The position numbers and the translations under genes were made by a program. Positions 1-64,000 of a DNA stretch of 64,000 bases are shown piece by piece. How positions within the stretch are numbered: the first letter of the stretch is position 1; the number at the start of each line of letters is the position of its first letter. Where the stretch lies: NCBI GenBank assembly GCA_019058365.1, contig JAHPZE010000014.1:1-64000 (forward strand), read 5' to 3'. The stretch is from Promethearchaeota archaeon (GTDB lineage Archaea; Asgardarchaeota; Lokiarchaeia; Sigyniarchaeales; SOKP01). The notes under the pieces are model-generated. The model saw only the letters and a list, made by a program, of their open reading frames with translations. It was not told where the DNA came from and did not search any database.

Positions 1-61
1 AAATAAAAAAAGGGGTTAATTTATAATTGATCATTCATCTATAAAATTAACCGAATTAAAA

Positions 62-1087
62 TTATTTATTGATTTTCGTGCAAATTAAAGGAATTATATA
101 AGTTAATAAGAAAGCTACAAGAGCATAACGGAAAAATCTATAAAAAACACTATCAATTTCTAATAGATACTCGAATGGTAGGAACGCAACGAATAGAATT
201 ATAATCCCTATTACTATATTGATTATTTTATTTTTATTACTCAGGGAAGATGGGTCATATTTAACATATTCTTGTTCAAGGAGATATCCAACTCCAAAAC
301 CTAATAACACACCTCCAACCAACCCAAAAGCTCCATTATCGGAATAATCAGGAGGGTAATTTTGAGTTGCTAATTCGACATATGCCCTTGGCCATATAAA
401 TGTTCCAACAAGTAATAATGCAAAAGAAACAACTACTGTTAATACCAGTTTAGTAATTAATTTCAGTTTATTAAACTGCGGAGTTACAATTGGTTCTAAA
501 TAAATGTATGCTAATAAAACCCCCAAACCCAGCAATAATGCACCAATCATATCTTGTAGATCATGTACACCGATTACTACCCTTGAAAGTGCAATAAGAA
601 AGATTATAACCGAAAATATAATTGGTATAATTGGAATTTCATTATACTTTTTTCTATCTTTAAATTCATAAGAAATGTATCCCCAAAAACTTAAAGATGA
701 TTGCGCATGTCCGGATGGAAAACCATAAGAAGATTCGATTACACCTAAATCTTCTGTTGAATCTGTATTAGTAGGGGGTCTAGGATCTCGAATAATCTCT
801 TTGAAAAGTCCATTTATATAATATGAAATCATTAAAACTAAAGTTAAATTTTTAGCATATTTCTTGTTGTAACCTAAATATAATATCGCTACAATTACAA
901 TAAATACAACAGGTTCGCCAAGATAAGTAATAGCTTTGAATATAGCTTGTATAGTTGAACTATCAGAATAAAAAGCTAGATTAACTTCAGGTATGAGAGA
1001 AATTAAACCGACTATTACTATAACTAAGGATGTAATACCTATAATCAATAGAGCTCTTTTTGATAAATATTCTTTTTTTTCAGACAT
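62..1087 (-). CDS. PAP2-family integral membrane phosphatase
   Basis: PAP2 motifs KEIIRDPRP, GFPSGH and SRVVIGVHDLQD; multiple TM helices. Confidence 0.9.
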   Translation of the reverse strand: MSEKKEYLSKRALLIIGITSLVIVIVGLISLIPEVNLAFYSDSSTIQAIFKAITYLGEPVVFIVIVAILYLGYNKKYAKNLTLVLMISYYINGLFKEIIRDPRPPTNTDSTEDLGVIESSYGFPSGHAQSSLSFWGYISYEFKDRKKYNEIPIIPIIFSVIIFLIALSRVVIGVHDLQDMIGALLLGLGVLLAYIYLEPIVTPQFNKLKLITKLVLTVVVSFALLLVGTFIWPRAYVELATQNYPPDYSDNGAFGLVGGVLLGFGVGYLLEQEYVKYDPSSLSNKNKIINIVIGIIILFVAFLPFEYLLEIDSVFYRFFRYALVAFLLTYIIPLICTKINK

Positions 1088-1235
1088 TTTTTTTTAACCA
1101 AAGTAAAATTAATTAAACTTTTATGTGATAAGGAGATTAATAAAGTTTTGCACAAAATTACTAAAATTAGTATAAACAGTCTTCAAAAATTGGATCATAG
1201 ATGATTTATAAGAAATATGACCAAAAGAGTAAAAA

Positions 1236-1925
1236 TTATTCAATCTTAATGTCTGTTTGTTTTTCATCAATTTTTTTCAATTTTACTTCCAAGATTCCAT
1301 TTGTATATCTAGCTCGCGCATAATCTGAATTGATAGCTGAAGGTAACTCAACCTCTTTATAATAGTTCCTACCCTTATCTTTAGACTCAGTGGATATTGT
1401 TAGAGAATGCGTTGTTGCTTTTAATTCAATCTCATCTCTAGTAACTCCAGGCATTTCGCATATTACTATTATCTGCTCACCTTGTTCATTAACTTCTGTC
1501 ATTGGTTCTCTGACATTTTTAACTTCTGAATCTCCTGAATGAGGTTGTGCTTTAACATTTCCAAAAGAATCTATAGTTGGTTTACCATCTTTACCAATAT
1601 TAATATTAAACCCATACGTAATTGGAAAACCAAATCTGGATTTATTCTTATTAAATTCTCTCAAAATATCTTCGGGAGATAAATTTTGAAATTCTGAGGG
1701 TAAGTTTTCCATGATTTTCTCAAATACTTCTTTGAACATGTGTCGAAATTTTTTAGATTGAAATAGTTTATTTGGATCTATCAAGAATTTATTTGGATCA
1801 CTGAAAAACTTATTTGGGTCCTCAAAGAATTTAAAAAAATCAAAAGAATCCTTTTTTTCTTCATCTTCATCCTCATCCTTATCTTCATCCTCATCCTCAT
1901 CTTTATCTCTATTTTTTTTTGGCAT
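1236..1925 (-). CDS. hsp20: Small heat-shock protein (Hsp20/alpha-crystallin), archaeal type with acidic N-terminus
   Basis: YGFNINIGKDGKP, EMPGV, ARYTNGILEVKL and a C-terminal IKIE (IXI) motif. Confidence 0.9.
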   Translation of the reverse strand: MPKKNRDKDEDEDEDKDEDEDEEKKDSFDFFKFFEDPNKFFSDPNKFLIDPNKLFQSKKFRHMFKEVFEKIMENLPSEFQNLSPEDILREFNKNKSRFGFPITYGFNINIGKDGKPTIDSFGNVKAQPHSGDSEVKNVREPMTEVNEQGEQIIVICEMPGVTRDEIELKATTHSLTISTESKDKGRNYYKEVELPSAINSDYARARYTNGILEVKLKKIDEKQTDIKIE

Positions 1926-2148
1926 ACTTGCTACCCTCTAAAATGTATATGACACTATAAATATCAATTAAATTTAATAGGCAAAATTATTAATTAAATA
2001 TTATAATAGCTAAAAACTAATTAGCTTATATTCTAGAAAAAATTGTTTGGATTAATAAATTTATTCTACATAATAACTATATTATTAAAAACTAAAAAAC
2101 GGAGAGGAGATTAAAATTTATTCTGAACTTTCAGATGATGATAAGGAG

Positions 2149-3939
2149 ATGTATCTTGATGTGTTACGCGAGAGCCCAATCTTACCATTTTCAAATTTTG
2201 TATCGAGAGGGGATATACCAGATAAAGTTGATATATCAAGACCTCGAAGTTATATTGATCGAGAAGTGTATAGACTGGTACAACAAACTTTTAGGGACAG
2301 ATCAAGTAGATTAATTCCAATATTAGGATCAGCCGGTACTGGTAAAACACATGCCTATCATTCTTTCAAGGATAAAGAAAGAGAAAACAGAAAAAAATTA
2401 GAAGGTGCAGGAGAATCAGAAGAAATTGATGCAAGTAAATTTGCTACTTCTACTGATTGGACTATTGTTTATGTTCCAAGCCCTCCAGCAAGTATTCGCG
2501 TTTTACTCCATGTATATACCTGTATAATTGAAGAGCTTGGTGCAGAATTACTTGATATTGTTTCTGAGAAATTAATGAGAAGATGGGGCGGAATGAAAAA
2601 GGGGATTTTCCAAAAACCCAAAATTGATGAAGTAATTCAACAAGGAATTAGAGAATTCCCGGGAGTGTTTGCCGATTGCGTCAAGGCTTTAGTGACTTAT
2701 CAATTAGATAAAAACAAAAAAGCACTTGCAGAAAGATGGCTTCTTGGAGAGGATTTAGAAGATGAGGAATTAAGTGAATTAGGAATAAACTCTGTTGTAG
2801 AAGAGGATGATGTGTGCCTTGCAATGATTAAGATCATAACAGAGAATTTAGATAAAGTACTTATTCTTTATTTTGATGAACTTGAATCACCCTATCGTAT
2901 GTTAGGAGAATCTGCTGAAAGAAAGTTTTTAGAGATTCTGAAGAGATTATACAATGAAGTTAAAGGATTAGTTATTACAATTGCAGTTTTAAAAGAAATT
3001 TGGCCTAGAATCATAGAGATTGCAGATGCTCCACTCAGATCAAGAATGGAACCGGAACAAGAATTAAAACCATTTAGCCTAAATGATTTAAAAATATATT
3101 TCTCAAAATCTATGGAAGCATTCTGGGAAGATAATAATCTAAATCCCCCTTTGTATCCATTATTCCCATTGAATGAAAAATTAATTGAAATGATATTTGA
3201 AAAGACGCAAGGAAATCCAAGGAACTCTATAAAACTTTGCCGAAGATTTATAGATAAGGTAGTTATGGAAGAAATGACGGTTGACGAATTATTGGAAGTT
3301 GGGGCGGATATAGTTGCAACAGCAAAACCCAAATCAGAAATGGAAGAAGAAGAAGTAATTGATTTTTCCAAGCCACGAGAAGTTATTAAGAAGACAATTG
3401 AAGATATTTTAGCAGAAGAAGAATATTCGATAGATGTAAATCCTCAATCCGTTGCGGGAGCTACTTTAAAGTATATAAATATGGTAGGAGAAGAAAAAGG
3501 TAAAAAATTCAAGACTCAGATGGAATTTAAATATATGCTTGGAAAAAGAAGTCAAACTTTAGCAGCTTCAATCGAAACAGAAGGTAAAAAATATGGTCTA
3601 GAGATTCCATCGATTAAAACATTTGACAGAAGTGCAGGAGTAGCCGGGTATTATGCTGCTAAACGATTGAAAGATGCTATTAGTGTAAAAGCAATTGATT
3701 TTGGAATCTTGATCGTTCCAACCGGGAGCAGTGGAGCAAAATTCGAGTCAATGTTGAATAACACACCAGAAATTTTTAAAGTGGAACTAGATAATGAAAT
3801 TGGAGAGAAGTTGGTTGCACAAGCGTTAAAATATCCAACGGAAAAAGGCTGGGATATTTGTAAAATAATATTCAAAGATATTGGAGAATATCAGCCTCCA
3901 GTTGAAGATACTCCATCTGAAGAAGAAACAGTTTATTGA
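2149..3939 (+). CDS. P-loop NTPase (AAA+/STAND-like) with C-terminal domain of unknown function; start may lie upstream (about 2116)
   Basis: Walker A GSAGTGKT, Walker B LILYFDELE, LRSRM, TQGNPR motif. Confidence 0.7.
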   Translation: MYLDVLRESPILPFSNFVSRGDIPDKVDISRPRSYIDREVYRLVQQTFRDRSSRLIPILGSAGTGKTHAYHSFKDKERENRKKLEGAGESEEIDASKFATSTDWTIVYVPSPPASIRVLLHVYTCIIEELGAELLDIVSEKLMRRWGGMKKGIFQKPKIDEVIQQGIREFPGVFADCVKALVTYQLDKNKKALAERWLLGEDLEDEELSELGINSVVEEDDVCLAMIKIITENLDKVLILYFDELESPYRMLGESAERKFLEILKRLYNEVKGLVITIAVLKEIWPRIIEIADAPLRSRMEPEQELKPFSLNDLKIYFSKSMEAFWEDNNLNPPLYPLFPLNEKLIEMIFEKTQGNPRNSIKLCRRFIDKVVMEEMTVDELLEVGADIVATAKPKSEMEEEEVIDFSKPREVIKKTIEDILAEEEYSIDVNPQSVAGATLKYINMVGEEKGKKFKTQMEFKYMLGKRSQTLAASIETEGKKYGLEIPSIKTFDRSAGVAGYYAAKRLKDAISVKAIDFGILIVPTGSSGAKFESMLNNTPEIFKVELDNEIGEKLVAQALKYPTEKGWDICKIIFKDIGEYQPPVEDTPSEEETVY

Positions 3940-3949
3940 ATCTAAAAAT

Positions 3950-4873
3950 TCAAATTTTTTTTATCAGATCCTTTATTTTTTCATCTAAGTCATTTAATTC
4001 TTTCGCTAATCGAGAAGCTCTTTGAGTATTGTTTTTTAATTTTGTTAAAACATCAATTTGTTCATGTTCTTCAAATATATGTGAAATTTCAATTAATCTA
4101 TCTATTGGCTCAATGAAATCATTATATAAATTTAATTTAATGTTATTTAAATCATTAGAAATTTTTACAATTTCTTTATATAGATTTTCACTTTCTTTTA
4201 TTAAATCAGGAAACAATCCTACTTGTTCTCCTTTATTTGCTAAGAATGAAGCAATATCATCTTCTTGTACCAGTACAGCTAATTCGGCTGCTTTTAAAAA
4301 ACTTTTTTTTGCTTTTCTATAAAATTTATCTATTAATAATTGTTCAGCAAATTTTACTTCAGCAGCAAGTTTTTTAGGGATTTCTTCTCCTAGATCTATC
4401 AATTCACGTGCTTCAGTGAGTTTTCCATCATCAAGCATTTTCTTTGTTCTCTCATTAATAGTCTCTTTTATAATTTTGGGTTCTTGTAATTTCTGATTCA
4501 AGCTCAAAATTGAATTTAAAGCATTTTGTAGAAGATTATTCATCTTTTTTTTATCACTAGAAAAATTTTGAACAATTTTTTCCTCAAAATTTTCAAAGAA
4601 GCTTTTTAACGAAACCAGATCCTCTCCTTCTTGTAAAATAAAGCTTATGTAAAGATTATTTTTATCAATAGATTCCGCATTAATTCTACTAGAATAAAAT
4701 CGGTCATACTCCGTACGGACAGTCATGTCTGCCAATTCCTTTTTACTATGCTTTTCAGAAAACTCCTTTAGCACTGCTGGTGGAATTTTATCATCTTGTT
4801 TTAAATAATATTCTGCGATAATATTGGGTCCGAATGAAGGATCAATTTCATACAATATTATGGCTCTTGGCAT
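3950..4873 (-). CDS. Longin/uDENN-like N-terminal domain plus helical bundle (Asgard-type hypothetical protein)
   Basis: N-terminus AIILYEIDPSFGPNII resembles the uDENN 'FD...GP' opening; helical C-terminal half. Confidence 0.5.
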   Translation of the reverse strand: MPRAIILYEIDPSFGPNIIAEYYLKQDDKIPPAVLKEFSEKHSKKELADMTVRTEYDRFYSSRINAESIDKNNLYISFILQEGEDLVSLKSFFENFEEKIVQNFSSDKKKMNNLLQNALNSILSLNQKLQEPKIIKETINERTKKMLDDGKLTEARELIDLGEEIPKKLAAEVKFAEQLLIDKFYRKAKKSFLKAAELAVLVQEDDIASFLANKGEQVGLFPDLIKESENLYKEIVKISNDLNNIKLNLYNDFIEPIDRLIEISHIFEEHEQIDVLTKLKNNTQRASRLAKELNDLDEKIKDLIKKI

Positions 4874-4991
4874 TTTATCAAATCTTTGATAGTTTAATTT
4901 TAGTAATTAAATATATTTTTTAGACTTAATAAGTAATTATGTTAAAACTAAGTATTTATCTTTTGAGTTAAGAAATGAATGTGAAAACATT

Positions 4992-5909
4992 ATGATTATT
5001 GTGGATGATACTTATTGTGAAGCATTTGAGGGATTATGCTGTCAATTTATATTAACTGCTCAAGATGCTGAGTTTTTAAATAGAGCGGCTAATGCATTTA
5101 CTGCTTTACCATCAACAGTATTTGGGGACGCTGAAGGAGGTATTGTTAGGTGGCTTTCCGAAAGGGAGACTATGGATGGTAGATTGGGTGCAATAGTACA
5201 ATTATGGGTTACGGGCACCGGTAAAAAGGCTACAGCTAAGTTTTATGACCAATTAGGAAGACGATTAAGACAAGGCATTTTAGTAGTCCCAACTACAGCT
5301 GTTTTTGATTTTTATCCATATAAAACTGAAGTGAAATTTAATATGATGAAGAATGTTGGTCATTGTGGAGATGGTTATGAGGATATTATAGATAAATTTG
5401 ATCGAAAAATGATTTCTATTCCACTTATGATGGGTTATGATTTCTTAATAGAAGAAGAACTTAATTATTCTAAAGGCATTATGGGAGGAAATTTATATTT
5501 ATTTTGTGATTCAATCGATTCAGGTATAAGAGTTGGGCGTGAAGCTGTTAAAATTATCGCTGAAATTGATAATGTATGTACTACTTTTGATGTATGTTCA
5601 GCGGGGTCTAAAATAGAAACAAATTTTCCTGAAATTGGTCCTTCAACAAATCATCCATATTGCCCAACATTAAAGAATAGAATACCCTCTGAAGAATTTA
5701 AGGTGCCAGATGAAGTCCACTCAATTCCTGAAATTGTATTTAATGCTTTAGATCTGGATACTATTAAAAAGACAATGTTAAAAGTGATTAATGGGATTGT
5801 AAGCATGGATGGTTTAATTAAAATTTCTGCTGGAAATTATGGCGGAAGATTAGGCAAATATAAAATATTTTTGCGAGAATTAGGATTAAAAGAAAGTTAC
5901 TTTAGATAG
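4992..5909 (+). CDS. ftr: Formylmethanofuran--tetrahydromethanopterin N-formyltransferase
   Basis: DDTYCEAF, GIMGGN, SAGSK, STNHPYCPTLK, KISAGNYGGRLG. Confidence 0.92.
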   Translation: MIIVDDTYCEAFEGLCCQFILTAQDAEFLNRAANAFTALPSTVFGDAEGGIVRWLSERETMDGRLGAIVQLWVTGTGKKATAKFYDQLGRRLRQGILVVPTTAVFDFYPYKTEVKFNMMKNVGHCGDGYEDIIDKFDRKMISIPLMMGYDFLIEEELNYSKGIMGGNLYLFCDSIDSGIRVGREAVKIIAEIDNVCTTFDVCSAGSKIETNFPEIGPSTNHPYCPTLKNRIPSEEFKVPDEVHSIPEIVFNALDLDTIKKTMLKVINGIVSMDGLIKISAGNYGGRLGKYKIFLRELGLKESYFR

Positions 5910-5919
5910 AAATTTCATT

Positions 5920-6600
5920 TTATTTCTTATATGTTAAGGTTTTTTCGTTTATTTGATTTGGATTAAATCCTTTTTTATAGAGAGCATATGAAGGGTATTT
6001 CTCTTCGAAAATTTCATCAATTTCTTGAAGCGGTAAATCAGCATGTACTCCTCTATCAGTTATATATTCTCCGAATTGATTACCGTTATTATCTAATTTA
6101 GGAAAAACAGCATCATGTTCTCCATCAAATTCAACCATTGGGAGGAATTTTCCTTTTATTGCAGTTTTAGGATCAAAAGAGGGTGTTAGTTTTATCCATT
6201 TACCGTTTAAGTAGAATTCGCTATAACCATGTACATACATTACATTAGTTCCCATAAAATCAATTACCTTTTGAGAAATTAAGTGATTAATTAGATCTAC
6301 TAAATGAATACGGGCGGGAATTCCAATTGCTCTAGCAAAAGATGATAAAAGTATGGATTTTGAAATGCAAAAACCATTCTTTCTTCGCAAAGTTACACTT
6401 GCTCTAAAATTAGCTGGTACATTAGGCACATACGTTAACATATTATACTTAATTTCATTTCTTACCCAATAAAATAGAGCAATAGCTTTTTTTTTGTCGG
6501 TTGTTAGACCATTAGTGATTTCATGAGCTTTTCTACTCACGGTTTTTTTGTTAAAATCAAAAAATTCCGTTGGTTGCAGATATATATTCAAATCCTCCAT
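5920..6600 (-). CDS. Transglutaminase-like (TGc) protein; start placed at MEDLN
   Basis: GFCISKSILLSSFARAIGIPAR (catalytic Cys) and HGYSEFYLNGKW. Confidence 0.85.
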   Translation of the reverse strand: MEDLNIYLQPTEFFDFNKKTVSRKAHEITNGLTTDKKKAIALFYWVRNEIKYNMLTYVPNVPANFRASVTLRRKNGFCISKSILLSSFARAIGIPARIHLVDLINHLISQKVIDFMGTNVMYVHGYSEFYLNGKWIKLTPSFDPKTAIKGKFLPMVEFDGEHDAVFPKLDNNGNQFGEYITDRGVHADLPLQEIDEIFEEKYPSYALYKKGFNPNQINEKTLTYKK

Positions 6601-6855
6601 GATAATGAAAAAAATTAATCCCTTTAGAATATTTCCGTACAAAATTATAAAAGGAGATTAATTTTCTTAAAATGGAGTTATGCTTAAATTAAAATTAACT
6701 CATCAATCATATTGACCAAATTTTTTTATTAGCTTTAAAATTTAATAAACCAAATTAAAGTAAACACTATTTAAAAATAAATATATAACAACGAATTTTT
6801 ATAATTCTATTATTACTTAAAAATCGTGATTATAAGAATATCGTTGTGAAGTCGC

Positions 6856-8514
6856 TTGATTGGATTACTGTTGATACGTTTTGATCCTCTTTTTGGACCG
6901 AGTATTTTTTTGAAGGCACCAAAATCTTTAAATGAAGAGCTCATACAAAATATTCCTTCATTAATAGAGCTTCCAACAAAAGGAGTATTTATTCATATCT
7001 TTAAGGAAATTAAAACAGCAAATTTATTTTTCAAACAACCTAATAAGTTTGCTCGTGGAGGGTATGAAAGCTTTTTGATCACAATAATCACTGACATTAA
7101 AACTGAGATAAGTTTAATGCTTGCAAATAAGCTTCTTGAAGGTTTTGCTAATTACATTATAAATGTTAAAGATGCATATCTGGCTTTTGATTATGAACCT
7201 AAAGATCATAAAGCAGATGCAAATAAATTTAAGGAAATTGAGAACTTCTTTTTTTCCTATTTTAAGTCTATTAAACCTGTAATCCAAACTCTAGAAATGG
7301 CAGAGCATCGATATCAAGCTTTATTTCAGGCAGCTCGGGATGCAATTTTCATAATAAATCGTGATATGGGTACTGTCGTTGATGTAAATTTAGAAGCTGA
7401 AAAATTAGTGGAATTACCTAAGGAAGAATTAGTGGGTATTAAAGCATTAAAACTTGATTTATTTGATGAGGGATTAGTTGACCCAAATATGGTTAAGCAT
7501 TTAATAGATCAACCACCACCGATTATCTCAAGGATAAAAAAGTCTTCGGGTTCCAAATTATATCTTGAAGTGAATATTAATGAAATTCAACTTGGAGATG
7601 AGTTTTTTATTCAATATTTGTTTCATGATCTTACTGATATACAAAAAAATGAGGAAAAATTGAAGGAGCATGCTAAAAAAATTGACACTTTAAATACATT
7701 TATAAGTATCGCTAATCAAACTGATGATTTAAAAGATTTATTGAAAAAAACTATAGATAGTATTATTGATTTTTTAGATTTAAAGGGGTGCTGTATCTAT
7801 TTATTAGATAAAACAAGTAACATTGCTAAAATCATGGCACATAAAGGATTTCCGGGATTTTTTCTTGAACAAAATGATAATCTAGATATTAATGTAAGTC
7901 CTTTTCAAATTGTCTTTGCACAAGGAGTTGCATTATTCAATCAAAACTTCCCTGATATTCTGAAAGAATTTTTTAAAGGATTTGACTCTGTTTTTGGAGT
8001 GGTTATTCCATTATTTTCTAAATTTCAAATAATAGGAAGCATAAGTATGCTTTTAAAGGAACGAAGAACTCTTTCCGTTGAAGATATGGAATTGATAATT
8101 ACGATCGGATTAGAAATAGGAACTGCTTTAGAAAAGATGCAACATCAAGACGATTTAAAGCATAGTGAAGCACAGAATGCTATTCTTCTTAATCATATTC
8201 CATTCTCAATTTTTAAAATTTCAATTGAAGGTATTTTTCAAGAAATCAAATTAGATAAAAAATTAGAGCAAGTATTTCACCTGAAAAATCCATCTCAAAC
8301 TTTCATAGGGAAAAGCATACACGAGTTTCTACCAAAATATATTTCTGAAGAAGCAATGACTATCATAAAAAAAGCCCATGAAACCCAAGAAACTTTAGAA
8401 ATGAAATTTATTTTACCATTTAAAGGTAATCAGATAATATTTCGCACTAATTTTGTCCCGATTGGCAAAAAAGAGGTTTTAGTATTTCTTCAAAATCTAA
8501 CTAGAACTTGGTGA
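6856..8514 (+). CDS. uDENN/longin-like domain fused to PAS-GAF-PAS sensor domains
   Basis: N-term LLLIRFDPLFGP; RYQALFQAARDAIF..DVN (PAS); VIPLFSKFQIIGSI (GAF); second PAS; no kinase domain. Confidence 0.7.
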   Translation: MIGLLLIRFDPLFGPSIFLKAPKSLNEELIQNIPSLIELPTKGVFIHIFKEIKTANLFFKQPNKFARGGYESFLITIITDIKTEISLMLANKLLEGFANYIINVKDAYLAFDYEPKDHKADANKFKEIENFFFSYFKSIKPVIQTLEMAEHRYQALFQAARDAIFIINRDMGTVVDVNLEAEKLVELPKEELVGIKALKLDLFDEGLVDPNMVKHLIDQPPPIISRIKKSSGSKLYLEVNINEIQLGDEFFIQYLFHDLTDIQKNEEKLKEHAKKIDTLNTFISIANQTDDLKDLLKKTIDSIIDFLDLKGCCIYLLDKTSNIAKIMAHKGFPGFFLEQNDNLDINVSPFQIVFAQGVALFNQNFPDILKEFFKGFDSVFGVVIPLFSKFQIIGSISMLLKERRTLSVEDMELIITIGLEIGTALEKMQHQDDLKHSEAQNAILLNHIPFSIFKISIEGIFQEIKLDKKLEQVFHLKNPSQTFIGKSIHEFLPKYISEEAMTIIKKAHETQETLEMKFILPFKGNQIIFRTNFVPIGKKEVLVFLQNLTRTW

Positions 8515-9552
8515 CGATGCTAAAACGCTTCTTATTTTTTGGGCTTTTTCTTGAAGTTCAATCGAAAGCGAATCATCTCCAAGTTCAAGGCAAATGTTGC
8601 TAATTTTTTCAAAAATTTCTATAGCTTTATTAAAGTCTCCTTGTTCCAAAGCTTCTTGAACTTTATCCATCAATAAATCTCTCTCAAAAATAGGTTTCAG
8701 CAATGGTGATACTTTTGTATCCATATCTAAAAGATCTGCTATTATTCGGATCATTTTTGGTCTATTATTTTGGTCGATCGCAATCATAGAATATGTTTTT
8801 TGTCCCATTAATCTTTCTATATCCGCAATCTTCATTGCTTCGGGGAGATCTTGTTTATTGGCAATTACTGCTAAGCGCGCGTATGGGATGGTTTTATTTA
8901 CTAATTCAAAGAAAAATTTGCTTTTTTCTAAGTTTTCTAAAGTTGAATCGGTCATTAAGAGTACAGCATCACTTCCTCTTATAAATTTCTCCCAAAGAAA
9001 GTCAAATTGGTCTTGCCCTGCAAAATCCCAAAGAAAGAAGTGTAATTTGCCGATTTTTATAGTTGCAACTTCACCAGTAATTGTAGGAATATGCTGCATA
9101 GGAATCTCTTCTGATTTTATTAATTTAGTCGTTGTAGTCTTACCAACTCCGGAAAATCCCACAATCGATATTTTTGGTTTTAAATTTCTATGGATATTAT
9201 CAACAATTGGGTTAAAAACATCAGGGATTATTGAAACACTTCCATTTTTTAGGTTATCACCATAGAAATCTAAAAATTCTTTTTGAAAATTACGTAATTG
9301 GGGCTTAATATTCTTAAAATCATCCCCTAATCCCGTTACAAATAAAATAATTAGAGAAAAACTTTTCTCAACAATATATGTAAGTTTTACCTTAAAAAAT
9401 TCATATGATGCAGTTTCTTCAGAAAATTTTCCAAAAGCAGATTGTTTAATATTCATATACACATTTGTAAAGAGAGAATCGTCTAAACCTTTAGCGTAAT
9501 TCCGTTGATAGATTATATCATCATTTAAAATTATATAAACTTGTCTTAACAT
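8497..9552 (-). CDS. Arf-like small GTPase with N-terminal longin-like domain and C-terminal helical domain
   Basis: G1 GFSGVGKT, G2 PTIT, G3 WDFAGQ, G4 NKQD. Confidence 0.85.
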   Translation of the reverse strand: MLRQVYIILNDDIIYQRNYAKGLDDSLFTNVYMNIKQSAFGKFSEETASYEFFKVKLTYIVEKSFSLIILFVTGLGDDFKNIKPQLRNFQKEFLDFYGDNLKNGSVSIIPDVFNPIVDNIHRNLKPKISIVGFSGVGKTTTTKLIKSEEIPMQHIPTITGEVATIKIGKLHFFLWDFAGQDQFDFLWEKFIRGSDAVLLMTDSTLENLEKSKFFFELVNKTIPYARLAVIANKQDLPEAMKIADIERLMGQKTYSMIAIDQNNRPKMIRIIADLLDMDTKVSPLLKPIFERDLLMDKVQEALEQGDFNKAIEIFEKISNICLELGDDSLSIELQEKAQKIRSVLASSPSSS

Positions 9553-9577
9553 ATCTTTTTTCCTTATAATTTCTCAT

Positions 9578-10492
9578 TTAATTATAAATTTGATTTAAAT
9601 TTTCTTTTACATTACTTAATAGCTTTTGTAACTCGTTTTCATCTAAAATCTCTGAGAAAAATATTATATTTTTGAAATTTGAATTAAATTTGCTAATATC
9701 ATCTCCTAACATGTATAATATTTTTGAACCTGCATTTATAAACTTGCTTTTGGAATGTATTTCTTCTGTTGATTTATTAAATTGATAAATTACTTCATAT
9801 AAGTAATAAAGTGTACTAACATCAAAATCAGGAGTAGAAACTTGAATAATGAGATTACCTTTTTGATTAGAAACAACACACGTTATTTTCGATGAACCAT
9901 TCATGATTTTTTTAATAATTTCTTTTAGATTTGAAGTATCTTTTGAAAAGTTACCAAATATATCTGAAATAGCATTATAAACAGTATAAATTAAATTGGG
10001 ATGTAGACTAGTGAAATAAACTGGTAATTCCTCAGGTAGGTTTAATTGTTTAACTACTTGTCTTCTAATTAAAGCAAGCATATGACCAATCTTCTTATTA
10101 ATTAGGAGATCAATTTTATGAAGAAATAAGATAATCTTCGCATCCACTTCTATTTTTTTTTTAATTTCATAGATTTTCTTAATATCATCAATGATATCTT
10201 GAGAATTTTCGATCCAGGTAGGATAATCGAAAATATAAATTATCGCGTTCGTATCTCCAAATGTCATTATTTGTTTTTCTTCATCTTCTAATAATAATGG
10301 AAGTGATTGACCCGGAGTGTCTAATAAACTAATCTTTAAATCCATAAAATCATGGACAGAATACTGAATCCCTATTGTAGCTTCAAGGGGGAATATTATT
10401 AACTTGCTAGGGTCTTCTCCTTCGAGAATTACCTTTTTGATGGTTGTTTTTCCAACTTCAGGTTTCCCTATTAAACTAATCTTCGTTGTCAT
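9578..10492 (-). CDS. Rag/Gtr-like small GTPase with C-terminal roadblock-like domain
   Basis: GKPEVGKT, EATIG, DTPGQ, Rag-type HKID G4 and TSL G5. Confidence 0.8.
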   Translation of the reverse strand: MTTKISLIGKPEVGKTTIKKVILEGEDPSKLIIFPLEATIGIQYSVHDFMDLKISLLDTPGQSLPLLLEDEEKQIMTFGDTNAIIYIFDYPTWIENSQDIIDDIKKIYEIKKKIEVDAKIILFLHKIDLLINKKIGHMLALIRRQVVKQLNLPEELPVYFTSLHPNLIYTVYNAISDIFGNFSKDTSNLKEIIKKIMNGSSKITCVVSNQKGNLIIQVSTPDFDVSTLYYLYEVIYQFNKSTEEIHSKSKFINAGSKILYMLGDDISKFNSNFKNIIFFSEILDENELQKLLSNVKENLNQIYN

Positions 10493-10618
10493 TTTAGGAA
10501 CACTATAAATGATTTTATATAGATAAATTAAGAATTCTTTTTATAAAAAATAACAAAAAAAATATTTAAACTTGAGTATAAGGAAAAAGTGAGCCTAATT
10601 TTTAACAGATTTTATTAT

Positions 10619-11854
10619 TTAAATTTTAGAAGCGATTAAATCTATAATATCAATCAGTTTTATTTTTTCTTGAATATCTGGAGCCATTTCCTTATATGCA
10701 TCTTTTAAATTTCCTATACAAAATGGACAACTAGTTGTTAATATATCAGCTCCCGTTTCTAATGCTTCTCTAATTCTTTCTTTTGAAATTTCCAGAGCTA
10801 AATCTGGAAATTGACTTTTTACACCACCTCCCGCTCCACAGCACCAAGCATTTTTCCTATTTCTTTTCATTTCAATAAGTTCAATTCCAGGGATTTTAGA
10901 TAATACTTCACGAGGAATCTCATAAAGATCCATATGACGCCCGAGATGACAAGGATCATGGTATGTTACCTTTAATTTCTCACCTTCTTCTGCTTTAAAT
11001 AGAATCTCATTGTTATTCAACAAATCAATTAAAAATTCTGTGATATGTTTCACTTTAAAAGGTAAAGCTTTCCCTAACAATTCGGGATAATCTTTTTTCC
11101 ATGTTCTGTAGCATCCCGCACATGCAGTAAATAAAGTTTTAGTACCTTTTTTTTCAAATTCTGTAATATTATGCTTAATAATATCAGTTAAAGATTTTTT
11201 ATCACCAATACGTAATGCAATAGACCCACAGCACCATTCTTCTTTAGTCATAGCGATTTCTTTACCTGTGACTTTTAAAATCTTCATCATACTTCTTAGA
11301 GTATCTACTTGTCTTAAAGGCATTGTACAGCCACCAAAAAACATCAGTTCCCCTTGATCCTTGATTTCAGGAAATTCTTTTATCCATTCAAATTTTAAAT
11401 TTCTCTCCTCTCCATAGGGATTTTTCTTCTTGTCATTATCCATAAATTCGATTAAATCTCCATGTTTATCAAGAGGAGCAAAACCTGCTTCAACTAGATC
11501 TTTTCTCAACGCATCCCATACTTTTACATGATCTATCCAATTACATGTAGGAAGTACAATATATGGATTTTGAGACATATGGCAAACTTCAGCACAATTT
11601 CCACATTCAGAACATTGATATACCCATTCTGCGAGTTCTTTACTCAAAGGGATCTTACCTTCTAAAAGACTTTTAAGAACATTCATTCGTCCTCTTGCAA
11701 AGTAAATCTCAAATCCTTCTTCTCCTTTTGCTTCTTTCACTGGGCATGTTAAATATCTTCCTACAGCTGGTCTTATAGCATATCCACAATCACCACAACC
11801 CATGCAAGAAAATACTGCTTTCCATTCTTCTTTTAAATATTTCAAATTACTCAT
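10619..11854 (-). CDS. Fe-S oxidoreductase, HdrD/GlcF-like with CCG domains (start placed at MSNLK)
   Basis: CxxCxxC clusters, WCCG, YHDPCHLGR, CCGAGGG, CPFC; GGGGTGA SD-like motif at the end of the upstream gene. Confidence 0.88.
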   Translation of the reverse strand: MSNLKYLKEEWKAVFSCMGCGDCGYAIRPAVGRYLTCPVKEAKGEEGFEIYFARGRMNVLKSLLEGKIPLSKELAEWVYQCSECGNCAEVCHMSQNPYIVLPTCNWIDHVKVWDALRKDLVEAGFAPLDKHGDLIEFMDNDKKKNPYGEERNLKFEWIKEFPEIKDQGELMFFGGCTMPLRQVDTLRSMMKILKVTGKEIAMTKEEWCCGSIALRIGDKKSLTDIIKHNITEFEKKGTKTLFTACAGCYRTWKKDYPELLGKALPFKVKHITEFLIDLLNNNEILFKAEEGEKLKVTYHDPCHLGRHMDLYEIPREVLSKIPGIELIEMKRNRKNAWCCGAGGGVKSQFPDLALEISKERIREALETGADILTTSCPFCIGNLKDAYKEMAPDIQEKIKLIDIIDLIASKI

Positions 11855-11855
11855 T

Positions 11856-13373
11856 TCATTTATCACCCCAAAAATTAAACTTTCCTCTACTTAAAATCAT
11901 ATTTGGGTCGATGGTTTTTTTAATAGACTTCATTAATGTATAAAATTCTTCTGAATAAGCTCCAATATCTACCATCAAACGAGACATAAATTCTCCCATC
12001 ATATACCATTGCACCCCTTGTTTAGTTACTCTTTCTAATAATGATTTCCAAAGCGAAAGATTTAAATTATCAATAAAGTCATGGATTTTACCATCAACAT
12101 AACTCGAAAAACTAGTGAAACCACAAGTAATTTCCACATTATTTCCATCAATCAAAAGAATAGGACCACTTCCTGCAATAGGACGACTACCCGCAATATC
12201 AAATATTTTTCGCATATCTTCATCATGTTCCATATCCCACTGATCAATATCATTCATAATTTTAGGATATATATTAATAGGACAAAAACATTCTGCGGTT
12301 AATGGTTGCATTGTAGGAAATATACCCCATAAATTATGGTAGAATTGCCAATGCCCTTGTTCCGTATAGTGCCATTTAGCTATATTTCCATCAGAAATTT
12401 CTGATCCTAGGCATTCTGTCTTATTATCTAACATTATTTTATCAAGTAATTTAACTTTTTCGTCTAATTCCACTTCTGTATTTGCTTCTATTGTATAAAA
12501 AATGACCCCTCTTTTCTTTTTTAATTGATTCCACATAGGCATTAATCTTTCCTGTGTAGTTAATCTTACAATAAGGTCCATAATATACATAGCATCATAA
12601 ACATCAATTCCTCTATGTCGAATTTCATTTAATATCTTAGCTGAGACTTCTCTTTCTTTTCTGGGTAATTGAAATGTTTTATATTCAGCAAATTCGGGTT
12701 TTGGGAATACTTGTAATGATATTTTTGTTTTTACTCCAAAAATTCCATTATCACCACAAAATAATCCTGCTAAATCTGGACCATTGCCAAATCTGTTGAA
12801 TGGAACTTTTGAATATTTATTTGCTTGAGAGCCAGTTTCAATGATCTCTCCAGTGGGTAAAACTACCTCTAAAGACGTTAATTGATTAGTACATGCTCCA
12901 TATTTAGCACATCCACCCCCACCTACTGAATGATGTGAGATACCTCCACCTATAGACGCACTCATTCCTGATCCCGGACCCATACATCCCGTATAAAGGC
13001 CAAAATGACAGAGGTATTCATTTACTTTACCCCATGAAATTCCTGCTTCAACAGTAACTATTAGGTTTTCTTCGTCTAAGTTTAGTATATTGTTCATTCT
13101 TTTCATATCCAAGACAATTCCGGTATCTCCAATGGGTTTACTTCCCCCAAACTCACAAATTCCGGCTCCACGTGGAATAACAGTAATATTTTCATCATTA
13201 GCAATTTTAAGTATCTCTGAGATTTCTTGAGCATCCTTTGGTCTTATAACAATATCAGGAACTCCTTGTAAAACAATATCTACATTTCGTGAATAAGCGT
13301 GGCGTACATAAATATCATTAGATATGTACTTATCAGAAACAATCTTCTCCAATTTATTAAATAGATCTGACAT
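11856..13373 (-). CDS. FAD-linked oxidase/dehydrogenase (GlcD / D-lactate dehydrogenase family)
   Basis: PDIVIRP, IPRGAG, GDNGIFGVKTK, IKKTIDPNMILSRGK. Confidence 0.9.
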   Translation of the reverse strand: MSDLFNKLEKIVSDKYISNDIYVRHAYSRNVDIVLQGVPDIVIRPKDAQEISEILKIANDENITVIPRGAGICEFGGSKPIGDTGIVLDMKRMNNILNLDEENLIVTVEAGISWGKVNEYLCHFGLYTGCMGPGSGMSASIGGGISHHSVGGGGCAKYGACTNQLTSLEVVLPTGEIIETGSQANKYSKVPFNRFGNGPDLAGLFCGDNGIFGVKTKISLQVFPKPEFAEYKTFQLPRKEREVSAKILNEIRHRGIDVYDAMYIMDLIVRLTTQERLMPMWNQLKKKRGVIFYTIEANTEVELDEKVKLLDKIMLDNKTECLGSEISDGNIAKWHYTEQGHWQFYHNLWGIFPTMQPLTAECFCPINIYPKIMNDIDQWDMEHDEDMRKIFDIAGSRPIAGSGPILLIDGNNVEITCGFTSFSSYVDGKIHDFIDNLNLSLWKSLLERVTKQGVQWYMMGEFMSRLMVDIGAYSEEFYTLMKSIKKTIDPNMILSRGKFNFWGDK

Positions 13374-13508
13374 TATTGTATTACCATATCTACTTTTTAT
13401 TAGAATAATTTATAATAGAAACATTAAATTACTTAAATATATTCCACCTTAAATTAAAGTGAGTCCTTCGAAAGAGAACCATAGATCTAAATAAATATAG
13501 AACCGAAG

Positions 13509-13802
13509 GTGATAGACATCTATTATCGAGGATACATACTAATTCGTCTAAAAGCAATTGGTACTGAATGGAAAGTAGTTGAAAAGTTATTTAATTTAAA
13601 ATCTATTGAACAAGACGAGGATTGGAAAATTACTTATGCTACTCCAATATATGGGGGGTGGGATGTGATAGTTGAGTGTTCATTTTCTAAACTAAGGGAT
13701 ATAGATAAAATTGTCACTCTCTGTAGAGTAGATAAAGATTTATCTCAGTGGATTGAGGAAACTACTACACTTATGGGCTCTAAAAATGATTATCCCAGAT
13801 AG
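13509..13802 (+). CDS. Stand-alone Lrp/AsnC ligand-binding-like domain protein
   Basis: GYILIR...IYGGWDVIVE...IEETTTL pattern. Confidence 0.65.
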   Translation: MIDIYYRGYILIRLKAIGTEWKVVEKLFNLKSIEQDEDWKITYATPIYGGWDVIVECSFSKLRDIDKIVTLCRVDKDLSQWIEETTTLMGSKNDYPR

Positions 13803-13836
13803 ATTCCCCTTAATTAATGATTAGGTTTATTAAATT

Positions 13837-14442
13837 GTGAATAATTTTAGAAAATATATCATTATTTGCATTATAACAATAATACTAACGATTCCATTAT
13901 TCTTTGGGGTCTTTATTGAGTATTTTTTATTTAAAGTGATTAATTTAATTTCAATTTTAATTTTAGTACTCGGTGCATCTAGTCTTCTTTTTATAGGGAT
14001 AATTATAGAGGCTTTTGTCTATAATAGTCAAATTTTTGAATTAATTAAAAAACATGATGTGATAAATACATTAATTCAAAAAAACAATAAATTTGTTATA
14101 TGGATTTTATTTCTAATAACAATGCTAATGGAAGAGCTAATTTTCCGATATTATTCTATTGGTATTTTAAATTCATTGCTAAATTCACAATACATCTTAA
14201 TTATTCTAATCTCAAGTTTAGCTTTTTCTCTTTATCACATCCATACTTGGTTTTCTTTTAAGAATTTAAAAATTCTATTGGTCAATCTGATTTATCCATT
14301 CTTAATGGGATTATACCTGGGATACATTTTTTTTTCTTTTGGGTTTCCTTCATGTATAATTGCTCATTCTATTATAGCATATTCTATGCACTATAACCTT
14401 TATAGACTATATTATAAGAACAAATACAAGAACAAAATTTAA
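13837..14442 (+). CDS. CPBP (Abi/CAAX-type II) intramembrane protease
   Basis: EELIFR, FSLYH, IIAH motifs; hydrophobic. Confidence 0.8.
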   Translation: MNNFRKYIIICIITIILTIPLFFGVFIEYFLFKVINLISILILVLGASSLLFIGIIIEAFVYNSQIFELIKKHDVINTLIQKNNKFVIWILFLITMLMEELIFRYYSIGILNSLLNSQYILIILISSLAFSLYHIHTWFSFKNLKILLVNLIYPFLMGLYLGYIFFSFGFPSCIIAHSIIAYSMHYNLYRLYYKNKYKNKI

Positions 14443-14456
14443 AAAAATTAAAGAAA

Positions 14457-16187
14457 TTATTTACTTCTTAAAAGTTTTTTATCTACTTTACCTATTGAAG
14501 TTAGTGGCATTTCCTTGAGGATTTCGATGAATTTTGGTATTTTATATTTAGCCAGATTTTCTTGAGCAAATTTTAGTATATCTGCTTTTATTTCTTCGGA
14601 TGGTTTATATCCCTCTTTTAACAATACGTATAATTTAACCATTTCAGAACCAGGACGATCTGGATCAGGAATACCTACGGATGAACAGAGTTCAATTGCG
14701 GGGTGCTTATTCATTTTATCATCTACTTCAACACTAAATACTTTATATCCACTCACAATAATCATATCTTTTGTGCGGTCTACTATTGTAATATAACCAT
14801 CTTCATCCATAACACCTACATCACCAGAATAAAACCACCCATCAACAAGTGCGCTCTTTGTTTCTTCAGGTTTATTCCAATAACCTTTAAATATCTGAGG
14901 CCCCCTGATTGCAATCTCACCGGCTTCTCCTAACTGAACTTCTCGATTTCTATCTGTAACATCCACTAACTTTACTTCTGTGTTCGGAAAAGGAACTCCC
15001 ACAGTCCCAATTTTCTTTTTTCCTAGATATGGATTCATAGTGACGCCTGGAGATGCTTCAGTCATTCCATAGGCTTCAACAACTTTTCCTTTACCTACAA
15101 CTTCTTCAAATTCATTTATACTTTCGGTAGGAAATGGAGCTGCTCCAGAAATATATCCATTAAATGAACTTAAATCTATTCTTTTAAAGCGTCGGTTCTG
15201 TAAAAGCATAAGATAGAGAGTTGGAACATTATACATAAGGGATACGTTACCTTCGTATTCTTTCAGTTTGCTTACCATATAGTCTGTGTCTCTCGGGTTT
15301 GGCACTAAAATTTGAGCACAACCTTGAGAAATTGTCTGTAGACAAAATTGCAACCCAGCTAGATGAAAGAATGGAAATCCCGAGATATAAACATCTTCAC
15401 CTGGTTTAAGTGCAGGTTCAAACCAATGATTTACAATTTGAATTATTGAGATTAAATTACCATGCGTTAAAATAGCTCCTTTTGGAGGCCCTGTGGTTCC
15501 CCCCGTATATTGTAGTAATAAAATATCATTTGGTTCAATTTTCACGTTAGGAGATTTTTCACCCGAATAATTATCTAAAATTTCATTATATGTAAAATAC
15601 TTAAACCCCTCTATTGGTTCAACTTTTCCATAGGGAATTTTACCTATTTTTATTAATTGTTCTTTCATACTAGGCTCTAAATCTAAAACATCACCTGCAC
15701 TAGTAGTAATCACTATTTTTACATCAGTTTTTCCCGATGAAAGTGCTTCTCTGACTTTTTCCTCGTAAAATGAATCAAGAGTAATAATTGCTACTGCACC
15801 ACAATCCTTTAATTGATAAATTATTTCATTTGGTTGTAATAGGAAATTCATCCCGGATACAGTGCATCCCGCATAGAACGTTCCAAATAATGCTACAATA
15901 AACTGAGGAAGATTTGGCAAATTTATGACAACTCTATCCCCTTTTTGTATTCCATTTTGTATTAAAAAATTTGCGAAGCTATTGATGTATTTCTCGGTTT
16001 GGTGAAAAGTTGCACAAGAACCTTGAAAATCATAACATAAACTATCTGGATAGCTTTTTACTGTTCTTCGCATCATTTCTGCTAAAGAATATATTTCAAT
16101 ATCAATTTCTGGCTTTACATGTTTGTCATAGGATTTTAGCCATATTTTTTCTGAATATGGACTGCTTTCCATCATTTTTTCTGTCAT
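14457..16187 (-). CDS. Long-chain fatty-acid--CoA ligase
   Basis: YTGGTTGPPKG, YGMTE, GWFYSGD, DRTKD, GKVDKK. Confidence 0.92.
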   Translation of the reverse strand: MTEKMMESSPYSEKIWLKSYDKHVKPEIDIEIYSLAEMMRRTVKSYPDSLCYDFQGSCATFHQTEKYINSFANFLIQNGIQKGDRVVINLPNLPQFIVALFGTFYAGCTVSGMNFLLQPNEIIYQLKDCGAVAIITLDSFYEEKVREALSSGKTDVKIVITTSAGDVLDLEPSMKEQLIKIGKIPYGKVEPIEGFKYFTYNEILDNYSGEKSPNVKIEPNDILLLQYTGGTTGPPKGAILTHGNLISIIQIVNHWFEPALKPGEDVYISGFPFFHLAGLQFCLQTISQGCAQILVPNPRDTDYMVSKLKEYEGNVSLMYNVPTLYLMLLQNRRFKRIDLSSFNGYISGAAPFPTESINEFEEVVGKGKVVEAYGMTEASPGVTMNPYLGKKKIGTVGVPFPNTEVKLVDVTDRNREVQLGEAGEIAIRGPQIFKGYWNKPEETKSALVDGWFYSGDVGVMDEDGYITIVDRTKDMIIVSGYKVFSVEVDDKMNKHPAIELCSSVGIPDPDRPGSEMVKLYVLLKEGYKPSEEIKADILKFAQENLAKYKIPKFIEILKEMPLTSIGKVDKKLLRSK

Positions 16188-16292
16188 TTTTGATCATTTT
16201 TAAAAATTTTTTAAGCAAATTTAACTACTTTTAATAGTATTTGTATTGTTAGTTCTATATTTAAAATTAATTATAGTTTTGAAAGAATTAGC

Positions 16293-17158
16293 TTGAAAGT
16301 TTATTTCCGAGAATTAACCTATGAAGATATTCCCGCTATAAAAGAGATTAGTAAAGATATTTGGGAAGGTGATGATTACGTTCCATATGTCATCCAAGAA
16401 TGGCTCCAAGAGAAGGATTGTATGAATTATGGGACTTTCAAAGATCAGAACAAAACAGAATTAATAGGATTTGGAAGAGTAAAGCTGTATGATAAGAATA
16501 TAGCATGGCTAGAAGGCGGGAGAATAAAAGTATCATATCAAAGTCAAGGTATAGGTAAAAAACAGCTTAATTATGCTATAGAATATGCAAAAAAATTGGT
16601 GTGAAAGTAGCCCAATATGATACATCTTCAAAAAATTTAGCCTCAATTTCACTTGCAAAGTTTTTCGGATTTAAACGTAAAAAATGTATGGATCTTATTA
16701 CTGCATCTTCTGATGAAATTAAAATTACTAAAAAAATAGCTCCAGAATTTGAAAACATTTTAGCTAAAGATGCAAGAAAGTTTTATAAGGAATTTGACAT
16801 TGGTCCTGGAGATGAAATCTGTAGTGGTTGGTCTTATATTCCATTAAAATATATTACTGATGAACATGGCTCATGGGTATATAATAAAGATGCCATTTTA
16901 CAAAAAATAGAATTTGGAACATCTCATCATTATGAGTTTCTTTCAGAACAAGAAATTTGGATGATTGTGTACGGCAAACCTAAAGCAGCGAGGGATTTGA
17001 TTCAATATACAATTCAGAATGAGCTAGAATCCAAAGAATCTATAGTTTTTGAGATTTTTTGCAAATCTGATGTAGTTGAACTCCTTAAAAAAATTGGATT
17101 TATTTATTATGAAGATGAACGATTTGGTGTCGTATTATTCGAAAAATCTTTAATATAA
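16293..17158 (+). pseudogene. GNAT acetyltransferase split by a 1-nt frameshift at an A7 run (16589-16595); may be a sequencing error, slippage or a pseudogene
   Basis: ORF1 ends ...QGIGKKQLNYAIEYAKK; the -1 frame continues IGVKVAQYDTSSKNLASISLAKFFGF, completing GNAT motifs A-B. Confidence 0.7.
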
Positions 17159-17182
17159 AAAAGAAAAAAAGAATAAAAAAAA

Positions 17183-17710
17183 TTATTGACTTTCAATACT
17201 CATTTCATATGCTTGCGTTTTTTTATTTCCACAATGAATACAATAGGCAACTCCACTTTCTTGTAGAGTTTGAAGCATTGAACCTGTAAATTTATTACCA
17301 CATTCACTACAATAAGCAACTTCAGGTCGAACTATTTGTACGCTCTGTTGAGTGGGTACAATTGGTTCTTGTTCTTGTTTAACTTGACGGATTATTTGTT
17401 GTTGAGGTGGTGCTTGTTGTTCTGGTGCTGAATTCTTTACAGGTTTGGTCTTTCCTGAAATCGCATAATATAAACCCTCGAATATCTTATAAAAAAGTAG
17501 ACCAATCCCTTTCAGAAGATAATAGACTCCTTTTAGTATATAGTAAACTAAATAAGCAACACCTTTTAGAATGTAATAAACTAAAATTACAGCAAGAGTT
17601 AATACAGCAAAGACTCCTATCAAGACAAGAACTTGTGCGTAGATAGGTTGAACTAAAAACCAATTGACAATTTCTTGCCATGCGATATTAAAAATATATA
17701 CTTCACTCAT
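17183..17710 (-). CDS. Membrane protein with repeated YYILKG helices, Q/P-rich linker and C-terminal zinc ribbon
   Basis: TM segment; CSECG and CIHCG. Confidence 0.7.
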   Translation of the reverse strand: MSEVYIFNIAWQEIVNWFLVQPIYAQVLVLIGVFAVLTLAVILVYYILKGVAYLVYYILKGVYYLLKGIGLLFYKIFEGLYYAISGKTKPVKNSAPEQQAPPQQQIIRQVKQEQEPIVPTQQSVQIVRPEVAYCSECGNKFTGSMLQTLQESGVAYCIHCGNKKTQAYEMSIESQ

Positions 17711-17945
17711 TATTCTTTCACTTTAAATTTAATATTTTTACTTAATTAAAAGGAGATCATAATGTAATTAAAAAAATTTGGAGTCCAATTTTTGAAGGAT
17801 TCTTATGAAAATCATTAAGAAATATTTAAAATTTGGTATAGAATTGAATAAAAATTAGAATTAATTACATCTCATTGATCTCATCAATGGTTTTAAGATC
17901 AATTTTTTTTAACCGTGCAATGAATTTCTCACGTATATTCTTTAA

Positions 17946-18110
17946 TTACCAGTCGTAGAACAAAAAAGGGAAAAAATTAATCACAGTAGATGCGAAAAGC
18001 GCAATAAATGTAAACGGAATGAATCCAATATCACTCCCAACTGTAGTAATATCTTCAAAAATAATTAACACGAATGCTACAAGTGTACTGATTCCAACAT
18101 ATTCATTCAT
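17946..18110 (-). pseudogene. Small hydrophobic ORF (54 aa, MNEYVGISTLVAF...FYDW), possibly a remnant of a longer membrane-protein gene
   Basis: Read by eye below the ORF-track cutoff; two hydrophobic stretches; the frame stays open for 26 more codons after the TAA. Confidence 0.3.
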
Positions 18111-18194
18111 AAAATCAAAATAAATGTAGAATTCGAATAATTATTTAATTATTCAATATCATAATAAATGTTATTAAATTAATATACAATTAAG

Positions 18195-19598
18195 CTAACC
18201 TGACTTCTTTATTTTTCCAAACTCATACATCATCTTAAATGCTTTAAGAGCATATTTTATTCTGCTCATTATTGGAATTTTAATTTCTAAATTAGATGAA
18301 GATTCAGCTTTTCTGAGAAAATCGAAGGTCCATCCTGAACCAAAGCATACGCATACGCATGGCTTATTAAACTTTTGCGTTAATTTTTTAATGATGTCAA
18401 ATTGTTGTTTTGCCCAGTTTGTCGCCATTGAACCCATCATTTGGAGTGGCCACCGAGGAACTGAAAAAATATACAAAATGCAATCTACATTCTCATCTTG
18501 AAAAAGGGCTTCTATAGTTGGAATAAATGTCTCAAAGATAGAAGGACCTAAATCTATAGTACCTCGAATTGAAACCCAGTTGGGAATTACTGATTTAATA
18601 AGAGAGATGGTATTTTCAGTTAATTTCGCTAGAGTTAACCCTTGTTCTTCAATCTCATCACATGCTAACGCTCCTAAACTTCCAGAACCCGTGATAATAG
18701 CAACATTTTTCCCTGTAGGGAAAGGTTGACTAGCAAAAACATGTGCCACATTAAACATTTCATAAAAATTGTTCACTCTAAAGATTCTCGGATTCTGTTT
18801 AATGACAGCATCATATACTTTATTATTCCCCGCCATTGATCCTGTATGACTATTAACCGCTTTTGACCCAATATCACTTTTTCCGTTTTTAAGAACTATA
18901 ACGGGTTTTTCCATGTTTTTAAATGTTTCAAATAATTCTTTCCCTCGTTTCGTACCTTCTAGATAAAGAGTTATGACTTGTGTTTCAGGATCTTGATTTA
19001 AATATTTGAGTAAGTCAACCTCATCAACATCCACTTTGTTTCCTATGGTAATAGTTTTAGAAAAACCAATCCCGTTATCAGTCGCCCAATCTATAAATAT
19101 ATTCCCAAGGACCCCTGATTGTGCTATAACTGCCACTTTACCGATAGTTGCTTGATCAAAGCTCATGTCCGCAGTTGTGAATTGATTGTTAAAATCAGTT
19201 ACACCTATACAATTAGGACCTATAATTCGGACTTTTGATTCTTTAGCAATCCTTTCAATTTCTTCTTGAAGCTTTATATACTTCTCTACATCAGTCTCAG
19301 CAAAACCAGCTGATTCTATTATTATCCCTTTTACCCCTTTTTTTATACAATCTTTTACTGTTTGAAGCACAAATTCATTTCCAACAAGAATTATTACTAA
19401 ATCTATTTCTTCTGGAATATCTTTTATGCTTTTATAAGCTTTATGACCATGGATTTCTTGTTTTTTGATGTTAACAGGAAATGTTTTAAATTTTGAATCA
19501 AGCAGATATTTAGTTGTAGCATAGCCGAATTTAACACTATCAGATGCTCCAATTATCGCAATCGATTTTGGGTGAAAGAAAATATCCATTTCTGACAT
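18195..19598 (-). CDS. Acyl-CoA synthetase (NDP-forming), alpha subunit
   Basis: PKSIAIIGAS, IIGPNCIG, QSG, GNKVD, phospho-His motif SHTG. Confidence 0.88.
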   Translation of the reverse strand: MSEMDIFFHPKSIAIIGASDSVKFGYATTKYLLDSKFKTFPVNIKKQEIHGHKAYKSIKDIPEEIDLVIILVGNEFVLQTVKDCIKKGVKGIIIESAGFAETDVEKYIKLQEEIERIAKESKVRIIGPNCIGVTDFNNQFTTADMSFDQATIGKVAVIAQSGVLGNIFIDWATDNGIGFSKTITIGNKVDVDEVDLLKYLNQDPETQVITLYLEGTKRGKELFETFKNMEKPVIVLKNGKSDIGSKAVNSHTGSMAGNNKVYDAVIKQNPRIFRVNNFYEMFNVAHVFASQPFPTGKNVAIITGSGSLGALACDEIEEQGLTLAKLTENTISLIKSVIPNWVSIRGTIDLGPSIFETFIPTIEALFQDENVDCILYIFSVPRWPLQMMGSMATNWAKQQFDIIKKLTQKFNKPCVCVCFGSGWTFDFLRKAESSSNLEIKIPIMSRIKYALKAFKMMYEFGKIKKSG

Positions 19599-19751
19599 GA
19601 TATCATCTTATATTAAATTAGAATTAGAACTTGTATAATATTTGGAAAAATAATTTATTGAACTTAAAGATTCGGCCATATCTAACAAAAATGCTAGGTT
19701 TAAATATAATCTTGTAGAGATTTTTACAAGATTAGGATTTAATTTATAAAT

Positions 19752-20303
19752 GTGATAATTCTAATGTTAATCCCTAACCGAACAAATAAAATTCAAGTAA
19801 TATGCCCGATATGTAAAACAAGCGATTTAATTGGTATACCAAGGTCGAGATTAAATAGAAACTCTAATTTAAATACTATTTCAATACATAAAGGATTAAT
19901 TTGTCCTCATCATTTTCAAGTTTTTATTGATAATAATTTTCAAGTCAGAGGATATCAGAAAGTAGATTTAGAATTAAATCAAGAAAATTCTAAAAATTTA
20001 AGAAATGGGGTAATAGCTTATAATGAAATCGAGAAGAATAGTCAGATTGCTTTTGAAAATTTGATTCTTAATGAGAAAAGTGTGAAATTTATCCCTCTCA
20101 ATAGTAAAAATGATAAAAAAAGTGGCAATATAGAGAAGAAAATTAAACAACAAAAGAAAAAAATGACTTCGAAAGAAATTTATGAAGAATTCTGGGAATT
20201 TATTGATGAAAATAATGAGTTTTTTCTTGAATATATTATCAAAGATAATAGAAGGCAAAAATCTTCAATAAATCCTAACATAAGTGAGTGTATTACCATA
20301 TAA
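19752..20303 (+). CDS. Hypothetical protein with putative Zn-binding N-terminal domain
   Basis: CPIC and CPHHF..FIDNNFQVRGY. Confidence 0.6.
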   Translation: MIILMLIPNRTNKIQVICPICKTSDLIGIPRSRLNRNSNLNTISIHKGLICPHHFQVFIDNNFQVRGYQKVDLELNQENSKNLRNGVIAYNEIEKNSQIAFENLILNEKSVKFIPLNSKNDKKSGNIEKKIKQQKKKMTSKEIYEEFWEFIDENNEFFLEYIIKDNRRQKSSINPNISECITI

Positions 20304-20534
20304 AATCAAAATTAATAAATTTAAAAGAAGAATTTTCATTAATTTGCTGGTTTACACTTCTTTTTTAAAATATTATTTCAACATCTAATATGACACATAA
20401 TTTCTATAAGAAAAAATCATGGTTTGCATGAAAATGATATAAGAAAATTTAAAATTCTGTACTTAATTTTCCAAAATAATAATTTTAATTATAAAAAATC
20501 TAAAATATGGAGATTAAATAATAGGTTAGAAATT

Positions 20535-22051
20535 ATGAGCTATAAATTACCGGATGAAAAAGATTTAGAAGCTATGATCGGTATTGTTGGTAAAGATTAT
20601 GCTACAAATAATAAAGCTATTACAGCATCTTACTTGGCGAAATCAGTAATGGGTTTAGAAATCTATTATCCCAAAGCGGATAATGACTAAATAGCCAAAT
20701 CCCTGATATCGTCATTCGACCCAAATATGTAGAAGAAATTCGAAAAATTCTTGTATATTGTACTCAAGAAAAAATAGCGGTAAGTCCTGTTTCTGGGGGA
20801 TTATCTGGTGGATTTTCATGCCCAACAATTAAACCTGGTGGAGTTCTTCTTGATTTAGGAAGAATGAAAAGAATAATTGAAATCGATGAGGAAAATCGAT
20901 TCGCAATTGTAGAACCTGGAGTAACCATTGGAGAACTCTGGGCATATATGCACAAAAATACTCCTGAATGGGCACCACCAATACCAGATGGAGCTCCACC
21001 AGCCTCTACAGTTATGGGAGATGCCATTGATAGAGGATTTTCATTATATACTTCAAGTGTGGGACCACAAGGAGACAATTTTATGTGTGCTGAAGTTGTG
21101 TTTGCAAATGGTGATGTTTTAAGAACTGGTTCCTGGGCATTACCTACTGCGAAACCATTCTACAAATATGGACTTGGTCCTGATATATGGTCCCTTTTGA
21201 TGGGTAGTCAAGGGACTATGGGAGTAATCACCAAAGTAGCAGTAAAGATTTATCCACATCCCGAATTTAAAACTCTTGTAGTATGGGGCATGTCAAATCC
21301 TTATGATATGCAGAATTTAACTTTGGAAATCCAAAAACAAGAATTTGGAATCGCACATAATACAGTTATGGTCCAAGGTGGAAATTACCCTCTTGTGATG
21401 ACTAGATGGCCAAAGGATAAAGTACCGCATGATTACAAATTCTTTGAAGAAATGGGTTTTTCGCAGTGGTGGATGAATTTTGAATGCTGGGCTCAAACAC
21501 AGGAAGAATTAGACTATGTTACAAATAGAATTGATAAGATGGCAAAAGATTATAAAGCGAATAGAGCTAAAGACCCTGATTCAATAAAAGCCCAAGAATT
21601 ACATCCAAAACAAATCGCAAGTAGATTGAAGAAACCAAATAAAATTGCTGTTCCGTATGGTTTATGGGATGCAGGTTTCTTATTTATAACTTGGTATACA
21701 CCTTGGCCAGAATGTGCCCATTTCTGTGAAATATACTGTAACGCAATGGAAAAATATGGTTTTCCACCTACGATGTGGGTTGCTTCAATTGAACGCGGTC
21801 GACAAGCAATTTGTATGCCTATAATTTGCTTTGATAGCACAAAGACAGAGGAATTAGAAAGAGTTCAAGAATTGAATAGAGAAACTACTGAATATGGTTT
21901 GAAGCAAGGCTGGCTTAATTATAGACCAGATCCATATATTCATATCCAAGCTTATTATCAAGCAGGTATGTATTGGAAATATTTGAGAGCTTTCAAAAAG
22001 CTTGTAGATCCAAATATGATAATGCATCCAGGAAGATTAGCTCTTCCATAA
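20535..22051 (+). CDS. FAD-linked oxidase/dehydrogenase (GlcD-like), two exons 20535-20660 and 20693-22051, predicted 494 aa after splicing
   Basis: Exon 1 MSYKLP...SVMGLE joins exon 2 SQIPDIVIRPKYVEEIRKIL...; exon 2 is open from 20693 to the track ORF at 20864; colinear with the paralog at 11856-13373; GSQGTMGVITK, DPNMIMHPGR. Confidence 0.85.
20661..20692 (+). other. Putative 32-nt bulge-helix-bulge (tRNA-type) intron in a protein-coding gene
   Basis: Central helix TTAG(20655-58)/CTAA(20687-90), 3-nt bulges AAA(20659-61) and ATA(20691-93), outer helix GGT/GCC, inner hairpin ATTATCC/GGATAAT; canonical cuts restore the frame. Confidence 0.82.
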
Positions 22052-22073
22052 ATTAAAGAGGTTGATTAAAAAA

Positions 22074-23495
22074 ATGGCTAAAACAGGAATGGAAAGATTA
22101 GAAGAATTAAAAAAGGATATTTATAAATGTATTCATTGTAAAGCATGTAAATTTGCCTATTCTAATGAACCTGACAGGGAAGGAATTGGAGTATTTTCTG
22201 GAAAGCAAAGTACAGTACTTTATGAAGGAATGGTTGACGCTTGTCCAGCGGGTATAGAATATGGATGGGAAGCCTTCTGGAATGCAGGTAAGATGTGGAT
22301 TGCTCGATCAATTTTAAGTGGAGACTTAGAATTTAGCGAAGAAGTTAGAGATGTAATTTTACCGTGTATTACATGTGGTCAGTGTTCTGCTCAATGTGAA
22401 AACAAGGTTCGTACTGTTGATATTATTGAGTCATTAAGAGCAGCCTGTATTGAATCTGGAATACCTATGATTGATAAACATGAGTTAGTAGATAAATTAG
22501 TAAAGGAACGAAATAATCCATATGGTGGAGCGGCAGCTGAAAGATTAAAATGGGCTAAGGATGCTGGTTTAGAGAAATTTATCAATAATAAAGACGCTAA
22601 AATTGCTTATTATGTTGGATGTACCGCAAGTTATCGACAAGTAGAGGTTGCTATAGCAACTGCAAAACTATTTGAGCAATTGGGTATGAATTTCACGTTA
22701 GTTGCTGATGAGGTATGCTGTGGAAGCCCATTCTTTAGGATTGGCGCAGTTGATACAGCTCAAGGATTAATGAGGAAAAATCTTGAAGCTTTTAAAGACG
22801 TAAAAATGGTCTATTTCAGCTGTGCTGGATGTTATCGAACTTTTACTATTGATTATCCAAAATGGATGGCTGCAGATGAAAAACTTCCATTCAAAACTCA
22901 ACATGCATTTGAACTTGTGGCACGATTAGTCCAACAAGGAAAAATTAAATTCAAACCTAACAAAGAATTAAAGGGCAAAGTGGTTACATACCATGATCCT
23001 TGTCACACTGGAAGACATTTTGCAATTGATATAGAACAAGAGATGATTGAGAAATCAAATAATCTTATGGTGGATAGTAGAAAAATTAAGAATGCAATCG
23101 AAGCGTGGTATGAAGTTCCACGGATAATTCTTAGAAAACTTGAAGAAGATGTTGGAATTAAATTTAAAGAAATGTACCGTATAAAACTTGATAGTATGTG
23201 TTGTGGCGCTGGTGGAGGAGTGAGGGCAGGATATCCTGAGTTTTCTCTTAGAACAGCAAGTCTTCGATGTGATGAAGCGAATGCAATAGGTGCGGACATC
23301 TTAACAACCGAATGTCCATTTTGTTGGAGGAATCTCTATGATGCTAATGAAATGTACAATCATGGCATGGTTGTTATGGGTGTTCTTCAAATGATTACAG
23401 AATATAATCTTTTGGATATTTTGGAGAAGCCAAAAGAAGGTGATTTCGTAACACCATCCATTAGAGAGTCAATGGAAGAAAAACCTAAAAAATGA
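22074..23495 (+). CDS. Fe-S oxidoreductase, HdrD/GlcF-like with CCG domains (start placed at MAKTG)
   Basis: CIHCKAC, CITCGQC, VCCG, YHDPCHTGR, CCGAGGG, CPFC; SD-like GAGGTTGA upstream. Confidence 0.88.
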   Translation: MAKTGMERLEELKKDIYKCIHCKACKFAYSNEPDREGIGVFSGKQSTVLYEGMVDACPAGIEYGWEAFWNAGKMWIARSILSGDLEFSEEVRDVILPCITCGQCSAQCENKVRTVDIIESLRAACIESGIPMIDKHELVDKLVKERNNPYGGAAAERLKWAKDAGLEKFINNKDAKIAYYVGCTASYRQVEVAIATAKLFEQLGMNFTLVADEVCCGSPFFRIGAVDTAQGLMRKNLEAFKDVKMVYFSCAGCYRTFTIDYPKWMAADEKLPFKTQHAFELVARLVQQGKIKFKPNKELKGKVVTYHDPCHTGRHFAIDIEQEMIEKSNNLMVDSRKIKNAIEAWYEVPRIILRKLEEDVGIKFKEMYRIKLDSMCCGAGGGVRAGYPEFSLRTASLRCDEANAIGADILTTECPFCWRNLYDANEMYNHGMVVMGVLQMITEYNLLDILEKPKEGDFVTPSIRESMEEKPKK

Positions 23496-23685
23496 GCAAT
23501 TAGCTCGTTTAAATTTATTTTTTTTAATTTTTGTTATTTTTAGTTCATAAAATGAAATTATTTAAATTTCATTAAGTTAGAGAAGTAAGATTTATATTAA
23601 AGATACGTGTTATTCAACTTTAAATTTACAAATAATATTAAATTTATATTACACGTAAAATTAAATTAATATTAAGTGAAGTTAT

Positions 23686-25194
23686 ATGAATTTAAAGAAG
23701 AAGTTAGTGAAATATCTTCCTTTAGTTGTATTTATTATACTTTTAGGACTCCTTCTTTCGGCGTGGATATTATATCTTCCGAATATTCCAGTAAGAGAAC
23801 CTAAACTTGCTCAAAGAAAAGCACTTATTGTATGTAGCGCAAATGATTTTCATGGTAGTGAATCTGAAGATGAATTTAATGGTAGTCCTGATGCTACATT
23901 TATTTTCGATACAAATAATTGGACACGAGATGTTGTGAACTGCTGGGTAGATTATACTTCAACATTTTTTAACGTAACTCCAGGAGCTATACAAATTCGG
24001 CCAATAGGAGGATTCCCACTGTCTGTTAATTTGACATTTAGTTGGGATCATCCTTATACTTTACAAGAGTATAGTTTTTACAACATTTCAGTTAGTGTAT
24101 ATATTAATAGTACAACTCCAGTTAATGGCGAAGGTGCAAAAGTTGGATTGCAATGGTTAGATTCTGGTAATACTGTAATAAGAACAGATTGGTCAGATAA
24201 TATTAATGCGACTTTGAAAAAGTGGACTTCTCTTAATGTAATGGGTGTATGCAATAATGAAACTGGTAATGAAATTAGCAAATTAAAGTTAATTTTATCC
24301 ACTGAAGGTCAATTTGCAGCTGGTCCAGATGATAGTCTATATTTTGATGATGTAGTAATCGATCGATGGATTTCAGTTAATTTAACAAACCCAACAGATC
24401 CCAATCCACCTCCCAGTCGAATAAACTCCGATGGCTTTCCCGCTCAAGCTCTTCAAGTCTATTGGATTTTAAAAAACCATGGATATTCAGATGAGAATAT
24501 TTTTTTAATGCTCTACCATACTGGAGATGATTCAATAGATATCGATGCAACTGATATTTACACTAATGATCTAAATAGATCTGGAGTAGTCGCTGGTGTA
24601 GATGTTGAAAATGATGATGTGAATGCATGTAGATTTAAAAAAGAATTGGATTTATCTAATCCAGAATCATTTGCCTCAACTATTGGTACTAAAGATCAAC
24701 TGATAGTATTTATGACTGATCATGGTTCAAACGCAGTTCTTAAGGACAAAAATGCTACATTTCATTTCGAGGCAGATAATAGCTATATTAACGAGACAGA
24801 ATTTTATGACTTAGTGAAAGAAATACCTTGCGAGAGAATGTTGATTTGCTTGGATTGTTGTTTTAGTGGTAATTTTCTTAATGAAAATAAAAACATAGGA
24901 CAGAGTTGGTATTACTTACCTAATTGTATTTTAATCAGCGCAGCATCAAATGTTTTATCATGGTATTGGATTAATAATAAAAATCCAGATGGTTTCGCTG
25001 GATCATGGTTCTTTCATCAATTTTGGAAACAATTAGATCAAAATAATACTATCATTTCAGCATATAATTTTGCATTAGGATTTATTCCGAGTATTAATTT
25101 TCCAAGACCTATTGCAATTATTCAAAATCCATTGATGAGAGACTTTTTAGGAATAAATAATACATGGACTTTTGATACCGACCCTCAATTATAA
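23686..25194 (+). CDS. Membrane-anchored clan CD cysteine peptidase (C13 legumain/GPI8-like) with an inserted beta-rich domain
   Basis: N-terminal TM; ALIVCSAND; VYWILKNHGYSDENIFLM; catalytic-type TDHG and DCCFSG. Confidence 0.72.
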   Translation: MNLKKKLVKYLPLVVFIILLGLLLSAWILYLPNIPVREPKLAQRKALIVCSANDFHGSESEDEFNGSPDATFIFDTNNWTRDVVNCWVDYTSTFFNVTPGAIQIRPIGGFPLSVNLTFSWDHPYTLQEYSFYNISVSVYINSTTPVNGEGAKVGLQWLDSGNTVIRTDWSDNINATLKKWTSLNVMGVCNNETGNEISKLKLILSTEGQFAAGPDDSLYFDDVVIDRWISVNLTNPTDPNPPPSRINSDGFPAQALQVYWILKNHGYSDENIFLMLYHTGDDSIDIDATDIYTNDLNRSGVVAGVDVENDDVNACRFKKELDLSNPESFASTIGTKDQLIVFMTDHGSNAVLKDKNATFHFEADNSYINETEFYDLVKEIPCERMLICLDCCFSGNFLNENKNIGQSWYYLPNCILISAASNVLSWYWINNKNPDGFAGSWFFHQFWKQLDQNNTIISAYNFALGFIPSINFPRPIAIIQNPLMRDFLGINNTWTFDTDPQL

Positions 25195-25338
25195 ATCTAT
25201 TTTTTTTAAATCCTTTTTTATTATTCTACTGAATTCTTTGAGTTTATTGAGTTTTTAAAACGCTTACAATTTTCTTCACTTAAATTTAAATTAAGTAGAA
25301 TTTATTCTAATTTAATATAAAAGCTATGAAAGATTACA

Positions 25339-25950
25339 ATGAAAATTGTGTATAAGGAGTTTAAAAAAACTGTTACTCCTAAATTAATTATTTTTATAAC
25401 TCTAATTTTAACAATATCAATTGCTCCTTTTTACAATAGTCTATGTAATCTGACAGAAACAGAAAACAATCTGGACAATTATGAAGGACTATTATTTACG
25501 CAAGCTCCTGATAATGATACAACAGTACCAACTATTACTTTTATTCAACCATCTGAGAATTATACAACAATCAAGCAAAAAAGTTATTTATTCATCGTTA
25601 ATATTAGTGATGATAATCTTCCTTCATATGGAAATGTTACTATTCAAATCTCAAATAATACAAACGTCTTATTTAATATCTTAATGAACTATAAAGGAGG
25701 AAATCAATGGAGTTTTAATTGGGATAATATTAGTTTATATCCAAATTATAACGTATATAAAATTAAAGTTTGGGCAAAGGATTCCTCTCCAAATGAAAAT
25801 TCTAGTTGGTCTGTATATTTTTATATTATTATAAGTATCTCTACTGGTCCGTCGATATTAAATGCAGTTCTTTATATAATAGCAGTATCGTTCATTTTTG
25901 CAGCAGTAATTGTGTATTTAAACAAAAAATGGAGTTATAGATCATCATGA
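25339..25950 (+). CDS. Surface protein with Ig-like domain and C-terminal TM anchor
   Basis: DTTVPTITFIQP...IKVWAKDSSPN; N- and C-terminal hydrophobic helices; basic tail. Confidence 0.7.
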   Translation: MKIVYKEFKKTVTPKLIIFITLILTISIAPFYNSLCNLTETENNLDNYEGLLFTQAPDNDTTVPTITFIQPSENYTTIKQKSYLFIVNISDDNLPSYGNVTIQISNNTNVLFNILMNYKGGNQWSFNWDNISLYPNYNVYKIKVWAKDSSPNENSSWSVYFYIIISISTGPSILNAVLYIIAVSFIFAAVIVYLNKKWSYRSS

Positions 25951-26131
25951 GAAGAAAAGAAAAAATCAAAGGAGAAGTTTAATATATTTTTAATAGATAG
26001 ATATCTTATTCTCGTAGGTCTTATTTACACTAAACTCCAATAAATTAGAGCAATAAGAATCAATTTAATTTTTAAAAATTCTTTGTATAGAAGTTTCCCA
26101 AATTCTTACAATTTTGTTTCCAAAAAAATAA

Positions 26132-29100
26132 ATGTATATATTTTCATTAATCACAAAAAACAAAATAATCATTAACGGGAATTGTTTAATATTGCTTAAT
26201 GTGGAAGAGAAATCTGCTTATCCATACATAACAACATTTAAAAAAGAACCATTTAAATCCTTTATAAGAGTAAAAAGAAAAGAGATTGGGAATTTTTATT
26301 ATAGTGAACATAATAGAATAGTTGAATTCTATCAATATTATAATCAAAACTTGCTAAAAGACCCTAATTTAAATTTAGAGTCTGTTTTTTGGTTTCTTTT
26401 GCTTAGGAAATACCTTAAACAAGAAAAGAGATTTAATAAAGATGAAATTTTTAATTATATAAAGAAATGTGAAATTCAACAATATGGACAGTTAGGATTT
26501 AAACTCTCTCCACATTCGGAAAAAGTTCCTGATATCCACTCCACATATTTAGCCTTGTCTTGTCTTAAGAATTTAGGATTATTAAAACAATATCTATTTT
26601 CTAAAGAACCTGACCAAATTAAAGGAGAAATCAAAAATTTTGTATTGTCGCTCAAAAAGGGTAATAAATTCTTACATTGTCAAGATAAAGAGTGTAATAT
26701 TGATAAGAATATCAGCTCAGCTCAAATGTTATATTATGTTTTAGAGATCTTCTCTCTTCTTGACATTGATGTTCGTGTTAATAGAGACCAATTTGGCTTA
26801 TATCTCGGGGATAAAAAAAGAACCCCTTCGCTAATTTTCAGATTTCTTTGTCTTAAATATTTGGATCTCGACTTAGAAGTAAAAGAAAAAGAAATTCAAT
26901 TCCTTCAACAATTACAAAAAGAAAGTGGTGGTTTTAGCTTTAATCAAATAGATAATATTGAAATAACTTTTTGGCTTGTTTATACTCTTGAACTATATTC
27001 TTGGATTTTAGATTATAATCCCGCAGGGATCTTTTCTTTTATAAATGAAAAATTAAATTTAATATTAAATAATCAAACTATCTGGAATTCTGATAAATTA
27101 AGTGAAGTTTCAAAGCTAATAATTCTTTTATCCTTAGTTTGGAAGAAATTTATTGATGAAATTGAGAGGTTGCTTTTTAAACAATTAGAAAAGGAAAAAT
27201 TTATTGATATAAACCAATTTAAAACCACTTTTGGTTTAGAAGAATATACTGATGAACTTATTTCATATATTAATCTTAACTATAATTTTAATTTACACAT
27301 TCTAAATAATGAGATTGAATTCAAGAATTATATTAATAATTTTAGTGTCGGAAAAAAAGAATTTTTTCAAAATTTCTATAATAAACTCTTTATTAATAGC
27401 GTTGTTTCTCTTTCTGATCTTTTTAAAAGACATAGAACTCTCCATAATGAACCACTGAAATTAAAGGAAGAAGTCTTTCCTATAATTAGAGATATGGTTG
27501 ATAAAAGGTTTTTTAATGGAAATATAATAACAAAAAAAGTCTTTTTAGGAATTAAAACAAAATTCTTGTTCTATTTGAATTATATTTTTAAAAAAATAAT
27601 CGTATCTGATATGGAATTAAATGTGGAAAGAATATTTGAAGAAAAAGAGAAATTAGCGGATATAAGAAATGATATTTATAATATGACTTTGAAATTAGAG
27701 GGTGTTACTTCTCAGATACGAGAAGAAATAGAAAGTTATCTTTTAATTAATGAGATTGATTATGCTAAAGAGAGATTAAAATTTGTTATAAGGAATGCTT
27801 TAATGGAAGCGGATTTTTTAAATGAAAATATTGAAAACTCATTCTATGAAGAACTTAATTACGTAAACATACAGGCTAGTTTAGGTTCAGAAATCTCCAA
27901 TTGGAATAAATTATACTCAGTTTTGCAAAAAAGGTTAACTGAAGTAGAGTCATATCTAAAAAGTAAAATTCAAGAAAAAGAAGAAGTAAGAAATTTAAAT
28001 AATCTATTAGAAAATCTTGGGGAAAAAATAAGTATCATAGAAGAAGATTTAAATAAAAAAATAGACTCATTTAGAAAGATTTTTTGTGAAACTCTAGAAA
28101 AGGAATATGATAGTGAAAAAATCAACCTTATAATGGATGATTTAGATAAAATAGCTCAAAATGTAAGGAAATATGATACAATTATTTATAACATCTCTCA
28201 ACAGGTTACAACTAAAGAAAGAAAAATAGTTAAGAAACATAAGAAAGTAATAGACAATTGGATAAGAATTAAAGAAAAATTCGATGAAAATTTCAATTAT
28301 TACACGGATGGTTTCCAATTTTTTAATATTAACCTACAAAAAATTGAAGAGATCAATAGTAGAATAGACGCTGATATTATAGAAATTGGAGAAAACGCTA
28401 AAAGTAAACTTTTGGAAAATAAGTTTCAGGATGCTTTCAATATTACCAAGAAAGAATCAGATTTACTAATGGATGAGAGGCTAAATGAAATTAAAGAACT
28501 TCAATCAACAATAAAACAAGAAATCAAAAGAAAACAAAAGCTCTATTCACTTTATCATTACCTTCAAGAAAAATTAGAAAATTTAGAAACTAATATAATT
28601 GAATTAATCGCAAACCAAGTAAAAAATCTAAAGAATAAGATTACTGAAGAAAGAAATCGAGCGAGATTAGAAGATTTTGATAATTTTATCTCTCAAGAAA
28701 GTGTTATATTTAAATCTCAACTAAATGCTGTTAAAAGCAGTTTAGAAAATTCAAGCAATTTAAAAATTGAAGTTGTTATGAAAGAATTTGACACACTTGA
28801 ATTCAATTTTAATAAAATGAATAAGATATATCAAAAAAAATTAAGTGAGTGTGTTAAATTTATAGAGAATTTTAAAGAGGAGTCAGAATTAAGAATAATC
28901 CAATGGGAAAAATTTAATAACTATTTTGTAAATGAAATATCACTCTTGAAAGATGAAATCATAAATAACATCATTTCAAATAAAATAACTGCAATTACTA
29001 TCGAGAAAAAAACGGATAACATTAAATTAATTGATTTAAAGAAAGAAGTTAACTTATCATGTAAAGTACTTATAAATAAATTAAAAGATATGATTGATAT

Positions 29101-30601
29101 ATCTAAGATTAATGCGGAACTTGACGAAAAGGAAAAAACTATTTTAGTGTACACAGATTATTATTATTTAAATAAAGAACTTAAGAATTATATTGAAAAT
29201 AATTTACTAAAACTAAATAGGGAAAGAATTGGAAAAATCCTTGCCTTATATGATTCGAGTATTAGGAATAGAACATTGAATATAAATATGTTGGAACTTC
29301 AAAATAGAATCAATGATTTAAGAATTTTTAAAGATGTTCTCCCGAAACAATTCTATGAAAAGGTTAGAGAACTTCAAATAAATCAAGAACGAGTAGAATT
29401 CCATGAAACGAAAAAATATTTTGAATCTATTTTAGAAAATGAAAGAAATGCTATAAATAATATTAAAAATAGTTTAAATCAATTTAATAAAAAACACATC
29501 TTCATCGAACAGCAATTTAATTCTCTCAATATCGAATTAAAGGAATATATTGCTAACGTTTTTAAAAAAACTGAAACTTATGAGAATTATTTCAAAATTC
29601 AAGAAACTTTTGAAAGTAAAAAGCGAATTTTTAAGGAGAATCTAAAACAATCTCAAGATAAAATTGAACATAAAATAAATGACTTATTACACAAATCAGG
29701 CGATTTAGCTAAATTAGTACCCGAAATTAGAGAGTTATATGTGAAAGTAAAAAATAATTTTTCTAAGGAATATAACAACAAGATACAGAAAATTAATGAT
29801 CAGATAATAGCAATGAAGAATGAATCATATCGTGAACAATTATTAACTCTTATTAATAAAAATAAGATAAATTTAAGCCAATTACTTGGAAATCTAGAAA
29901 GAAAAGTAGAAGATAATATAGAAATTAAAGAATTTAAGAAGAGTAATATTTTGATTCAAAGGAGAGCTAAAACCATTGATTTGGAGATAAAAGAGATTAA
30001 ACGACATGTAGAAGCGAAGTTCAAAGATTTTTCTAAGCAATCTAAAAATTTTAATCAAATATCGAAATTTATTCTGGAAGACTTTAATAACTTTATAGAT
30101 GAATATTCTGAAATTTTAAACGAAAAAGTTAAGGCATTAGAACGTTTAATATTAAAATCATACATCGATATGACTATAAAGGCTGTTGCAAACGAGTATT
30201 TGACAATAGGATTTTTGAATAATGAACTAAAAATAAAAAAACAAAATATTCAAGACCATTTGCTATTTTTAATTAGTGCTGGAAAATTGAATGGTAAATA
30301 TAATCCCGTATTATCGATTTATTATGAAAATCCAGAAGTTTTGGATGAAATTGATGAAACTGAATTAGAAGTAATCAAAAGCACAAATTATAAAGTCAAT
30401 ATGATGTTACGACATCTAAAAAATTTTGCGAGCCAATACGGGAGTATTATAGCTTTCTTTGCTTCAATCGTAACAATTTCATATTATCTATTCTTATTCA
30501 GTGGAGGTAATCCCGCAGTATTTGCAATTCCAGCTATTATTACCACCATTATTTTGGTTTTATACTTTTTTAGAAAAGGAAAAGAAGAGAAAATAAAATA
30601 A
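26132..30601 (+). CDS. Large protein: prenyltransferase-like N-terminal repeats, long coiled coils, PCI/winged-helix-like segments, two C-terminal TM helices (true start may be GTG 26201)
   Basis: GFKLSP..PDIHSTYLALSCL and LQKESGGFS..TFWLVYTL repeats; heptad-rich core; PCI-like LISAGKLNGKYN. Confidence 0.6.
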   Translation: MYIFSLITKNKIIINGNCLILLNVEEKSAYPYITTFKKEPFKSFIRVKRKEIGNFYYSEHNRIVEFYQYYNQNLLKDPNLNLESVFWFLLLRKYLKQEKRFNKDEIFNYIKKCEIQQYGQLGFKLSPHSEKVPDIHSTYLALSCLKNLGLLKQYLFSKEPDQIKGEIKNFVLSLKKGNKFLHCQDKECNIDKNISSAQMLYYVLEIFSLLDIDVRVNRDQFGLYLGDKKRTPSLIFRFLCLKYLDLDLEVKEKEIQFLQQLQKESGGFSFNQIDNIEITFWLVYTLELYSWILDYNPAGIFSFINEKLNLILNNQTIWNSDKLSEVSKLIILLSLVWKKFIDEIERLLFKQLEKEKFIDINQFKTTFGLEEYTDELISYINLNYNFNLHILNNEIEFKNYINNFSVGKKEFFQNFYNKLFINSVVSLSDLFKRHRTLHNEPLKLKEEVFPIIRDMVDKRFFNGNIITKKVFLGIKTKFLFYLNYIFKKIIVSDMELNVERIFEEKEKLADIRNDIYNMTLKLEGVTSQIREEIESYLLINEIDYAKERLKFVIRNALMEADFLNENIENSFYEELNYVNIQASLGSEISNWNKLYSVLQKRLTEVESYLKSKIQEKEEVRNLNNLLENLGEKISIIEEDLNKKIDSFRKIFCETLEKEYDSEKINLIMDDLDKIAQNVRKYDTIIYNISQQVTTKERKIVKKHKKVIDNWIRIKEKFDENFNYYTDGFQFFNINLQKIEEINSRIDADIIEIGENAKSKLLENKFQDAFNITKKESDLLMDERLNEIKELQSTIKQEIKRKQKLYSLYHYLQEKLENLETNIIELIANQVKNLKNKITEERNRARLEDFDNFISQESVIFKSQLNAVKSSLENSSNLKIEVVMKEFDTLEFNFNKMNKIYQKKLSECVKFIENFKEESELRIIQWEKFNNYFVNEISLLKDEIINNIISNKITAITIEKKTDNIKLIDLKKEVNLSCKVLINKLKDMIDISKINAELDEKEKTILVYTDYYYLNKELKNYIENNLLKLNRERIGKILALYDSSIRNRTLNINMLELQNRINDLRIFKDVLPKQFYEKVRELQINQERVEFHETKKYFESILENERNAINNIKNSLNQFNKKHIFIEQQFNSLNIELKEYIANVFKKTETYENYFKIQETFESKKRIFKENLKQSQDKIEHKINDLLHKSGDLAKLVPEIRELYVKVKNNFSKEYNNKIQKINDQIIAMKNESYREQLLTLINKNKINLSQLLGNLERKVEDNIEIKEFKKSNILIQRRAKTIDLEIKEIKRHVEAKFKDFSKQSKNFNQISKFILEDFNNFIDEYSEILNEKVKALERLILKSYIDMTIKAVANEYLTIGFLNNELKIKKQNIQDHLLFLISAGKLNGKYNPVLSIYYENPEVLDEIDETELEVIKSTNYKVNMMLRHLKNFASQYGSIIAFFASIVTISYYLFLFSGGNPAVFAIPAIITTIILVLYFFRKGKEEKIK

Positions 30602-30651
30602 TGGTTGGTTTTTTCGTGTTTTAGACTTATAGAATATTTCATGTATAAGTT

Positions 30652-32805
30652 TTAATCATAATCCATGATAAAATGGACACCATTATCTGATTTTCTGAGA
30701 TATCCCAGAAAACATGCTTGATTGAAATGAACATTAAACTTTCGGTCAAAGATGTCTTCATCTCGAGCGAGTTTTTGAAATTTTCTGTAATCTAACGTTC
30801 CATTCCTACCATAAGTTTTAACTATATTTATCAAGGATTTTATATGTTTATTTAAATAAACCCTTTGCTCAGAAGATTTCTTGGTTCTTCGCTTTTTCAA
30901 TTTTGTTATTTTCTCTTGTAAGAACGGTTTATTAAATTTTATTAAATCTGAGTAAAATGTTATCCCGCAATCTTTAAGTTCTCTATATTCTTCACTATTA
31001 CAAAAATTATCGATTTGAGTAATAATTTCTTCGATAGATCGATTTGCTAAATAGATTTGTTCTAAATCTTTTCTTTCTCTAAAATTTTTAGTAAATTGTG
31101 AGTCGATAACTTGATCAGTCTGGTTAGAGAAATCAATATTTTTGCGTTCTAAAGAGTCTTTTAATGTTAATTTCTCAGGATCAGATAAAACTGAGTTCAT
31201 TGAATGTTCTTTTCGTCTAGCAACAATGTGAAATGGAACGTCAACAGTTTCTTCAGTAACTAGTATATAACATCTTCCTGGGGTATATCTCCCAGTTCTT
31301 CCTCGTCTTTGGATTAATCTGATTTCTGAGGGGACAGGTTCAAAAAAGATAATAGCATCCACATTTGGGATATCTAATCCTTCTTCAGCGACACTTGTGG
31401 CAATTAATATATTTATATTTCCTTCTCTAAATTTTTGTAATATTTCTATTTGTACACTCTGGGGAAATCCGTAATCTTCTTTTTTGGTTGCTTGACCAAT
31501 GAATTTTTCAATTTTCAGTTGTTCATTAAATTCTCTTTGTAGCTTATTCTTAAGAAGTTCTGCCATTTCCCGGTATTGCGTAAAGATCAGAATCTTTTTG
31601 TTACTAAATTCTTCAATTTCTTCTTTAATAATGGAAGTAATCTTTTTTAATTTAGGATGAGATAGATGAATCTGTTCTTCATTTTCAATTACAGAATTGA
31701 TGTGAATAAAATGCTCTGAATTTACAATTCTTTTAGCGGATAAGATATCTTCATTTGCTTTATATTTAATTTTATCTAAGAAGGTTTTAAAGAGAGATAT
31801 ATCTTGTGTTTCTAATAAATCTTTAGCATGAAGTATGGATATGCAACTTGAACAATATGAGTATACAGAAGGGATATCAAGTTGATTTTCTTTAACAATA
31901 TCTATAATTTTTGGAGATTTATAATATAAGCATTCTAAATATTCATCTTCAGATAAATCAAACTTATTACCTTTTTCATAATGTATAGAAAATGTTAAAT
32001 CACGAGAGATTCCTAAAAAATCTAATTTTGAATAAAATGGCTTATTTGGGGGAATTAAGTTATTCTTTATAAAAAATCTTAAATAATTTTCGAATAAATT
32101 GTACCAAACAGCACTTAATTCCCTCAATTTAATAGGTAAATCAATTAAATTGATAAATGTATCGATGTCATAAATATAATCTTTTACATCTTTATCCAGA
32201 TAAGTTTTAAAAACAATATTCTCTATATATAAATTGTTACATATCTGCTGAATACGTTCATAATCCTTCCCTGGTGAAGCCGTTAATCCTAGGATTAAAG
32301 GATCTGTACAAGTACTAATATATTCTTCTGAAATAAAATTATACGCATAATTGCCTTTAGTTTTATGAGCTTCATCGAATATTATTAATGATACTTGACT
32401 TAATTCGTATCTACCTCTCATCAAATCATTTTTAATTACTTGAGGTGTAGATACTATAATTCTTGAGCTTTGAAAGGATAAAACTCTTTTTTCTGGACTT
32501 GTTTTCCCGGTAAATGAAGTAATTTCTTCTAACTCAATATCAAGGAACTTCTCACATGAAGCTCTATGTTGTGAAACTAACGGTCGTGTAGGAGCAAGAA
32601 CAACAATTTTTGCTCTTGGATATTTTTTCAGACAATTAGACACTAATAAAATACCAATTATTGTTTTTCCTAAACCTGTTGGTAAAACCACTAAAGAATT
32701 TTTATTTTTACAGCTATTAACAATATTATTTTGATAATCTCTCCAAATAATTTGATCTTTTTTTAAGAATGGTCCATTCAAATATTGCTTAGGCTCTTTA
32801 GGCAT
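30652..32805 (-). CDS. hef: Hef/FANCM-like SF2 DNA helicase
   Basis: RDYQ, LPTGLGKT, DEAH, LTASPG, ATSVAEEGLDIP, QRRGRTGR. Confidence 0.88.
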   Translation of the reverse strand: MPKEPKQYLNGPFLKKDQIIWRDYQNNIVNSCKNKNSLVVLPTGLGKTIIGILLVSNCLKKYPRAKIVVLAPTRPLVSQHRASCEKFLDIELEEITSFTGKTSPEKRVLSFQSSRIIVSTPQVIKNDLMRGRYELSQVSLIIFDEAHKTKGNYAYNFISEEYISTCTDPLILGLTASPGKDYERIQQICNNLYIENIVFKTYLDKDVKDYIYDIDTFINLIDLPIKLRELSAVWYNLFENYLRFFIKNNLIPPNKPFYSKLDFLGISRDLTFSIHYEKGNKFDLSEDEYLECLYYKSPKIIDIVKENQLDIPSVYSYCSSCISILHAKDLLETQDISLFKTFLDKIKYKANEDILSAKRIVNSEHFIHINSVIENEEQIHLSHPKLKKITSIIKEEIEEFSNKKILIFTQYREMAELLKNKLQREFNEQLKIEKFIGQATKKEDYGFPQSVQIEILQKFREGNINILIATSVAEEGLDIPNVDAIIFFEPVPSEIRLIQRRGRTGRYTPGRCYILVTEETVDVPFHIVARRKEHSMNSVLSDPEKLTLKDSLERKNIDFSNQTDQVIDSQFTKNFRERKDLEQIYLANRSIEEIITQIDNFCNSEEYRELKDCGITFYSDLIKFNKPFLQEKITKLKKRRTKKSSEQRVYLNKHIKSLINIVKTYGRNGTLDYRKFQKLARDEDIFDRKFNVHFNQACFLGYLRKSDNGVHFIMDYD

Positions 32806-32952
32806 ATTAAGAATAACTGCAGATTAATTACTTTTAAAAATAATATCACTGAAAGATTTTTATAATATTATATTCACTTTTGATTAATAGAATCTATTTA
32901 TTAATTTAGAAATAAGGCTAAAAATACCTTATCAATTAAGGATGAGCCAATT

Positions 32953-33987
32953 TTAATCCTTTTCAGCTGGGAAAAATAATATCTTTTTTTTTTTTTCTTG
33001 TCGTTTTATTAAATTCTTTCCTTCTAGCATTTTTAAAGTTAACACAATCCAGCCACGAGCAACTTGATGGAGAAATCTACTATCTTTAGGATAAATAGCT
33101 TTAACTATATCTTTTGGAGAAATTCCATTGTCTGAATTATCATAAATTATATTTAATACCTGTCTTTCTCTCGCTTTTCTATGTGATAATATCTCTGCTA
33201 TCCTTTCTTTAGGATGTTCTATAGGGCTTCCATGGGCAGCAAGTATTAATTTAAGATTAGGCAATTTCTGAATCGTTTCAATAGAGTTTATATAATCTGC
33301 TATATCACAATTTGGAGGTCCAAGCCAAGTAGTTATAGACCTTAGAATGTTATCTCCAGAAAATAAAATACCTTTTTCCTCACTATAAAGAGATATATGG
33401 TCAATAGCATGTCCTGGGGATGGAAAAATTTTCCAAATATCCTCATTTATACTAATTTCTGTGTTTTCATCAAGAATATCTTCTGGATCATCTATGTAAG
33501 AAACACCATATATTCGTTGATAAAACAATTTCGAACCAACATTTCTTAATACATTTATTATTCTTCGAGTTATGTTTTTCCTCACTCTTAGATAATCTTT
33601 GTATGCATCTGTTTCAAAGCTTTTAATGAAACTTTGTTTATCCTTTATAATTTCTGCGCTTTTTTTTGTGAGATAGACTTTTATTCCTAAAGTCTCTCTA
33701 ATTCTTTTTAAACCACTAAAATGATCGGGATGGCAATGAGATACGATGATTCTTGTAAGCTTAAACTCTTTATTTTGTTTTTTATATAATTCTTCTACTT
33801 TTTTTATTTCTGTAATTAAGTGCTTAACAACCTTTTTTGTACCATATCCAGCATCAAAAATGATACCATCTGAACCAGCTAACACATATATATTTTCTGG
33901 AGGTTTTATTGCTCCAGAAGTCCCTTTTTCCTTTATTAGAAAAATACCGGGATAAACTTCTTTCATGCAATTTGTATAATTTTTCAA
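32953..33987 (-). CDS. Metallo-beta-lactamase-fold hydrolase (LACTB2-like)
   Basis: SHCHPDH, PGHAIDH, FSGD, AHG. Confidence 0.85.
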   Translation of the reverse strand: MKNYTNCMKEVYPGIFLIKEKGTSGAIKPPENIYVLAGSDGIIFDAGYGTKKVVKHLITEIKKVEELYKKQNKEFKLTRIIVSHCHPDHFSGLKRIRETLGIKVYLTKKSAEIIKDKQSFIKSFETDAYKDYLRVRKNITRRIINVLRNVGSKLFYQRIYGVSYIDDPEDILDENTEISINEDIWKIFPSPGHAIDHISLYSEEKGILFSGDNILRSITTWLGPPNCDIADYINSIETIQKLPNLKLILAAHGSPIEHPKERIAEILSHRKARERQVLNIIYDNSDNGISPKDIVKAIYPKDSRFLHQVARGWIVLTLKMLEGKNLIKRQEKKKKILFFPAEKD

Positions 33988-34022
33988 AATATTTATTACT
34001 TGGTCTTATAAAGATTATAATT

Positions 34023-34571
34023 ATGCCGTATGCAATTGTTCTTACCTTTGATGAGGAAAGCAGTCTTACAATAACTCAAGTTTTTAAACGGTTTAAAGAC
34101 AAAAAGATTGGTACAATGTTTTTTGAGGAAAAAATAAAACCTCATATAACTTTAACAAATTTTGATAATATTAGCCCGGATATAGTTAAAGAAAGACTTA
34201 TCCTTTTTGGTATTGAAAATAAACCAATTAAAATTCAAATAAGTAGTATTGGATATTTTCCTTCGGAAGAAAGTGTACTTTTTTTAAATCCTAAAACATC
34301 AATAGAGTTATTCAATTTTCAACAAAAAGTTTTTAGACTCTTTAAAGAGTTTGAAACTGAAACTACTCCAACAACATGGATTCCGCATTGTACATTAGGA
34401 AAGTATATTCAAAAGAAAAATCTTGCTAAAGCAATTGATATAATCAAAGAAGAGATCGTAATGACAAGAGAAAAACCTTTTTACATCACTGGTGAAGCAA
34501 TTTCTTTTGTTAAATTTGAAAGAGATCCTCCGAAGATTGATTGGTGGCTAGATTATAAGCTTACAGAATGA
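34023..34571 (+). CDS. 2H phosphoesterase / 2'-5' RNA ligase-like protein (start placed at MPYAI)
   Basis: Two HxT motifs: PHITL and PHCTL. Confidence 0.82.
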   Translation: MPYAIVLTFDEESSLTITQVFKRFKDKKIGTMFFEEKIKPHITLTNFDNISPDIVKERLILFGIENKPIKIQISSIGYFPSEESVLFLNPKTSIELFNFQQKVFRLFKEFETETTPTTWIPHCTLGKYIQKKNLAKAIDIIKEEIVMTREKPFYITGEAISFVKFERDPPKIDWWLDYKLTE

Positions 34572-34687
34572 AGCTATGCACAATACAGAAAAATTTTATT
34601 GGATTAACTCTAATTCGTGTATATTTAAATTATAGAGTTTCTTTTTTTACTTTATAAATAATTCGATAAAATAACTGATAAACTATA

Positions 34688-35098
34688 ATGTATTGTACTA
34701 ATTGTGGTTCAGAAATACCTGACGAGGCAAAGTTTTGTCCTTTTTGTGCAAAACCAATTGGTAGTTCCAGTAGCCCTCCTATTCAACCAATACCACCAAC
34801 ACAAGCACCATATCAAGCAACCCCTTATACCCCTTCAAAACCAAAAAAAACTACAGGTGGAGCTGCAGTTGCAGTTCTTCTTGTTGTAGTAGTCGGAATT
34901 ATATTAATTTTTTTTGGAACACAGATAATGTTTGGAACACCCACTACAGGAATAAGCTTACTTATCATAGGTGCTGTTATGATTTGTTGCATAAGTTCTA
35001 CTGTATGTGGATCTGGAAAACATCGAGGAGGATCATGTGGTGGTGGGGGAGGGTGTGATTGTAGTGGTTGCGATTGTGGCGATTGTGATTGTTCATAA
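34688..35098 (+). CDS. Zinc-ribbon membrane protein with Cys-rich C-terminal tail
   Basis: CTNCG...CPFC, Pro-rich linker, two TMs, GCDCSGCDCGDCDCS tail. Confidence 0.75.
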   Translation: MYCTNCGSEIPDEAKFCPFCAKPIGSSSSPPIQPIPPTQAPYQATPYTPSKPKKTTGGAAVAVLLVVVVGIILIFFGTQIMFGTPTTGISLLIIGAVMICCISSTVCGSGKHRGGSCGGGGGCDCSGCDCGDCDCS

Positions 35099-35188
35099 TT
35101 ATATATTTCCCAGTAATTAAGAGAAACCAATCTCTATTTTGCAGTTAAATTATCATTCGATTATTCACGATTAAAATTAAACAGAAAG

Positions 35189-35698
35189 ATGCATAACCAA
35201 AAAAAAGAGATTCAAGAGGAAAAGAAGATAATAATCAGTTGGTTAGCACATCATAATCCAAATCGTCTAGATTTCAATGATCATGTATTTTATTTATTTA
35301 ACCATGCAATTTGTATAGGATGTTTTTCTTTTGGCTTAGGTGCCATAGTCGCTTTAATATTTTGCAATATATTTTATTTTTACATAATAAATTTTATTAG
35401 TTTGCCGATAATTTTCATGATTTTTTTGTTTTGCTGGATCCCTTCAATTTTGCAATATTCAATTCAAATTGCACAAAATAAACCTTTTAAAAATCGAAAA
35501 ATCAAATTTCTGTGTCGTTTTCTTTATCCGATTGGGAGTATCATACTTATATTTAAAACGCCATTTTGGGGGCTATGTATTTCAATTGCTGCTGGTTATA
35601 TGATTATAGTTATTAGAAAGATATTTTATAAAAATAAAACATTACTCTCAAAACGTAATCTTAGAAATAAAGAAATAAATTCTGCTCAGGAAATTTAA
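35189..35698 (+). CDS. Membrane protein (DUF2085-like)
   Basis: AHH...AICIGC motif followed by four TM helices. Confidence 0.5.
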   Translation: MHNQKKEIQEEKKIIISWLAHHNPNRLDFNDHVFYLFNHAICIGCFSFGLGAIVALIFCNIFYFYIINFISLPIIFMIFLFCWIPSILQYSIQIAQNKPFKNRKIKFLCRFLYPIGSIILIFKTPFWGLCISIAAGYMIIVIRKIFYKNKTLLSKRNLRNKEINSAQEI

Positions 35699-35773
35699 AT
35701 ATATCCAAAAGAGCTAAGAGAAGGAACTATAAAAAAAAAGAAAAGATAGATTTAATAAATTTTTCTATTACCT

Positions 35774-35983
35774 TTAGAAGTATTTAATTGCTAAAAGAAT
35801 GTCATCCCGAGTTATTTTCTTGCGTTTAGCGTGTTTCGTTAAGGATAAAGCAGTTTTTGTAATTTTGGTAGCAGAAGTACTCATCCAATCAACTAATTCA
35901 TCTACTGCATCACGGGCAACGATAAGGGCACCATTGTGTTTCATTAATCTTCTAATAGGACTCCAACTAATATATTCTGACAT
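35774..35983 (-). CDS. Archaeal histone (HMf-type, tailless)
   Basis: SPIRRLMK..GA..VARDA...HAKRKKITRDDI histone fold; GGAGG SD upstream. Confidence 0.92.
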   Translation of the reverse strand: MSEYISWSPIRRLMKHNGALIVARDAVDELVDWMSTSATKITKTALSLTKHAKRKKITRDDILLAIKYF

Positions 35984-36544
35984 AATAATTTTCCTCCACG
36001 TTTTTTTATTTTTGGTTAATTTAGTTAACCAATTCTTATTTTTGGTTTTAAGTTTAAGTTTAAGTTTTTGATTAAATTAAATTAACTATATATACAAAGA
36101 TCTTTTATATATTTAAAGATTTTTATTCATATCTAGTGTAATAGGAAAAAAAATTAAAAAAGATCAAACGACAAAATTCGAAATTATAAAAATAATCAAT
36201 CTCGTGTAAGTTAGAACATTTTTATGGAATTTCGATTTTTGTTGAAATTTGAGAACATATAATATTATTTCCTATCTGTAGTTTGTTAAAAAATTAATAA
36301 AGATGAAATTGGAAAGGATAGGGAAAATTTATTCAAATTGTGAAACGTTATACTAATAAATTTTTGAAGATTTGCTATATGATGTTTTTTAAAAATTGAG
36401 AGCAAATTAGTCATTAAAATTAAATTTTTTAATAATATTTATAATAAAAAAGATTTAACTCAATTTAAACCATGACAACTTAATTGATTTTAAATTGAAA
36501 AGAAAAATCCAATTACCTATTTCCAATTTGCAGTTAAAATAATA

Positions 36545-36988
36545 TCAATATCTTGGTAATTCTTTGGTCTCTTGATAATAGGATTCAATACCTATTTTTT
36601 TTATTCGATTATTGATTTGTGTCCATCTTCGCTTAAGATGGGAATCAAAATTAGTTTTTTCACACGGAAACTCATCACATTGAAAACAATAATCAATTCC
36701 TTTATTTTTATAGCAATCCCTTACTCCACAGTCAGGATATAAGCATGAACCTTTCCTACACCCCGGACAGTTCTCTTTTGTTAAATATGTGAGTAACGCC
36801 TTGAAAGAAGGGTATTCTTTAAATATAGGAAGAAATGAGGAGAATCTTTCAGCGTATATATCGAATGACCCTAAGAAATTTTGAAGCTTTATACTAGTTT
36901 TTCTTATTCCTCCTTCAGAGTTGGCAAAGTATTTAGAACAATTAAGACCACATGGAGCAATTTTATTTAATATATCTTTATATTCCAT
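36545..36988 (-). CDS. DUF3795-like Cys-rich protein
   Basis: APCGLNC, CPGCR, C..RDC, YCFQCDEFPC. Confidence 0.75.
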   Translation of the reverse strand: MEYKDILNKIAPCGLNCSKYFANSEGGIRKTSIKLQNFLGSFDIYAERFSSFLPIFKEYPSFKALLTYLTKENCPGCRKGSCLYPDCGVRDCYKNKGIDYCFQCDEFPCEKTNFDSHLKRRWTQINNRIKKIGIESYYQETKELPRY

Positions 36989-36997
36989 TTTTATACC

Positions 36998-38416
36998 TTA
37001 TTTCATGTTTTTTCTTATTTTATAGCGTTCTTTTTTACTTAAAACAAAACTTCTTAACCTGCTAGCAGTATAATCCTTTAAATCATTGATCATCCGAATA
37101 ACTGCTCGAGTGAGAGGTTGATAACTTTCTTGGTGGATTTGATCTAACGTATCGGCAGTATCAAATAAATATGGAGGAGCTGTTAAAAATGATATGAAAG
37201 GAATTCCTTCTAGATGATAAAAGCCCCCATCTGTAGGAGGGTTGTCTCTTCCAGGAGGAAATCCATCAGGGGGTAGTAAAATAGAGCGTTGTAAGTTTTC
37301 ATGTATTATAGCATCTTCAACAATTTCTTCGAGAGGTAATATTCGACTTACAAACCACCAACGTACGGTAGGATCATCTAATGGAACTAATTTTCCGTTT
37401 TCACTTTTTACGTCGCGAGCAACGTGTTCTAAATGAATCCCAACAACCACCTTGTTCAAAAATTCTTTATTTTTTTCTACAAAAGTTAATGCCCCTTTTC
37501 CTCCAGCCATATGTGCACAATTCATTAGAAATAATAAATTGAATGGACGCTGTTCTTTAGGAATTTGAGACCAATATTTTGTTTGAGCCAGTACTAATGT
37601 CATTCCTGATGCATCCTCTACTGCGGAGTTCCAGGGGCCATCATGGTGAGTACCTATAATAATCCATTCGTCAGACATTCCTTCTAAAGAGCCTGTAATG
37701 TTATGGGAAATAGCCTCAGATATTGTAGCTTTATATGACAATCTAGCTCTCACTGTGCCTTTTTTAATTAATTCTAATATTATATTTCCGTTATTTCGAC
37801 TAACGTAAACCCCTGGGATATCTCTTTCAACAGCATCATAAGGAACATAGTACTTATCTGTTTCCCAAGGGTAACCTGAGAGAATTCCAATAAATCCAGC
37901 TAGATTGTCTCTCAATTTAGGTTCTAAGAATGCACGCATTTTATAATCAAAAGGAACTGTTTGGTCTAAATTATCAAATTCATTCTTAGGATCATAAAAT
38001 CGATCTATCCCAGATAAAGATTTTAATGTCTTGATGGGAAACGTAAGTAAATTTAATTCTGAAACAGCAATCTTACCTGATATTAACATGTTGTCTGAAA
38101 CCATGCATAATTCTGCTTCGAGATCGTGTACTGGTGTAGTATAAGGTATAGGGAAACAAGGTATATCATACATATCGTTAGGACTATCAACCAGCCAAAC
38201 TTTAAGTTTGGTTTCATTAGCTTCCCATTTTTTTACTTCTACAGGATCAAGAGTAATGTCTTGTAAACCCATTCTTTCAAATTGCTTTTTCACCCAATTT
38301 TCTGCCCAATAATCAGCAGGGTAGCCTGGACGTCGAATACCTTGTTTGAATATTTTTGAAGTCCAACTCATCATTTCTGCCGTTGAAGGCACTAATTCCT
38401 TTTTCAATGAACTCAT
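36998..38416 (-). CDS. M28-family metallopeptidase with PA-like insert
   Basis: IIIGTHHD, EDASG, HLEH, PTDG. Confidence 0.78.
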   Translation of the reverse strand: MSSLKKELVPSTAEMMSWTSKIFKQGIRRPGYPADYWAENWVKKQFERMGLQDITLDPVEVKKWEANETKLKVWLVDSPNDMYDIPCFPIPYTTPVHDLEAELCMVSDNMLISGKIAVSELNLLTFPIKTLKSLSGIDRFYDPKNEFDNLDQTVPFDYKMRAFLEPKLRDNLAGFIGILSGYPWETDKYYVPYDAVERDIPGVYVSRNNGNIILELIKKGTVRARLSYKATISEAISHNITGSLEGMSDEWIIIGTHHDGPWNSAVEDASGMTLVLAQTKYWSQIPKEQRPFNLLFLMNCAHMAGGKGALTFVEKNKEFLNKVVVGIHLEHVARDVKSENGKLVPLDDPTVRWWFVSRILPLEEIVEDAIIHENLQRSILLPPDGFPPGRDNPPTDGGFYHLEGIPFISFLTAPPYLFDTADTLDQIHQESYQPLTRAVIRMINDLKDYTASRLRSFVLSKKERYKIRKNMK

Positions 38417-38493
38417 GATTTTTACTTTTATTAAGAAGAAGTCAAATATACAAATTTAGAATAATATAAATTAAATAAATTTGAGTATTTATT

Positions 38494-39492
38494 TTAATAA
38501 TCTTGCCAAACGATTTGTTCGTTATTACATTTACTACATACAATTGAATTTCCTTGATTTGGAAAATAAGGGAGAATTGCTCCACAATACCGGCACTCTA
38601 AATCAAAAATTTGATCTTTTGATTTTATTATCCCTTTCGATAAAATTGCTTCTTTAAACTCATTTGAGAGCAAAGTTAAAAAAGAGACTAAGAGATAATG
38701 ATTAAAAGAACTAGCTATTATTTCCACTTTATTCGAAGAAATTTGCCCAATCGCGAGGATATCTTCTTTTATGATAGATTCAGTTCCAAAATACCACAAA
38801 ATTTTTTTCTCTACATCCTTAGCGACTAACTGAAAATTATTAAGTAAAAAGATTTGTTCTAAAAGATTAAAATAAATTTCAGAATCAATCATGTGTTCAA
38901 TCCCTACACCCAAACTCTTAATTGCTTTTTTAATTCCAGGGGTTTGAGAGAAATCTCTAATGAAACTAGAGGGAACCACCTTAGGTTCAATAGATATATT
39001 ATCAATGGTTATTTCTGCAGGTCTACTATCAAGAACTCGTATAGTATCCTTATTATTAACATATGTAATAATTGTTCTTATTTCTCCTTTCCTATCTAAA
39101 GCATTTGGTAAAAGGTGTAAATGGACTTGCTTATTACTTTTCTCATTTAATTCATCGAACTCTAGAGTTAATTGATTAGAATCTTTATTAGGAATCAAGC
39201 TAGGAAGACTATTCATAGGGGGGTAACACCTTGAAAGTGTTAAGAAATGAGGAATTTTTACTTTAATTTTTAATTCTGTTATGGGGGCTAAACTTTGGTT
39301 ATCTATAATTATTGAGTATTGAAAATGACTTCCAAATGGTTGAAAATTGTTAGCAAGTTTGATTTTGTCTTCTTGGTCAATCTTTTCAAATGAATAGTTA
39401 TGAATCGCCTTTCTATCTTCATCCGTTTTAGTTTTAAAGTAAACTAAATCATGAGGTTCATATGGACTTTTAGCATTCTCTTTTTTAGCCAT
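38494..39492 (-). CDS. Hypothetical protein with beta-sandwich plus platform-like (coat-adaptor appendage-like) domains and C-terminal zinc ribbon
   Basis: Alternating beta-strand pattern, IEPKVVPSSFIRDF junction, CRYCG...CSKC. Confidence 0.45.
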   Translation of the reverse strand: MAKKENAKSPYEPHDLVYFKTKTDEDRKAIHNYSFEKIDQEDKIKLANNFQPFGSHFQYSIIIDNQSLAPITELKIKVKIPHFLTLSRCYPPMNSLPSLIPNKDSNQLTLEFDELNEKSNKQVHLHLLPNALDRKGEIRTIITYVNNKDTIRVLDSRPAEITIDNISIEPKVVPSSFIRDFSQTPGIKKAIKSLGVGIEHMIDSEIYFNLLEQIFLLNNFQLVAKDVEKKILWYFGTESIIKEDILAIGQISSNKVEIIASSFNHYLLVSFLTLLSNEFKEAILSKGIIKSKDQIFDLECRYCGAILPYFPNQGNSIVCSKCNNEQIVWQDY

Positions 39493-39609
39493 TTTATTTT
39501 ACAAAAATTTCAATTTATGGATATCTTATTCGAATTTTCGGGATTTAGATAATTAATAAAATTACATTCTGATTTATATCTTTTTTTTTCTTATATTAAT
39601 TAATTATAC

Positions 39610-40296
39610 TTGAGTGTAACAATGTTTGAAGAATTAGAAACATTATTTGAGAGCCCTACGATTAAACCTTCATTTGAGACCGTCCATGTTATTTTAGCTT
39701 TATTCATATTTGAGGATAATAAGGACGGAATTGGTAGATATCGCTTACAAAAAGAATTGTTAATTGGTTCCGGTACAGCAAGATCTCTTATCAAAAAATT
39801 GAATCATGTTACAAAATTTATTAGGGTCTTAACTGATGAAAATAAAAGAAAAGGTCATATTCTCACTAAAAGTGGTTTTGAATTTTTGAAAAAGCTAAAA
39901 CAAAAAATCCTACTAATAGAGGAAGGGGAACCATCGATACTTAAAGATATAATTATCAAACCAGAAGGAAATCATATTTTTTTTTGTTTAGTACGGGAGG
40001 CAATTGAAAAAATATCAAACGGTATTGAACAAAGAGATGCAGCTATAAAAATTGGGGGTGTTGGAGCAACTTGTTTACTCTTTAACGGTAAAAATTTAAT
40101 TTTCCCTTCTCTTAGTTATGATTATGATGAAAAAGGACAAGAAAGAGTTGATGAGGAGATATTTGAGTACATTTACACCCTTATTAAAAAGAATAATTAC
40201 AATTTAAAAGAAAATGATGTTATCATAATAGGTTTAGGTAAAAATCCAGAAAAAGCACGCTTAGCTGCATTAAATGCTGCTTTAACAATATTATAA
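39610..40296 (+). CDS. Winged-HTH protein (DUF4443-like)
   Basis: GIGRYRLQKELLIGSGTARSLIKKL; GIEQRDAAIKIG. Confidence 0.7.
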   Translation: MSVTMFEELETLFESPTIKPSFETVHVILALFIFEDNKDGIGRYRLQKELLIGSGTARSLIKKLNHVTKFIRVLTDENKRKGHILTKSGFEFLKKLKQKILLIEEGEPSILKDIIIKPEGNHIFFCLVREAIEKISNGIEQRDAAIKIGGVGATCLLFNGKNLIFPSLSYDYDEKGQERVDEEIFEYIYTLIKKNNYNLKENDVIIIGLGKNPEKARLAALNAALTIL

Positions 40297-40320
40297 TATT
40301 AGGGGTTAGATATATATCAC

Positions 40321-40806
40321 GTGAGATTTGAGAAAGATATAATCCTATTTATTAATAAAAATCTTTTTGAGGAAATAAAACTTTGTGTTGAGAAAGCTTC
40401 CCCTAATGAAGCTTGTGGATTAATTTTTGGTAAAATTCAAGAACAACAAAAACCAAATAGCGAAGATGAATATTCTTATTATTATTATGGTTATAAATTT
40501 GAGTGTATTGAATCTTCATATAAAAGTCCAATTGCATTTTTAATGGATGATTATATGAAATTAATAGATATTTCTAAAAAATATTCTAAAAATTTTCAAC
40601 TCCTAAGTATTTTTCATTCTCATCCTGGAAGTGCTTATCCAAGTGGTGTAGATATACCATATATGAAAAAATATTATGAAAGCGGTATTAATAAGTTTAA
40701 ACATTTAATTTGGACTATTATTAATGCTAAAAGTAAAGAACTAAATGGGTATATATTTATTTTAAATGAACTTAAACAAATTTCAGTTCAATTTAAAGAA
40801 AATTGA
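40321..40806 (+). CDS. JAB/MPN+ (JAMM) metalloprotease
   Basis: PNEACGLIFG and HSHP....PSGVD. Confidence 0.88.
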   Translation: MRFEKDIILFINKNLFEEIKLCVEKASPNEACGLIFGKIQEQQKPNSEDEYSYYYYGYKFECIESSYKSPIAFLMDDYMKLIDISKKYSKNFQLLSIFHSHPGSAYPSGVDIPYMKKYYESGINKFKHLIWTIINAKSKELNGYIFILNELKQISVQFKEN

Positions 40807-40822
40807 TATTAAAAGAAGCAAT

Positions 40823-41464
40823 TTACTGGATTTGGTTGAAACCATTCTTATCAATAGTACAAATTTGAAGTTCGTGTCCAGAACCAGCATCCCTCTCTTT
40901 TGAACTAGTTATAGCTGTTTTTAAAAGTTCAATACCTTTAGCTTTAGCCAAGTTTGCTTTCCAATCAGATTCTAAAACACCAAGACTAAAAGGACTACCA
41001 CTTCCAAAAGAGATATATTCATTTTCTTCATAAAGCGTACCAAGTAAGTCAATCCCATAGAGTTTCCCCGTTTTTTCTGTCAGAGAGTAACCACCTACGA
41101 TCATCATAGCAATGAAATAACTTCTACCACTGAATAATATATTCCGACAAATGCTAGCTACATATTTTGGTTCTGGCACTTTTCTTTCTTCAACTTCTTT
41201 TAAACGAGATAAGGCACGTAGCTGATTAACTACGTACTGGCAGTCCGCGACACCCCCAGCAATTGTAGCTGCAGTATAATTATTTATTTCAAATAACTTC
41301 TGGGCCTGTTTAGACGCTATAAAAGTACCACCCGTTGCTTGTGATTCAGTACCAATAACTACACCATCTTTTACAATTATTCCAACTGTCGTTGTACCGG
41401 TTTGTAGTATTTTTTCGATTCGGTCTTGATCCAGTTGGTTTAATTTATTGTTATTTTCCATCAT
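40823..41464 (-). CDS. psmB: Proteasome beta subunit
   Basis: Propeptide then TG|TTTVG, GSGS, RDAGSG. Confidence 0.93.
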   Translation of the reverse strand: MMENNNKLNQLDQDRIEKILQTGTTTVGIIVKDGVVIGTESQATGGTFIASKQAQKLFEINNYTAATIAGGVADCQYVVNQLRALSRLKEVEERKVPEPKYVASICRNILFSGRSYFIAMMIVGGYSLTEKTGKLYGIDLLGTLYEENEYISFGSGSPFSLGVLESDWKANLAKAKGIELLKTAITSSKERDAGSGHELQICTIDKNGFNQIQ

Positions 41465-41645
41465 CTTGCTGTGAAATAATGTCTGTATTAATATATAGCT
41501 TAATAAATGATATATAATAAATAAAAATTTGTTCTATATTTACTTTATCTTAATAAATCATAATTTAATGATATTAATCAAAAAATTTTAAAGATATTCT
41601 TTCTTATCTCACCTATTAAATTGGAATAAATTTGGCAATTATTTT

Positions 41646-42023
41646 ATGGCAAGAAGTCAAGCACGAAGTAAACGAAAATACACCGGAAAAAAATATAGAT
41701 ATTTTAGAAAGAAAAGAAAAAGAGAACTTGAACGTCCGAGAATTGATACTACCATCGGTGAAGAAAAGAAGAAGAAACAACGTGTTTTAGGCGGTAATAT
41801 AAAGGTTAAATTGTTTTCTACAAAATTTATTAATATAACAGATCCAAGCACGAATAAGACTTCAAAAGTAAAAATCTTACGATTTGAAAGCAATCAAGCT
41901 TCGAAGGATTTGAATCGAAGACATATCTTAACTAAAGGAGCAATTGTTGAAACTGAACTAGGCAATGCAAAAATAACAAGTCGTCCAGGTCAATCCGGAA
42001 CGATGAATGGTGTTCTCATTTAA
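41646..42023 (+). CDS. rps8e: 30S ribosomal protein S8e
   Basis: RSKRKYTGK, ILTKGAIVETELG, TSRPGQ. Confidence 0.95.
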   Translation: MARSQARSKRKYTGKKYRYFRKKRKRELERPRIDTTIGEEKKKKQRVLGGNIKVKLFSTKFINITDPSTNKTSKVKILRFESNQASKDLNRRHILTKGAIVETELGNAKITSRPGQSGTMNGVLI

Positions 42024-42283
42024 TTTTCTTACCTATTTCTTCTACATAATATAAAATAGAATATTTGGGATTCATTTTCTATCCTTAACACACTTTCTAA
42101 AAGTAGTTTTCTCATTCTTACGAAAATGGCTAAAATGGATATAAAACTAGTTATAAAATATTTATTTTTATTTCCGTATATGTAGGAATTTTCTCCATTT
42201 TGGGATTTGTTTTAATGAATCTTTATTATAAAAAGTTTTATTATATATATTTGTAAGTCATTCTTTGCTAAATATTTTAAAAA

Positions 42284-43015
42284 TTATGAATGGAATAGTT
42301 CAGATCTACAATAGTTCAGCCCTTCAAATAACTGATTGGGACGTAATTTTTTTAAATCTTGAATAGAGAGCCAACGCAAATTACCTTCAAACTCAATTTT
42401 ATCAGCTGGAAAAACCTCCTCATTGGGATTAAAATTATATGTAGCATTTATAGTTGTTGATGTAAGAAATGTAACAGAAATTTTATTCCATCCTACTAGA
42501 ATTGCTTTAAGTAAGGCATCAGATTCAAGAGGTAAATGAATTTCCTCACATATTTCACGCATAAGAGCTTCTTTAGGTGCTTTTTCTAAATCCTCATATT
42601 CTAACATACCCCCGACATTTACTATGGCTCCGGGATAATAGATTTGAGATAATGAACGCTTACCTACTAAAATATATTCCTTATTAGGAGAAAAAATTAG
42701 GCATTGAGTCCCTAACATTCCTATTCCTTTCTTCAGGGGAATTCTATTTTTAACCATAAAAATTACTGTAGAAAACTTGATTAGATCAACATCTAAATAC
42801 ATATACTTTTCTTTAATTTGAAAATTATCTAAAAATAATAAGTTTCCATCATAATCCTTAGGAAATTTTTTTATGTGTTTATTCCAATTCACTTCGATCT
42901 TAGATTTATATTTATTTGGTAATTGAAATTCTTTAAGAGATTTATTTCTCCACTTAATTCGATCTAATGGGAATTTTCCTTCCCAAATTGCCTTTAAATT
43001 TTTGTAATCTTCCAC
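42284..43015 (-). CDS. NUDIX hydrolase
   Basis: GGMLE......EALMREICEEI Nudix box. Confidence 0.8.
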   Translation of the reverse strand: MEDYKNLKAIWEGKFPLDRIKWRNKSLKEFQLPNKYKSKIEVNWNKHIKKFPKDYDGNLLFLDNFQIKEKYMYLDVDLIKFSTVIFMVKNRIPLKKGIGMLGTQCLIFSPNKEYILVGKRSLSQIYYPGAIVNVGGMLEYEDLEKAPKEALMREICEEIHLPLESDALLKAILVGWNKISVTFLTSTTINATYNFNPNEEVFPADKIEFEGNLRWLSIQDLKKLRPNQLFEGLNYCRSELFHS

Positions 43016-43038
43016 ATTATTAATAAAAACGTTAAAAT

Positions 43039-43410
43039 CTATTCTTGAATTTTAATATTTTTTACATTAGCTTTTTTACCTTCAGTTATTTCTGTATTAT
43101 TGCTTCCACAGTGAGAACATTTAAATAATTGAAGTCCTGTCAGTTCAGCTTCTCGAGTTATCGACACTTCTGAGGTTTTATTACAATCTCTACATTTTAC
43201 TTTGCCAGGAGTTATTTTAATTGTCAATTTCGCTCCTTCTGCTATTGATCCTTTAGTAGCCATTTCAAAAGATCGTTTAAGCAGCTCAGGAACAATAAGT
43301 GTTAACTCCCCAATTTCAAGTAATACTTCAGTTATTTTTTTAGCTTTATATTTTAGTGCTGTAGCCTCAGCTACTTTAAAAATATCATAAGCAAAAGCAA
43401 ATTCATGCAT
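43039..43410 (-). CDS. hypA: Hydrogenase maturation nickel metallochaperone (start placed at MHE)
   Basis: MHE Ni motif; CRDC and CSHC. Confidence 0.92.
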   Translation of the reverse strand: MHEFAFAYDIFKVAEATALKYKAKKITEVLLEIGELTLIVPELLKRSFEMATKGSIAEGAKLTIKITPGKVKCRDCNKTSEVSITREAELTGLQLFKCSHCGSNNTEITEGKKANVKNIKIQE

Positions 43411-43420
43411 AATTGATAAA

Positions 43421-43717
43421 TTAAGTATTTGAATGTGATTTTCTAATTTCTTTAGCCACTTCAATTAGTACTTTAGCTTTTTTCTTCCCTTTTGCATCTA
43501 TTAATACTCTACCAGGATCGTCCCACCACGTCTTAGAATATCTATAATTTCTCTCAATTTCAGCATTATACCCCAAATTTCGAGCAGCATTCTGAATCTC
43601 CTCTAAATTAATTTTTTCAATTGCATATTTTTTAGGTAGTCGTCTTCCATTACTTCGACTTCGCTTTGCGTCAAAATATTGCGGCCAAAATATCAAAAAA
43701 GGTTTCCTTGACCTCAT
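43421..43717 (-). CDS. srp19: Signal recognition particle 19 kDa protein
   Basis: IFWPQYFDAKRSRSNGRRLPK...GRVLI. Confidence 0.92.
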   Translation of the reverse strand: MRSRKPFLIFWPQYFDAKRSRSNGRRLPKKYAIEKINLEEIQNAARNLGYNAEIERNYRYSKTWWDDPGRVLIDAKGKKKAKVLIEVAKEIRKSHSNT

Positions 43718-43906
43718 AAGTTTACCAATTAAAAAAGTTTTCAAATAGAAATAATAAGAATAAAAACTCTTTAGATAATTTAAAAATTATTAGCATATCT
43801 AATAATGATAATTAAAATTAAATAGAACTTAAGATTTTTAATTATGCAAAACTTAATCAAGAAGCAACACCATTAAAACTTTGAAAATTATGCCTCTTTT
43901 CATTAT

Positions 43907-44009
43907 GGGAGGGTAGTCTAGCTTGGTATGATACATTAGCTTGATTTTTTAAGCAAAGTTAAATCGGCTGGGGGCCGAGTGGTCGGGGGTTCAATTCCCC
44001 CCTCTCCCA
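43907..44009 (+). tRNA. tRNA-Pro(GGG) with a 29-nt intron (43935-43963) at position 27/28
   Basis: Acceptor GGGAGGG/CTCTCCC, T arm GGGGG-TTCAATT-CCCCC, anticodon stem C|TCGG/CCGAG around loop CTGGGGG; BHB-like junction; CCA not encoded. Confidence 0.88.
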
Positions 44010-44101
44010 TTTTTGAAATTTTGGCAAAATTAAATATATTAAATAAGAAAGGAAAAATCTAAAAAAAATGCTAAATTTAAATAAATAAAATTCAAGATTA
44101 G

Positions 44102-44317
44102 GTGGTTAATATTACCATTAAAGAAGAAATAGAGAACAAAAAGCCGTTTGGTTCTAATTTAGATTGTATTTTAGTAATAATATTATCATTTATTGTCATG
44201 TTCGAATTATCTAGTTTCTTATTCATTGATATCCCATTTTTAGATATATTAAAATGGATAATTGTTATTATAATTCTAATTATTTTAATTGTTCGAGCTT
44301 CAGATAAGAAAGTGTAA
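44102..44317 (+). CDS. Small two-TM membrane protein
   Basis: Two hydrophobic helices. Confidence 0.5.
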   Translation: MVNITIKEEIENKKPFGSNLDCILVIILSFIVMFELSSFLFIDIPFLDILKWIIVIIILIILIVRASDKKV

Positions 44318-44546
44318 TGTATTGCTATACAATTAGAAAAAAGCCTTAAAGAGAATTATTATTAAACAACTCTAAATTTCTTATTAGATTGAGATTTTCA
44401 ATAAAATTATACTAATTTTGAATCAAAATTTTTTTCTCATTTTCCCTCCTATTAATAAAGTCTTAATAATTTTGTTAAAATTTATAAATTGGTCTAATCT
44501 ATTTTTTGATAGAAAAGCATATAAAAAAAATAGTAGTGAATTAAAA

Positions 44547-44849
44547 ATGATATGGAGCAAATTGGAAGCATCAGACAAAGCTATGTGCGCTGTGGCATTA
44601 ATTGGGGGAATTGTTGCGTTAATAGAAACTCTATTACATATGATTGGATTTCTGGAGTTTTGGAATTTTGGCATAATCACTAAGGTTATTGCGCTCGTAC
44701 TCGCACTTATTACTATATTATTTGGAGTAAAACCGATAGAATATACTCCTGCTATTCTAGTAGTTATAGGACTATTATTAATTATATTTGCAAGTTGGAT
44801 TGGTGGAATAATAGTACTTCTTGCGGCAGCTATTGGGATTATTACTTAA
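44547..44849 (+). CDS. Small multi-TM membrane protein (start placed at MIWSK)
   Basis: Four short hydrophobic helices, GGIIVLLA motif. Confidence 0.6.
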   Translation: MIWSKLEASDKAMCAVALIGGIVALIETLLHMIGFLEFWNFGIITKVIALVLALITILFGVKPIEYTPAILVVIGLLLIIFASWIGGIIVLLAAAIGIIT

Positions 44850-44877
44850 TATTTAATTAATTTTTTCTTAAATTTTT

Positions 44878-45750
44878 ATGAAATTGCGAACATTAGGTAG
44901 AACAGGTCTAAAAGTTAGTGAAATTGGTTTAGGAACTGAATATTTATTTAGGCAACCTAAGCAAACAGTTAGTTCAGTGATCTCTGAAGCCATTAAGAAT
45001 GGAATTAATTATTTTGATATTGTTTTTAATGTATCTAATTACATTGAAAATATTAGTACTGCGATTAAGAATTGTAAAGATGATATAATCCTTACTTGTC
45101 ATTTAGGATCAATAGAACAAGACGGAAAAGTTCGAAGATCCCGTAATAGTAAAGAATGTGAACAGACAATTATCAATACAATTGAAAAATTTGGAAAAGG
45201 GAATATTGATATTGTTAATTTACAGTTTGTTAAAGAAAATGAATATGAATCATTAATAGCACCAGGAGGATTATTGGACCTAGCCAAAAAATTAAAGACA
45301 GATGGAAAAGCTAAATTTATAGGATTAAGCACTCATAATATCTCAATAGGTCAAAAAGCAGTTAAGAGCGGTAATTTTGATATAATAATGAATCAAATTA
45401 ATATTGTAAATGATAGCATGCCAGGGAGAGAAGATTTTTTAAAAACTTGTAAGAAAGAAGGTGTAGGTCTTGTAGCTATTAAACCTTTTGCTGGAGGAAA
45501 ATTATTACAAAAAAATCGAACTGTTAATATAGCAAAATATCAATCTGGAGGAATAAATTTAAAAAAAAAGATTCCTAAGGATAGTACTCCAATTAAATGC
45601 TTAAATTATACCCTTTCTCAAACAGCCGTCTCAACTACTATACCCGGAGTAAAAAATGTTCAAGAATTAAAGGAAACTCTTGCCTTTTTAAATGCTTCAG
45701 ATGAAGAAAAGGACTTTTCAATCTTAATAAAGGAATTTAAAAATAACTAA
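44878..45750 (+). CDS. Aldo/keto reductase
   Basis: LGRTGLKVSEIGLG, GINYFD, IGLSTH, KPFAGG. Confidence 0.88.
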   Translation: MKLRTLGRTGLKVSEIGLGTEYLFRQPKQTVSSVISEAIKNGINYFDIVFNVSNYIENISTAIKNCKDDIILTCHLGSIEQDGKVRRSRNSKECEQTIINTIEKFGKGNIDIVNLQFVKENEYESLIAPGGLLDLAKKLKTDGKAKFIGLSTHNISIGQKAVKSGNFDIIMNQINIVNDSMPGREDFLKTCKKEGVGLVAIKPFAGGKLLQKNRTVNIAKYQSGGINLKKKIPKDSTPIKCLNYTLSQTAVSTTIPGVKNVQELKETLAFLNASDEEKDFSILIKEFKNN

Positions 45751-46601
45751 GATAAAGCAACAGCTAATATTAAAGCACCATAAATTTCAGAGTAGTTGCC
45801 AACTCTAGATGTATCAATAATCGTAGGGTCTATACCCATATAAATAGCCCCATATGCTTTACCTCCACCTAAATGAACCAATGTACGATAAATTAAATTT
45901 CCAGAAATACCATTAGGAGCTATAACTAAATTGGATTTTTTTTCAATAGCTTTTTCTATCAATATTTCATCGTGAGATATCATAATATTTGGATATTTTT
46001 CACTTATAAATTCTACAATTTTCTCTGCTTCCTGTATTGTTTGGTCAACCTTGACATCTCTTCCAATATCACCTATTCTGCCTCCGCTTAAAATACTTAT
46101 TTTAGGAGTGATATTAAGTTTATCTAATTCTTTTATAGCGGTTTCCATAAAGATAATTTTTTTTTCTAAGTTATTACATTCATCAATACCGACTGGACCG
46201 TAAAAGAATTGATAGCCATTAAAAGTTTCCAGTAATGCTAATCTATTAATCTCTTCGCGCTTTAAATAGATTTTGATATTTTTTATGAACTTGCTCGAAC
46301 TTAGAGAACCTCTTATAATGGTTTGAAGAGACTTGTTTTTTAAAAATTCAAAAATAGAATTTTCAGGATCCTGACTTTCAATAAATTTCACTCTTGAATT
46401 TTTAATTAAATCTGGAGTTTGTCCAAGAAGCTTATTTGAATTTTCTTTTGTACCAAAAAAAAAAACTTGTGAATTATACTCTTGTAAAAAATCTAAGCAT
46501 ACCTTTAAGATTTTTTGGTTATGATATTCAGAAACCCCTAATCCTATGCCAATAATACTACTTTTTTTTTTTGCTTCTGCTTCAAATTTTTTTAATATCA
46601 T
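45747..46601 (-). CDS. mtxX: MtxX-like (methanogenesis marker 4 / phosphotransacylase-fold) protein
   Basis: IRGSLSS, GPVGIDE, LSGGR, APNGISGNLIYRTL, IDTSR. Confidence 0.8.
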   Translation of the reverse strand: MILKKFEAEAKKKSSIIGIGLGVSEYHNQKILKVCLDFLQEYNSQVFFFGTKENSNKLLGQTPDLIKNSRVKFIESQDPENSIFEFLKNKSLQTIIRGSLSSSKFIKNIKIYLKREEINRLALLETFNGYQFFYGPVGIDECNNLEKKIIFMETAIKELDKLNITPKISILSGGRIGDIGRDVKVDQTIQEAEKIVEFISEKYPNIMISHDEILIEKAIEKKSNLVIAPNGISGNLIYRTLVHLGGGKAYGAIYMGIDPTIIDTSRVGNYSEIYGALILAVALS

Positions 46602-46620
46602 ATTTAGGTAAGAATATCAT

Positions 46621-47757
46621 TTAAAATATATTATAAAAATTGAAAGCTAAAATTATAGTTAGTGCATCATATACACCATGAGTTATAACAACTGCTAATA
46701 AATTTTCATTTCTCCAATAATATATAGCACCTAATAAAAGGGAGATAGCAAAATAAGGAATAAAAGATAACAGAAAGGAAATTAGTAGGACTAATGGAGC
46801 ATTTAACACCATCAAAACTACGCCTGTTACATGAATCATAGCAAAAATAAATGCTGTAACTATAATCCCCCATTTATCACCTAGACTCCGCATTAACCCT
46901 TTTTGCATAAACCCTCTAAACAATATTTCCTCAGATGTTCCAATTATTAAAATCATCACAATAGATAAGAGAATTAAACTAAGAACGTCAGCAGAAAGAA
47001 TGATAGATTCAACATCACCAGTACCACTCCCAAGATCACTTACTATTTCGATTCCAAAGATTGTTTCGAGAGCAATCTCGGTTAAAAAAGAAACTATTCC
47101 AACTAATAAAACCCCGATTATAGCAAATCCTAATCCTATTAAGATCTCTTTTAATACTCCTTTTTTTTCAATTCCCCGTGTAGTAAATCCTAATAGTCCT
47201 AATCTATTTTTTAAACTGGGATTTTCAAGATATTTAGCAACATATATGACCGGAACTAAAATAAATATTAATTCAAAGAAGGAACTAAATATTAAGAAGT
47301 ATGGATTTAAGAGGATATCATATAATAATTCCAAATTAAAAGAAGCATAAATAATTAAAATAATTATTCCTGCTGTTAAGAAATTCATTAAAAGAAATGC
47401 ACCTAATGGTACTCCAATAGAAGCTGCAGTTCCCCATAATTCATGATTTTTCGTATCAATTATTTCATCATCCGGAATTTTCTTAGGTCCATAAATAATT
47501 GGAGGAGTGTAAAGTTGGGGATATTTTGATGGTATTATATAAGGATTAATTACTTCTTCTTGTTGTAAAATTCTATGTTCCTTAAGGTACTCAAGATTAG
47601 TTCCACACCCCATACAGAATTTAAGTTTATTAATTTTTGGAATTTCTTTCCCACAAACGGGGCAAAATGACCAACTAGTATCATTTAATGCTGTTCCATC
47701 TTTAGATATCATTGTTTCTTGTTTATTATGAAGATCTTGAACTTCTTTCTCGTCCAT
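46621..47757 (-). CDS. CPBP intramembrane protease with N-terminal zinc ribbon
   Basis: CPVCG..CMGCG; EEILFRG, FAMIH, THGVYD. Confidence 0.85.
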   Translation of the reverse strand: MDEKEVQDLHNKQETMISKDGTALNDTSWSFCPVCGKEIPKINKLKFCMGCGTNLEYLKEHRILQQEEVINPYIIPSKYPQLYTPPIIYGPKKIPDDEIIDTKNHELWGTAASIGVPLGAFLLMNFLTAGIIILIIYASFNLELLYDILLNPYFLIFSSFFELIFILVPVIYVAKYLENPSLKNRLGLLGFTTRGIEKKGVLKEILIGLGFAIIGVLLVGIVSFLTEIALETIFGIEIVSDLGSGTGDVESIILSADVLSLILLSIVMILIIGTSEEILFRGFMQKGLMRSLGDKWGIIVTAFIFAMIHVTGVVLMVLNAPLVLLISFLLSFIPYFAISLLLGAIYYWRNENLLAVVITHGVYDALTIILAFNFYNIF

Positions 47758-47842
47758 GATTAAACTACAAAAAGAATTTAAATTACTAAAAGCTTTACAT
47801 TTCTTATTAGAATTTTGTGAAAAAAATTTATGGATTAAGTTT

Positions 47843-49759
47843 TTAAATTTGACTTCTTATATGCTTAAAAATCATGTTAATTTCAATATCATTGTGGTAC
47901 ATATCAGGATTTATCAATTGATAGTAATTGTATTTAACAGGTTCTTCACCTTTCTCAACTAATAATTCTAGCTTTAGTGAGGGCATCCAAAATGTTTTAT
48001 TGATATGCTGGTATTCAGCCATAACCATATAAAGAAAGTTCCCTACTTTTTTCGGGATAATTTTAGTTTTGATTTTTGTCATTTCATTAGCTTTTAACCT
48101 TTTAATGCTAGTAAATTCTAATTTGGATTCAAACGAATCAGACATAAAAAAATAGATCTTTATATCCTTGATTTCAGTCAAGTTAGGATTCTCGACCATA
48201 ATCGTGATAATTTCTGGATGATTTAGCTTTAGTTTTTTATTGTGTATTTTGATATCTATGAAAATAGGGTATGGTAAGATTTTTTCATTTAAATCAAAAC
48301 TTAAATTAATGAGTTTTTGAAGATTGGGTTTTAAATTTAATATAAATTGATTTTTTTGTTCTTCTAAAGAAAGAACTTGTTTACTCCTCGATTCTTCAAA
48401 ACCTTGAAGCACACGATTAATATACTTTAAGATGTATTTATCAAATTCTGAATGTTTAACAGATATAAAAGAAATTAATTTCTTGTAATATTCTGATTCA
48501 AGATTTTGAGGTAAAGGTTTCTCGAAAATATCCTTGATAAAATTTTTTAAAAGCTCATCTAAATGGATTAAGTCTTTATGTTCAATTTCAAATTTCTCCA
48601 AAATTTTCCCATTAAATTTGTCATCTTGTAAAAATTCACTTAATAAATTTAGCACTTCAATAGCTTCAGAGTTATAGGCGTTAAAAGCCTTTGTTATCAT
48701 AGCTTCTAATAAGTTATTTAATTTTGTAATATTTTTGTTCTTATAATTAATGAATTCTGCTCGGTAAGATTCTAAATATTTAATTAATTTACCAGAATGT
48801 AATTTTAATAGGCTTCTCTGATATTTTTGATATCTTTCCGATACATTTTTTATCCAATTACCAACACTATTTATTTTCTCAAGATTTTCTTCATTGTTGA
48901 ATATTATATTTTCTTCTAAAGTATCTGTAGATAACAGTGGACAATCAATTTTTACTTTTTCCAATACTACACTTGTATTACGCTCCAATTGATATATTTT
49001 TTCTATTTGTGTGTACAAATTGAATTTCTGAAAATCATCTGCTTTGATTTTAATTAATTTCTCAAGTAAATCTTCTAACTTATCAGAATAATATTTAGGA
49101 TTTCTATTTAGAATCCCTCTTAATATTGCAGCAAATTCAGAAAGAATTATGTAGATATCTTTTTTAACATAGATTTTAGTTCTGTTATTTTCTAGGTTTA
49201 TGATATTACAAAAATTTACTACATTCTGATAATTTTTCTCAGCAAATTGATAGTAATTGGCACATTTTTCAAAATATAATGAATTTTTTGCCAAATAACT
49301 ATAATATAATCCTAATAATGATTTATTAATAATATATGAAAGTTCTCTGAGTTCTTCATACTTTCTTTTGGTTTTATTATCTTTTATATAGGCTATTAAA
49401 AATTCCTCAACAATTATCTCAAAATTGCCTGCAGAACGAATTGAATTGATTAATTTTAAAGGATTAATTTCTATATCATCTAGTTTAGTAATAATGAAAT
49501 GCCTATATTCATTAAAATCAGAATTAAGACTATAAAAATAAGAATCAATTAAAGATTTTCTTCTCTCAAGTTCCGAATTTTTGACTTTTTTTTCAGTTTT
49601 AAATGATGTAAGGTTTAGAATTTCAGTTAAATAATATTTGAGAGAATATAATGACTCCATATATAATGTTCTTGCCCCACAATAAGGACACTGAGCTGCA
49701 GATCCCTTTATAATGGGTAAACCACACCCACATTTCTTGCAAGGCATAAAGGATATCAT
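47843..49759 (-). CDS. Hypothetical protein: zinc ribbon, long helical region, C-terminal Ig-like domain
   Basis: CKKCG...CPYCG; beta-sandwich pattern ITIMVENPN...KIIPKKVG. Confidence 0.6.
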   Translation of the reverse strand: MISFMPCKKCGCGLPIIKGSAAQCPYCGARTLYMESLYSLKYYLTEILNLTSFKTEKKVKNSELERRKSLIDSYFYSLNSDFNEYRHFIITKLDDIEINPLKLINSIRSAGNFEIIVEEFLIAYIKDNKTKRKYEELRELSYIINKSLLGLYYSYLAKNSLYFEKCANYYQFAEKNYQNVVNFCNIINLENNRTKIYVKKDIYIILSEFAAILRGILNRNPKYYSDKLEDLLEKLIKIKADDFQKFNLYTQIEKIYQLERNTSVVLEKVKIDCPLLSTDTLEENIIFNNEENLEKINSVGNWIKNVSERYQKYQRSLLKLHSGKLIKYLESYRAEFINYKNKNITKLNNLLEAMITKAFNAYNSEAIEVLNLLSEFLQDDKFNGKILEKFEIEHKDLIHLDELLKNFIKDIFEKPLPQNLESEYYKKLISFISVKHSEFDKYILKYINRVLQGFEESRSKQVLSLEEQKNQFILNLKPNLQKLINLSFDLNEKILPYPIFIDIKIHNKKLKLNHPEIITIMVENPNLTEIKDIKIYFFMSDSFESKLEFTSIKRLKANEMTKIKTKIIPKKVGNFLYMVMAEYQHINKTFWMPSLKLELLVEKGEEPVKYNYYQLINPDMYHNDIEINMIFKHIRSQI

Positions 49760-49953
49760 AGAAATAAGTGTTCTCTCAAATTTTATATTTTAAATATTCT
49801 TTCATATTACAAATTACTACTCGATTATTAAAATTTTATCCTTTAAGTCTATTAAATCATAATATTTTGATGTGTTTTATGACGTGTAATATTTAATCAT
49901 ATTACTTAATAATTGAATAAATTCTTCTTTAATATTCTTTAAAAAATATATAT

Positions 49954-51726
49954 TTAATGAGTAAAATAACAGAAAAGATGGTTGTTTTCAAGATTTATGG
50001 GATTGACGAATCCATAACGTTCGAATTGAATCGTTTTATTCATCGGTATTTTTAAAAGATTTATTTCTCCATTCCCTTTTGATAGTGTTCCATCTGGTTT
50101 TAAGATTGAGACCCTTACATTTTCATCTTTAGGTACCCATTGAATAATTGGAAAATCTCGATCCAACTCCTTACTATAATAGGAAGCACCTATTTTTTTA
50201 TTATTCAAATCAATAGACTCAATCTTGATATTCATTAAATCTTTTAACCGAATCATTTGATCCTTTTGTAGGTTTTTTCCATCCATAAAAGCAATTAAAA
50301 GGTTCAGTTGATTGTTTATTGATATGCATTTTATTTTCCTTTTTCCTTTTTTAGGCGTTGTTGGATGTACGAGAGGTTCAGCAATGTATAACTTGTCAGG
50401 AATATTATCAATTGTAATTGAAAAGGGATTTTCAACATAAAAAAAACGGTCAGAGATTGCGTCTATTATATCTTGATTTTTTGAATATAACCAATTTACA
50501 GAAAATGTTATTCCTGATTGAGACATACCAAGTTCTAGTAATGTTTCTCTTAACGCTTCCGGTCTTATTCCACGCTTTTTGAGAGATTGTAAACTCCATG
50601 TCCTTGGATCTTCCCATCCTTCATAAATTCCATTTTGAATATTATTTCTTGATTCGGTTTTGCTTAATTTCATATCAGCGAAATTGAGTCTTCCATAATA
50701 TAATAACTCCGCTTTTTTCCAACCAAAATGGTCCCAAATAAATTCTTCAATAATACCTTCTTTAACTAAATCTATACCTCTTAATATATGAGACGCACTT
50801 ATTAAATAATCATCAATTGCCCAAGAATACTCTAGCATTGGCCATACTATATATTTATTACCCACTCTTGGATGTTCTGCCTCTGAAATTCTCATAATAA
50901 TTTGGTCTCTTAAAGCTGGATCTTTTTGATCCATTCCTGTTTTTAGTCTTACTACAGCTTGACCTTCATGATATTCCTTGTTAAGCATAGCGTTCCATAG
51001 CTCTAAATTCTTTTCTTTTGATTGATTCCTATGTGGACAATCATTTTTGTTTTTCTTATAATTTTCCCTAAATTCATCAGCGGAGCAAAAACAAACATAA
51101 GCCATATTATCTTTAATGAGTTTTTCACAGTATTCATAAAAAATTTCTAATCGATCGCTTTTATAATAAATATTGCTATAATTTACTCCTAACCAATCCA
51201 ATCCTTCCTTAATTAAATTATAGGCTTCTGGTAATACGTATTTAGCCTTAGGGCTTTCCCGTAAAGATTTTGGACTTCCGATGGTATCATCATAAAATAA
51301 AATAAGTTCACCATTATATCTTTTAACGTATTCATCATTTAGTACAATCATTCTTGCGTTCCCAACATGTAGCGCCCCACTTGGATAAGGAGCTAAACGC
51401 ATTATTACTTTTTTAAACTTCGAGATGTTTGGTAGTTCTGGTAATTCCTTATCTTCCTCTATTTTTTCTTTTTTATCCAACGCGTGAGGATCTAACTGAA
51501 ATAATTTTTCTTTCTGTTCCTTTATATTTAGATTTGAGATTTCAGAAATGATACTATCCAATATAGGAATAATTGATTTCGCTTGAGAGCGCATATCGGG
51601 TCTTGTGGCCATAAGTTTTCCCATTATAGCTTTTTTATCTGGCTTACCATTAAATTTAACTGCGTTCTTCAAACCACTTAACCATAGAATCTTTCTTATT
51701 TCTTCATCTTTCATTAGTATCTTCAT
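49954..51726 (-). CDS. gltX: Glutamate--tRNA ligase (archaeal type)
   Basis: RLAPYPSGALHVG, AYVCFC, LSKT, QFERYGF. Confidence 0.95.
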   Translation of the reverse strand: MKILMKDEEIRKILWLSGLKNAVKFNGKPDKKAIMGKLMATRPDMRSQAKSIIPILDSIISEISNLNIKEQKEKLFQLDPHALDKKEKIEEDKELPELPNISKFKKVIMRLAPYPSGALHVGNARMIVLNDEYVKRYNGELILFYDDTIGSPKSLRESPKAKYVLPEAYNLIKEGLDWLGVNYSNIYYKSDRLEIFYEYCEKLIKDNMAYVCFCSADEFRENYKKNKNDCPHRNQSKEKNLELWNAMLNKEYHEGQAVVRLKTGMDQKDPALRDQIIMRISEAEHPRVGNKYIVWPMLEYSWAIDDYLISASHILRGIDLVKEGIIEEFIWDHFGWKKAELLYYGRLNFADMKLSKTESRNNIQNGIYEGWEDPRTWSLQSLKKRGIRPEALRETLLELGMSQSGITFSVNWLYSKNQDIIDAISDRFFYVENPFSITIDNIPDKLYIAEPLVHPTTPKKGKRKIKCISINNQLNLLIAFMDGKNLQKDQMIRLKDLMNIKIESIDLNNKKIGASYYSKELDRDFPIIQWVPKDENVRVSILKPDGTLSKGNGEINLLKIPMNKTIQFERYGFVNPINLENNHLFCYFTH

Positions 51727-51739
51727 CTTATCAATTTTT

Positions 51740-53017
51740 TTAATTTTTCAATTCATCTATTTTGGCTTGCAATTCATGAATACCATTTCTTATTATGTTT
51801 TTTGCTATGAATGAAGATTCCTCTGCTTCTTTTTGCATTAATATCCTTGATTTTAAAGAGCATGCTTCTAAAAATGTGCTTTTGTTCTTTATACTTGAAC
51901 CGATAATTATAACATCCAGAATATGTAAAGCTAATTGGAGTTTTCCTTGTTTATATAGCTTTTCCGCGTGAAAAAGATATTTTTTTTCATCATTTATTGC
52001 TAAAAACTCCTCTGCGATCTCATTAGATTTAGCGGGAAAGAGATCAGTTGGATTTCCCGTTGTATACCATCCATGAAAAAGCCTATAAACAGCATGTATA
52101 GCAAATCGATAACAACCATATGCCGGATTCAAATATTTGTGTTTTTTAAACTTTTCAGGATAAATTTCAAGCATCTCATGATAAATTTGTTCGAACCATT
52201 TTCCTTCATTTAATCTTTTTACAACTTCATCATAAACAAAATGCATTACTTCTGCTCTAATTGATAAAGCTTCTTGAACATTTTTTTTGCCTTCTATAAG
52301 TGGTCCATGACCAGGTGCTAAGAACTTTGCGTCTTTTTCTAACATTTTTTCCATAGCTATAGCCCATTGTTTAGGGTAGCGTTGTACTTTAAATGGGTTC
52401 CCTACATTAGGGAATGTGGGATTCGATACTAATTCCCCAGGAAATAAAACTTCTTTTTCAGGTAAAAACATCCATAAGCTATCATCTGTTTCTCCTTTAT
52501 CGTGATAAAGCTCAAAAGAATAATTTCCTAATTTAAACTCATAATTGTTATTTCCATGAATTATTATTGTTGGGTTGAGTGTATCATGAGCAGAAACCCC
52601 CTCTTTTGGTATATTCCCTATTGAAGAAAATTGCTGATTATTAATCCAATTATGATATTTGTCTAATTCTCTATACTTCTCAAATCTATTTAAAATGTTT
52701 TCATGTGCAATGATTTGAGGCATCTCCCATCCTTTATCGTTTACTTCTTTAATGATCGACGCATATCCAAAAGAATGATCAAAATGCCCATGAGAATAGA
52801 TGATAAATCTTATTTGCTTATCTGAAAACTTTCGGATTTTATTGAATATACGACGATGAAATAATCTATTGGATAGATCAAAAACAACTAATCCTTCTTC
52901 AGTTTTTATCACACTAACATTGGCCCAAGCTCCAATAAGAAAACATGTATCATCTGCAAATGTCTTAGATGGAAAATTGCCGAACCATTGGTTCATAGCC
53001 TCTTCAGTTGAGCTCAT
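51740..53017 (-). CDS. Alkyl/aryl-sulfatase-like metallo-beta-lactamase-fold protein
   Basis: YSHGHFDH, GETDD, PNVGNPFKVQR, GWYTTGNPTDL dimerisation motif. Confidence 0.82.
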   Translation of the reverse strand: MSSTEEAMNQWFGNFPSKTFADDTCFLIGAWANVSVIKTEEGLVVFDLSNRLFHRRIFNKIRKFSDKQIRFIIYSHGHFDHSFGYASIIKEVNDKGWEMPQIIAHENILNRFEKYRELDKYHNWINNQQFSSIGNIPKEGVSAHDTLNPTIIIHGNNNYEFKLGNYSFELYHDKGETDDSLWMFLPEKEVLFPGELVSNPTFPNVGNPFKVQRYPKQWAIAMEKMLEKDAKFLAPGHGPLIEGKKNVQEALSIRAEVMHFVYDEVVKRLNEGKWFEQIYHEMLEIYPEKFKKHKYLNPAYGCYRFAIHAVYRLFHGWYTTGNPTDLFPAKSNEIAEEFLAINDEKKYLFHAEKLYKQGKLQLALHILDVIIIGSSIKNKSTFLEACSLKSRILMQKEAEESSFIAKNIIRNGIHELQAKIDELKN

Positions 53018-53040
53018 TATTTTTCTTGTAAATTTAACTT

Positions 53041-54006
53041 TTATGAATTGTAAAGATTTTGAATTATATCATTTGCTTCTTTCATTATTCGTTCAATTAA
53101 TTCTTTCACTGAGGGTATATCGTGGATTAATCCTATCCCTTGACCAACAGATATGATACCCGCAGATAAATCACCTTGTTCATACATAAGCTTCGATTTT
53201 GCACCAGCAGCAGCATTAAATATCTCCATTTGGTCACTTTTTGAGTTTTCTAACTCAAGAACTAGTTTAGCGGCATCATTGTCCCAAACTCGATGAGTAG
53301 CATTAAGAGATCGCATAATAATGGTTGTATCATAGATACTAGTATTTATTAAGGCTTTCTTTAAATTATCATGAATTGGACATTCTTGGGTGGTTAAAAG
53401 ACGAGTACCTATTAATGCTGCCTGAGCTCCTAATGCTAAAACAGCAGCTACACCTCTTCCATCTGATATCCCCCCTCCGGCAACAACAGGTACCTCTAAA
53501 GCGTCAATAGTAGCAGGTGTTAATACTATAGTACCAATATCATATCGCCCGGTAGCACCACCATTTTCCCAACCGACAACTTCTACAATATCAGCTCCTA
53601 ATGAAGCCGCTTTTTTCGCATATCTTACACCTGCACATTTATGAATCCAAATTATATCATTCTTTTTGAATAAAGGAATGTATTTATCTGGAGCTTCATG
53701 TCCCGATGTTTCAATAATTTTAACCCCTTCTTCGATCATAGCTTTAACTAGATCAATTTGTCTTATGGGTCTTAGCATAGGAAATAAATTTACATTTACA
53801 GCATAGGCTTTATCAGTTAGAGCTTGTAATTCATGGAGAGCTTCACGTAATGGTTCAGGTTTTCGATACATTACTGAGGCAAGAATTCCGAGTGCACCTG
53901 CATTTGAACATGCAGCAGCGAAAGAGGGATAACTTATATTCATCATATTTCCACAAAAAATTGGATATTTTATACCCAACATTTCTGTCACTTTTGTTTT
54001 CAACAT
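53041..54006 (-). CDS. Nitronate monooxygenase / FabK-like flavoprotein
   Basis: TEMLGIKYPI, GWENGG, VAGGGISDGRG, IGTR. Confidence 0.88.
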   Translation of the reverse strand: MLKTKVTEMLGIKYPIFCGNMMNISYPSFAAACSNAGALGILASVMYRKPEPLREALHELQALTDKAYAVNVNLFPMLRPIRQIDLVKAMIEEGVKIIETSGHEAPDKYIPLFKKNDIIWIHKCAGVRYAKKAASLGADIVEVVGWENGGATGRYDIGTIVLTPATIDALEVPVVAGGGISDGRGVAAVLALGAQAALIGTRLLTTQECPIHDNLKKALINTSIYDTTIIMRSLNATHRVWDNDAAKLVLELENSKSDQMEIFNAAAGAKSKLMYEQGDLSAGIISVGQGIGLIHDIPSVKELIERIMKEANDIIQNLYNS

Positions 54007-54108
54007 GGGTTTATTACTTCTTTTTTATTATATTATAAGTATTTAATTTAATATGATTAATAGAATCTCTTACTGTAAAAATTAAAAACTTCATTTTCTA
54101 GGGTGTCT

Positions 54109-54786
54109 CTAATTTAACTTAAACATTCTTAAAATATCTTCAATACTAATCTCTGTTAAATCCTTTATAATTAAATGAGCATTAAGAAGTTCTTCCTTAT
54201 TGTGTGTTGTTGTAAGGGCAATTGGTATCATTTCTGCTCTCATAGCTGCTTCTATACCAACTGGCGCATCCTCAATAACTATACAATTTTTTGGGTTGAT
54301 ATTTAAAGTCTTAGCAACAATTAGGAAAACGTCTGGTTCTGGTTTTCCTTTCTTAACTTCTGCCGCGGTAATAATAACATCAAAATAATGTTTTATTTTT
54401 AAACTTGTCAATACCAAATCTACATTTTCAGAAGGACCACTCGAACCTACAGCTAATTTAAACCCTTTAGATTTTAGATCAGCTAGAATTTTCATAACTC
54501 CGGGTAAAGGTGCTAATTTATCCTTTACAATTTCTCGATAATTTTTCTCTTTAATATTAGCCCATTTTTCTATAAGAACTTCATCTGGATCTGGACCTAC
54601 TAATTTTCGAGTAATTGTGGGAGATTGTTGACCAAAGGTCTCTTCAAAAAGCTCTCTTGTAAACTCTACTCCTATAAATCTTCCTAAATTTACCCAACTC
54701 TCAAAATGAATAGGACCTGTGTCAGCAAGAACACCATCCATATCAAAGATAACGCAATAATGTGAATAAATTGCATTATATTTCAT
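54109..54786 (-). CDS. HAD phosphatase (beta-phosphoglucomutase-like)
   Basis: FDMDGVL, KPEPD, IEDAPVG. Confidence 0.88.
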   Translation of the reverse strand: MKYNAIYSHYCVIFDMDGVLADTGPIHFESWVNLGRFIGVEFTRELFEETFGQQSPTITRKLVGPDPDEVLIEKWANIKEKNYREIVKDKLAPLPGVMKILADLKSKGFKLAVGSSGPSENVDLVLTSLKIKHYFDVIITAAEVKKGKPEPDVFLIVAKTLNINPKNCIVIEDAPVGIEAAMRAEMIPIALTTTHNKEELLNAHLIIKDLTEISIEDILRMFKLN

Positions 54787-54936
54787 CTCAAATCAATCTT
54801 ATCCATAAAAGCTTAAAATCTAATCTTTTGCAGTATTTAAAATTTTAAAATTTCAATTAGAAATTAGTTTATATATTAAGAAGACATAATTAAGAATTAA
54901 AAAAGTGGGTATTAAACTTTTAAAAGTTGGACAATT

Positions 54937-57900
54937 ATGAAAAAGGAATTAAGAATCATGTCTTTATTGGGAATTTTTGCATTTCTATCTTTAACTATTT
55001 TCGTTTCAGATATTTTTAACGAATTCAATTTTAATACTAAAAATCGCTTAGAAAATTCAGGATTTTGGGATCTTACCAGTACTCCAATCCATATCAATGA
55101 CTTAAATCCTAGCATTAATTGGAGTAGAACTGCTGCTGATAATGAGTGGTGTAGTGGATCAGGAACTTGGAGTGATCCCTATCTTATTGAAAATATCACT
55201 ATAGATGATTTATTTAGTGGAAGTTGTATATGGATTGAAAATTCTGAAGTCCCATTCATAATTAGAAATTGTACTTTTATAAATAGTGGAAGAGGCGCAG
55301 TTTGGCCTGATTCTGGAATAAGATTTAATAACGTCAGCAATGGGCGTATAGAGAATAATACAATTTACTTAAATGAATTTTATGGACTTTCAATACTAGA
55401 CGGGAGTAAGAATAATACTATTACAAAAAATAATATTAATAATAATGATGATGGTGGATTGTATTTAGGGTATTCTAGTAATAATAATATTTTTAGTGAT
55501 AATAATTTCAATTATAACTATTTTGGAGGTTTTTATATTTATCATTGTAATTTTAATAATTTTTCAGGAAATACCATTAAGCAAACCACGAGTGATCAAA
55601 CTAGAGAGATAACAATTACTGGGCAAAACAATACTTTCTCAGGAAATATGTTTGAAAACTGTGGAATCTATCTTCAACCTTGGGATGAGCCATTAAGCGA
55701 ATTATCTTCTCATTTGATTGATATAACAAATTTAGTTAATGGGAAACCAATATATTATTATGCAAACAAAAGTTTTCTGATAAAGGATAATTTCACCAAT
55801 GCGGGGCAAGTTATCTTAGTAAACTGTGAATTTTGTGAAATATCAAGTCAAAATATATCTAATAGTGGACGTGGTATATTATTCTATTATAGTCATAATA
55901 ATACTATTTTTAACAATAGTATTAGTAATTCTTTTGCTGAGGAAATTTCTGTATATAAATCTGATCAAAATAATATATCTCATAATTTAATTAGTAATAT
56001 TGGGGATTCTATAGGCATTACTTTAAGCTATTCTAATAAAAATAATGTCTCATTAAATCAAATTTTTGATTGTAATACTGCTATAGATATAAATACGGGT
56101 TATTGGAATACAATAAGCTTTAATAATTTAACAGATAATTACAGAGGTGTAGATATTTACCACGGAGAACTTACAGATATGAATAATACAATTAAAAAAA
56201 ATATAATTTCAGATAATGATCAAGGTATCTATGTACAAAACGCCAATACAAATGGAAATACAATATTTTTTAACTATTTTATCACAAATAGCATAAATGC
56301 ATATGATAATGGAGATTATAATTATTGGGACAATGGATCGTTAGGAAATTACTGGGATGACTATGTGGGGAATGATTCTAATGATGACGGAATTGGTGAA
56401 ACCCCATATATTGTATCAGGGGCAGGTGGGAATCAAGATAATTTTCCTCTATGGGATGATGGTCATAATGGAAGTAAAATATTCATAGATGATGGTTCTT
56501 CAAATAATTGGAATTGGGCTAGTAAACATACTTGGTGTACAGGTTCTGGAACATTGAAAGATCCCTATATAATAAAAAATTGTAATATCGATGGTAATAA
56601 TTCGGGTAGTTGTATCTACATAAAGAATTCAAATGTATATTTTAGAATTGAGAATTGTACTGTTTATAATTCACAGAGTGTAGATGGTATATATCATGCT
56701 GGCATCTTATTAGAGGATACATCTAAAGGAACAATAATAAATACTACCACTTCTTATAATAATGGGAATGGGATTTCCCTTGATGGATCTCATAATATTA
56801 CAATTCAAGGATGTTTTATTAATGATAATATTAATTATGGAATTTCTCAGATTTGGAGTAGTTATAATATCACAATAATTAATAATACTATCAACAATAA
56901 CAATAGGGGAATCTTTACCTCTTCTGCTGCCCAAGATGATAAGATTATAGGAAATGTTTTTAAAAGCAATACTGAAGCTGCTATTTACTTTAACCCTGGT
57001 TCTTATAGTTTAATTGAAAGAAATAAAATTACAGGCAGTTTTAGGGGAATTCATTTATGGGGAAACAATAATACCATTTTATTTAATGATATCTATTCTA
57101 ATTCATATGGAATTTACTTTAGTCCTGGAATGGATACATGGAATAATACAATAGCTCATAATTCAATTTATAATTCATTTTCATATGCTATCTATTTAGA
57201 AGGCTCTAATGACCGATTTAACATTTTTTATAACAATTCATTTACAGGAAATGGAAATAATGCTTATGATGATGGTTATGGTAATTATTGGGATAATGGT
57301 ATAATTGGGAATTATTGGGATGATTATAGCGGGGAGGATGCAAATGATGATGGTATTGGAGAAGATCCATACGTCATTACTGGATTAGCTTTAAGTCAAG
57401 ATAATTTCCCTATTTGGGACGATGGTCATAATGGTAGTAAAATTGTTATTGATGATAGTGCATCTAATAACTGGGTTTGGGCTAAAACTCGAACATGGTG
57501 TTCAGGCTCGGGAACTTTTAATGATCCGTATATAATAAGAGAGTGTATAATTGATGGAAATAACTTAACCAGTTGTATCCAGATTAGTAATTCGATTGTA
57601 TATTTTAGAATTGAAAATTGTAGCATTTTTAATTGTTCTTCAGGGCAAGCGGGGATCAAATTATTAAATGTGCTTAACGGACAATTATTAAATAGTAATT
57701 GTTCAAATAACATAGGCTATGGAATATATTTATCCGACAGTCATAATAATACTATTTCAGGAAATATCGCAAATTATAATGATGAATTTGGGATATTTCT
57801 AGAAGCAAGTGATAATAACACCCTTTCAGGAAACGATTTAAATGAAAATTTTTATGGTATTTATTTAGGATTGAGCAACAACAACACAATTTCAGAAAAT

Positions 57901-60900
57901 TCTGCTAATAATAATGATTGGCAAGGAATCTATTTATCTTCTTCGAGTAATAATAATACGATTCTAAATAATAACGTAACCTGTAATAATGACAATGGAA
58001 TATTTATAGATTCCAGTACTTATAATAAGCTATTTGGAAATATTGCTGACAATAACGGATGGAATGGCTTACTTCTATGGAAAAGCATTGGAAATATAAT
58101 TAGAGGAAATATAATAAGTTATAACGTTTTTGCCGGTGTTTATTTATATAGAAGTAATAATACTGAAGTTATAGAAAATAATTTCATTGGAAACTTATAT
58201 AATATTTACGAAATAGGATGTGAAAATAATAATTTTGTTTTAAATTATTACGATGGAATACTTACTCCATTTGTTATAGATAATAATGGAGGTGGTGATC
58301 TTACATGGCTAGAAGCGGTTAATCTGTTTGTTTGGTGTACAGGTTCAGGCAGCTACTCTGATCCATATATAATACAAAATTTAATTATCGATGGTCAAAA
58401 TTCAAGTAGCTGTATAGAAATTAGAGATTCTGATGTGTACTTTTACATCATTAATTGTTCATTCTATAATTCTGGTAATGGTTTATATAATGCAGGAATT
58501 GAACTTGCAAATGTAATTAATGGACAATTGATAACTAATAATTGTTCAAATAATAATGGTATTGGAATTGGTTTATACCAGAGTCAAAATGTTACTATTG
58601 ATGGAAACATAGTAAACAATAATGAGGAGTCTGGAATCTTTTTAGAAGTAAGTCATAATAATATTCTTTCGGCAAACACCTTAAATGAGAATTCTGATGG
58701 AATATATTTAGGTTTAAGTACCAACAACACTATTTCAGAAAATTCAGCTTTTAATAACGACCAAAGAGGGATTTATTTATCATCTTCATCCAATAATAAT
58801 ACAATTCTAAATAACAATTTTACCTATAACGGTCAAGATGGAATATTTATATCTTATAGTTATAATAATACAATTATAGGAAATAATGCAGACTATAATG
58901 ATTATGGAATTTCGGTATGGAATAGCAATAATAATACAATCATAGGTAATACTTTAAGTAATAACGATTTTATCGGATTATGGTTATATAAAAGCAATAA
59001 TACGGATGTCATATGCAACACATTCTTTGGGAACTCAAATAAAAATATCAAAGAATCTGAAACTAAAAATAACTTTTTTAATTGGAATTATTTAGATGGA
59101 ATTTTTTCTCCATTTATCATTGATGATGATGGAGGGGGAGATTTTACTTGGACAGAACTAAAATCTCTATTTTTTTGGTGTACGGGATCAGGTAATTATT
59201 TCGATCCGTATATAATAAATAACTTGATAATTAATGGCAAAAATTCAAGTAGCTGTATAGAGATTAGGGATTCTATGGTATTTTTTAAGATCGAAGGTTT
59301 TACGCTTTATAATTCCAGTTCAGGTTTATCTAATGCAGGAATTAAATTAACAAATGTAGTCAATGGACAATTGATAAACAATAACTGTTCTAATAATAAC
59401 GGTAATGGTATACAATTATCCAACAATCAAAATGTTACTATTGATGGAAACATAGTAAACAATAATGAGGAGTTTGGAATCTTTTTAGAAGTAAGTCATA
59501 ATAACACTCTATCGGGAAACACTTTAGATGAGAATTATGGGGGAATTCTTTTAGTATCAAGCAGCAATAATACTATTTCAGAAAATTTTGCTTATAATAA
59601 TGGCTGGCAGGGGTTCTACCTATCTTCCTCAAGCAATAATAATATAATTTTAAATAATAACTTAACTTACAATAACGAGAATGGAATATTTGTAGATTCC
59701 AGTAATTATAATACAATTACAGGAAATATCGCAGATCATAACAGTGAGAATGGGATATTTGTAGAGTCCAGTATTTATAATACAATTACAGGAAATATCG
59801 CAGATCATAACAGTGAGAATGGGATATTTGTAGAGTTCAGTAATTATAATACAATTACAGGAAATATCGCAGATCATAACGGTGGGAATGGGATATTTGT
59901 ATGTGAATGCAATGATACTACAGTTGCAAGAAATAAAGCAAATTATAACACTTTTGCGGGATTGTATTTAATGAGCAGCAATAATACTGAAGTTATAGGT
60001 AATATTTTCATTGGAAACTTATATACTATCTCTGAAAGTGATGGTGTAAACAATAATTTTAACTGGAATGTTGAAGATGGCTTCACAGATCCAATTATTA
60101 TAGATGATACTGGTATAGGAAATTTTACATGGGGTGAAAGTCTTAATTATTTAGCGTGGATTTATGGTTCTGGGACTTTAATTGATCCATATATAATTGA
60201 ATTAATTACAATTGATGGTCTGAATTTAACTAGTTGCCTTACAATTAGAAATTCTAATGTTTATTTCAGGATACAAAATTGCACTTTTTATAATTCTGGC
60301 TATAATCTCTATGATGGGGGAATTAAACTAAATTCGACATTAAATGGAGAATTGAAGAATAATAATTGCTCATTTAATAATGCAAATGGAATTATCTTAG
60401 ATTCATGTCAATCTATTGTTATTACCGAGAATTCAATTAATAACAATCAGAGATCTGGACTCGTATTAATTGATTGTAGTAATATTGATATCATTAATAA
60501 TAAGGAGACAATCAACTTTAACGAGCTTTATGGTATTTATTTATTTAATAGTCATTACAATGATATAACGAATAATACAATAAATAACAATGGAATAGGA
60601 ATTTTTCTTAATCAGTCTAATTATAATTCCATTGATTGGAATACTCTATTAAATAATGGTCAAGCAATTGTAGACAATGGTGTAGGAAATATTATTGGTT
60701 TAAATAATGTTTTACCTGGTACGGTAAGTGAATTTCCTTTTGATATCTTAATTATAATTCTGATAATTGGATTAGTTGTTGTAGGAGTTACAGGAGCAAC
60801 AATAGTAATAAAAAAGAAAAGGTCAATTCCAGCTAAGAAGGAAAAAGAATTAAGTGAGAAAAAGAAGGAGAAAATTAGAATTAAGCTTGAAGGAAAACTG

Positions 60901-61557
60901 GATTTTGTTGACTATCTTATAAGGGAAAGGAACATTAAATTAGCTTATAAAAATCTAGGAAAAATTCAAGATACAGCGGATTTGTATGATTTCTTTGATA
61001 TTTTTAATAAAGCGAATGAAAGAGTTGATCATTGTAAGGAGATTGAAGCAAGTATTTCTAAAGCAGTGATAGAAGAAGAAGTTTCTCGCCATGTTAAAGA
61101 AAGAGAAGTAAAAGAAGTAGTTATACCTCCACCTATAATAAAGAAAGAGGAAGAAAAGAAGTACAATTTATTTATTAGTTATTCTACTGTTGATAGAGAC
61201 TATTTTCAAATATCAAAGATTGTAGAAGAGCTTAAAAAGTATCCTAATATCAGCCAAATCTCATATTGGGAACGAGACAGTAAAGCAAACATTGTAGAGT
61301 TCATGGACGAGACGCTTGAAGTAAGTAATACCTTTCTACTCTTTTGTAGCGAACATTCTGTAAATTCTAAAGCTGTAAAAGATGAATGGCAGGCAGCTTT
61401 CCAAATGAGAAAAGAAGGTTTGATAAAACTGATTCCCGTATATGAAGAACAAAAGCACATTCCAAAAATATTATGGCATCTACTAAATGTCAAATATGAT
61501 AAAGATAATTTTAAGAGCTTTATCGAAAATCTCTATAAGGAAATTATGAGAGAATAA
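54937..61557 (+). CDS. Giant surface receptor-like protein: six NosD/right-handed beta-helix modules, TM helix, cytoplasmic TIR domain
   Basis: N-terminal signal/TM; six W(C/I)xGSGxxxDPYxI modules with PbH1-type Asn ladders; TM about 60745-60810; C-terminal LFISYS...S...VKDEW...LIPV TIR pattern. Confidence 0.82.
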   Translation: MKKELRIMSLLGIFAFLSLTIFVSDIFNEFNFNTKNRLENSGFWDLTSTPIHINDLNPSINWSRTAADNEWCSGSGTWSDPYLIENITIDDLFSGSCIWIENSEVPFIIRNCTFINSGRGAVWPDSGIRFNNVSNGRIENNTIYLNEFYGLSILDGSKNNTITKNNINNNDDGGLYLGYSSNNNIFSDNNFNYNYFGGFYIYHCNFNNFSGNTIKQTTSDQTREITITGQNNTFSGNMFENCGIYLQPWDEPLSELSSHLIDITNLVNGKPIYYYANKSFLIKDNFTNAGQVILVNCEFCEISSQNISNSGRGILFYYSHNNTIFNNSISNSFAEEISVYKSDQNNISHNLISNIGDSIGITLSYSNKNNVSLNQIFDCNTAIDINTGYWNTISFNNLTDNYRGVDIYHGELTDMNNTIKKNIISDNDQGIYVQNANTNGNTIFFNYFITNSINAYDNGDYNYWDNGSLGNYWDDYVGNDSNDDGIGETPYIVSGAGGNQDNFPLWDDGHNGSKIFIDDGSSNNWNWASKHTWCTGSGTLKDPYIIKNCNIDGNNSGSCIYIKNSNVYFRIENCTVYNSQSVDGIYHAGILLEDTSKGTIINTTTSYNNGNGISLDGSHNITIQGCFINDNINYGISQIWSSYNITIINNTINNNNRGIFTSSAAQDDKIIGNVFKSNTEAAIYFNPGSYSLIERNKITGSFRGIHLWGNNNTILFNDIYSNSYGIYFSPGMDTWNNTIAHNSIYNSFSYAIYLEGSNDRFNIFYNNSFTGNGNNAYDDGYGNYWDNGIIGNYWDDYSGEDANDDGIGEDPYVITGLALSQDNFPIWDDGHNGSKIVIDDSASNNWVWAKTRTWCSGSGTFNDPYIIRECIIDGNNLTSCIQISNSIVYFRIENCSIFNCSSGQAGIKLLNVLNGQLLNSNCSNNIGYGIYLSDSHNNTISGNIANYNDEFGIFLEASDNNTLSGNDLNENFYGIYLGLSNNNTISENSANNNDWQGIYLSSSSNNNTILNNNVTCNNDNGIFIDSSTYNKLFGNIADNNGWNGLLLWKSIGNIIRGNIISYNVFAGVYLYRSNNTEVIENNFIGNLYNIYEIGCENNNFVLNYYDGILTPFVIDNNGGGDLTWLEAVNLFVWCTGSGSYSDPYIIQNLIIDGQNSSSCIEIRDSDVYFYIINCSFYNSGNGLYNAGIELANVINGQLITNNCSNNNGIGIGLYQSQNVTIDGNIVNNNEESGIFLEVSHNNILSANTLNENSDGIYLGLSTNNTISENSAFNNDQRGIYLSSSSNNNTILNNNFTYNGQDGIFISYSYNNTIIGNNADYNDYGISVWNSNNNTIIGNTLSNNDFIGLWLYKSNNTDVICNTFFGNSNKNIKESETKNNFFNWNYLDGIFSPFIIDDDGGGDFTWTELKSLFFWCTGSGNYFDPYIINNLIINGKNSSSCIEIRDSMVFFKIEGFTLYNSSSGLSNAGIKLTNVVNGQLINNNCSNNNGNGIQLSNNQNVTIDGNIVNNNEEFGIFLEVSHNNTLSGNTLDENYGGILLVSSSNNTISENFAYNNGWQGFYLSSSSNNNIILNNNLTYNNENGIFVDSSNYNTITGNIADHNSENGIFVESSIYNTITGNIADHNSENGIFVEFSNYNTITGNIADHNGGNGIFVCECNDTTVARNKANYNTFAGLYLMSSNNTEVIGNIFIGNLYTISESDGVNNNFNWNVEDGFTDPIIIDDTGIGNFTWGESLNYLAWIYGSGTLIDPYIIELITIDGLNLTSCLTIRNSNVYFRIQNCTFYNSGYNLYDGGIKLNSTLNGELKNNNCSFNNANGIILDSCQSIVITENSINNNQRSGLVLIDCSNIDIINNKETINFNELYGIYLFNSHYNDITNNTINNNGIGIFLNQSNYNSIDWNTLLNNGQAIVDNGVGNIIGLNNVLPGTVSEFPFDILIIILIIGLVVVGVTGATIVIKKKRSIPAKKEKELSEKKKEKIRIKLEGKLDFVDYLIRERNIKLAYKNLGKIQDTADLYDFFDIFNKANERVDHCKEIEASISKAVIEEEVSRHVKEREVKEVVIPPPIIKKEEEKKYNLFISYSTVDRDYFQISKIVEELKKYPNISQISYWERDSKANIVEFMDETLEVSNTFLLFCSEHSVNSKAVKDEWQAAFQMRKEGLIKLIPVYEEQKHIPKILWHLLNVKYDKDNFKSFIENLYKEIMRE
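59677..59901 (+). repeat. Near-perfect 69-bp in-frame tandem repeat (about 3.25 copies, one beta-helix coil each)
   Basis: Units start at 59677, 59746, 59815 and 59884; consensus peptide ENGIFVxxSxYNTITGNIADHNS. Confidence 0.9.
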
Positions 61558-61610
61558 GAGCAGTTCTCTCCCTCATTTTTTCCATTTTTTGATAATTAAT
61601 AATTATTTTT

Positions 61611-63257
61611 TTAGATTTTTTTTATCTCTGGAATCAGGAGTATAAAATTACTGCCTTTTGAATAATCCCCTTTAATTCTATCCTCAACCCATATTTTTCC
61701 ATTATAACTCATAATGACTTTTTTCACAAGAGATAACCCTAAACCAATCCCTTTGAAATTGTGGTCTCTAATAGTTTCTCTTTGAAAGATTTTTTCTTTC
61801 CAAGTATCAATAATTCCTACACCATTATCTTTGAATTCCATTTTAATGTAATCAGCATCTGATTTGTGGTCTCTCGTTATCTTAATATTAATTTCTGAAA
61901 TTAAGCTTGAGGAATGTCTTATAGCATTAATAAGTATATTCTCAAAAACATCCCTAATGAACTCATTTGCTTGAACGTATATTTGCTTACTAAATGAGTC
62001 GATTCTGATGTTTATTTCTTTATTTTTAAAAGTTAATTTAATATAATTCACTACATCATCTAAAATATTATAGATCTCAATTTGATTAAGAGATTTTTCA
62101 TCAGTATCAATCTGAGAAATCTTACGAATATTAGAAACTAGTTTTCTTCCCCTAATAATCTGAGTTTCAATAAGATTCAAATAAGATCTTACCTCATTCG
62201 GATTATCAAGTATCATATTACAAAGTTCCATCCCTGATAGTAAATTCTGTAAAATGTTATTTATATCATGAGTAAAAAGATCCTTGTAGAAATCTACCCT
62301 CTGATAAGCTTTTCGATAATCATTTTCTGATTCTTTTAATTCAGCGGTTCTTATATTTACCTTTTGCTTTAAAATAAAACTTATAAAAATAAATATTAAG
62401 ACAAGACCAGCTGAGCTTAGAATTACAGGTAATACCCATTCTGGGATAATTATCAAACTTTCTTGTTTCCCAAAGAAATATTTACTTAATAATTCATAAT
62501 AGATAGATCCTGAATCTCTTTTTAAAAGAACTAAATGGGCATCAATCCTTTCAATTAAGTATTGACTTATACTTGAATTTTTAGGAAAGGCAAACTTTAG
62601 GCTGCACGGATTAAATATTATTGAAGTTTTATAGATATCATAATCATCTGAATATAAAATTCCAAATAATCTATTGACCACTCCTGCATCAGCACTACCA
62701 GCATCTAAAGCCTCAAAAACATTTTGATAATTAGCATATTCTACAAATGTACAGTTGATATTAAACCTCTTAGTAAGGTTCATTATCCCTTCTGAACCGA
62801 TAGTATGAATACTTCCAGACATAACTGCTATTGTTTTATTATGTAAATCAAAAAGTGATTCAATATTAGATCCTTCTTTTATATACACAACACCCCAATT
62901 TGTGAAAACTTCTTCTTGGTTAAAATCATAAATCTCTGCTCTTTCATTTGAGAAGGCAACATCGACCATAACATCTAATTCATTATTTTCTAATCGATCT
63001 AAACATTGAGTCCAGTTACCATCTACATATTCCAGTTCCCATCCTTCTTGTGTCGCTATATATTCTAAAAGATCGGGAAATAGCCCGATATGGTTTTTAT
63101 TTTCATCTGTGTATACTTTAGGAGGGTTTTCATATGATCCTACGCGAATATGCATAGGGTCTCCAATAGATTTTTGAAAAAAAAGAGATATGAAAATTAT
63201 TGAGATTGAACTTATGGAGAGGACAAACAGAAGAAAAATATTCCATTTTTTTAGTAT
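61611..63257 (-). CDS. Sensor histidine kinase with extracellular family-3 solute-binding domain; probable non-AUG start (ATA 63257) adds a signal/TM helix
   Basis: SBP3-like motifs; FTHDINN H-box; NILINA, DNGVG, GIGLGL; in-frame hydrophobic segment upstream of ATG 63155. Confidence 0.82.
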   Translation of the reverse strand: MLKKWNIFLLFVLSISSISIIFISLFFQKSIGDPMHIRVGSYENPPKVYTDENKNHIGLFPDLLEYIATQEGWELEYVDGNWTQCLDRLENNELDVMVDVAFSNERAEIYDFNQEEVFTNWGVVYIKEGSNIESLFDLHNKTIAVMSGSIHTIGSEGIMNLTKRFNINCTFVEYANYQNVFEALDAGSADAGVVNRLFGILYSDDYDIYKTSIIFNPCSLKFAFPKNSSISQYLIERIDAHLVLLKRDSGSIYYELLSKYFFGKQESLIIIPEWVLPVILSSAGLVLIFIFISFILKQKVNIRTAELKESENDYRKAYQRVDFYKDLFTHDINNILQNLLSGMELCNMILDNPNEVRSYLNLIETQIIRGRKLVSNIRKISQIDTDEKSLNQIEIYNILDDVVNYIKLTFKNKEINIRIDSFSKQIYVQANEFIRDVFENILINAIRHSSSLISEINIKITRDHKSDADYIKMEFKDNGVGIIDTWKEKIFQRETIRDHNFKGIGLGLSLVKKVIMSYNGKIWVEDRIKGDYSKGSNFILLIPEIKKI

Positions 63258-63581
63258 AATATTCCCCTCTCTTAAAATTCTTTATGTTTTAAATGAGCGC
63301 TCATAGACTTGAACATTATACAAAAATAATAGAAAAAGTTCCTTAATTTAAATGTTTTCATTACGAGAAATTAAAGGATTTAAAGATCTATAACAAAAAT
63401 AGATTCAAAGGAGAGTGAATAAAAAAAATTATCGAGAAAGTATAAGTATTAGTGGAAATTTTAGGAAAAGTATGTGAAAAAAAGAGTATTAAAATTAGAA
63501 AGGATTCGAGTATTTTTGTATTTAATATTTTTTAAGATGATTTAATTTAATTAAATGATTATTAGTAATTAATATATAAAG

Positions 63582-63685
63582 AGCCCAGTGGTCTAGTTGG
63601 ATAGGGCGCTGGCTTGCGGAGCCAGATATCGGGGGTTCAAACTATTATAAAATTCTTATTAAAGGAAAAAATCCCCCCTGGGCTA
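63582..63685 (+). tRNA. tRNA-Arg(GCG) with a 30-nt intron in the T-loop (about 63641-63670, position 58/59)
   Basis: Acceptor AGCCCAG/CTGGGCT, anticodon arm CTGGC-TTGCGGA-GCCAG; the T arm GGGGG-TTCAA|AT-CCCCC forms only after removing the insert. Confidence 0.88.
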
Positions 63686-63722
63686 CTAATCTTCAAATTC
63701 TTTGTTTACTAATGAATACATT

Positions 63723-64000
63723 CTATTCTATCAAATCTAAGATTTCTGAAATATTTCTGATCTTTCTTAGATTTGATGCATCAATTTCCCTTTCAAAGGG
63801 GAATTTATATTTTCTTTCAAATAATATTGATGGTAAGTTGGCTCTTTGAGCACCAATGATATCCGCATATTCATCTCCACACACAATAACCGTATTAGGT
63901 TGATCTTCCAATCCCATCTTCCTGAGTGCATAATGGAAGATATCTGGGTCGGGCTTTCTCTTTCCATATTTGGCAGATGTGATTACAACGTCAAAATATT
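63723..64000 (-). CDS. HAD-family hydrolase, 5' end outside the window
   Basis: YFDVVITSAKYGKRKPDPDIF...CGDEYADIIGA. Confidence 0.85.
   Translation of the reverse strand, partial: YFDVVITSAKYGKRKPDPDIFHYALRKMGLEDQPNTVIVCGDEYADIIGAQRANLPSILFERKYKFPFEREIDASNLRKIRNISEILDLIE

What the first reader, a model, noticed from the sequence alone, without database searches (positions are those of the whole stretch)
20535..20760. Candidate bulge-helix-bulge intron in a metabolic mRNA (GlcD-like FAD oxidoreductase) of an Asgard-type archaeon
Seen in sequence: the gene starts at ATG 20535 (MSYKLPDEKD...SVMGLE), hits TAA at 20688-90, and resumes in another frame at 20693 (SQIPDIVIRPKYVEEIRKIL...). The intervening 32 nt (ATCTATTATCCCAAAGCGGATAATGACTAAAT) fold with the flanks into a complete BHB. 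It has an outer helix GGT(20652-54)/GCC(20694-96), a 4-bp central helix TTAG(20655-58)/CTAA(20687-90), two 3-nt bulges AAA(20659-61) and ATA(20691-93), and an inner stem TC-ATTATCC/GGATAAT-GA. Established: the archaeal tRNA splicing endonuclease (EndA) cuts after the second nucleotide of each bulge, here 20660|20661 and 20692|20693. That removes exactly 32 nt and gives ...TTA GAA|AGC CAA ATC CCT, a 494-aa protein colinear with the uninterrupted paralog at 11856-13373 (LQGVPDIVIRP vs LE|SQIPDIVIRP). Structure and reading frame independently give the same boundaries. The archaeal mRNA intron I know of is the crenarchaeal cbf5 intron; I know of none in a metabolic gene of an Asgard archaeon. Inference: EndA/RtcB-type mRNA splicing operates here, conceptually parallel to non-spliceosomal XBP1/HAC1 splicing. 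Unspliced RNA would give only a 51-aa peptide, so splicing could act as a switch for the GlcD-HdrD operon. Gene callers would mis-annotate this as a truncated gene.
Basis: partly seen in the sequence, partly recalled or inferred. Interest (0 to 1): 0.95.

Follow-up and report, generated by a model that had tools for sequence, protein, structure and literature searches.

The report
Mobile tRNA-type mini-intron in Asgard flavoenzyme
A flavin-enzyme gene of a Loki-type Asgard archaeon is broken by a 32-base insert shaped like the introns archaea cut out of tRNAs; related genomes show the gene stays functional and that such inserts come and go at a dozen sites in it, so the messenger RNA is very probably cut and rejoined, which papers I could search report inside only one other archaeal protein gene, though I could not obtain RNA data.

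Summary
Observation confirmed. Removing 20661-20692 gives a 494-aa VAO/PCMH-family FAD oxidoreductase. The BHB cut sites match the only deletion that recreates the junction of intron-less orthologs. The insert occurs in 12 of 39 congeneric genomes plus 8 further assemblies, so it is not an artefact. The spliced frame is under purifying selection (dN/dS 0.045-0.087). Orthologs carry different 28-34-nt hairpin inserts at 12 other sites of this gene. In this genome similar inserts break single-copy rpoA1, EF-1alpha, carB and radA. A homology-based census shows the 4-bp helix in the BHB register (9/12, versus 0-2/12 in shifted registers). Two EndA subunits and RtcB are present. Local mosaics show this intron was gained twice and lost by recombination of 0.1-0.3 kb tracts. 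The regulatory-switch idea is unsupported, and 'GlcD' is only a distant label. Class: new variant of the cbf5-type mRNA intron. This scan noted the same phenomenon before on other DNA (188 notes, 71+ genomes, including this one).

The parts
20535..20660 (+). Exon 1 (42 codons, MSYKLP...VMGLE) of a VAO/PCMH-family FAD oxidoreductase
   Evidence: Near-invariant N-terminus in intron-less orthologs; exon-1 pN 0.01-0.065 against pS 0.12-0.62 in intron-bearing genomes
20661..20692 (+). 32-nt BHB-type intron, phase 0, frameshifting. Stop TAA 20688-90 in the exon-1 frame and TAA TGA in the exon-2 frame
   Evidence: Present in 12 of 39 congeneric genomes and absent from 27
20693..22051 (+). Exon 2 (452 codons + stop). 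Pfam FAD_binding_4 starts at its residue 4; first in-frame ATG only at 20864
20655..20658 (+). Central helix, exon strand (TTAG)
   Evidence: Invariant in 12 intron-bearing genomes; variable in intron-less alleles
20687..20690 (+). Central helix, intron strand (CTAA)
   Evidence: Invariant in 12 genomes
20659..20661 (+). 5' bulge AAA; predicted cut 20660|20661
   Evidence: Unpaired probability 0.97-1.0
20691..20693 (+). 3' bulge ATA (AGA in several relatives); predicted cut 20692|20693
   Evidence: unpaired probability 0.5-0.7
20662..20686 (+). Inner hairpin of the intron
   Evidence: 96% of cells paired across genomes; changes fall at the bulge, loop and stem end or are G-C to G-U
20642..20707 (+). 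Exon-exon pairing that closes the motif: outer helix 20652-54/20694-96 plus helix 20642-46/20703-07
22074..23495 (+). Downstream HdrD/GlcF-type Fe-S (CCG + 4Fe-4S) gene, probable co-transcribed partner subunit; uninterrupted here
   Evidence: adjacent in relatives

Best explanation
The 32 nt are a tRNA-type (bulge-helix-bulge) intron. The pre-mRNA folds into the BHB. The two-subunit splicing endonuclease EndA cuts after the second base of each bulge and RtcB ligates the exons, giving the mRNA for the 494-aa flavoenzyme; the intron is released. It is one of a population of 28-34-nt hairpin introns that Promethearchaeia tolerate in ordinary genes because the tRNA machinery removes them, most likely constitutively and with little effect on fitness. 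This copy moves between species, and is lost, by homologous recombination of short DNA tracts. SHOWN: sequence, boundaries, conservation, selection, recurrence, mosaic tracts, presence of EndA and RtcB genes. INFERRED: transcription, cleavage, ligation, neutrality, and how new introns arise.
For: (1) The BHB cut sites equal the only deletion (of 881) that recreates the ortholog junction. (2) All 10 full-length intron-bearing alleles give 493-495 aa without stops after splicing; dN/dS against this genome 0.045-0.087, like intron-less alleles, even at dS 1.4-1.6. (3) The insert does not evolve like protein: 8 of its 10 variable positions are codon positions 1-2, while 98.3% of pair cells are kept. 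(4) At least 13 distinct insert sites in this one gene across Promethearchaeia, all 28-34 nt. G035 has four, and removing all four gives 494 aa. Of 10 sites in GTDB loci, 7 have a full central helix in BHB register against 1-2 in shifted registers. (5) Census by homology: 12 ORF-breaking inserts are all 28-32 nt and all fold; 9/12 have 4/4 central pairs at the BHB register against 0-2/12 in shifted registers and 2/12 antisense. Of 21 non-breaking indels only 2 do. (6) Single-copy rpoA1, EF-1alpha (split in its GHIDHG|KST P-loop), carB and radA are broken by such inserts in this genome, so a removal step must exist. (7) Two EndA homologues and RtcB are present; a two-subunit EndA is typical of Asgard (10.64898/2026.10.13.758758). 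(8) Precedent: cbf5 pre-mRNA is cut by EndA at a BHB (PMC2738675).
Against: The BHB conformer is not the predicted minimum. No double-sided compensatory changes among close copies. Motif-only genome scans show no excess over decoys. Four of the 12 census inserts were added by hand from this gene's alignment.
Confidence: 0.88

Rival explanations
1. Translational recoding: the ribosome bypasses the hairpin (T4 gene 60 / byp type) or shifts frame by -1, giving a near-full-length protein without RNA cutting.
For: A hairpin and stop codons lie inside the insert, as in bypass elements (PMC8211752). TTA at 20655 and CTA at 20687 are both Leu codons 32 nt apart.
Against: Take-off and landing codons do not match for the conserved junction (GAA against AAT), and there is no stop directly after take-off. 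A Leu hop would put a variable N/K where 63 of 64 intron-less orthologs have Glu-Ser or Glu-Ala/Gly, always Glu. The two frames overlap by only 4 nt with no slippery heptamer. Insert lengths of 28-34 nt cover all three phases, and all show BHB geometry.
Confidence: 0.04
2. The insert inactivates the gene (pseudogene), or exon 2 is translated alone from ATG 20864 or a non-canonical start.
For: Most relatives have an intact allele; gene callers produce 395-450-aa products.
Against: Both exons are under strong purifying selection across intron-bearing genomes up to dS about 1.6. ATG 20864 would lose about 55 residues of the FAD-binding domain. The same kind of insert breaks single-copy rpoA1 and EF-1alpha.
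Confidence: 0.03
3. It is a spliced intron that works as a regulated switch for the operon, XBP1/HAC1-style. This rival concerns function and is compatible with splicing.
For: The unspliced RNA yields only a 51-aa peptide. The intron sequence and structure are well conserved across 12 species.
Against: 27 of 39 congeners lack it, including 93-94% identical relatives. It was gained and lost by recombination. Different introns sit at 12 other sites of the gene. Similar introns lie in constitutive housekeeping genes. Conservation is explained by the need to be spliced.
Confidence: 0.1
4. Assembly artefact.
For: One 26-nt insert in relative G022 is a scaffold-gap duplication.
Against: The insert is present, with substitutions, in 12 genomes and 8 further assemblies from different pipelines.
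Confidence: 0.005
5. The insert is excised at DNA level (a tiny excisable element), or removed from RNA by an enzyme other than EndA.
For: Not excluded by any direct test; no RNA data.
Against: No allele with intron-type flanks and precise deletion was seen in the DNA collections (0 of 7). No terminal repeats or recombinase nearby. The geometry is strand-specific and matches EndA.
Confidence: 0.04

Closest known systems
cbf5 pre-mRNA BHB intron of Crenarchaeota (Desulfurococcales, Sulfolobales; Watanabe 2002, Yoshinari 2006, Yokobori 2009 = PMC2738675)
   Same: Short intron inside a coding sequence, BHB or relaxed BHB, predicted cuts after the second bulge base, two-subunit EndA, patchy presence among relatives.
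   Different: cbf5 is one site in one RNA-modification gene, inherited vertically with losses, and splicing was shown. Here: Asgard, a metabolic gene with at least 13 independent sites, many other genes in the same genome, horizontal gain and loss by recombination tracts, and splicing not shown.
Non-canonical tRNA introns of Asgard archaea (bioRxiv 10.64898/2026.10.13.758758)
   Same: Same phylum, repeated independent gains, enrichment of BHB at homology-defined boundaries, two EndA paralogues, similar size (about 29-30 nt in this genus).
   Different: That study covers tRNA genes only; 'mRNA' and 'cbf5' do not occur in its main text.
Haloferax HVO_1309 5' UTR BHB intron (PMC7714728)
   Same: mRNA substrate of EndA, shown in vitro and by circular RNA.
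   Different: 46 nt in a 5' UTR; does not interrupt a reading frame.
IRE1/RtcB splicing of XBP1/HAC1 mRNA (own knowledge; reviewed in PMC13149111)
   Same: Non-spliceosomal removal of a short frameshifting intron, with ligation by a tRNA ligase.
   Different: IRE1 cuts stem-loops, not a BHB, and is stress-regulated at one dedicated target. No homology or regulation is shown here.
VAO/PCMH flavoproteins (p-cresol methylhydroxylase PchF, PDB 1wve/1dii; GlcD, LctD)
   Same: Host protein: FAD_binding_4 domain and a full-length match to PchF (E 5e-30); paired with a CCG/4Fe-4S subunit as in GlcD/GlcF systems.
   Different: Far below the GlcD cut-off (93 against 568 bits); substrate unknown.

Membership tests
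Archaeal BHB (EndA-spliced) intron | 4-bp central helix flanked by two 3-nt bulges on opposite strands, closed by outer and inner helices | tested here: met
   The conformer is within 1.0 kcal/mol of the predicted minimum
Archaeal BHB (EndA-spliced) intron | Boundaries after the second base of each bulge coincide with homology-defined boundaries | tested here: met
   Only 2 equivalent deletions out of 881 give the ortholog junction; register test
Archaeal BHB (EndA-spliced) intron | Intron-less orthologs are contiguous at the site and the joined frame is conserved | tested here: met
Archaeal BHB (EndA-spliced) intron | Host encodes EndA and an RNA ligase (RtcB) | tested here: met
   Two PF01974 genes (C26, C12) and one PF01139 gene (C35); TIGR00324 over cut-off for the C26 copy
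Archaeal BHB (EndA-spliced) intron | Structure maintained by compensatory change | tested here: inconclusive
   98.3% of cells paired but no double-sided changes in 12 copies. A diverged 31-nt insert at the same site (L236) keeps the motif with a different stem
Archaeal BHB (EndA-spliced) intron | Spliced RNA or excised circular intron observed | not testable with these tools
Archaeal BHB (EndA-spliced) intron | Cleavage by EndA in vitro or in vivo | not testable with these tools
   Needs an experiment
Translational bypass element (T4 gene 60 / byp) | Matched take-off and landing codons with a stop right after take-off | tested here: not met
   GAA against AAT; no stop after take-off
Programmed -1 frameshift site | Slippery heptamer in the overlap of the two frames | tested here: not met
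   The frames overlap only at 20687-90; no X XXY YYZ
Group I / group II self-splicing intron | Catalytic core of hundreds of bases, Rfam match | tested here: not met
   32 nt; no relevant Rfam hit
Homing intron | Encoded or adjacent homing endonuclease, co-conversion of flanks, biased spread | tested here: inconclusive
   Flanks are co-transferred, but losses occur by the same route. No ORF in the intron; flanking genes are not endonucleases
GlcD (glycolate oxidase subunit, TIGR00387) | Score above the equivalog cut-off | tested here: not met
   93.2 against 567.9 bits, exon 2 only

The most novel reading that the evidence does not exclude
Loki-type Asgard archaea run a genome-wide, spliceosome-free mRNA splicing regime. 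Its roughly 30-nt introns are actively created with site-matched BHB ends by an unknown mechanism and spread between species by biased, homing-like gene conversion. They would then be a class of protein-free mobile introns in the closest relatives of eukaryotes. The probability given is for the whole statement, including biased spread; the genome-wide splicing part alone I put near 0.85.
Probability: 0.2. Interest if true: 0.9.

Novelty: new variant of a known kind. Interest (0 to 1): 0.72.

Why it matters
In the papers I could search, splicing inside an archaeal coding sequence is documented for cbf5 only (PMC2738675; PMC7714728 calls it the one example). If these inserts are spliced, the nearest prokaryotic relatives of eukaryotes already depend on mRNA splicing for core genes (RNA polymerase, EF-1alpha, RadA) and tolerate several introns per gene. 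That bears on how intron-rich genes could arise before the spliceosome and on the ancestry of tRNA-ligase-dependent mRNA splicing. This gene is a convenient model of intron birth, spread and loss: 13 independent sites and visible recombination tracts. In practice, Asgard gene catalogues are mis-annotated at such sites (for example TKJ20370.1), which affects metabolic reconstruction and phylogenomics.

Tried and rejected
A JGI contig search built to catch both spliced and unspliced forms returned 7 unspliced and 0 spliced. Full-length cluster members traced to contigs were the genomic intron-less allele with a TCG codon. Motif-only genome scans (BHB plus frame restoration, with and without coding score) gave no excess over decoys, so they were not used as evidence; one census script timed out. 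No copy or clear source of the intron elsewhere in the genome or in about 1.9 Mb of relatives' DNA; best match 15 nt, E 0.07. No Rfam family. The promoter/terminator scan was at chance level and uses a bacterial model. Covariation was not found. Rejected: artefact, pseudogene, frameshift, bypass, precise cDNA-mediated loss for G031 and G021 (their flanks are locally divergent and use TCN for Ser), and the 26-nt insert in G022 (scaffold-gap duplication). Literature searches found no report of Asgard coding-sequence introns; the library lacks most subscription papers and the 2006-07 predictions cited in PMC2738675.

Full report
OBSERVATION. The sequence is as described. The frame from ATG 20535 stops at TAA 20688-90 after 51 residues. 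Removing 20661-20692 gives 494 aa without a stop, colinear with the paralog at 11856-13373 (32% identity over 225 aa). The BHB is complete: a central helix of four Watson-Crick pairs, two 3-nt bulges, and outer and inner helices. The region folds better than shuffles (z -2.93). The exact BHB conformer lies 1.0 kcal/mol above the predicted minimum, with central pairs at probability about 0.5. A loose BHB is common in this 29.5% GC genome (487,577 matches), and motif-only scans gave no excess over decoys. The case therefore rests on comparative evidence.

HOST. The closest genomes are Promethearchaeia/Lokiarchaeia MAGs. The protein is a VAO/PCMH-family flavoprotein. PF01565 begins at residue 4 of exon 2, the best solved relative is p-cresol methylhydroxylase (E 5e-30), and it scores far below the GlcD cut-off. 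A CCG/4Fe-4S gene follows at 22074-23495. The substrate is unknown.

THE INSERT IS REAL AND ITS ENDS ARE FIXED BY HOMOLOGY. Among 39 congeneric genomes, 12 carry the 32-nt insert at the same site and 27 read straight through GLESQIP. It is also in a Logan assembly identical to the window and in 7 JGI contigs. Of 881 deletions near the site that restore an open frame, only two give the ortholog junction, and they produce the same sequence; one of them is the BHB prediction.

THE GENE IS ALIVE. All 10 full-length intron-bearing alleles give 493-495 aa without stops once spliced. dN/dS against this genome is 0.045-0.087, the same as for intron-less alleles, out to dS about 1.6, and exon 1 is constrained too. 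The insert is not constrained as protein: 8 of its 10 variable positions are first or second codon positions. It is constrained as structure: 98.3% of pair cells are kept against 21-46% in slid controls, and the central helix is invariant. There are no double-sided compensatory changes, and the structure came from one of these sequences, so this control is lenient. A diverged 31-nt insert at the same site in L236 keeps the motif with a different stem.

IT IS ONE OF MANY. G035 lacks this intron but has four others in the same gene (31, 32, 28 and 30 nt); removing all four gives 494 aa. Across 80 GTDB loci there are 10 distinct sites, with inserts of 29-34 nt. Seven of the 10 have a full central helix in the BHB register, against 1-2 in each shifted register and 2 antisense. 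With G035's three further sites the gene has at least 13. A homology-guided census of this genome against about 1.9 Mb from four relatives, in both directions, found 8 ORF-breaking inserts; I added 4 from this gene's alignment. All 12 are 28-32 nt and fold. Nine have 4/4 central pairs in the BHB register, against 0-2 in shifted registers and 2 antisense. Of 21 non-breaking indels (12-36 nt) only 2 do. In this genome the hosts include rpoA1, carB, radA, an acetoacetate-CoA ligase and a JAMM-motif gene, plus EF-1alpha, split in its P-loop. rpoA1, EF-1alpha, carB and radA have no second close copy. Six such inserts in 1.13 Mb of compared coding DNA imply some tens per genome at least; this is an inference and a lower bound, because shared introns are invisible to pairwise comparison.

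MACHINERY. The genome encodes two EndA homologues and RtcB, all uninterrupted in the matched parts. Two-subunit EndA is common in Asgard and is the type linked to relaxed BHB substrates, including cbf5.

HOW THIS COPY MOVES. Its distribution conflicts with the tree of the rest of the gene. G003 and G063 are about 80% identical to this clade but carry the intron inside a tract that resembles the intron-bearing clade. G003 against G061: 5.6% mismatch over CDS 30-300 against 22.8% elsewhere (p 2e-12). G063 against G061: 6.4% over CDS 45-155 against 21.4% (p 5e-5), while G063 differs from its own sister G074 by 20% there against 6.9% elsewhere. Intron-less genomes at the same distance show no such dip, and the signal stays when the BHB-paired exon bases are excluded. 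G031 and G021 are 93-94% identical to this genome but lack the intron inside a locally divergent tract (20-23% against 2-4%, p below 1e-11) with a TCN serine codon. Tract limits were chosen by eye, so these p-values are optimistic. Gains (at least two) and loss (one or two events) thus came by homologous recombination of 0.1-0.3 kb tracts, not by precise cDNA-type loss. Both directions occur, so drive is not shown. No source for the intron sequence was found.

MECHANISM. Most likely the pre-mRNA folds into the BHB, EndA cuts after the second base of each bulge and RtcB joins the exons (0.88). The enzymatic steps are inferred from geometry, from the necessity in essential genes and from the cbf5 precedent. 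Bypass, frameshift, pseudogene and artefact readings each fail a direct test (see rivals). A regulatory switch is possible but unsupported, since close relatives do without the intron and similar ones sit in housekeeping genes.

COMPARISON AND NOVELTY. It works like the cbf5 pre-mRNA intron and meets every defining feature I could test except covariation, which was inconclusive; splicing itself was not testable. Papers found describe cbf5 as the single coding-sequence case, plus a Haloferax 5' UTR intron. A 2026 preprint describes repeated gains of BHB introns in Asgard tRNA genes but not in mRNAs. I class it as a new variant of a known kind: same chemistry, but numerous, recurrent and exchanged between species. 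Earlier notes of this scan report the same phenomenon on other DNA (188 notes, at least 71 genomes, several in this genome), some citing spliced RNA for other genes. These are unchecked leads and are not counted as evidence. Interest 0.72.

Noticed in passing
G000 C52:2085 (+) (L191): 30-nt stop-containing BHB-like insert in the single rpoA1 gene, at MGHFGH|IELARP.
   Followed up: partly
G000 C52:30990 (+) (L192): 32-nt frameshifting BHB-like insert splitting the EF-1alpha P-loop (GHIDHG|KST); single copy.
   Followed up: partly
G000 C24:5759 (+), C46:248835 (-), C7:91535 (+), C49:53861 (+), C46:48704 (+): 30-31-nt ORF-breaking hairpin inserts in carB, radA, a JAMM-motif gene, acetoacetate-CoA ligase and a probable acyl-CoA dehydrogenase (the last named from its sequence only).
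   Followed up: partly
G000 C9:585 (-) (L198): 32-nt perfect-looking BHB insert in an LsrF-type aldolase/thiolase gene; found by motif scan, not checked against an intron-less ortholog.
   Followed up: partly
L029 / L037 (G035:C7:14760-16340): Ortholog with four different mini-introns, although the sampled 400 kb of this genome showed few others; the gene may be an insertion hotspot.
   Followed up: yes
L245, L256, L263, L265, L266, L273, L278: Further 29-34-nt BHB-like inserts at nine other sites of the same gene; L263 and L266 carry three each, with different sequences at CDS 1468. Some are in frame without a stop.
   Followed up: partly
window 43907-44010 (+): ARAGORN calls tRNA-Leu(taa). 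By eye it reads better as tRNA-Pro(GGG) with a 29-nt non-canonical intron at about 43935-43963 in a relaxed BHB; local folding is not significant (z 0.0). ARAGORN finds only 30 tRNAs in the genome, probably because of such introns.
   Followed up: partly
G031 L110:1452 (+); G035 L032:4085: 30-nt stop-containing BHB-like insert in G031, absent from this genome; 31-nt insert in G035 whose frame and motif I could not resolve.
   Followed up: no
window 10619-13373 (-): A second FAD oxidoreductase + CCG/Fe-S gene pair (paralogous operon), uninterrupted; about ten paralogs of the family occur in the genome.
   Followed up: partly
window 8497-10492 (-): Two small GTPase genes of eukaryote-like type (P-loop proteins, one with an N-terminal extension), typical of Asgard.
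   Followed up: no
L020 / L278 (G022), CDS about 790: 26-nt 'insert' is a scaffold gap of Ns with duplicated flanks, an assembly artefact.
   Followed up: yes
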